In this document: positions 1 to 32,000 of the stretch, piece by piece
Layout of the letters: each line of letters begins with the position of its first letter
Position numbering within the stretch: the first letter of the stretch is position 1
Source: Staphylothermus marinus F1
GTDB lineage: Archaea; Thermoproteota; Thermoprotei_A; Sulfolobales; Desulfurococcaceae
Length of the DNA: 32,000 bases
NCBI RefSeq assembly: GCF_000015945.1
Contig: NC_009033.1
Coordinates: 1,380,001 to 1,412,000 of the forward strand
Direction: 5' to 3'
Made by a program: the position numbers and the translations under genes
The notes under the pieces: model-generated
What the model saw: only the letters and a program-made list of their open reading frames with translations
Database searches by the model: none
What the model was told of the DNA's origin: nothing

Positions 1-1
1 T

Positions 2-604
2 ACTATAGCGTCAGATCTCGTTGCTAGATATTTTAATGCTTTAAATAATGAATATGTTTTCAAACTAATCGATCTAGCGTTTGATGATGACTTCTTCATT
101 AATAGATATGAAACAACAATAATGTGGAGGAGAGTTCTACGCTGGTATGGATGGCCTATAAGGTATAAGGCACTGGATTCCTTTATTAAAGGAGAAATAA
201 GACCTGCTTGGATGCTTGAAATGTATAGGAGAGAAGTTAAGAACATTTATGAAAACCTGATTAGAGAAGCAATGGGACGAGTAGATAGTGTCGTTACAAA
301 AAATGGATTGCAACTCCTAATATTCCAAGATGTTGATCCCCGAGTACATCCGGGAGAATTAACATCGATCGCTAAGCTAAACGGGCTAAAAGCTGATGTG
401 TATATCATAAGGTATCCTAGAGGTGTAAGCTTAAGAAGTGATTATATAGATGTAGCTATGATCGCTAAAAAGCTTGGAGGAGGCGGACACAAAAACGCTG
501 CTGGAATACCCGGATTAATTGATGTTAATAAAATACTGGAGATAATTAGTAACGAAGAAAAATTTAAGAAAGAAAGATTCTTTATCTTTTCGTATCTTCA
601 ATGA
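2..604 (+). CDS. DHH-family phosphoesterase, C-terminal part with DHHA1 domain (5' end lies outside the window)
   Basis: The frame of listed ORF 122..604 has no stop back to base 2, so the gene enters from upstream. The C-terminal GGGGHKNAAG matches the GGGH signature of DHHA1 domains (NrnA/RecJ-like DHH phosphoesterases). Confidence 0.6.
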   Translation, partial: TIASDLVARYFNALNNEYVFKLIDLAFDDDFFINRYETTIMWRRVLRWYGWPIRYKALDSFIKGEIRPAWMLEMYRREVKNIYENLIREAMGRVDSVVTKNGLQLLIFQDVDPRVHPGELTSIAKLNGLKADVYIIRYPRGVSLRSDYIDVAMIAKKLGGGGHKNAAGIPGLIDVNKILEIISNEEKFKKERFFIFSYLQ

Positions 605-842
605 ATCAGCCACTAACCTATTATATCCTATGCATATGTTATAGAAATCTTATAAAGCGAATATTATTCTGCGTTTGCCGAAACAACTAAAATATATGGT
701 ACAAACAAACACTCTGTTTCTATATGGATAATACTAGGTTCTATAGATGTGGGATTCGTGTCAAAACATATATGTTTTATATCCCAGATACATTATACTA
801 TTATGAGAAATAGAATATAGTCATTAATAGGTGAGTATTGTT

Positions 843-3800
843 ATGAGAAGGCTGCTCGTAATATTATCATTAATAATTATAGTTGGGCTGATAATGCCCT
901 CTTTATCATTATCAGCCCCAGTAACTGTAGGGAACAAAGATCTTAACAAGTTCACTATTGATCCAAATTGGCAGAACAAGATACCTAAGAAACTATTTGA
1001 CGATGTTTACACAAATGCCAAAATTAAAAAGGCTGCTTTTATGCCGTATGGAATACAAACTGTTAAGAAGATAATGCTGTTCGATTCTAATAGTAGAACA
1101 TTACTGTTGATCGGCGATAATAGTGAAAATACAGTTAGATACATTATTCAAAACACTGAAAAGCTCCTCTACAAGTTCCCATTACTAGGCAACCATGTAA
1201 TTTACTATGTTGTCGCGACCCCCGATCAAGTTGTTAAACTAGCAAAATATCCAGGTATTTATAGAATAACACCTTCTCCACCCATTACTAAGTTGATAAA
1301 ACTAAACAATATGATTAAAAAAGCTGAAGGTGCTGGGTCAAGTTTTGAAATAAAAACTGCTGATAATAATGAGAACGCAACAATAGACACTAATATGGGT
1401 GTTAAATTGATTGGTGCAACTGAGGTTTGGAGAGAATACAATATTACGGGAGAAGGAATAGTTGTCGGAATCGTTGATACAGGAATTGACCTATCTAATC
1501 CAGATTTAGGATTAGACGTTATAGCTAGAGATGACAATGGTACTCCATTATTACTAGCTTATGATAATGGATTAACACTAGTAACTGGTAAAGCTGTAGC
1601 CTATAATGGTACATTAAATACGACAGGGTTAACGGTATTAGCGTTTGACCCATTATACACGCTCGTGTATGGTATACCGGTACTTATAGAAGCACAGTTC
1701 AACTATAACATAACTGTTGGAAACATAACTAGTCAGAGCGGTATATACCGTGTAGGATTAGCTCCATACTTATTCAGTGACACATTAACAGGCTACTATA
1801 TTAGAACATTTGTCCCAGTTGTCTTAGTAGACTCGGAGACTCCTGGCGTATATGATGAAGCATATTTTGACTTATCAACAGCATTCTATGATTTATCAGA
1901 ATACATGAGGTACTTAGAAAACGTGACTCTTGGACACATATATTGGAGAGCACCTGATCCAGCATGGAACGATACAAGCATAACTGATGAAACACCCTTC
2001 GGGCCAGGAAACGAGATTGTTGGAAGAGATTTTGATGGAGACGGTATAATAGACTTCAGTATTGGTACCATAGCTGGATACTATCTTGACTCATACGGGC
2101 TAGCAACACTAACTTATGATCCAACAACTGGTAATATCACATTAGGAACTCCAGGATTATATCCCGGATGGGATTATCAGGGTAGATACCTTGCACTAGT
2201 ATCAGACTTTCACGGTCATGGTACAAGTGTTGCAACAGTAATAGCGTCTCGTGGAAGAGTATTATATGATCTCTACGGAGACGGTAAACTATATAGAATA
2301 ATGGGTGTTGCTCCCGGAGCAAAGATTGCTGGCGGAGACGCATGGCTTCTCGGAAATATTCTAGTATTAGAGGCATGGCTTGCTGGATTCAACATAGTTA
2401 CTGAGGAAGAAGATGGATACGTCTATCTATCTCTAGACCCATTTGGGCCTCATAGAGCAGATATTATTAGTAATAGTTGGGGAAGCATATACATAAACTT
2501 CTGGCTACAACAATTCCCAGGCATAGACTATAGATCATCATTTATGGACGAAATACTAGCAATAAGAAACTACTTAATCGGAGACCATGTAACTATAGTA
2601 TTCGCCGCAGGAAATGAGGGGCCAGGATATAGTAGTAATGGAGCACCTGGAACAGGATTATTAGTCATAACAGCTGGAGCATCAACTCTATGGGATTATA
2701 CAAGAATATATGGTTATCCCGAAGGATACGCTGACGAAGTAATACCATTCAGTAGTAGGGGGCCCACTGGACAAGGGTACCCGAAGCCGGATATAGTAAA
2801 TATTGGAGCATTTGAATGGGCATCAACTAGAACAATAGATGGAAGAGGATATGGTGCGCAACCAGACGTGTTTGGTGGAACAAGTGAAGCAACACCCTAC
2901 ACTAGTGGAACACTAGCACTAGTCTTTCAAGCATATAAAGAAGTATACAATACAACTCCTGATCCTGTAACAGCTAAGATAATATTGAAGAGCTCGGCAA
3001 AAGACATTTGGTACCCGGCATTCAGTCAGGGTAGTGGACGTGTTGATGCATTAAAAGCTGTTGAAACAGTATTTAATAGTGAATGGTTAGCATATGTCTC
3101 AGAAGGCATCCAGGAGGCATTTCTAGAAAACTACTATACAGATTTCGGCCCATATATAGGATATGTATTACCATACTTAGCGGATACAGCTTATTACGGT
3201 GTAGTTAAACCCGGCTCATCCAAGAACTTCACATTAAATATAGTTGGAAATGGAACGGTATCTTTAAGCGCTTGGAATACTGTTCTCTATAAGGAGTATA
3301 CAGTATATGATGGAGTCTATGATTATAGCGGATTACTATTCTTAAAAGTACCTAAATACGCTTACAGCGGCGCCGACTACGTAGAAGTAGTTGTTCAACT
3401 AGAGAACATGACATATCCGCCAGGAGTGTTCTTGAAAACACCGATCGATCCACTGCATGCTATCATTTTAAGCGCTTATGATTGGATAGACTATAATGGC
3501 GATGGACAAATAGGTTATCCAGACGAACTACACTATATTACGTTTGAATATAGAGTGTCAACAGAAGCAGTAGTATCAATATCTGCTCCAATGGAGAAGA
3601 TACATGGTGATCTAGTACTTAGAATAAGACCTGATTATATTAACGTCACACCGGTAAAAATGAAGATAGTTGTTAGATCATTTAAGTATGTGCCTTGCAA
3701 ATTAATGTCATTACCACAAACAGTAGATGTTAATGGAACAGCTTCTATTCCAATAACAATAAATGTGCCAGACAATTTCAGGCCAGGAATATTAGAGGTA

Positions 3801-4880
3801 AGACTAATAGTAGATACGCCGGATAAACGCATTGTTGTACCAGTTTCAATCCTAGTACCTCTAATAGCAGATGAGACAACAACGGCTGTTCTCGGCGGAG
3901 CACGTTCACCGATGAAATATGATCCGTTCGCCATGTATGGATTACCAGATCCAGTCTATGGTGTATGGGAAGGTCAGGATTGGAGAATCCTGCCGGTACT
4001 AGTAACCGATCCATCAATTACCGGATTAATTGTTGTAGCAAGATGGGCTTCTGGCTATGCATCAGACCTATCGTTCCTAACAGTGGCGCCAGGAGGAGTA
4101 TTTACACCTAATGGCTTCCTAAATGTGTTCGCATCATACAAGCTATCCTATGATCTTGGATTAGTATATAATCCAAGCTTATCAGATCAGCTACACGGCA
4201 AGCTAAGGATGTATATACCAGTAAAATGGGCTGAACCGCTTAGGCAAATTCCTATAGCAATTACAGATCTAAGTTATTGGCCTCCAGAACCAGGACTAGC
4301 ATTAATGCAGTACAGCGATAGAATGCCGGAAATCTACGGATTATATAGAATAATATATGGATTCGCAAGTTATAGCGGTAAACTATTAGAGGATAAGCTA
4401 ATGTTTAGGATAATAACAGTTAAGTCCGAGATACAGTATTCAGAACAGTTCAGCTTCAACAACATATCTGTAGGAAACCTATACGTTAAATTCACCGCCG
4501 GATCATATACACCATTCCTATTCGCAGACCTTTATCTGTACACTGAAGGATACGCTACTCCATTAGCTGGGTCAGGCTCAATACTGCCGATAAGCATATT
4601 AGTAAACGGGACAGCAAGTAATCTAGCATATTACCTAGTACTATACGATTATGCATATTATCTAGGAACAAGTCCGACAGGATTATACAGTGAATTCACA
4701 GTTCCAGTAATGATTAATACATCAGCTACAAACGTATTTAATGCAATAGCAGTAATGTACAAGTACTCATGGCATGCCGAAGGCATGTACTGGTTTGACT
4801 TCAACACAGGAGAACCATTAATAATAAGCTATGTGCATCCAGGAATGGCTTCAGCAACACTAAATATATCAAATACTTAA
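843..4880 (+). CDS. Secreted subtilisin-like (peptidase S8) serine protease, giant pyrolysin/STABLE-like form
   Basis: Catalytic triad motifs appear in subtilase order: GIVDTGID (Asp codon 1476-1478), HGHGTSVA (His codon 2217-2219), GGTSEATPY (Ser codon 2883-2885). The N-terminus MRRLLVILSLIIIVGLIMPSLSLSAP is a signal peptide. GGTGA (830-834) sits 8 nt before ATG 843, so I prefer 843 over the GTG at 831 used by the ORF track. There are many N-x-S/T sequons. Confidence 0.9.
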   Translation: MRRLLVILSLIIIVGLIMPSLSLSAPVTVGNKDLNKFTIDPNWQNKIPKKLFDDVYTNAKIKKAAFMPYGIQTVKKIMLFDSNSRTLLLIGDNSENTVRYIIQNTEKLLYKFPLLGNHVIYYVVATPDQVVKLAKYPGIYRITPSPPITKLIKLNNMIKKAEGAGSSFEIKTADNNENATIDTNMGVKLIGATEVWREYNITGEGIVVGIVDTGIDLSNPDLGLDVIARDDNGTPLLLAYDNGLTLVTGKAVAYNGTLNTTGLTVLAFDPLYTLVYGIPVLIEAQFNYNITVGNITSQSGIYRVGLAPYLFSDTLTGYYIRTFVPVVLVDSETPGVYDEAYFDLSTAFYDLSEYMRYLENVTLGHIYWRAPDPAWNDTSITDETPFGPGNEIVGRDFDGDGIIDFSIGTIAGYYLDSYGLATLTYDPTTGNITLGTPGLYPGWDYQGRYLALVSDFHGHGTSVATVIASRGRVLYDLYGDGKLYRIMGVAPGAKIAGGDAWLLGNILVLEAWLAGFNIVTEEEDGYVYLSLDPFGPHRADIISNSWGSIYINFWLQQFPGIDYRSSFMDEILAIRNYLIGDHVTIVFAAGNEGPGYSSNGAPGTGLLVITAGASTLWDYTRIYGYPEGYADEVIPFSSRGPTGQGYPKPDIVNIGAFEWASTRTIDGRGYGAQPDVFGGTSEATPYTSGTLALVFQAYKEVYNTTPDPVTAKIILKSSAKDIWYPAFSQGSGRVDALKAVETVFNSEWLAYVSEGIQEAFLENYYTDFGPYIGYVLPYLADTAYYGVVKPGSSKNFTLNIVGNGTVSLSAWNTVLYKEYTVYDGVYDYSGLLFLKVPKYAYSGADYVEVVVQLENMTYPPGVFLKTPIDPLHAIILSAYDWIDYNGDGQIGYPDELHYITFEYRVSTEAVVSISAPMEKIHGDLVLRIRPDYINVTPVKMKIVVRSFKYVPCKLMSLPQTVDVNGTASIPITINVPDNFRPGILEVRLIVDTPDKRIVVPVSILVPLIADETTTAVLGGARSPMKYDPFAMYGLPDPVYGVWEGQDWRILPVLVTDPSITGLIVVARWASGYASDLSFLTVAPGGVFTPNGFLNVFASYKLSYDLGLVYNPSLSDQLHGKLRMYIPVKWAEPLRQIPIAITDLSYWPPEPGLALMQYSDRMPEIYGLYRIIYGFASYSGKLLEDKLMFRIITVKSEIQYSEQFSFNNISVGNLYVKFTAGSYTPFLFADLYLYTEGYATPLAGSGSILPISILVNGTASNLAYYLVLYDYAYYLGTSPTGLYSEFTVPVMINTSATNVFNAIAVMYKYSWHAEGMYWFDFNTGEPLIISYVHPGMASATLNISNT

Positions 4881-4902
4881 ATCCTTCAAATAAAACTAAA
4901 TC

Positions 4903-4908
4903 TTTTTT
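4903..4908 (+). terminator. Oligo-T tract (T6) downstream of the protease gene, archaeal-type terminator candidate
   Basis: tcTTTTTTaa lies 23 nt after stop codon 4878-4880. Archaeal RNA polymerase terminates at oligo-T runs. Confidence 0.35.
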
Positions 4909-4965
4909 AAATCTTCACATAAATTCCGCATTACTTAAAAAGCAATAATTTTAATATATTTCTTA

Positions 4966-5487
4966 ATGATCATCAATAAGAATTATCAAGTACGGGTAGA
5001 AAGGAATACGGACATGGCGATGAATGATTTAATTAATATATTATTTGTTATACTTCTAGCTATCTCGCCAGGTATTGAAGCAAGAGTTGCTATGCCCACA
5101 GCTGTTCTGCTAGGTTTTGATCCGTTTATTTCATTTATTCTTTCATTTGTAGCTAGTAGCATACCTGCTGTTCCTCTAGTTTATGGATTACCATGGCTTG
5201 AGAAAACAATAATTTTCAGAGTAGGTTTTCTCAAGAATATCTATGATAAAATAATTGAGCGGGCGCGTTCTAGAGCACATAGGATCTCTCAGTACAAAAT
5301 AGTATATTTAGGATTAGCTCTATATGTTGCAGTACCGTTTCCGCTAACAGGTGTATGGACAGGATCATTGATCGCATACATATTAGGTCTTGATAGGAAA
5401 AAATCAACCATATCAATAATATTCGGAAACCTCATCGCTTGCACCATAATTTTTTCATCAATAATAGCATTTACGAGGATTATTTGA
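4966..5487 (+). CDS. Small polytopic membrane protein, putative small multidrug export family (COG2426 / Sm_multidrug_ex-like)
   Basis: Four predicted TM helices. The motifs SPGIEARVAMPTA near the N-terminus and VAVPFPLTGVWTGSLIAYILGL resemble conserved blocks of that family. The true start may be ATG 5014 (MAMNDLINILF), just before TM1. Confidence 0.55.
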   Translation: MIINKNYQVRVERNTDMAMNDLINILFVILLAISPGIEARVAMPTAVLLGFDPFISFILSFVASSIPAVPLVYGLPWLEKTIIFRVGFLKNIYDKIIERARSRAHRISQYKIVYLGLALYVAVPFPLTGVWTGSLIAYILGLDRKKSTISIIFGNLIACTIIFSSIIAFTRII

Positions 5488-5563
5488 TTAAAAAACTCTA
5501 GCAATACTTCAGTATAATGTATCCTAGGTTCTAAAAACCAATCCCGACAAATAACTAGTTGGG

Positions 5564-6109
5564 GTGTATGACATGGGTATGACTGATATCCAAGTTCAAT
5601 CCAATAATGTCTTTGCCGAAAATAAATTATCAAGAATATATTCAATATCCGATCTATTCACAATAATGCTAGCTCTCCACAATATTAATAGTAACAAAGA
5701 AGACAAGGATCAAGTCAAGAAACAGATTTGGGCACTAACCAACATGTGGTTAGAAGAAGTATCACCCCTTAGCTACATACCTGGTTTAGTTGAAGAAGTT
5801 TCATCAATTATCAAATATAAGGTATGGGACGAAAAAAGTACATTATCAGATGAAGTCATCGAGAGAATATTAGTTGATACAATTATATTTAAAGAAAAAG
5901 CCTTATCTGAAGAAGAACCTGAAGTCCTCAACGCATTATCATTAGTTTTAGCAACTAGAGCAGTTGAATTAATCGAAGCCCTTGGAGGATTCATACCAAG
6001 AGGATCTACGGTTTGGAAAATATTGTATGAACCAGCTGATCCAAGGGATAAAATAATAGATATAACTACATTAATTGCTACAACACTTGTTATATCAACA
6101 AACATTTAG
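5564..6109 (+). CDS. Hypothetical protein (acidic, helical, hydrophobic C-terminal tail)
   Basis: ORF of 181 codons with coding-like composition and no recognisable motif. GGGGTG (5561-5566) precedes ATG 5573, which may be the real start. Confidence 0.5.
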   Translation: MYDMGMTDIQVQSNNVFAENKLSRIYSISDLFTIMLALHNINSNKEDKDQVKKQIWALTNMWLEEVSPLSYIPGLVEEVSSIIKYKVWDEKSTLSDEVIERILVDTIIFKEKALSEEEPEVLNALSLVLATRAVELIEALGGFIPRGSTVWKILYEPADPRDKIIDITTLIATTLVISTNI

Positions 6110-6279
6110 ATACACTTATTATTTATTAGTTATAAGTTAACCATGAATTTTATTATACTGTGTCATTTCTATTTTATAGTTTTATAGCCAAAATATGTAT
6201 TTTATTAAGTTGTTAAATAAACACTTAATATTGATCAAAAGAATTACTACACTTCAGTAGCGGAGCAGGTGCTTTATTA

Positions 6280-7158
6280 ATGGATGAAATAAGAATTAGG
6301 AAAGAAAGCATTTATAAATCAATAAGTTTAGCAATAATTTTAGCGATCTCCTTATCTGCTCTAGTATATTCATATATGAATGATTACTATATAGGAACGT
6401 ACTCAATAGATCAGTTAAACAACATATATATTTATCCTAAACAACATATCGAGATTCTTTCATATAATATTGCTCAGGATAAATACGTGTTTATAGGATT
6501 AAATGGATTCGTGCTTAATACTTATATTTTTAGCAATGACAAAAATACTGTAATAACGATCAAGGCTAGCGGACTAGATCTTTATGTCCTCTTCATAGCG
6601 GTTGTATCACTATTCATAACTTATAAGTTAAATAAGGAATTTTTATGGAATTCTAAAAGAATATATTTTATTCTAATCCTCATTCTAATAATTACTTCCA
6701 ATATTTTGTTATTTCCTTACGTTGATATTGCCAAAGCCCCTCTACAAGATGCTAAGATAGTTTCCCTTAATAAGCCGTTGGAAACTAAGAATAATATCGG
6801 CATCATCGATTTATTGAGAAACAATGCTCTCATATATGTCAAGTCAAACAATAGTTTCTCGATCGCTATTTTACAACTAGTCTCTAGTAATTACACTATA
6901 CTAGCTCTTAACGTTAAAGAATATACCGGGTACATTAATGTTTCTAATGAAACTTTTGTCGTCTTAATTCCTACGAAGTCTTCTATAAGTGATTTTAATT
7001 TCACCTATAGAAGAGTAGAATTTGTTGACGTGGGAAATGAGGTTTTAAAAGCTTTGTTTACATTAATGCCATCCATTGTGTTGCTTATTGGAAGTGTTTT
7101 CTTAATTGTACTGCGAAAGAAGATAATTAAAGAAGCTATGCCTCAACAATCTGGATAA
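6280..7158 (+). CDS. Hypothetical membrane protein (N-terminal TM, central TM pair, C-terminal TM)
   Basis: 292-codon ORF with AGGTG (6266-6270) 9 nt before the ATG. Hydrophobic segments: ISLAIILAISLSALVY, LYVLFIAVVSLFITY, IYFILILILIITSNILLF, LFTLMPSIVLLIGSVFLIVL. No family recognised. Confidence 0.6.
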   Translation: MDEIRIRKESIYKSISLAIILAISLSALVYSYMNDYYIGTYSIDQLNNIYIYPKQHIEILSYNIAQDKYVFIGLNGFVLNTYIFSNDKNTVITIKASGLDLYVLFIAVVSLFITYKLNKEFLWNSKRIYFILILILIITSNILLFPYVDIAKAPLQDAKIVSLNKPLETKNNIGIIDLLRNNALIYVKSNNSFSIAILQLVSSNYTILALNVKEYTGYINVSNETFVVLIPTKSSISDFNFTYRRVEFVDVGNEVLKALFTLMPSIVLLIGSVFLIVLRKKIIKEAMPQQSG

Positions 7159-8467
7159 TATTCTTTGTATTAAATCTTGATACAGTGAAATATTTTACCG
7201 ATATATTCTTTAAACTCTTATTGTCACCCATAATCATTACTGATATAAGTCTTGCATTAGCTTTTCTTAGATTGTAGGTCACTAATTGTTCAGCTATTCT
7301 ATCAACACCATCTGTTATTATTATGATATCGCTTGTCTCTCTTACACTGCCTGTTCTAATATCATTACATGCAGTAATAATTGCTTTAGAAATATCTGTT
7401 CCACCGCTTCCTCTAACCCTAGCGATATAATCTATGAGTTTCAATACATTGCTAGCCCGAGGTCTTCTACTTATTTTTGCCAGTGGATACGGTATGCTAT
7501 CAAAGAATCTAAAATAAAATTCCCTATGTTCTCTAACGGCTCTCATATACAAGCTTAATGCTACAGCTTTCGCCCAAGTCATCTTTATTCCATCCATTGA
7601 ACCCGATTTATCCAGTAATACATATAGGGGTCCCTTACCTTGACTAAGCATTTTCTGGTATAGAAGCAATCTATTCTCGAGGAATCTTAGATAGAATAAC
7701 TCATCTGGTAATGCGAGAGCTGAAGGAACTATTCGCTCAATATCTTTGCCTAACTCATAACCCATTAATTCTCCATGTTTAAATCTTTGTTTTCTCTCAG
7801 GTATATTTATGTTCCAAGGCTTAATTCCTGCTAGTATTTCCAGTATTTTTCTTACTTCAACATTTCTAGCCAGCCTAATGAGTTCTGGACCATATTCTTC
7901 ATACGCCATAATACTAACTGTTCCAGGACGTTCACCCTCTATAAGCATTCTCAGTTTTTTAGCATTTTCAACATCTCTCATAGTATTAGCAATTGCTTTC
8001 TCTACATTTCTCCTAATAGCTTTTTCATCTTCTCTACCTTCTTGTTCTCCTCTTCTATTACTTGTTGCATTGCCAAACGATCTTTCATTTTCAAGTTGTT
8101 TGAACTCTGAAATAAATATACTAGCAGCTATACTACTCATTAAGCTATCAACTACTGTTTTACTTCTTATATCATGTATGAAACTAGATTTTAGAAGGGA
8201 GTCTATTACTTTGTAATGATATCTTTTATTCTTCGAGATACTGTCTCGCGGCTTCAATATCGGCATCGGTAAATAGAATACGTAGAACAAGTCTATTGCT
8301 AGAGAAATAGGTATTTTTAATTCTTTCTCAGCTATTAAACTAGCTATTTTCGTTACTTTACTACCCCTATATTTAACAACAGGATCATCATAGCTTATAC
8401 TACTTAAGACCCCTATTAATTCGTCTTTATCTGTTGATTTAGTTTTTTGGCTGAAATATTTATTCAT
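7136..8467 (-). CDS. von Willebrand factor A (VWA) domain protein, ViaA-like partner of the adjacent AAA+ ATPase
   Basis: MIDAS motif DKSGS (7598-7612 on the minus strand, in LYVLLDKSGSMDG). Further VWA blocks are GSGGTDISKAI and IIIITDGVD. It starts 13 nt downstream of the AAA+ gene on the same strand. Confidence 0.8.
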   Translation of the reverse strand: MNKYFSQKTKSTDKDELIGVLSSISYDDPVVKYRGSKVTKIASLIAEKELKIPISLAIDLFYVFYLPMPILKPRDSISKNKRYHYKVIDSLLKSSFIHDIRSKTVVDSLMSSIAASIFISEFKQLENERSFGNATSNRRGEQEGREDEKAIRRNVEKAIANTMRDVENAKKLRMLIEGERPGTVSIMAYEEYGPELIRLARNVEVRKILEILAGIKPWNINIPERKQRFKHGELMGYELGKDIERIVPSALALPDELFYLRFLENRLLLYQKMLSQGKGPLYVLLDKSGSMDGIKMTWAKAVALSLYMRAVREHREFYFRFFDSIPYPLAKISRRPRASNVLKLIDYIARVRGSGGTDISKAIITACNDIRTGSVRETSDIIIITDGVDRIAEQLVTYNLRKANARLISVMIMGDNKSLKNISVKYFTVSRFNTKNIIQIVEA

Positions 8468-8480
8468 AAGTGGTCCCAGG

Positions 8481-9626
8481 TTAGATCATGAATTTTCTTT
8501 TAACCATATCAATTACTTCATTAACTTCAGATAATACATCAAGCCCTCTCTGCCTAACAACTTCATCGCTTGTCTCCTCAGCTATTCTCCTAACTCTTTC
8601 CCGTACAGCTTCAAAGCTTCTCAAGTAATCAACTAGTCTTGGATCAAAATCAGTTACTTTCATGATATAATTTTTGGCTTCTCTAGCATTTGCCTCAATT
8701 TCAGCAAGTTCCCTTAAGTGTTTTTCAGTAGCTTTAATCTCATCTAGTAGTATAGCATTTGCTTGTTCCATTTCTTCCATATCATGTGGAGCAATGTGTT
8801 TTAACACGAATAAGTCTTCTTCTCTAGCACTCATTCTACGATCTAGAAGTGCAGAGGCTGCAATAGCTTTCAATGCTTTTCCTTTACGCCTATCAGTGAT
8901 ATGTATTCCTTGATCCTCGAAGATAGCGTATAGTTTTAATAGTTTTTCTTTAATTGGTTCAAGATTTACCTCATAAAGTATTTTATTTAGCATTCTAACA
9001 TCGTTCATCGATAAAATAGGTTCGGCGTGCTCATAAAGTCCTGATTCTATTTTCCAGGATGCTTCTAATAATTCTGCCCATTTATCCTCACTAATGGGTT
9101 TAACGAAGTGCCTATATAGGAACCTATCGTATAGTGCTTGAAGCTCGGGCTCGTCTGGAACATTATTACTTGCAGCTATCATTGTCCATAAAGGAACTTT
9201 TATCTCATTATATCCATCATATACTATTCTCTCATTCATTATTGTGAGGAACATGTTCAGTATTGCTGAATTAGCATTAAATATTTCATCAATAAAAGCT
9301 ATCTCAGCTTCTGGAAGTTTATTACGAGTTATACGTACGTATTTACCCTGTTTTAACGCATTAATGTCAAGAGGACCAAATAGTTCATCCGGCTCAGTGA
9401 ATTTTGTTAATAAATATTTGAAGAACTTAGCATTGATAAGTTCGGCGGCTCTCCTAGCTAATGCTGACTTAGCAGTGCCAGGCTCACCTATTAAGACGAC
9501 GTGTTCGCCCGATATAATAGCTAATGCTATTACTTTAGCTTCTTCTTCCCTACCAACAAATGGTCTCGCCAATTCTTCGACGAACTTATGTGCTTTATGT
9601 AATAGTTGTGTAAATCCTTGTTCCAT
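8481..9626 (-). CDS. MoxR-family AAA+ ATPase, RavA-like
   Basis: Walker A GEPGTAKS (9465-9488, minus strand) and Walker B IAFIDEIFNAN. The N-terminal 130 aa align by eye with E. coli RavA (..GESVFLLGPPGIAKS.., ..FGPLSIQALK.., ..[30 protein letters not shown]..). Confidence 0.85.
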   Translation of the reverse strand: MEQGFTQLLHKAHKFVEELARPFVGREEEAKVIALAIISGEHVVLIGEPGTAKSALARRAAELINAKFFKYLLTKFTEPDELFGPLDINALKQGKYVRITRNKLPEAEIAFIDEIFNANSAILNMFLTIMNERIVYDGYNEIKVPLWTMIAASNNVPDEPELQALYDRFLYRHFVKPISEDKWAELLEASWKIESGLYEHAEPILSMNDVRMLNKILYEVNLEPIKEKLLKLYAIFEDQGIHITDRRKGKALKAIAASALLDRRMSAREEDLFVLKHIAPHDMEEMEQANAILLDEIKATEKHLRELAEIEANAREAKNYIMKVTDFDPRLVDYLRSFEAVRERVRRIAEETSDEVVRQRGLDVLSEVNEVIDMVKRKFMI

Positions 9627-9703
9627 AACATAACCCTCTATCTTTCAGGGAATCCCTAAATAGTATAAAGTATAATCCCTAATAAATTGCAAAGTAAAAA
9701 TAA

Positions 9704-9764
9704 TATGGTCAGCTGAGCAACTCCTCAGCACTATTCAGCTGAAAACCGGGCTCTTCATCCCATA
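9704..9764 (-). ncRNA. Candidate C/D-box sRNA (61 nt), tentative
   Basis: Minus strand reads UAUGG-G-AUGAAGA(C-like)-13 nt-CUGA(D')-AUA-GUGCUGA(C'-like)-12 nt-CUGA(D)-CCAUA. It has a 5-bp terminal stem UAUGG/CCAUA and a T5 tract right after the 3' end. Both C-type boxes deviate from RUGAUGA by one base. The D-guide region also forms a 6-bp hairpin (GCUGAG/CUCAGC), so a plain terminator hairpin is an alternative reading. Confidence 0.3.
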
Positions 9765-9783
9765 ATAGAGAATATAGATGTGT

Positions 9784-10092
9784 TTAAATAAGTTCTTTGA
9801 CTAGTTCCTCTAAATACCTCATCTCAGTAATAGATTTTTCGACATAATCCTTGACCCCCTTCTTTCTTCTCTTCATCAATATTTTTCCAGTAGCTATCAT
9901 TGAAAGGCCTATGCTTGTCGAAATCATCGTTGGATCAGGGACTACGAGGAAAAACCCACTAGCTTTAAGAAGCTTCTCCCCTCTTTCATCGGGTCCTCCA
10001 GCAAGTATTCTGGCAGTATACTTCATGTCCTCAACAATAGAATCCAAATCTGACTTACTCCTCTTCCTTACCAACTGTACCAACTCAACCAC
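9784..10092 (-). CDS. Hypothetical small protein with one central hydrophobic segment
   Basis: 102-codon ORF, not antisense to any better ORF, lying upstream of the AAA+/VWA pair on the same strand. No motif recognised. Confidence 0.5.
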   Translation of the reverse strand: MVELVQLVRKRSKSDLDSIVEDMKYTARILAGGPDERGEKLLKASGFFLVVPDPTMISTSIGLSMIATGKILMKRRKKGVKDYVEKSITEMRYLEELVKELI

Positions 10093-10138
10093 CTAAAAAT
10101 AATCCATATCCAAATAATATAGTAGACATATCTCTTTG

Positions 10139-10146
10139 TTTATAAT
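10139..10146 (+). promoter_or_regulatory. TATA-box-like element (TTTATAAT) positioned for a leaderless DUF123 transcript
   Basis: TTTATAAT is centred about 23 nt upstream of ATG 10165, with no SD motif in between. This geometry is typical of crenarchaeal leaderless mRNAs. Confidence 0.35.
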
Positions 10147-10164
10147 CAGGGGGACAGAATACTT

Positions 10165-10623
10165 ATGAGTAAATACGATATCCCTAAAAGTAAAGGATAC
10201 TATGTCTTATTCATAAATGTTGGTAAAGCATGTAGAATAACGACTAGGAGCGGGAAAAAATTCAATATTAAACCAGGTATCTACGTATATTTAGGCTCAG
10301 CTTTTGGAAGAGGCGGACTATATTCTAGAATAATGAGGCATCTCAGAAAAAGAAAGAAACTATTTTGGCACATAGATTATTTACTAACCTGTAAACAAGT
10401 AGAGATCATAGAATACCTAACTATAGAATGCTCAAAAAATAAATGCATAGATTACGAATCATTCATATCTAGAACACTAACAAACATGTTTGAACCAATA
10501 AAAGGGTTTGGTTGTAGCGATAAACCCAAAGATACTTCTCATCTCTTCTATTGTGGGAGATCCATGCACAGATGTAAGTCATTAATAGAAAAAATACTAG
10601 CGAATACAAATTCAAAACTATGA
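10165..10623 (+). CDS. DUF123 domain protein (GIY-YIG nuclease superfamily)
   Basis: GIYVYLGSAFGRGGLYSRIMRHLRKRKKLFWHIDYLL matches the DUF123 pattern (G.Y.Y.GSA....L..R..RH.......WHIDYL). Confidence 0.75.
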   Translation: MSKYDIPKSKGYYVLFINVGKACRITTRSGKKFNIKPGIYVYLGSAFGRGGLYSRIMRHLRKRKKLFWHIDYLLTCKQVEIIEYLTIECSKNKCIDYESFISRTLTNMFEPIKGFGCSDKPKDTSHLFYCGRSMHRCKSLIEKILANTNSKL

Positions 10624-10719
10624 ACTCCATAGAAACTCCTAGGATAACAAAATTATATTAACCCCTCTTAATATTATCAAGAACTATATCCATAACTCTT
10701 ATAGGAGTCGAAACACGTA

Positions 10720-11181
10720 ATGTCCGAATCAGATAAGATAAATTCCTCATCTTCTAATAAGAAAAACATCATAGATCTAAAAGCTGGTGAAGAAGGAGTA
10801 CACATAACTGCTAGAGTACTAGAAACAACTCCGCCAAAAGTAATACAGACAAGGAAAGGACCTAGAACAATAAGCAACGCTGTACTCGGAGATAAAACAG
10901 GCAGAGTTAATGCAACATTATGGGGTAGTAAAGCAGGAACACTGGAAGAAGGCAAAGTTGTAGATATAAAAGGTGCTTGGACAACCAGTTACCGCGGAAA
11001 AGTCCAGATCAATATTGGGAGGAGCACCGAAGTAAACGAAGTAGATGATAAAGAGGTTCCTTCAGCTGAAGAAATACCCGAAGACCAACCAACAGCACCC
11101 GATACATACAGAAACAGAGCATTTGGCGCTCGTAAACAAGGATTTTATAGACAAGGAAGAGGAACCTATAGGCGAAAATAG
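10720..11181 (+). CDS. ssb: Single-stranded DNA-binding protein, crenarchaeal single-OB type with flexible C-terminal tail
   Basis: Aligns by eye with Sulfolobus SSB. Here: ITARVLE..PRTISNAVLGDKTGRVNATLWGSKAGTLEEGKVVDIKGAWTTSYRGKVQINIG. Sulfolobus: [60 protein letters not shown]. It ends in a proline/acidic then R/G-rich tail. Confidence 0.9.
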   Translation: MSESDKINSSSSNKKNIIDLKAGEEGVHITARVLETTPPKVIQTRKGPRTISNAVLGDKTGRVNATLWGSKAGTLEEGKVVDIKGAWTTSYRGKVQINIGRSTEVNEVDDKEVPSAEEIPEDQPTAPDTYRNRAFGARKQGFYRQGRGTYRRK

Positions 11182-11186
11182 CAAGT

Positions 11187-11196
11187 AGGAGGAGGA
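11187..11196 (+). promoter_or_regulatory. Strong Shine-Dalgarno motif (AGGAGGAGGA) coupling the PqqD-like gene to ssb
   Basis: AGGAGGAGGA begins 6 nt after the ssb stop codon (11179-11181) and ends 6 nt before ATG 11203. Strong SD motifs in crenarchaea mark operon-internal genes. Confidence 0.5.
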
Positions 11197-11202
11197 TCCA
11201 AT

Positions 11203-11532
11203 ATGTGTGCAGAGAACTCAAATGAGCAACATAAAGAACAAATAAACGCTAATGAAATGTTTAATGAAATAAAAACGTTGAAACCTCTTAGGCAAGGAGT
11301 TTTCCTAGGCGAAGAAGACGAGAAATTCTATGTCGCCAAATCCGAGAAGGAAGTATATGAGCTATCAGCATTAGCATATTATGTATGGCTACTATGCGAT
11401 GGAGAACATACTGTTAACGAGATCCTTGAAAGAATGAGTAACGATATAAAAGTAGAACAATCAGAAGTTATAGAGCCACTAGTTCTATCTCTACATAGTC
11501 TATCTCATGCTGGCCTAGTAAGATTCGCTTAA
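11203..11532 (+). CDS. PqqD-family small protein (RRE-type winged-helix peptide-binding fold)
   Basis: EVYELSALAYYVWLLCDGEHTVNEILERMSNDIKVEQSEVIEPLVLSLHSLSHAGLVRF follows the PqqD pattern (..LN.ta..iw.l.dG..tv.eI...l...y.v....v..Dv..fl..L...GLv). Confidence 0.65.
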   Translation: MCAENSNEQHKEQINANEMFNEIKTLKPLRQGVFLGEEDEKFYVAKSEKEVYELSALAYYVWLLCDGEHTVNEILERMSNDIKVEQSEVIEPLVLSLHSLSHAGLVRFA

Positions 11533-11566
11533 GATAGATACACATATATTTTACGTTAACAAATAA

Positions 11567-11572
11567 TTTTTT
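11567..11572 (+). terminator. Oligo-T tract (T6) after the ssb/PqqD-like unit
   Basis: aaTTTTTTat lies 35 nt after the stop at 11530-11532. Confidence 0.3.
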
Positions 11573-11716
11573 ATGACATATTTCCTTGTTAATATTTTTA
11601 AACCTTTATTCATTATTCTTTAAATAAACATATAAATTATATTGATTAAACCAAACTATGTTAATCATGATTAGGAAGAATCCATAAACTATATCAATAT
11701 CCTTAAGAAGAGGATA

Positions 11717-13084
11717 TTGATAATGAAATCTATAGCGACGATCAAAGAATTAAGTAAAGGGCTAAGCCTCGTACAGTTATTATTTATATTTGAGGCTTTT
11801 TTCGGCTCGTTTTATGTATCTATAACACGTGGTATAACACCAATATTTCTTGTTAGATTAGGATATCAATTAAAGGACTTATTGTTTTTAAATGCCATGG
11901 GAGGATTCTTAGCATTATTAATTGCTATTTCCTTATACAATATGCCACGGATAAAGATTTCTAAAACAAAAATAATCTCTGCTTTAACAATTGAGAGAGT
12001 AATGTGGGTCCTTATTTATTTTCTATCACCATTTAGAGATCTTCTACCTATTATATATGGATTAGCTCTTGCCGCACCTCTGGCATCTAGTATATTTTTA
12101 AACATATCAATGCTTTCACTATTCGATGAAAAAGATTATAGAAGAGTAACATCGTTTAGAGGAGCTTTTGGAGGGATAGCAACTATTATATCACAGTTTA
12201 TAAATGTAACCGTATTAATGCTTTATAGTGGTATAATGAAGTTTATGTTTCTATATTCGGTTGCATTTATTATTGGAATGTTTTCTCCTATATTGATGAT
12301 TTTTATACCTGAGATACCGGTGCTCCAAACTACTGTTTTGAAAACTGATGTTGAAGTTGAAATAAGAGTATCAAATATATTCTTGTTAATAACTATGTAT
12401 TTAGCTTCTATATCACTTCTTAACATTGCTTGGATACCCTACTTGTTAAATGTTTTTGGTGTTCCAGACTATTATGTAGCAGTTATTGGTTTAACGCAGA
12501 CATTGACCAGTATAATATCCAGTATTTACTGGACAAATAAAAGCTTAAAAACATATAGATCAGCCATGATTATTATTGGATTAATTCCTATACTAGTAAG
12601 TTATACAACCATACCCACATTCCATCTATTATATGCTGTATTATTAGGTTTCGCAAATGTTGGAGCAAACTTCTATGCAAGCTTCTCATATGCTAGTTTG
12701 ATTAGAAAACTAGGTGTATATCGTGCCGGTATAATGCTTCCGGCAGCATCATATCTTGCATTAACCATTGCTGGTATTACAGGATATTTTGTAGGATTAA
12801 ATTATTCATATGTATTTATCTTGTCAGCAATATATAGTCTAATAGGTTTGTCAATTGCGATATTTGCTCTTCCAGAACTCTCCATAGTTAAGTCGCCTTA
12901 TACAAGAATATATTCGAGGATACTATATCATACATCGATTTTTGGATATAGTATAATAATGTATAGCCTAGCTAGTACTGCTAAATTAGTCTTAAAAATA
13001 ATTATTCTACTTTCTGCATTGCTTCTACTATACCTTATTTACAAGATGATCTATTACATAATCATTATTAGTGGAGGGATTTAA
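11717..13084 (+). CDS. Polytopic membrane protein (about 12 TM), MFS-like transporter
   Basis: 455 codons, hydrophobic throughout, with two blocks of roughly six helices separated by a loop (VLQTTVLKTDVEVEIR). The ORF track start is TTG 11717 and ATG 11723 is equally possible. The family assignment is by topology only. Confidence 0.5.
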   Translation: MIMKSIATIKELSKGLSLVQLLFIFEAFFGSFYVSITRGITPIFLVRLGYQLKDLLFLNAMGGFLALLIAISLYNMPRIKISKTKIISALTIERVMWVLIYFLSPFRDLLPIIYGLALAAPLASSIFLNISMLSLFDEKDYRRVTSFRGAFGGIATIISQFINVTVLMLYSGIMKFMFLYSVAFIIGMFSPILMIFIPEIPVLQTTVLKTDVEVEIRVSNIFLLITMYLASISLLNIAWIPYLLNVFGVPDYYVAVIGLTQTLTSIISSIYWTNKSLKTYRSAMIIIGLIPILVSYTTIPTFHLLYAVLLGFANVGANFYASFSYASLIRKLGVYRAGIMLPAASYLALTIAGITGYFVGLNYSYVFILSAIYSLIGLSIAIFALPELSIVKSPYTRIYSRILYHTSIFGYSIIMYSLASTAKLVLKIIILLSALLLLYLIYKMIYYIIIISGGI

Positions 13085-13740
13085 TGATGACCATAATACA
13101 CTCTATAATATTAAACAATCAAACAACCACCAATGTTACGGGAACTGAGATATTATGGGATGCTTTAAAACTTGCACTCCGAGACCTAGTTGAGGCTCTC
13201 CCAGCTATTGCAATAACGCTTGTTATCATAGCAATTTATTCTCTAATAGCATTTATTCTAACCAGAATAGTTCAAGCATTATTTAAACTAGTTAATATAG
13301 ATGCGTGGTTTAAGCCTTTGCAGGAATATAGGATCAGATTATCGTCAATTATTATTTTACTAATAAATATAGGTATAGTATTACTAGCAATTTATTCTAT
13401 TGTTGCACTTCTCTACCCAAGCAATATACCTCTAATCACCTATATAGTATTATTCATAGGGAGAATTGCTAGCGTAATTTTTGTTACAATATTTATGTTT
13501 CTAATGCTTGAAACAATTATAGAACGAATAAGAATGGAAGCTAAACTGCGAGGTTTCATGTTCCTATTGATATTATTTATCTCGCTAGCTTTAGTATTAG
13601 ATGTAACTACATTATCCAATGAAGTAAAAAACGCTCTCGCATTTGGGATAAGTTTAGGTATAGGATTAATGATCGGAGTATTTGCTGCTTGGTACTTCTT
13701 CCACGACGTAATAGAGAAGAAGATTAAGGGAAAACAGTAA
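13084..13740 (+). CDS. Hypothetical membrane protein (5-6 TM)
   Basis: Its start overlaps the stop of the upstream gene (ttTAATGATGa at 13082-13089, 1-nt overlap), implying translational coupling. Multiple hydrophobic helices, no motif recognised. Confidence 0.6.
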   Translation: MMTIIHSIILNNQTTTNVTGTEILWDALKLALRDLVEALPAIAITLVIIAIYSLIAFILTRIVQALFKLVNIDAWFKPLQEYRIRLSSIIILLINIGIVLLAIYSIVALLYPSNIPLITYIVLFIGRIASVIFVTIFMFLMLETIIERIRMEAKLRGFMFLLILFISLALVLDVTTLSNEVKNALAFGISLGIGLMIGVFAAWYFFHDVIEKKIKGKQ

Positions 13741-13791
13741 TTAGAGAGGTTTATTGAGAATAGGTTATATAGGAATGGACTGTTTTGTGAG

Positions 13792-14928
13792 ATGACTAGA
13801 TTTATGAATGCAGTAATAAAAATAATTGCAATATTCATGATAATAGTGATACTGAACAACATATATACTTCTCAGGGACTGTTCAGTAATTATAGTTTTT
13901 CAAATAATTATAGACTCGACTTAGAAAACTATATTGTTGGAGTCAAAATATATGGTAATATAACAAATTTAGGGAAAGAACCTATTTATTTAAATGAAAC
14001 TGATCTCTTCGTATTCGATTACCCATTAAATCTTTCTGATCAGCGAGTAATTGGTGCAAAGGCATATGTTGACAGTAATATTAGCAGTTATCACATTACC
14101 GGGACAGAAGATACAGCATCCTTAATTATTGAAACACCTCTGGCTAATTCAACGCTTAAACCTAACGATACAATTTCCGTAGGGGTAGAATATAATGTTT
14201 CAATTAATCGTAAGGATCGTGTATTAGCGATAGTTGATTTCAACACTTATAATACAAGTTTCCTTATAGAAAAAGCTGGTACATGGAGGGATATTCCTCA
14301 AGAACTATTAATAAACAATACAGAGTCGACAAAGTTATGGAATTATACTAATCCATTAATACAACTATTACTAAAATACTTTAATCAAACCATTGATAAG
14401 AATAAGCCTTTATCTTTAGTTCTAAACATAATGAGTTGGTTCGATAAAAACATTATTTACTCTACCCGAATACCGCCCAGACATCCATGGGAGGTTCTCG
14501 TTGAGGGAGCTGGAGATTGTGATGATCAATCCAATCTATTAATCACTGTTCTCCGTGCTTTCAAAATACCTAGTTATCTTGAAATAGGATTTGTATATAT
14601 ATCAAAGAACTACTACTATAAGGGAACCGAAGCCAACGGATATTTCATCTATGTATTTAAAGGTGGAGGAGGACATGGATGGGTTGTAGCATACATTCCT
14701 CCTTGGGGATGGTTAAGAATAGACTTAACAGCTAGCTTGGGTAAAGGGTTAGACCATATAAGAAATGCAGCATTCTACATTCTTCCAACAGTAGTTATAG
14801 AAAGAGTTAGAAAAGGTGATTATGCTGTCCAATCAGCTAAATCTACGCAGGAAATAGAGGAGAAACACTTGCTAACATATGTAGTCTTAGAAATGATTGA
14901 TTATCAATTCGTTAATAATAGTTCATAA
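13792..14928 (+). CDS. Membrane-anchored, probably extracellular transglutaminase-like cysteine protease domain protein
   Basis: N-terminal anchor IIAIFMIIVILNNIY. Transglutaminase-core triad in canonical order and context: GAGDCDDQSNLL (Cys codon 14518-14520), GGGGHGWVVAY (His 14674-14676), WLRIDLT (Asp 14722-14724). About a dozen N-x-S/T sequons lie in the N-terminal 200 aa. Confidence 0.75.
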   Translation: MTRFMNAVIKIIAIFMIIVILNNIYTSQGLFSNYSFSNNYRLDLENYIVGVKIYGNITNLGKEPIYLNETDLFVFDYPLNLSDQRVIGAKAYVDSNISSYHITGTEDTASLIIETPLANSTLKPNDTISVGVEYNVSINRKDRVLAIVDFNTYNTSFLIEKAGTWRDIPQELLINNTESTKLWNYTNPLIQLLLKYFNQTIDKNKPLSLVLNIMSWFDKNIIYSTRIPPRHPWEVLVEGAGDCDDQSNLLITVLRAFKIPSYLEIGFVYISKNYYYKGTEANGYFIYVFKGGGGHGWVVAYIPPWGWLRIDLTASLGKGLDHIRNAAFYILPTVVIERVRKGDYAVQSAKSTQEIEEKHLLTYVVLEMIDYQFVNNSS

Positions 14929-14976
14929 AGGTATTTTCAAATAACTACTACTGAGATTGCGTAAACTATGTCGAAT

Positions 14977-15300
14977 TTAATACCAAACATTGTCTTTATA
15001 TACTTTCGAGATCTCCTCATATTTCTTCTCTATCATCGATAGTATTTCATTACCATGAACCCGTATTAAGTGAAGATAGAGGCCTTTCCTCGTAAATGGT
15101 CCTCTTAAACATATACCGCATCTTAAATGCCCATTTTTCTCAGTTACAATAGTTGAAGCCACTTCTCCAACAGCTTTTCGCATAATAATGTATCTTGATG
15201 AACCCACTATTCTTTGAAGTTCTAGGTCGTCAGCAGGCAATCCCACAGCTCTTCTTACGACGTATTTGATTAATCTATTCGTTAAAACATTAACTCCCAA
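14977..15300 (-). CDS. Small protein with C2H2-type zinc-finger-like motif
   Basis: CGICLRGPFTRKGLYLHLIRVHG gives C-x2-C-x15-H-x4-H spacing. The ORF track start is TTG 15300, and the true start is uncertain. Confidence 0.45.
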   Translation of the reverse strand: MGVNVLTNRLIKYVVRRAVGLPADDLELQRIVGSSRYIIMRKAVGEVASTIVTEKNGHLRCGICLRGPFTRKGLYLHLIRVHGNEILSMIEKKYEEISKVYKDNVWY

Positions 15301-15412
15301 AAAACATCACCTCATAATCATTATGTGTTGCGAAATAATGTTTTAAGGGAAACGGCTAATAGAGAAATAAATGTTGAATAAATCGAGTAATTTTGGATTC
15401 ATCGTATCCTAG

Positions 15413-16594
15413 GTGAGAAGTTTGGATAAGATCTATATTGTAGGCGTAGGTATGACTAAGATTGGCAGATTCTATGAGCGTAGTGGTAGAGAATTATTTG
15501 TTGAAGCATTATCGAAAGCAATCGATGATGCTGGTGGGCTAAAACCGAAAGCACTTGTAGTTGGAAATATGACTTCTAGCGTGTTAATGGAGCAGGACAG
15601 TCTTGGCGCACTTCTAGCAGATTATGGCGGTCTCAGAGGTGTTCCAGCTTTTAAAGTTGAAGCGGCATGTGGTAGTGGTGGTGCTGCATTCTATGCTGGC
15701 TATAGCTTAGTCAAATCAGGCTTAGCTGATGTTGTTGCTGTTGGTGGTTTGGAGAAATTAACTGAAAACTTGACTTCTGCGGTCACTAAAGCATTGGCGC
15801 AGGCAGCTGATGCAGAGTATGAATTGTTTTATGGTGTAAGCTTTACAGGGTTAAATGCTATGATTGCTCGGCTATACATGAACAAGTTTAACTATACCCG
15901 TGAAGATCTAGCTTATTGGGCTCTGCGAATGCATGAGTATGCCTCGTATAATCCTTATGCACAATTACCTAGAAAGACGACTTTAGAAGCCATACTGAAA
16001 AGTCCCGTGGTTGCTGATCCTCTGCATCTATTTGATTGCTCACCAATAGGTGACGGTGCAGCGGTAGCTATTCTTGTCAGGGGAGAGGAAAGAGCTAGAG
16101 AAATAGCCAAAGCTATGGGTAGGGACGTCTTGGTGGAAGTTAAAGGAGTTGCATTGGCAACCGACTCTGTTGATCTAGGCTCTAGAAACAACTTGTTAGC
16201 ATTAGAATCAACGATCAAAGCTAGTAGAGAAGCATATAAAATGGCTGGTATTAGGGCAAAAGATATAGACTATGTAGAAGTACATGATGCTTTTCATATC
16301 ACCGGATACCTCGCATTAGAAGATATGGGCTTCGCTCCGAAAGGTGAAGCTCCAAAACTATGGAAAGAAGGAAGATTCGGTAAAGGCGATAAACCAGAGG
16401 TGAACTTTAGTGGTGGATTAAAAGCTCGCGGACACCCTGTAGGAGCTACAGGTGTTTATCAAATAGTTGAAGCTACTATGCAGTTGCGAGGGGACTTTCC
16501 AGGTTATAAAGCAAGTGATCCAGAAATAGCTGCTACCCAAAATATTGGTGGAGTAGGAACATATACTACTGTTACTGTATTAAAGAGAACGTAA
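15413..16594 (+). CDS. Thiolase-superfamily acetyl-CoA C-acyltransferase (archaeal SCP-x-type thiolase)
   Basis: N-terminal IYIVGVGMTKIGR. Nucleophile-Cys block VEAACGSGGAAF. C-terminal blocks NFSGGLKARGHPVGATG and QNIGGVGT. GTG start as listed. Confidence 0.85.
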   Translation: MRSLDKIYIVGVGMTKIGRFYERSGRELFVEALSKAIDDAGGLKPKALVVGNMTSSVLMEQDSLGALLADYGGLRGVPAFKVEAACGSGGAAFYAGYSLVKSGLADVVAVGGLEKLTENLTSAVTKALAQAADAEYELFYGVSFTGLNAMIARLYMNKFNYTREDLAYWALRMHEYASYNPYAQLPRKTTLEAILKSPVVADPLHLFDCSPIGDGAAVAILVRGEERAREIAKAMGRDVLVEVKGVALATDSVDLGSRNNLLALESTIKASREAYKMAGIRAKDIDYVEVHDAFHITGYLALEDMGFAPKGEAPKLWKEGRFGKGDKPEVNFSGGLKARGHPVGATGVYQIVEATMQLRGDFPGYKASDPEIAATQNIGGVGTYTTVTVLKRT

Positions 16595-16681
16595 TATAAT
16601 AGTTATTTTTATTAATCATGAGAACTCAGTAATTCACAGATATCTCTTAATCACTTATACTTTATAAGGTGTTGTTAGAAA

Positions 16682-18247
16682 TTGAATAAAAAAGATATCA
16701 GAGACTTGATGGAGGAAGTTAAAAAATACCGTGAAAAATCAATACTTGGTGGAGGAGTAGAGAAAATAGAAAAACAGAGGGAAAAAGGGAAATTATGGGT
16801 TAGAGACAGGATACAGAAACTTCTTGATCCGGGATCTTTCGAAGAGCTTCAATGGATGAGAATTCATCGCTCCACATATTTCGGGCTGGATAAGATTAAA
16901 TATTATGGAGACGGCGTAGTTGTTGGTTATGGTAGGATAGATGGGAGACTTGTATATATTTATGCACAGGATTTCTCAGTAATGGGGGGAAGCATTGGTG
17001 AGTCACACGCAGACAAAATTGTTAGAATAATTAATATGGCGATCGAAACAGGAGCTCCCGTGATCGGATTATATGATTCTGGGGGTGCAAGAATACAGGA
17101 GGGTGTAGCATCACTACATGGTAGTGGACGAATATTTGCTGCAAACGTTAAAGCTAGTGGGGTTATTCCTCAAATAAGCTTAATACTTGGACCATGTGCT
17201 GGAGCAGCATCTTATAGTCCAGCATTAACTGATTTCATAATAATGGTTAAGAATGCTTTCATGTTCATTACTGGTCCAGAAGTTGTTAAAGCAGCGACAG
17301 GCGTGGAAACAACATTTACAGAGCTTGGAGGCGCACATATACACTCTGCTACAAGTGGTGTTGCACATTTTGTAACTGATGATGAAGATAGTGCTTTCCA
17401 GCTCACTAGGAAGTTATTGTCTTATTTGCCAAACAGCTTCGACGAGGATCCACCATATGTGAAGACAAGCGATCCTATTGATAGAAGAATAGATGAGCTA
17501 TACGAAATCGTGCCAACAGATCCTATGAAACCATTCGATGTAAGAGAAGTTATTATGAGAATAGTGGATGATGGTGATTTCTTAGAGGTACATCGAGACT
17601 ATGCTCGTTCAGCTGTTGTAGGTTTTGGGAGAATAGGTGGACATACTGTTGGAATAGTTGCTAATCAACCAATGGTTAATGCTGGAGTCATAGATATAGA
17701 TGCCTCTAATAAAATTGCTAGATTTGTAAGGTTCTGCGACTCATTCAATATCCCGGTGATAACATTTGTTGATACTCCAGGGTTCATGCCTGGAATAGAC
17801 CAAGAACATGGAGGTATAATAAGGCATGGAGCCAAGATCCTATATGCATATGCTGAAGCAACAGTCCCAATTATTACTGTAATAATGAGAAAAGCATATG
17901 GTGGTGCATACATAGCTATGGGCAGTAGATCTCTTGGCGCAGACATAGTATATGCTTGGCCAACTGCAGAGATAGCTGTTATGGGTCCAGAGGGAGCTGT
18001 ACGAATACTTTATAGAAAAGAAGCCGCTAAACAACCTAATCCAAAAGAATATTTGGAGAAAAAACTTGTTGAGTATAGGAAAATATTTGCTAATCCATAC
18101 AGAGCGGCTGAGCTAGGATATGTTGATGACATTATAGATCCGGCATTAACTAGGTTAAAAATCTATAAAGCATTAGAAGCTTTGAAGGCTAAGAAAGAAG
18201 AAATGCTTCATATAGTACCTAGGAAACATGGGAACATACCCTTGTAA
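16682..18247 (+). CDS. pccB: Acyl-CoA carboxylase carboxyltransferase subunit (propionyl/acetyl-CoA carboxylase beta or methylmalonyl-CoA decarboxylase alpha type)
   Basis: Carboxyl_trans family hallmarks: GKLWVRDRIQKLLDPGSF, GVVVGYGRIDGR.VYIYAQDF.V.GGS.GE, GLYDSGGARIQEG, ITGPEVVK, NIPVITFVDTPGFMPG..QEHGGIIRHGAK, and a C-terminal YVDDIIDP. TTG start as listed, with ATG 16709 as an alternative. Confidence 0.9.
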   Translation: MNKKDIRDLMEEVKKYREKSILGGGVEKIEKQREKGKLWVRDRIQKLLDPGSFEELQWMRIHRSTYFGLDKIKYYGDGVVVGYGRIDGRLVYIYAQDFSVMGGSIGESHADKIVRIINMAIETGAPVIGLYDSGGARIQEGVASLHGSGRIFAANVKASGVIPQISLILGPCAGAASYSPALTDFIIMVKNAFMFITGPEVVKAATGVETTFTELGGAHIHSATSGVAHFVTDDEDSAFQLTRKLLSYLPNSFDEDPPYVKTSDPIDRRIDELYEIVPTDPMKPFDVREVIMRIVDDGDFLEVHRDYARSAVVGFGRIGGHTVGIVANQPMVNAGVIDIDASNKIARFVRFCDSFNIPVITFVDTPGFMPGIDQEHGGIIRHGAKILYAYAEATVPIITVIMRKAYGGAYIAMGSRSLGADIVYAWPTAEIAVMGPEGAVRILYRKEAAKQPNPKEYLEKKLVEYRKIFANPYRAAELGYVDDIIDPALTRLKIYKALEALKAKKEEMLHIVPRKHGNIPL

Positions 18248-18256
18248 CATATGTTT

Positions 18257-18805
18257 TTATTTATTCTTCAACGGCTTTATACGCATAATTAACGTACCTT
18301 TATTTACAGCTTTACCTTTCTCCACTAATACCTCCTCAACAATGCCGTCTACATCACTTTTGATCTCAGTAACCATTTTCATAGACTCCATTAAAGCTAT
18401 AACGTCTCCAAACGATACTTTGTCTCCAGGTTTAACTTTTATATCAATAACTTTACCAGATAAAGGAGCTCTTATTTCTCCCTTCCTAGTAATAGTTGTT
18501 GTCTTCTTCTCTGAATAGCTTGATTTTAATCCTATAGGTATTAATTCAATTATTCTATTGATTAGAGACACTTCATCATCTATTAAAACTCCATCACTAC
18601 TCATATACACCCTATATATTTTATTATCTATTTCTACGAGAATAGTGTTTTCATCAACTATCTTCTTTATTCTAGCCTTTATCTCCCCCTCTAAGCCCGG
18701 CAACTTAACGATGATTTCCTGTTTATCACTATCAATTATTTCAGCAACTATTATGTCACCACTATATGTTTCAACACGGTATCTCCTAGGCAATAAACCC
18801 ACCAA
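18257..18805 (-). CDS. accB: Biotin carboxyl carrier protein (biotinyl domain)
   Basis: C-terminal biotinyl domain with IRAPLSGKV..IKVKPGDKV..GDVIALMESMKMVTEIKS. Lys codon 18377-18379 sits in the MKM biotinylation motif. TTG/GTG start. Confidence 0.85.
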   Translation of the reverse strand: MVGLLPRRYRVETYSGDIIVAEIIDSDKQEIIVKLPGLEGEIKARIKKIVDENTILVEIDNKIYRVYMSSDGVLIDDEVSLINRIIELIPIGLKSSYSEKKTTTITRKGEIRAPLSGKVIDIKVKPGDKVSFGDVIALMESMKMVTEIKSDVDGIVEEVLVEKGKAVNKGTLIMRIKPLKNK

Positions 18806-18830
18806 ACCAACAACAATTAAAACATATATG

Positions 18831-18898
18831 CCGCCCGACGGAACCCGCCATCATAGCTCTCCCTATCGCGGGAGCCTCCGGCGGGCGAGGGCTCCGCC
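18831..18898 (-). ncRNA. GC-rich structured element of unknown class (independent sRNA or 5'-leader element of the biotin carrier gene)
   Basis: 68 nt with 51 G+C (75%) in a divergent intergenic spacer that is otherwise AT-rich. The minus-strand reading folds into a three-segment hairpin: GGCGGA/UCCGUC, GCCCGCC/GGCGGGU, GCUCCC/GGGAG(A)GC. Two of its G-U pairs would be A-C mismatches on the plus strand, which favours the minus strand. Confidence 0.35.
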
Positions 18899-18948
18899 TA
18901 TGAATAATCATTTATTACTTATGTCTTAATATTGTTTATTAACTAGGT

Positions 18949-19671
18949 GTGAAAATGGATAGCGTATTAGGCGATTTCCTCGTATGTTCAGGGCGTATCC
19001 CATATTATGTCGGCAATAATACGGCTAAGATATTTAATATGCTATTTAGAGAAAACATGTTACCAAATATAGATATAATTTATGGGTTCTCCAACATAAT
19101 TGTAGAGCTAGAAAACAAATCTGAAAGATACATAGTAGGTTACATTTATAGAGTAGATCATACAGGAATCGAGGAACTGAGTAGTTGGGATCTAGGAATG
19201 TATATGCCTAAATATAGTGAGTTAAACGGGTTATTTATAACTAAATACAAGAATTTGGGGAGGATATTTGAGGGAATCGGTGACGGATTTCTAAAGAAGA
19301 AATGGAAATATATGTTGAAAAAAGAACATAAGTGTTGGGAAAAGAATAACAAGGTATGTTTTGTCTCAACAAATAAGATGTTATCGTATAAAGCAGGCTA
19401 TTTATTGTTTGCAACAAAATGTAAGGGGAAAACATTAATTATTGATGCTTTTAATCTTGCTGAAAACATGCTTAAATCAATATATCACCCAATTATAGAA
19501 ATCCTGCATTCTTTATATCATAATGAAATCCCTGATGATCCTATTAGGATAGTTAATGATCAAATAATAAAATATTATACAGAACTTATATCTAGATTCT
19601 ACATTAAATTGCCGAAACAATTTGATGTATCAGATCTGCTCAGACTATATACTACTCAACTAGGTTTCTAG
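18949..19671 (+). CDS. Hypothetical protein
   Basis: 240-codon ORF (GTG 18949, or ATG 18955), with coding-like composition and no recognisable motif. Its stop is 1 nt from the start of the next gene. Confidence 0.55.
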   Translation: MKMDSVLGDFLVCSGRIPYYVGNNTAKIFNMLFRENMLPNIDIIYGFSNIIVELENKSERYIVGYIYRVDHTGIEELSSWDLGMYMPKYSELNGLFITKYKNLGRIFEGIGDGFLKKKWKYMLKKEHKCWEKNNKVCFVSTNKMLSYKAGYLLFATKCKGKTLIIDAFNLAENMLKSIYHPIIEILHSLYHNEIPDDPIRIVNDQIIKYYTELISRFYIKLPKQFDVSDLLRLYTTQLGF

Positions 19672-19672
19672 G

Positions 19673-20269
19673 TTGTGGCATAAAGAAATGCTGGAATTCA
19701 AATGCATGTTGTGCGGGGATATATGCTGTAATTTTCAACATATAAATGATTCGCCCCTAGTTTTCCCTTGGGAAAAGAGAACTCTTCTCGAATTAGGTAA
19801 AAGATATGATAGGAAATTAGTGTTTAAACCCTATCTGGGCTATGAAATAGACAATAATATATATGCAGTTGTATTTTATCGATGGATAATTAACGGTAAG
19901 TGCCCGTTTCTATCAGAGAAAGGTATATGCACAATACATGGTAAGAAACCATATTCCTGCAAAATGTTCCCCTTAATAATAGGTATTGATGATAATACGT
20001 TGAGAGTAAGTGGTGCATGTCCATGGATTACTAGATATCTCGAGAAAATAAGGAATAGTGATCCAAGCAAGGTATTTAGGAACGAATATAAGATTGCTGT
20101 TAAAGTTTTCGTGATAATAAAAATCATAGAAGAGTTCGCAAAATCCAATGGATGGAAAAGAATAATCTTTACCAGTAAAGAGCTTGAGCGGAAGAATATC
20201 ATTTTTGTAGATATTGATAGCATTTTAAATAATATTGAGAAAACCATTGACTACGATGATGAAAGGTGA
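19673..20269 (+). CDS. YkgJ-family cysteine-cluster protein (CxxCxxCC putative Zn/Fe-chelating domain)
   Basis: CMLCGDICC (19703-19729) is the C-x2-C-x3-CC cluster. The second conserved block is CPFLSEKGICTIHGKKPYSCKMFP. TTG start listed, with ATG 19688 as an alternative. Confidence 0.75.
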   Translation: MWHKEMLEFKCMLCGDICCNFQHINDSPLVFPWEKRTLLELGKRYDRKLVFKPYLGYEIDNNIYAVVFYRWIINGKCPFLSEKGICTIHGKKPYSCKMFPLIIGIDDNTLRVSGACPWITRYLEKIRNSDPSKVFRNEYKIAVKVFVIIKIIEEFAKSNGWKRIIFTSKELERKNIIFVDIDSILNNIEKTIDYDDER

Positions 20270-21453
20270 TAGCTGAAGAAGTTGCAGCAGAATTATTGCT
20301 GGTTTTATCTATTATAATAATTGTTGCAAAGGTCTTGGAAGAGCTGATTAGTTATTATGGTTATCCTCCTGTTCTAGGAGATATTTTGGCAGGTATTATA
20401 TTAGGCCCCTCCGTTCTCGGCTTACTTACCCCGGAAATTATTGATTACTTAGATGCTATAAAATGGATAGGGATCATAAGCTTATTATTTCTAGCAGGAT
20501 TAGAAACAAAGTTTACACAATTTATGAGTAGTATAAAGAGTAGTTTACTCGTCGCAGCCGGCGGTATTATTGGTTCTTTTATATTAGGGTATTTTGCAGG
20601 TATTTTTGCCGGGTTAAACAGTAATCAAAGCATTTTTCTTGGAACAATATTAACAGCTACAAGTGTTGGATTAACTGTCAAGACATTAACGGATGTGGGA
20701 GCGCTTGGAACAAGGTATTTCACAGTAATTCTAGGAGCAGCAGTTCTCGACGATGTGGGTGGTTTAATAGTGTTTGGCTTAGCAATAGCCATGGTAACAA
20801 CAGGATTTACAAGAATAGAAGAACTAGCATTAACAGCTATTATTGCAATATCGTTCTATATTATCACATTATTCTTACTCCATAAAAGCTCTAGAGTGAT
20901 CTGGGGGTTGCTGAAACATATAAGTCACTTAGAAGATTCAATAATCGCTTTCCTGTTAGGATTAACTCTCATTATTGCATGGGCTAGTGTAAAATTTAAT
21001 TTAAGCCTTGTTGTCGGAGCATATCTTGTTGGTTTAGCCTTTAGTGAGGTTAGGGGGGTTGAGAATGTTATTCGTAGATTTAGTTTAATACCTGATATAT
21101 TTGCATCCATATTCTTCGTATTATCTGCTGCATCAATAGATATTAAACCATATATTATTCACGTAGAATATCTAGGTTTTATAGGTATAGTACTTATAGT
21201 TGCATTTGCCGGCAAAATTCTGGGATGTGGATTAACAGCTAAGCTTAGCAAATTTGACTGGAAAGGTTCATTATTCATCGGTATCGGAATGTTGCCTAGA
21301 GCTGAAGTTGCACTTGTAGTATCTGCCCTAGGAAAAGGATATGGTGTGGTTACTGACTCGATGATTGCTGCAACTATATTTGTCATATATGTTACTAGCA
21401 TTGTAACACCTCTAGTATTAACAAGTTTATTGAAAAGAATGAGAATAAAATAG
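20266..21453 (+). CDS. Cation:proton antiporter (CPA2 / Na_H_Exchanger family)
   Basis: Characteristic N-terminus ..AKVLEELISYYGYPPVLGDILAGIILGPSVLG.., about 11-12 TM. The GTG start overlaps the upstream stop by 4 nt (GTGA). Confidence 0.85.
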   Translation: MIAEEVAAELLLVLSIIIIVAKVLEELISYYGYPPVLGDILAGIILGPSVLGLLTPEIIDYLDAIKWIGIISLLFLAGLETKFTQFMSSIKSSLLVAAGGIIGSFILGYFAGIFAGLNSNQSIFLGTILTATSVGLTVKTLTDVGALGTRYFTVILGAAVLDDVGGLIVFGLAIAMVTTGFTRIEELALTAIIAISFYIITLFLLHKSSRVIWGLLKHISHLEDSIIAFLLGLTLIIAWASVKFNLSLVVGAYLVGLAFSEVRGVENVIRRFSLIPDIFASIFFVLSAASIDIKPYIIHVEYLGFIGIVLIVAFAGKILGCGLTAKLSKFDWKGSLFIGIGMLPRAEVALVVSALGKGYGVVTDSMIAATIFVIYVTSIVTPLVLTSLLKRMRIK

Positions 21454-21523
21454 AGAACTAGCATAATTTATGTGTTGAAGGCGATCTTAATTCATCTAGA
21501 CGTATATGATTTTATCATAATAT

Positions 21524-22039
21524 TTATCCCCAGATTCTAAGGAAAATTCCTAGATCATATATGTTTCGATAAATTTTTCCTCTAACATCCCATCTCTTAG
21601 CTACTCCAATAACTTTTCCATCCAAGTTATCAATTACTGCGACCGGTTGATCAAGAGGCGGATATTCCGCAATAATACTCTGCTCTAAAACATCGTTTCC
21701 ATATAGAAAGTTTTTAACGCCTTTCTCTCCAACAATTATTGCTGCCCGGTAAGTTCCTATATCATGGTATATTTTCTCATATATTTCTGGCGATAAATAC
21801 GGTTTATTATCTATAATTACTCCTATCCAAACTCCTTTGTAAAGCATTGTAAGCCTATAATATTTGCCTGCACCATTACTGATGAAGCAATTCCTATTTA
21901 GACAAACATAGTAGAGATCATTGCTAAGATACTTTATAGGATCAACTCCTAAAATGTTTCTTACATAAGAAAACAATGAATCTTTATGTTTTCTACTAAG
22001 CTTGCCAAATGATATTTTCAATTTATGTTTAATACTCAC
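21524..22039 (-). CDS. Nip7-like (UPF0113) protein with C-terminal PUA domain
   Basis: The C-terminus VAVIDNLDGKVIGVAKRWDVRGKIYRNIYDLGIFLR parallels archaeal Nip7 PUA ends (..VVVLNDLGDIIGIG......FIKNLKDVGEFLRR). Its size of about 170 aa fits. The GTG start shares one base with the stop of the methyltransferase gene (TAGTG). Confidence 0.6.
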   Translation of the reverse strand: MSIKHKLKISFGKLSRKHKDSLFSYVRNILGVDPIKYLSNDLYYVCLNRNCFISNGAGKYYRLTMLYKGVWIGVIIDNKPYLSPEIYEKIYHDIGTYRAAIIVGEKGVKNFLYGNDVLEQSIIAEYPPLDQPVAVIDNLDGKVIGVAKRWDVRGKIYRNIYDLGIFLRIWG

Positions 22040-23115
22040 TATTTAATCCTCCTTAACAAGCACGTGGTTAAACCTATCATGCTATGAATATGGGGCCAGA
22101 TCCTAATACAGTACTTAAATTCGTTGGGGAAATTAATTCCTAGATAACTTTTAAGCCAAGGACTCCAATCAAACAATTTCACCGGAGGCTTAACGATTTC
22201 TATATCGTCTCTCATCTCTAACACCTTTGCCACAACATACTCGTTTTCCTCAGGAGCTATGCTACAAGTAACATATGCTAGTACACCGTTTTTTGTTAGC
22301 ATGTCTATGCCGGATAATAAGATCTCGATTTCTCTCCTAACTATTCTCGCTAAGTCTTTCAGGGATGTCCTAGTTTTACGTCCTTGATCAAACATTATTG
22401 TTCCTTCCCCACTACATGGAACATCGAGCAATACTCTATCATAGCGTTTATCGATAAGGATAGGTAGTTTTCTAGCATCAGACCATGTAACAACTATGTT
22501 TTTTATTCTCATCCGAGCAATATGTCCTATTAATGATTTTAAACGATAAAGTACTAGATCGTTTGCAAGGACTTCATATTTGTTATTGAGTATTTGCGCT
22601 ATATATGTTGCTTTTCCTCCAGGAGCAGCACATGCATCTAGAACATCTCCTTCAAATTCATGCATTAGCAACTTTACTGGTACAAGACTAGCTGAGTCTC
22701 GATGAACATAATAGTATCCTTTCAAATACTCGTGTGTAGCGCCTATGCTTGGTGATTTAGGAGCTGATATTACTCTATAAGATTCTCTACTCCATTTTAT
22801 TCTTTCAAGCTTAAACCCTAGTTGTTCGAGCCTCTCATATAGTGTATCCTCATCTATTAGTAATGTATTGGTTCTAACTACTGGTTTTAAAGGTTTCTCG
22901 AACGCATTTAGAAGATCTACTGTATCCTTGAATCCAAGGATCTTAATATATCTTTCAACCATATATGGTAAGTATCCATATTTGCTTGCTAATTTTTTAG
23001 AAATAATGCTTGGTTCAATATATATGTCCCGAAGGATATCATTAATAGATGGTATATGTGGGTGTATTACCAAGTCATCTATACACCATGATTTATCTTC
23101 GTATTTGTTCCTCAA
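22039..23115 (-). CDS. NOL1/NOP2/Sun-family RNA cytosine-C5 methyltransferase
   Basis: SAM motif I DACAAPGGKATYIAQ, motif IV LLDVPCSGEGT, motif VI LAYVTCSIAPEENE. The listed TTG start overlaps the DUF72 gene by 23 nt, and the true start is uncertain. Confidence 0.9.
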   Translation of the reverse strand: MRNKYEDKSWCIDDLVIHPHIPSINDILRDIYIEPSIISKKLASKYGYLPYMVERYIKILGFKDTVDLLNAFEKPLKPVVRTNTLLIDEDTLYERLEQLGFKLERIKWSRESYRVISAPKSPSIGATHEYLKGYYYVHRDSASLVPVKLLMHEFEGDVLDACAAPGGKATYIAQILNNKYEVLANDLVLYRLKSLIGHIARMRIKNIVVTWSDARKLPILIDKRYDRVLLDVPCSGEGTIMFDQGRKTRTSLKDLARIVRREIEILLSGIDMLTKNGVLAYVTCSIAPEENEYVVAKVLEMRDDIEIVKPPVKLFDWSPWLKSYLGINFPNEFKYCIRIWPHIHSMIGLTTCLLRRIK

Positions 23116-23797
23116 GTATTTGCTTCATTAATCTAGCATTACTTAGCATCCAATGATCATTATTGAAGAACACATATATTTTGTATGGTTTTAACTTAAT
23201 CATTTTCTCAACAAGCTCTTCAAGTTCTTCCCGATTATAATCATATGCATACCAGTATTCTCTACCATGGATTCTGAGATAGATTATTCCATTAGTATTC
23301 ACAACCCATGTCCCAATAGGTGCATCGATAGAGACAAGAGTAAGACCCAGTTTCGAACACCAATTTATGAATGCTTCATTAAACCATGAATGATGCCTTA
23401 TCTCTAATGCAAATCTTTCCTCGAGACCTGATTCTTCATAAAACTTCTTAATCTTATCCATATTTCTATCTTTATATACGAAGTTGGGAGGCATCTGGAA
23501 AAGATAGAAATCAACATATTTATCTAGGGGAGAAAATAAATCATAGAATTTCTTCCAAATACTAAGAGCTGATTCGGAGAGTCTTCTATAATGCGTAATA
23601 CTTCTATGAACCTTAATACTCCATCTAAGATTTCTACCTTTACGGCTCCAGGAAAGAACTTGGTTTCTAAAGGGAAACCTGTAGAAACTAGCATTCAACT
23701 CTACAGCATTAAGCCCGCTATATTTTACATACCAGTCGAAACTACCTAGTTCATTCCAATCATACATCCAGCCGGAAGTACCCACATATACTTCCAA
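23093..23797 (-). CDS. DUF72 family protein
   Basis: N-terminal VYVGTSGWMYDWN...YSGLNAVELNASFYRFP and later WSIKVHRSITH follow the DUF72 pattern (iGtsGWsY.dW..FY....lE.N.tFY..p...f..K....iTH). TTG start. Confidence 0.8.
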   Translation of the reverse strand: MEVYVGTSGWMYDWNELGSFDWYVKYSGLNAVELNASFYRFPFRNQVLSWSRKGRNLRWSIKVHRSITHYRRLSESALSIWKKFYDLFSPLDKYVDFYLFQMPPNFVYKDRNMDKIKKFYEESGLEERFALEIRHHSWFNEAFINWCSKLGLTLVSIDAPIGTWVVNTNGIIYLRIHGREYWYAYDYNREELEELVEKMIKLKPYKIYVFFNNDHWMLSNARLMKQILEEQIRR

Positions 23798-23914
23798 TAT
23801 GGAACACCTAGTATGATCTAGGCTACATCATCCCTTAACTAGGGAGTCATCTGAGGCCTCGCTCATCAACTTTCAGAATATCGGGCCAATGACTGATTCT
23901 AATAAATAAAATAT

Positions 23915-24589
23915 TTATGGAATGGTTGAAAGTTTTTCCTCCGGCATCTTTAATATGTTTAGAATTTCTTCTATTGAAGTATTTAGTTCCCTAGACAAGA
24001 TCTTTATATCGTTTTTCTGTATTTTTGATAATATCTTATCCATTGTGCGATCCACATTTCTATCGATTTCTTTAATCTCAAGTAGTGCTATTCTTATAGG
24101 TGTATCTAAAGGATATGATTTTTCTATTTCAACCACAATATTAGCTTCATCGCGATAAACTTCTGCTTCAAAACCAAGTTCCTTGGCTATTTTAACTATT
24201 ATAAAGGTGTATAGATCAATTGGAATCCATGCATTAAAAGCGTAATTGGAAGTATAAATTGTGTGTTCTAAGTAAACATGGCCTCGTTCACTGTCTCGCC
24301 AAACACTTGCTTCGTCAAAGAATCTCAATCCTTTAGATTCATATGTGTATTCACCACTCTTCTTAGTGAATGGTAGGAATTCTATTAGTATGTTTCCTCT
24401 AAGAGTTTCAGGGGCTGGTAAGTCTTGGAATGCATATCTGGATAATGTTCTATATGATACTATGACTTGATAATGTGTTTCATCCACTTCTTCAAGGGCA
24501 TATTTTCTCTTACCAATTGATAATTTTGGTTTACCACTGTCGATATCTATTATTTCTATTTTACTCATGAAAGTACACCATAGACCCAT
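23915..24589 (-). CDS. Hypothetical protein (downstream of the RNA ligase on the same strand)
   Basis: 224-codon ORF. The likely start is ATG 24568 (MSKIEIIDID). No motif recognised. Confidence 0.55.
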   Translation of the reverse strand: MGLWCTFMSKIEIIDIDSGKPKLSIGKRKYALEEVDETHYQVIVSYRTLSRYAFQDLPAPETLRGNILIEFLPFTKKSGEYTYESKGLRFFDEASVWRDSERGHVYLEHTIYTSNYAFNAWIPIDLYTFIIVKIAKELGFEAEVYRDEANIVVEIEKSYPLDTPIRIALLEIKEIDRNVDRTMDKILSKIQKNDIKILSRELNTSIEEILNILKMPEEKLSTIP

Positions 24590-24652
24590 ATATTTATGTT
24601 TTAAGATTAATTCTTTTACTGAATAATGTTATTGTCTACAAATATATTTCTC

Positions 24653-24901
24653 TTATTCCTCAACTGGGATGGCTTCTAATATATTATAGGCTATATGATC
24701 TATTTCTTTATCTCTCGCTGCTTTATAGTGTTTATCTTTCAAGTTCTTAATCTGATCTGCCAGCTTCAATATCTCCTCTGGATCAATGTATACATATTCC
24801 TCGGCGTCTTCGTAGGATTCAATAATGAATGTTGCATATATTTTCTTCTTATGATCTATGGCTAGTTTTATTTTTTCTCCTCTTACCTCGTAGACAACCA
24901 T
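24653..24901 (-). CDS. Hypothetical small acidic protein
   Basis: 82-codon ORF starting 16 nt downstream of the RNA ligase stop, on the same strand. No motif recognised. Confidence 0.5.
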   Translation of the reverse strand: MVVYEVRGEKIKLAIDHKKKIYATFIIESYEDAEEYVYIDPEEILKLADQIKNLKDKHYKAARDKEIDHIAYNILEAIPVEE

Positions 24902-24917
24902 ATATAAACACCCTGGA

Positions 24918-26063
24918 TTAGTCGAGAGGTGAATAACCAGTTTTAAGCATTTTCGTATATATATTATGTGTTTCCTTCATCTTGAATAATTCAACAACTA
25001 TGCATCCATCTTCTCGTTTCTCAACAACTCTGAATATGAAGTCCATTCCTATAGATTCTGCGTACTCTATATATTTTGAGAGATCATCTTCTGAGGGAAA
25101 CACTAATGTATATTTTGATGCAATAATTTCTCCATTAGCTCTCTTCTTCAAAGAATTAATTGCAGGTTCTAGAATTGCTCTTCCCAGTTTTAACGCTATT
25201 CTATCTAGCTCAGTATTATTCCAGTCATATTCATATCCTTGCGCTATTAGCCTTACTATTCTAGAAAATAGATATCCTCTTCCTTCATCAAATGGGTACC
25301 TCATCCCTTCCCAGATATCTCTGATATTAATATATATGGTAGTATATTTTAGAGGTGGAACACGTTGATAGGGGTCTTTCAATACTACTCCTTCTCTTCT
25401 TTCCTTCTCTAGCCTGTTAATAATTGTTTTTAACCTATCAATATCCCTTTTATTAATAATATCTAGTATTCTAACCGTTTTCAAACTATACTTCTCGGCG
25501 ATTTCATCCCTAATTCTCAGTGGCTGTAATTTATCTTTTTTCATAGTATCAAATATGAAGTAATCGAATCCTCTAGCTTCGGGATAATCATATATTACAT
25601 AGGGATTTTCTGTTCCAACTACTTCACCCACTAAAATTGTGTCTGGGTATTCTTGATATGCTAACTTAATGTTTTTAGAGTATAGTTTTCTTATTCTAGC
25701 TGTTGTATATGGACAAATATATCCCCCACGTGTGATCGCATATATGTTGTTCATGTAATAAACTACTCTGACATTATAGCCGTTCATTTTCTCCTCTACA
25801 ACGACATTATCTATCATGTGTTTAGATACTCCTTCAATAAATGCTAGTCTTTGAATACTAGGGTATCCGTGAACTATTAATGGCTCTTCTCCAAGTAGGA
25901 TTGTTGTTCCTTCACGGTATCCTAGAAGATCCCTTCTGAAGACAACATAGTTTAGTTCGCCATACTTCATTAATCTAATGGATCTACCTATATGTTTTGA
26001 GAGTTTCTCGTATTCAATACCGAGAGCATCACTTAATTTATTTACAAGCTCATTTTCGTCCAC
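24918..26063 (-). CDS. ATP-dependent RNA ligase, archaeal Rnl3 (Pab1020-like) family
   Basis: Nucleotidyltransferase motif I VVVEEKMNGYNVRV (Lys codon 25788-25790). Further blocks are TRGGYICPYTT, LVGEVVG.ENPY and GVVLKD. The ORF is open up to ATG 26156, but that adds a junk-like hydrophobic 31 aa and leaves 11 nt to the divergent speE. GTG 26061-26063 has AAAATAAT at -32..-25 and GGAGG at about -12, so I prefer it. Confidence 0.8.
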   Translation of the reverse strand: MDENELVNKLSDALGIEYEKLSKHIGRSIRLMKYGELNYVVFRRDLLGYREGTTILLGEEPLIVHGYPSIQRLAFIEGVSKHMIDNVVVEEKMNGYNVRVVYYMNNIYAITRGGYICPYTTARIRKLYSKNIKLAYQEYPDTILVGEVVGTENPYVIYDYPEARGFDYFIFDTMKKDKLQPLRIRDEIAEKYSLKTVRILDIINKRDIDRLKTIINRLEKERREGVVLKDPYQRVPPLKYTTIYINIRDIWEGMRYPFDEGRGYLFSRIVRLIAQGYEYDWNNTELDRIALKLGRAILEPAINSLKKRANGEIIASKYTLVFPSEDDLSKYIEYAESIGMDFIFRVVEKREDGCIVVELFKMKETHNIYTKMLKTGYSPLD

Positions 26064-26167
26064 AGCAAACCCTCCATAAACCCATACATTATTTTCTAGC
26101 AAGGATATTAATAATATGTTCAGTAATGAGAATAAAATATGTAAAACATGTATCATGGGTGGATATT

Positions 26168-27028
26168 ATGGAAGACTACATTATTGGCGGAATATATGTT
26201 ATAGAGCCTACTAGCCCTAAGCTAGCGTCTTTGTTCAAAGCCAAAAAAATATTTGTAACAGAAAAGACTCCTTACCAAGAAATAATGCTTGCAGAAATAG
26301 AAGATTTTGGAAGAGCATTAATCATAGATAATCTTATTCAGAGTACTGAGAGAGACGAATATATTTATCACGAATCATTAGTGCACCCAGCTATGGTTCT
26401 ACATCCAAATCCCAGAAAAGTATTAATCATAGGAGGAGGAGAGGGGGCAACTCTTAGAGAAGTACTTAAACATAAAACTGTTGAGGAAGCTGTAATGGTG
26501 GATATTGATGAGAAAGTTGTTGAGTTCTCGAAAAAATATCTCGAATATATGCATCAGGGAAGCTTCTACGATAAGAGAGCAAAAGTAATCATAATGGATG
26601 GGCAAAAATATGTTAGAGAATCTCCGGATAACTACTACGACGTAGTAATTCTTGATCTAACAGATCCATACGCAGGAGAAGCAGCTAAACCATTGTATTC
26701 CGAAAAGTTTTACCGAGAAATACATAGAATACTTAGAGAGGATGGAGTAGTAGTTACTCAAGCGGGTAATAGTTTCTATTATAGAGAAGCATATGATTAT
26801 GTATATAATAATTTGTCCAAGGTATTTCCTCAAGTAGTGGAGTACTGGGTGTGGATTCCAAGCTTCACATATACATGCAACTTTATTTTAGGATCAAAAA
26901 TATATGACCCAAGAAAAATGAGTGAAGAAGAAGTAGACAAAATACTTTCGGATAGAGGAGTGAAAACAAAGTTCTTAAACGGTAAAAGATTCATTGGCTT
27001 ATTGAAGCTAGGCATTATTAAGGGATAG
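26168..27028 (+). CDS. speE: Spermidine synthase / polyamine aminopropyltransferase
   Basis: VLIIGGGEGATLREVLKH (SAM-fold glycine loop), VDIDEKVVEF and DVVILDLTDP. Start chosen at ATG 26168 (MEDYIIGG). The ORF-track extension back to 25997 is antisense to the RNA ligase gene. Confidence 0.9.
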   Translation: MEDYIIGGIYVIEPTSPKLASLFKAKKIFVTEKTPYQEIMLAEIEDFGRALIIDNLIQSTERDEYIYHESLVHPAMVLHPNPRKVLIIGGGEGATLREVLKHKTVEEAVMVDIDEKVVEFSKKYLEYMHQGSFYDKRAKVIIMDGQKYVRESPDNYYDVVILDLTDPYAGEAAKPLYSEKFYREIHRILREDGVVVTQAGNSFYYREAYDYVYNNLSKVFPQVVEYWVWIPSFTYTCNFILGSKIYDPRKMSEEEVDKILSDRGVKTKFLNGKRFIGLLKLGIIKG

Positions 27029-27049
27029 ATTTAGAAGTGATGTATTCAA

Positions 27050-27769
27050 ATGAAGAAGATTATCGAATTAGTCGGGGTCAAAAAACTATATAGAGTAGGA
27101 GAAGTAGTCACGTGGGGTCTGAGAGGAGTAAATTTAACCGTATACGGGGGAGAATTTGTATCAATAATGGGTCCAAGCGGTTCAGGTAAAACAACCCTAC
27201 TAAACATGATTGGATTACTAGACCACCCCACTGAAGGAAAAATACTAATAGACGGCGTAGATGTTTCAAAACTAAAATCAAAACAACTAGCTCGCATACG
27301 TAATATGAAAATAGGTTTTGTATTTCAAACATTTAACCTCATTAATAGATTAACAGTTCTCGAAAATATCGAGTTACCTTTAATCGTTAGGAAGATCCCT
27401 AGGAAAAAAAGAATAGAAAAAGTTAAAAAAGCATTATTAATGGCTGGTGGAGATCTATCATGGCTACCTAAACATCCAAACCAGCTTAGCGGTGGACAAC
27501 AACAGAGAGTAGCTATTGCTAGAGCACTAGTAGGTGATCCAGAGATAATATTAGCGGATGAACCCACTGGAAACCTAGATAGAAAATCAGCTAAGTCAAT
27601 TGTTAAAACATTTATAGATCTTAATAGTAGAGGACAAACAATCATAGTGGTAACACATGATCCCGAAGTAGCTAATTGTACACAGAAAATATATATTTTA
27701 AGAGATGGAATAATCGTAGGCGAAGAAAAACCCATGCCTGAAAAATGTATTATTCAAACTGTAAAGTGA
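27050..27769 (+). CDS. ABC transporter ATP-binding protein, MacB/LolD-type (COG1136-like)
   Basis: Walker A GPSGSGKTTLLN, Q-loop FVFQTFNL, signature LSGGQQQRVAIARAL, Walker B ILADEPTGNLD, H-loop VVTHD. Confidence 0.9.
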   Translation: MKKIIELVGVKKLYRVGEVVTWGLRGVNLTVYGGEFVSIMGPSGSGKTTLLNMIGLLDHPTEGKILIDGVDVSKLKSKQLARIRNMKIGFVFQTFNLINRLTVLENIELPLIVRKIPRKKRIEKVKKALLMAGGDLSWLPKHPNQLSGGQQQRVAIARALVGDPEIILADEPTGNLDRKSAKSIVKTFIDLNSRGQTIIVVTHDPEVANCTQKIYILRDGIIVGEEKPMPEKCIIQTVK

Positions 27770-27845
27770 GAAATTAATTAACTTGATATAGAATATATCA
27801 TTACCGATACAATAAGATAGTAAAGAAATATTAGGCGGGATAAAA

Positions 27846-30800
27846 ATGAAATTAGTGTTCAGACTTATTTCAATTATTATACTAATATCGATATTTCTCT
27901 CAATGTATCCTATATTTCATATCGGAAACACTACTAACAGTCTATATAGTTATTTTGAAATTAAAAACGTAAAATTTAGATCATCCACGGGCGGAGATGT
28001 TTACCCAGGAAGTAGAAACGCTGTCTTGCTCGTAGATGCTATGTATTATTCTAATTCAACGATTAATGCTTCAAATATTTATTCATGCATCGATCTTCCA
28101 GAAGGATTTTCCGTAGTTACTAGTAGTTGTAGTATTGCTAGAGATTTTGATGGGAACATTGTTGAGAAGGTTTCGCCAGGCGAAATGGTTAGGTTTCAAT
28201 TCGGCGTAGATGTAGATAAAAATGTTTCTCCAGGAACATACTCGTTTAACATAAATATAACTTATACATTCAACAATACATTAATGTCGGAGCAACATGT
28301 AGTCGTTGTTGAAGTAAAACCATATCCTCGCTTATCTATATCGTTTAGAGACTCCTATTTTACACCATACGGGTATCCGGGTGCTAACCCCGTAACCTTG
28401 GTTATAGAGCTTGAAAACACTGGTAATTCTACAATTAGGTATGCTGATGTAAAAGTTGAATTACCAAGCTTTATTGAAATAAATAATCCGAGAACATCTA
28501 TATCAAATATTCCTCCAAATCAAGTATTCACTATATCACTAAATAATCTAGCAATATCACCTAATGCTAGGCCAGGAAAATATGTTGGCTACCTAAATAT
28601 TTCTGCACAAATGATAACTAGTGATGGAGTAGTATATAATGATAATATTATGTTCCAATTCAACATAACTATTGAGAGAGCTCCTCCATATAACTACTCC
28701 ATACTAGATTATGGATTATCAACAAACCATCCATTACCAGGCAGTAGGAATACAAGATTCTACGTGTTAATGCAAAGCATTGATGCATCAACTATTGATA
28801 CATTAGTGGCAAAAGTAACTATTAATAACGGGTATTTTATGAATGGCTCCAATACCGAGGTAGTAGTGATTAGAGGTCCAATCAACTATGGAGACACCTT
28901 CACCCTTACAACAGACCCTATAAGTATAATTAATAGTGCTTCACATATTATTGTAGAGATAATGTTCAATGGGTTAATAGTTGATAATGGTGCTTCCTAC
29001 TGGGTTAACTGGTCGAATACCTTCTATGTCAAACTAAACTATACGCTTCCAAAAATAGATGTATTCGATGTCTACTGGAGTAATAACAAGGTTTACCCAG
29101 GCTCGATTGATCAAGATCTGAGGGTTATAATGGTAAATAATGATTACTCAGACGTGGTTGATGGAGTAGCAATATTGAGTTTTGAAGAAGATATTTTCTA
29201 TCCTCAATCAATAGTGGTTGATAATGTAGTAATTCCAAGCAATTCTTATACTACACTAACATTTTCCCCGATAGACATATCAAATAATGCTAGACCTGGA
29301 AACTATACTGCGAAGCTATCATTATTTCTCCTATTAAGAAATAATGATGGATCATATTCTAATATTGTAATGAATTATACATTAATAATACAAGTTAGCG
29401 ACCCATATATCGACCCCATAAATATATTGAATTATCATTGGGGAGGAGGAAAAGCATATTCCGGAGAAAAAGGAGCTTCGCTTAATATTTTGGAGCAAGT
29501 AGTTACCGATACAACTATTGATAAAATATATGCAGTAATATATTATCCCAATGGAATAACCTCGGAGAATACCGGTGATAACTATGATACATATATTGTT
29601 AATAACCCATTAACATACGGAGATATTTTCAGCCTTAACTATAATGCTATAAATATCTCAAGCAACATTACTGGAACAACATATATTGTACTAAAACAAT
29701 CAATGCTGGTAACAATTGATGGAAGCCAAACTTGGCTTAACAAGACATATGTTATCATATTAACTATATCCGAACCAGCATTAAACATTACATTAATAGA
29801 TAAGGGATGGACAACAGATACTATATCTCCATCCGCTGACAATGTTGGATTATATTTAACATTTCAAAGCTTCTCACAAGATACCATACGCGAAGTTATT
29901 TTCAAGCTATACTTGCCAAACAAGGTATATGGTCCTAATGGTGAAAAAGAAATAATTAGAGTTATAAATAACAATATTAATTATCTCCAAGCATTCACAG
30001 TTACATTCAACGGTTTAAACCTCGATAATATTGAATCTGATCATCTAGTATTTAACCTCTCAATCAATGCAGTCATGGAGCATGAGAACGGTGTATATGA
30101 AGCTAATAAGTCTATAACAGTATTTTTAAGTATTAATTCACCATTTAAACCCTTGATAGTATTGGGTGTGAGAACAACTTATCAAGGACAACCATCACCT
30201 CTGCTACCAAACAGTAATGGTGAAGCCATTAGTTTTGTATTATTAAACAATTTCAGAAACACAATTAGCTCCCTAAAAGCCGAACTGGAATCTCCTAGTG
30301 GAATAGAAGTTATTGGTTCTAATACTCAGTTCATAAATAATTTGCTAAGTGGATCCTCCACAACAATATCATATATGTTAAGAGTAGGGAATATTACACC
30401 AGGAACTTATACGTTAAAACTGAATATTGAAATGATCATTGATAGTAATGGTGCTTTAGTAAGACAGGATCAAACAATCTATTATAATATAACAATAGAA
30501 GATCCTTCAAAATATGTTTCTAGAATACTGCTTATTAGAAGCTATTGGGGAACAACCACTCCCTCCACCATATATCCTGGTGATAAGAAAGCACCATTAA
30601 CACTAACATTTCTCAACATAGGTGAATACACAGTATATGCTTTTAGATCAAAGTTGATACCCATGGATAAATCAATAAAAGTTTTAAATAATGATCAAGT
30701 TTGCAACACGCTAGCTGTTGGTTCAACATGTACTGTTACATTTTATTTAGATCTACAAAATACATCTGCTGGAATGAAAGAGTTTATTGTTAAAACTAGT

Positions 30801-32000
30801 TATCTCCAAGGAATATATGGATCATACAATAACATAGAGAAAGAATATAATATAAAATTAGATCTGCCAAGCTTTAATGCACAAATTAATAATAGTAGTA
30901 TATACTTGGTTTCAAGTGGTTGGAATAATAATTGGCCTGTATATCCTAGATCGGAGAAAACAATTTACACAGTTACACTAGCTAATCTCGAACCATACAG
31001 TATAGGCTCAATAGTAGTGAAAATATTGCCTCCAAACAATATAGTACCCCACAACACATATGATGATACATACTATGTTGAGGGACCAATACCATCTCTA
31101 CAAACATTCACTGCATCATTTACACTTGATGTTGGAGACATTGATCCAGGAATATATGATGCAAAAATCATTGTTGATTATTATGTGTATGCAAATAATG
31201 GAGGATATAGGAAATCCATAATTATTCCAGTAGTATTAGAAGTAAAGGATCCCGAAAAAGCATTAACAACTATACAGTATGGTTGGCTCGGAGGCCAGCC
31301 CCCATTAGTAATTCATGGTGCAACCTATTACTTCATTATTAGAAACAATGAGATACCATCAATGAATGGCATATACTTTACTGGAGTACTACCAGAGAAT
31401 ATAACATACTCAATAACGGACACTAGACTAGTAAATGTGACGCCACAAGTAATAATACCATCTATTCAGGCATCACAGAATCTTCAACAACAACTAGCTA
31501 CATTTCTTATACAACAATCAATGCCTTCGAGACAATCGGCTGGCTTAGGAGATTATTTATCGTTTACACTAAAACTAAACCTTAACTTGTCAAAACCCTA
31601 TTATTCCAAAATACATGGAGCAATAAACTTCATCGATCACTGGGGCAGTGTACATGTAATCAATATATCAATACCCTTCATAGTTGTAGGTAAACCATTA
31701 GAAATAGATATTCTACCTAAAACTCCTCTAATAGTGTTCGATAATGGTACTGGATACATTGATTTAGTCATCGATAACCCAAGTAAAAACATTATTTATG
31801 ATACTTACATACTACTTATACCAGCATCCATGAACGCTATACCGCTAGACAATATTAAATACATAGGCACAATTCTAAGCCAAACAAACAAAACAATTAG
31901 ATACATGATAATCTATAATCCAGTATCTATAAGCTATGGAGGAGCATCAGTATCTTCTCTAACAGTCTCGTTTAGAGCCAACATAATATATAGAGATATT
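27846..32000 (+). CDS. Giant secreted or surface-anchored protein of tandem CARDB/COG1361-like (S-layer-domain-like) beta-sandwich modules; 3' end outside the window
   Basis: Not in the supplied ORF track. An in-frame TAA lies at 27813-27815 and the first ATG at 27846. I read every codon to base 32000 and found no stop (1385 codons). N-terminal signal/anchor MKLVFRLISIIILISIFLSMYPIF. Recurring module motifs are VYPGS near module starts and (S/T/D)PG.Y / NARPG(K/N)Y near module ends. N-x-S/T sequons are very dense. Confidence 0.85.
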   Translation, partial: MKLVFRLISIIILISIFLSMYPIFHIGNTTNSLYSYFEIKNVKFRSSTGGDVYPGSRNAVLLVDAMYYSNSTINASNIYSCIDLPEGFSVVTSSCSIARDFDGNIVEKVSPGEMVRFQFGVDVDKNVSPGTYSFNINITYTFNNTLMSEQHVVVVEVKPYPRLSISFRDSYFTPYGYPGANPVTLVIELENTGNSTIRYADVKVELPSFIEINNPRTSISNIPPNQVFTISLNNLAISPNARPGKYVGYLNISAQMITSDGVVYNDNIMFQFNITIERAPPYNYSILDYGLSTNHPLPGSRNTRFYVLMQSIDASTIDTLVAKVTINNGYFMNGSNTEVVVIRGPINYGDTFTLTTDPISIINSASHIIVEIMFNGLIVDNGASYWVNWSNTFYVKLNYTLPKIDVFDVYWSNNKVYPGSIDQDLRVIMVNNDYSDVVDGVAILSFEEDIFYPQSIVVDNVVIPSNSYTTLTFSPIDISNNARPGNYTAKLSLFLLLRNNDGSYSNIVMNYTLIIQVSDPYIDPINILNYHWGGGKAYSGEKGASLNILEQVVTDTTIDKIYAVIYYPNGITSENTGDNYDTYIVNNPLTYGDIFSLNYNAINISSNITGTTYIVLKQSMLVTIDGSQTWLNKTYVIILTISEPALNITLIDKGWTTDTISPSADNVGLYLTFQSFSQDTIREVIFKLYLPNKVYGPNGEKEIIRVINNNINYLQAFTVTFNGLNLDNIESDHLVFNLSINAVMEHENGVYEANKSITVFLSINSPFKPLIVLGVRTTYQGQPSPLLPNSNGEAISFVLLNNFRNTISSLKAELESPSGIEVIGSNTQFINNLLSGSSTTISYMLRVGNITPGTYTLKLNIEMIIDSNGALVRQDQTIYYNITIEDPSKYVSRILLIRSYWGTTTPSTIYPGDKKAPLTLTFLNIGEYTVYAFRSKLIPMDKSIKVLNNDQVCNTLAVGSTCTVTFYLDLQNTSAGMKEFIVKTSYLQGIYGSYNNIEKEYNIKLDLPSFNAQINNSSIYLVSSGWNNNWPVYPRSEKTIYTVTLANLEPYSIGSIVVKILPPNNIVPHNTYDDTYYVEGPIPSLQTFTASFTLDVGDIDPGIYDAKIIVDYYVYANNGGYRKSIIIPVVLEVKDPEKALTTIQYGWLGGQPPLVIHGATYYFIIRNNEIPSMNGIYFTGVLPENITYSITDTRLVNVTPQVIIPSIQASQNLQQQLATFLIQQSMPSRQSAGLGDYLSFTLKLNLNLSKPYYSKIHGAINFIDHWGSVHVINISIPFIVVGKPLEIDILPKTPLIVFDNGTGYIDLVIDNPSKNIIYDTYILLIPASMNAIPLDNIKYIGTILSQTNKTIRYMIIYNPVSISYGGASVSSLTVSFRANIIYRDI

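Follow-up and report, generated by a model that had tools for sequence, protein, structure and literature searches.

The window, the whole 32,000-nt stretch of Staphylothermus marinus F1 DNA that was analysed, ends inside the gene for a very large surface protein (the giant protein) and holds the front two-thirds of a three-gene module, in which a gene for an ABC ATPase precedes the giant gene and a permease gene follows it just past the window edge. The ATPase gene (27050–27769), the 76-nt gap behind it and the giant open reading frame from 27846 all lie where the original prediction had placed them. The features, all of those within the window being on the + strand, are as follows.

26162–27028, +, speE-like aminopropyltransferase gene with TAG stop at 27026–27028 (Pfam Spermine_synth, 4.7e-57; NCBIfam PRK00811, 274.6 bits against a cut-off of 260)
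27029–27049, +, 21-nt speE/ATPase spacer with SD-like AGTGAT at 27036–27041, 8 nt before the ATG
27050–27769, +, ABC ATPase, nucleotide-binding subunit of 239 aa, MacB/LolD/MJ0796 type (Pfam ABC_tran, 1.1e-35)
27770–27845, +, 76-nt ATPase/giant spacer with SD-like AGGCGGGAT at 27833–27841
27846–32000, +, codons 1–1384 of the 1552 that encode the giant surface protein, ATG at 27846, open to the window end
27846–27929, +, predicted signal peptide of the giant protein (aa 1–28; hydropathy of the translation)
27933–28322, +, beta-sandwich domain D1 of the giant protein
28323–28676, +, beta-sandwich domain D2
28677–29036, +, beta-sandwich domain D3
29037–29402, +, beta-sandwich domain D4
29403–29768, +, beta-sandwich domain D5
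29769–30137, +, beta-sandwich domain D6
30138–30506, +, beta-sandwich domain D7
30507–30881, +, beta-sandwich domain D8
30882–31247, +, beta-sandwich domain D9
31248–31628, +, beta-sandwich domain D10
31467–31520, +, Gln-rich segment QASQNLQQQLATFLIQQS (aa 1208–1225) within D10, the one helical insertion predicted in the beta array
from 31629, +, beta-sandwich domain D11
beyond the window, C-terminus of the giant protein: D12, Thr/Pro linker, TM helix (aa ~1518–1542), basic tail
window-equivalent 32510/32519–33733, outside the window, on an identical public contig: FtsX/MacB_PCD permease

The ATPase gene had been described as lying only 21 nt behind speE with AGTGA as a possible Shine–Dalgarno motif; both the distance and the motif were found, and AGTGA(T) may act as the ribosome-binding site of the ATPase gene. 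In Staphylothermus hellenicus the speE/ATPase spacer is also 21 nt long, with 19 of the 21 bases identical, and the ATPase/giant spacer measures 75 nt; across the related loci the latter has a median of 64 nt (range −4 to 204 nt). No T-run terminator is present in the 76 nt between the two genes (27770–27845), and we infer that the ATPase and giant genes are co-transcribed. A sigma-70 promoter and terminator scan was disregarded because its model is unsuited to archaea.

The motifs of the ATPase are intact, with Walker A at aa 41, a Q-loop, LSGG at aa 146, Walker B at aa 166 and the H-loop at aa 201. Its top NCBIfam matches are DarD, MacB, LolD and FtsE, all below their equivalog cut-offs (LolD 208 bits against 307.75; FtsE 201.8 bits against 264.85), and the closest solved structures are MJ0796 (2.2e-64), Spr0694 (5xu1_A), LolD and MacB. 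These matches bear out the MacB/LolD class assigned earlier, and, as far as motifs and homology can tell, the protein is a catalytically intact subunit of that class, combining the intact motifs and the subclass expected of a type VII ABC ATPase.

A run of 1384 stop-free codons in DNA of ~33% G+C cannot be put down to chance, and the full-length identical protein (P0001) has 1552 aa and 100% identity to the part encoded in the window. The giant protein is confidently predicted to be exported via its signal peptide, with its domains outside the cell and a tether formed by the Thr/Pro-rich linker, the conserved C-terminal TM helix and the basic tail. Its description as a repeat protein holds at the level of profiles but not of direct comparison: self-BLASTP detected no internal repeats, whereas hhalign finds the twelve blocks of ~122 aa to be mutually homologous (88–100% probability among D1–D10 and 92% between D11 and D12). 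Pfam NPCBM_assoc scores 28.2 bits on the protein against a cut-off of 24.4, and both CARDB and NPCBM_assoc are recorded on its homologs. The domains thus appear to be divergent and CARDB/NEW3-like, the protein showing the tandem beta-sandwiches and the predicted export that characterize COG1361/CARDB-NEW3 proteins. There are 35 N-x-S/T sequons and only 4 Cys residues, and no enzymatic or channel-like domain was found by Pfam, PDB or Foldseek searches.

The AlphaFold2 model of a 1167-aa homolog (P0024; pLDDT 83.9) consists of all-beta tandem domains and a C-terminal helix, and Foldseek matches it to tandem Ig/MG-domain arrays only. The counterpart of the Gln-rich segment in this model (residues 823–846) is helical, at low confidence. 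With a pTM of 0.38 the inter-domain geometry is uncertain, so any statement on the length or reach of the giant protein is a guess. Relatives have ~7–15 domains and lengths of 1167–1919 aa, the shorter ones lacking a block of ~365 aa that equals three domains. Conservation is highest in D1–D2 and in the membrane-proximal D12 (identity 0.45–0.47), compared with 0.30–0.40 in the middle domains, and within the TM helix F-L and Y-R hardly vary. Two identities were considered for the giant protein and rejected: tetrabrachion, since the RHCC coiled-coil motif and any PDB sequence match are missing, and an alpha-2-macroglobulin-like thioester protein, since there is no C-x-E-Q motif.

The original prediction had reported no permease in view and had taken the giant gene to stand instead of one. 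The first statement is literally true inside the window, because the window ends before the giant stop codon, but the permease proves to be the very next gene past the edge; the second has to be abandoned, as the giant gene sits between those of the ATPase and the permease and does not take the place of the latter. A public contig (L003) identical to window positions 27502–32000 (0 mismatches in 4499 nt) places the giant stop at window-equivalent 32502–32504, 504 nt past the window, and has the gene order giant, permease, MatE (− strand), PadR (+ strand). The permease, of 404–407 aa, starts at 32510 (TTG) or 32519 (ATG), 5–14 nt after the giant stop. An FtsX-domain permease downstream of the giant gene, for which a search had been suggested, is the next gene both here and in S. 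hellenicus: Pfam FtsX (PF02687) matches at 1.2e-17 (64.5 bits, cut-off 25.5) and MacB_PCD at 6.7e-19 (69.4 bits, cut-off 27), the latter over profile positions 2–206 of 207. Hydropathy places TM1 at 18–43, TM2 at 265–295, TM3 at ~308–345 and TM4 at 364–393, and the loop from TM1 to TM2 forms an extracytoplasmic domain of 220 aa of the MacB type. Four TM helices with an FtsX domain, and a large MacB_PCD domain between the first two, are the features of a type VII ABC permease.

The AlphaFold2 model of the permease (pLDDT 80) superposes on MacB of Acinetobacter baumannii with a TM-score of 0.76, and also on LolE, which is the top Foldseek match, on Spr0695, YtrF, HrtB and BceB, and on the isolated periplasmic domains of LolE, YknZ, MacB and LolC. 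Its best curated-family match is lolCE (1.2e-28), at 100 bits against a cut-off of 362, and FtsX_Gpos reaches 30 bits against 225. An extraction mechanism fits this top curated match equally well.

The permease gene lies directly 3' of the giant gene in all 62 non-redundant related loci that have downstream DNA in view, and the ATPase gene directly 5' of it in 41 of 49, the other eight loci having no adjacent ATPase. From the giant stop to the permease start the median distance is −4 nt (range −26 to +24), 39 of 63 pairs overlapping, and this spacing argues for co-translation of the two proteins. The ATPase–giant–permease order recurs across Desulfurococcales, in S. hellenicus, Thermogladius, Ignisphaera and several MAGs. 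A GTDB genome scan returned two relatives at 30% identity. The synteny of ATPase and giant gene on which the earlier proposal depended is therefore conserved across Desulfurococcales, Ignisphaera and related MAGs, and what had been put forward as a pair, a candidate envelope machine, is upheld as part of a conserved module of three genes.

Might the adjacency be incidental, the giant gene being an S-layer or adhesin gene within an ordinary drug-efflux operon, or the pump a polyamine transporter linked to speE? Database names such as 'S-layer domain protein' would suit the former, but the S-layer of S. marinus is made of tetrabrachion (PMC2678158), whose coiled-coil stalk the giant protein lacks, the giant protein has no sequence relative in the PDB, and COG1361 proteins also occur in archaea that have no S-layer (PMC10354927). 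The 'S-layer domain' (COG1361) label on the giant protein is nominal, and the protein is unlikely to be an S-layer former. The polyamine version could draw on the 21-nt speE/ATPase spacing kept in S. hellenicus and on PotA-type models, which score moderately on this ATPase as they do on any ABC ATPase. However, speE adjoins the module only in S. marinus and S. hellenicus; it lies 4.7 kb away in three Thermogladius-like loci and is absent from the remaining related loci examined. To our knowledge, moreover, MacB-type pumps neither import nor export polyamines across the membrane, which counts against a polyamine role. A functional link to speE or polyamines was rejected on the ground that the adjacency is specific to the genus Staphylothermus, and we regard speE as an upstream neighbour, possibly co-transcribed, and not as a conserved part of the module. 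Above all, invariable permease adjacency with overlapping codons, across proteins down to 22–30% identity, means that the pairing cannot be incidental, and we consider this reading extremely improbable in both its forms.

The remaining neighbours vary more. Roughly half of 74 loci are flanked by a PadR-like gene, which either diverges from the ATPase gene or lies just behind the permease gene, and a MatE efflux gene adjoins the module in Staphylothermus, where the PadR gene is divergently paired with MatE and may regulate MatE alone. An M28 peptidase gene follows the permease gene in 6 loci. Genes for M28, MoxR and VWA proteins adjoin only a minority of the loci; their products, which lack both signal peptide and TM segment, are probably cytoplasmic and unrelated to the module, and we rejected them as core parts. 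PADLOC returned generic ABC/LolE-TM matches only and supported no known defence system.

These neighbours bear on a regulatory alternative, in which the pump moves no small molecule and instead switches the giant protein between conformations, in the manner of FtsEX, controlling an extracellular activity or the architecture of the S-layer and pseudo-periplasm (adhesion, cell–cell contact, a surface hydrolase). This is how type VII ABC proteins such as FtsEX work on their extracytoplasmic partners (PMC5985334). The giant protein itself shows neither an enzymatic nor a channel-like domain, its variable domain number (1167–1919 aa) suggests a spacer or ruler, and the M28 peptidase gene in 6 loci would fit as well. 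Yet that peptidase, like MoxR and VWA, is probably cytoplasmic and is encoded at a minority of the loci, the module has no conserved candidate effector, and both subunits fall below the FtsE/FtsX cut-offs, the permease having a full MacB-type domain and not the reduced FtsX one. We hold this alternative to be decidedly unlikely.

The Lol-like matches raise a different alternative, namely that the giant protein is cargo. A Lol-like extractor would pull its C-terminal anchor from the membrane, or insert, unfold or position it, for release or hand-over to the S-layer or surface, and the module would be a dedicated system for assembly or shedding of a surface fibre or adhesin. The top curated matches, lolCE for the permease and LolD for the ATPase, and the rank of LolE in the Foldseek search point this way, although the Lol equivalog cut-offs are missed widely (100 bits against 362), the module has a single permease gene where Lol systems have the LolC/LolE pair, and none of the loci examined contains a LolA/LolB-like carrier. 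That every giant gene is strictly paired with one permease gene, stop and start codons overlapping, is in keeping with a dedicated substrate, which might be recognized by its conserved TM helix and D12, and the conserved distal D1–D2 suggest a function at the far tip, e.g. binding; known Lol systems, however, extract the acyl chains of lipoproteins and not a hydrophobic helix with a basic stop-transfer tail, and the PadR and MatE context suits stress or efflux better than surface assembly. On balance we think it unlikely that the giant protein is cargo.

The best explanation, to which we assign a probability of roughly 0.6, is that the ATPase–giant–permease module is a type VII (MacB/Lol-like) ABC machine of the Thermoproteota. 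Taken by itself, the claim that the three proteins form a single type VII ABC system, in which the giant protein is a partner component, is quite probable. The giant protein would be an obligate extracytoplasmic partner, not cargo, in place of a MacA-type adaptor, with its membrane-proximal D12 and its TM helix docking on the permease as the TM helix and membrane-proximal domain of MacA do on MacB. Binding and hydrolysis of ATP in the cytoplasm would move the outer domain of the permease (mechanotransmission) and so do work, either on the giant protein or along its length, in the zone that separates the membrane from the S-layer. The likeliest of the conceivable roles is a protective one: the machine might expel membrane-active toxic compounds or peptides, or hold them off, from the outer leaflet or pseudo-periplasm, under the control of a PadR-type repressor. 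Even so, protective efflux is the doubtful part of the proposal. The giant protein would then be a length-adjustable counterpart, with 7–15 domains, of the MacA/Spr0693 adaptor. We know of no beta-sandwich arrays that serve as ducts as MacA hexamers do, and the adaptor analogy may therefore cover docking and not conduction.

We could find no experimental study of the module in the literature, only passing mentions. The type VII ABC machines MacB, LolCDE, FtsEX and BceAB have been studied almost only in bacteria, and the main review of the family does not mention archaea (PMC5985334). Here a MacB-type motor is invariably paired with a wholly different partner, in envelopes made of a membrane and an S-layer. 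If the giant protein is a working partner, the module offers a testable entry to the ways in which archaea transport molecules across the pseudo-periplasm or repel them there, and to the role of the widespread COG1361 'S-layer domain' proteins, and it would give a biological context to MJ0796, one of the founding structural models of ABC ATPase dimerization. If instead the giant protein is a dedicated cargo, the module is a new type of system for handling surface proteins. In either case the finding is for now a lead from annotation and falls short of a mechanism.

Among known systems, the giant array is grouped by Foldseek with tandem MG/Ig proteins (the bacterial alpha-2-macroglobulin ECAM, hydin and a mastigoneme protein), but with TM-scores of 0.1–0.2 and in the absence of a thioester motif, bait region or sequence similarity this likeness is generic. 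LolCDE shares topology and fold with the module, lolCE being the best curated match of the permease and LolD a strong one of the ATPase; it differs in that the module has one permease gene, scores below the cut-offs, has no LolA/LolB and would have a client anchored by a TM helix and not by lipid. MacAB–TolC agrees in permease fold (TM-score 0.76), MacB_PCD domain, ATPase class and, by analogy, the expected mechanotransmission, but here the ATPase and permease are unfused and MacA, TolC and the outer membrane are all lacking: the host is an archaeon and has no outer membrane, neither a gene for a HlyD/MacA membrane-fusion adaptor nor a TolC-like gene was found in any of the loci examined, and the partner is an all-beta tandem-sandwich protein.

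Closer in organization are Spr0693–Spr0694–Spr0695 of Streptococcus pneumoniae (PDB 5XU0/5XU1; PMC5768738) and YknXYZ of Bacillus, which likewise have separate genes for the ATPase and a four-TM MacB-type permease, a monoderm envelope, and a third, extracytoplasmic partner with a one-TM membrane anchor in the same operon. In PDB sequence searches the Spr0693–0695 components rank second for the ATPase and first for the permease, and the system has been proposed to clear antimicrobial compounds from the periplasm-like zone. In both MacAB and Spr0693–0695 the membrane-anchored one-TM partner raises ATPase activity and extends across a periplasm-like zone (PMC5985334, PMC5768738). Unlike Spr0693, the partner here is a 1552-aa protein of 12 CARDB/NEW3-like beta-sandwiches and not a HlyD-type adaptor (lipoyl, beta-barrel and hairpin), its anchor is a C-terminal and not an N-terminal helix, its gene sits between those of ATPase and permease, and its host is an archaeon with an S-layer envelope.

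The MJ0796 locus of Methanocaldococcus holds the closest solved relative of the ATPase, the protein from which the classic dimer structures of ABC ATPases (1F3O and 1L2T) were obtained. Like the module, this locus has a MacB_PCD/FtsX permease and encodes a protein with a signal peptide, a CARDB domain, a C-terminal TM helix and a basic tail; that protein, however, is small (507 aa), its gene lies two genes upstream of the ATPase gene, and genes for small two-TM proteins and SpoIIM/Yip1-like genes are interleaved. The locus has been noted before (PMC4158269, PMC5898192). Tentatively, Desulfurococcales and Ignisphaera may possess their own 'tripartite-like' machine, in which a MacB-type motor is permanently coupled, via a conserved C-terminal TM helix and membrane-proximal domain, to a modular giant protein of 7–15 beta-sandwich domains that spans the pseudo-periplasm to the S-layer. 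By ATP-driven mechanotransmission along this protein or beside it, such a machine would expel toxic molecules or remodel the envelope; it would be an independent, non-homologous answer to MacA/TolC, with MJ0796 belonging to a reduced version of it.

ORF listing and direct reading place the genes at the 3' end of the window exactly where the original prediction had put them:

27026-27028, + strand: TAG stop of the speE-like gene
27036-27041, + strand: AGTGAT, in the 21-nt spacer between speE and the ATPase gene
27050-27769, + strand: ABC ATPase of 239 aa
27846 to the window's last base, + strand: giant repeat-protein ORF, opening with ATG 76 nt after the ATPase gene, 1384 codons open

The 239-aa protein matches Pfam ABC_tran (1.1e-35) with every catalytic motif intact. 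Its top curated-family matches are DarD, MacB, LolD and FtsE, all under the equivalog cut-off, and among solved structures it lies nearest to MJ0796 of Methanocaldococcus (2.2e-64), Spr0694 of Streptococcus pneumoniae (5xu1_A), LolD and MacB; on both counts the assignment to the MacB/LolD type was right.

The ATPase had been described as having no permease in view, which is true inside the window but not in the genome. A protein search with the partial giant recovered a 1552-aa database protein with 100% identity and an S. hellenicus homologue with 83% identity. The 8.2-kb public S. marinus contig L003, which encodes this 1552-aa protein, matches window positions 27502-32000 with 0 mismatches over 4499 nt and extends them, placing the stop codon of the giant at window-equivalent 32502-32504. 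The next gene, starting 5 nt (TTG) or 14 nt (ATG) past this stop, encodes a 404/407-aa permease matching MacB_PCD (6.7e-19) and FtsX (1.2e-17), both over the Pfam cut-offs; the S. hellenicus permease starts with ATG, the 14-nt option. The real order is ATPase, giant, permease, and the ATPase without a permease is an artefact of the window's edge. Hydropathy of the permease gives TM1, a 220-aa outside domain and TM2 to TM4, and its AlphaFold2 model (pLDDT 80) superposes on Acinetobacter baumannii MacB with a TM-score of 0.76 and also on LolE, Spr0695, YtrF, HrtB, YbbP and BceB. The permease belongs to the type VII ABC fold.

The same gene order is found in S. hellenicus, in an Ignisphaera MAG and a Thermoproteota MAG (GTDB genomes; giants ~30% identical), and on contigs carrying a 1678-aa giant, a Thermogladius giant and a 1198-aa giant; a Sulfolobales-labelled MAG has the giant and then the permease, without an adjoining ATPase. 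A metagenome scan yielded 66 further loci, and HMMs of all three proteins were run on six-frame translations of 74 loci, 67 of them non-duplicate. Among these 67, the permease lies directly 3' of the giant in all 62 with downstream DNA in view, and 41/49 have a same-strand ABC ATPase gene of the same subfamily immediately 5' of the giant, so that the synteny of ATPase and repeat protein sought by the original prediction does exist. That the adjacency is incidental is contradicted by this synteny and is extremely improbable. The eight ATPase exceptions form two groups: two loci whose ATPase gene is 2.6 kb off on the other strand, and a subclade of modules (L007, L010, L012, L014, L046, L070, L072 and L073). 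In the latter no ABC ATPase was detected within 8 kb upstream (upstream DNA being out of view for L014 and L073), and a conserved 250-aa cytoplasmic protein, which matched no Pfam family, follows directly 3' of the permease.

Across 63 pairs of giant and permease genes, the median distance from giant stop to permease start is -4 nt (range -26 to +24), and 39 pairs overlap; between ATPase stop and giant start the median is 64 nt. Since the giant/permease spacing is so tight and so often overlapping, this pair appears to be the invariant, translationally coupled core of the module. The permease also evolves much more slowly than the giant, as judged from identities between S. marinus and S. hellenicus of 93% for the permease and 83% for the giant, and among distant relatives of 50-65% and 27-37%, respectively. 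Desulfurococcus amylolyticus carries two distinct paralogues of the module's permease family (P0064 and P0070) on the same 1.3-Mb contig, so that some genomes hold at least two; these are possibly two modules.

Further genes in the window and on L003 are:

831-4880, + strand: subtilase of 1349 aa (Peptidase_S8, 1.9e-28)
7139-8467, - strand: VWA protein, paired with bpMoxR
8484-9626, - strand: bpMoxR AAA ATPase, paired with VWA
24918-26156, - strand: Pab1020-type RNA ligase (RNA_ligase, 2.2e-27; Lig_C, 1.2e-18)
L003 6241-8135, window-equivalent 33742-35636: divergent MatE/PadR pair, conserved in S. hellenicus

The upstream link to speE did not hold up outside Staphylothermus. Adjacency to the ATPase gene is confined to S. 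marinus and S. hellenicus, where the spacer is 21 nt in both; speE lies 4.7 kb upstream with other genes between in three Thermogladius-like loci and is absent from the remaining loci; any speE-ABC co-transcription would therefore be a local accident of gene order. The RNA ligase is divergent from speE, an arrangement common to S. hellenicus. In five or six loci an M28 peptidase and a MoxR-VWA pair, the latter as at window 7139-9626, stand 3' of the permease (directly behind it in L001, L002, L013, L021 and L022), and in L041, L044, L047 and L058 MoxR/VWA with M28 is found close by on the upstream side of the module. As neither the M28 nor the VWA proteins show a signal or TM segment, a functional link to the module is doubtful. 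In the subtilase, the Peptidase_S8 catalytic-domain match extends across aa 207-724, a span that points to large insertions; this protein might correspond to STABLE, the protease bound to the S-layer of S. marinus. Roughly half of the 74 loci have a gene for a PadR-like regulator next to the module, in some upstream of the ATPase gene and divergent from it, in others immediately 3' of the permease gene. In Staphylothermus the PadR gene belongs to a divergent pair with a MatE efflux gene that adjoins the permease gene on its 3' side; on L003 MatE, on the opposite strand, comes first.

The giant begins with a hydrophobic segment, resembling a cleavable signal peptide in most homologues, and ends with a Thr/Pro/Ser/Gln-rich linker, a single TM helix (aa ~1518-1542) in which F-L and Y-R are nearly invariant, and a basic tail; it holds 35 N-glycosylation sequons and only four cysteines. 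Self-comparison detected no pairwise internal repeats, yet profiles of twelve consecutive ~122-aa blocks built from 40 homologues are mutually homologous by hhalign probability (D1-D10, 88-100%; D11-D12, 92%; D11-D8, 92%). The one Pfam match of the giant, to NPCBM_assoc/NEW3, is borderline, CARDB is matched by some homologues, and no relative was found among PDB sequences. The AlphaFold2 model of a full-length 1167-aa homologue (mean pLDDT 83.9) shows beta-sandwich domains strung one after another and a C-terminal helix; Foldseek matches it only to other arrays of tandem Ig/MG domains, at low global TM-scores. Homologue lengths group at about 900-1000, 1170-1200, 1540-1590, 1680 and 1919 aa, the 1170-1200-aa group lacking a ~365-aa central block equal to three domains; D1-D2 and the membrane-proximal D12 are the most conserved parts. 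Tetrabrachion and thioester proteins were considered and rejected, as the tetrabrachion coiled-coil motif and the thioester motif are absent. A Gln-rich segment, QASQNLQQQLATFLIQQS (window 31467-31520, giant aa 1208-1225), has as its counterpart in the homologue model the sole helical insertion in the beta-domain array, modelled at low confidence.

No substrate path crosses the membrane in MacB-type transporters; cytoplasmic ATP hydrolysis drives movement of the outside domain, which acts on extracytoplasmic partners or substrates (PMC5985334). In MacAB and the Gram-positive pump Spr0693-0695, the partner is anchored by one TM helix, which is needed for ATPase stimulation, and spans a periplasm-like zone (PMC5985334, PMC5768738). 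The giant may be a non-homologous counterpart of this partner, a logic that fits its conserved TM helix and membrane-proximal domain, conserved tip, length-variable modular middle and invariant coupling to the permease gene. The three genes, the folds and topologies of their products, and their strict linkage are established; by analogy with these systems, we infer that the products form one complex. As to its role, the neighbouring PadR and MatE genes, along with the nearest families of the ATPase (DarD, bacteriocin exporters and MacB), lead us to favor, tentatively and with a probability of roughly 0.3, a module that expels toxic agents or protects their target. A Lol-like extractor, with the giant as dedicated cargo, is a less probable role, and an FtsEX-like conformational switch, working without small-molecule transport, is slightly less probable again; in curated-family profile scoring none of the LolCDE, FtsEX and MacB equivalog cut-offs was reached.

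The MJ0796 orthologue locus of Methanocaldococcus sp. FS406-22 (L075, 4955-10233) encodes a CARDB protein of 507 aa, built of a signal peptide, beta domains, a TM helix at the C-terminal end and then a basic tail, together with two small two-TM proteins flanking the ATPase, a MacB_PCD/FtsX permease, a TPR protein, and SpoIIM- and Yip1-like genes. The CARDB protein shares the topology of the giant, but the association is looser, the insertion of the giant between ATPase and permease being the Thermoproteota form. A MacB-type ABC system accompanied by a CARDB protein with a C-terminal anchor thus also occurs, in looser form, in Euryarchaeota, and the classic MJ0796 structure appears to belong to a related, reduced module.

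Public annotations read 'ABC transporter ATP-binding protein', 'S-layer domain protein/hypothetical protein' and 'ABC transporter permease'; our literature search found no paper describing or testing the module, and a review of the MacB family does not mention archaea (PMC5985334). The data support the proposal of an uncharacterised envelope machine of ATPase and giant, and make the module a solid, strongly conserved candidate on the strength of its sequences. It has neither the MFP nor the TolC of MacAB-TolC and departs from the defining features of LolCDE and of FtsEX; we class it as a type VII ABC system whose probable partner is a giant protein of tandem beta-sandwiches, anchored at its C-terminus.
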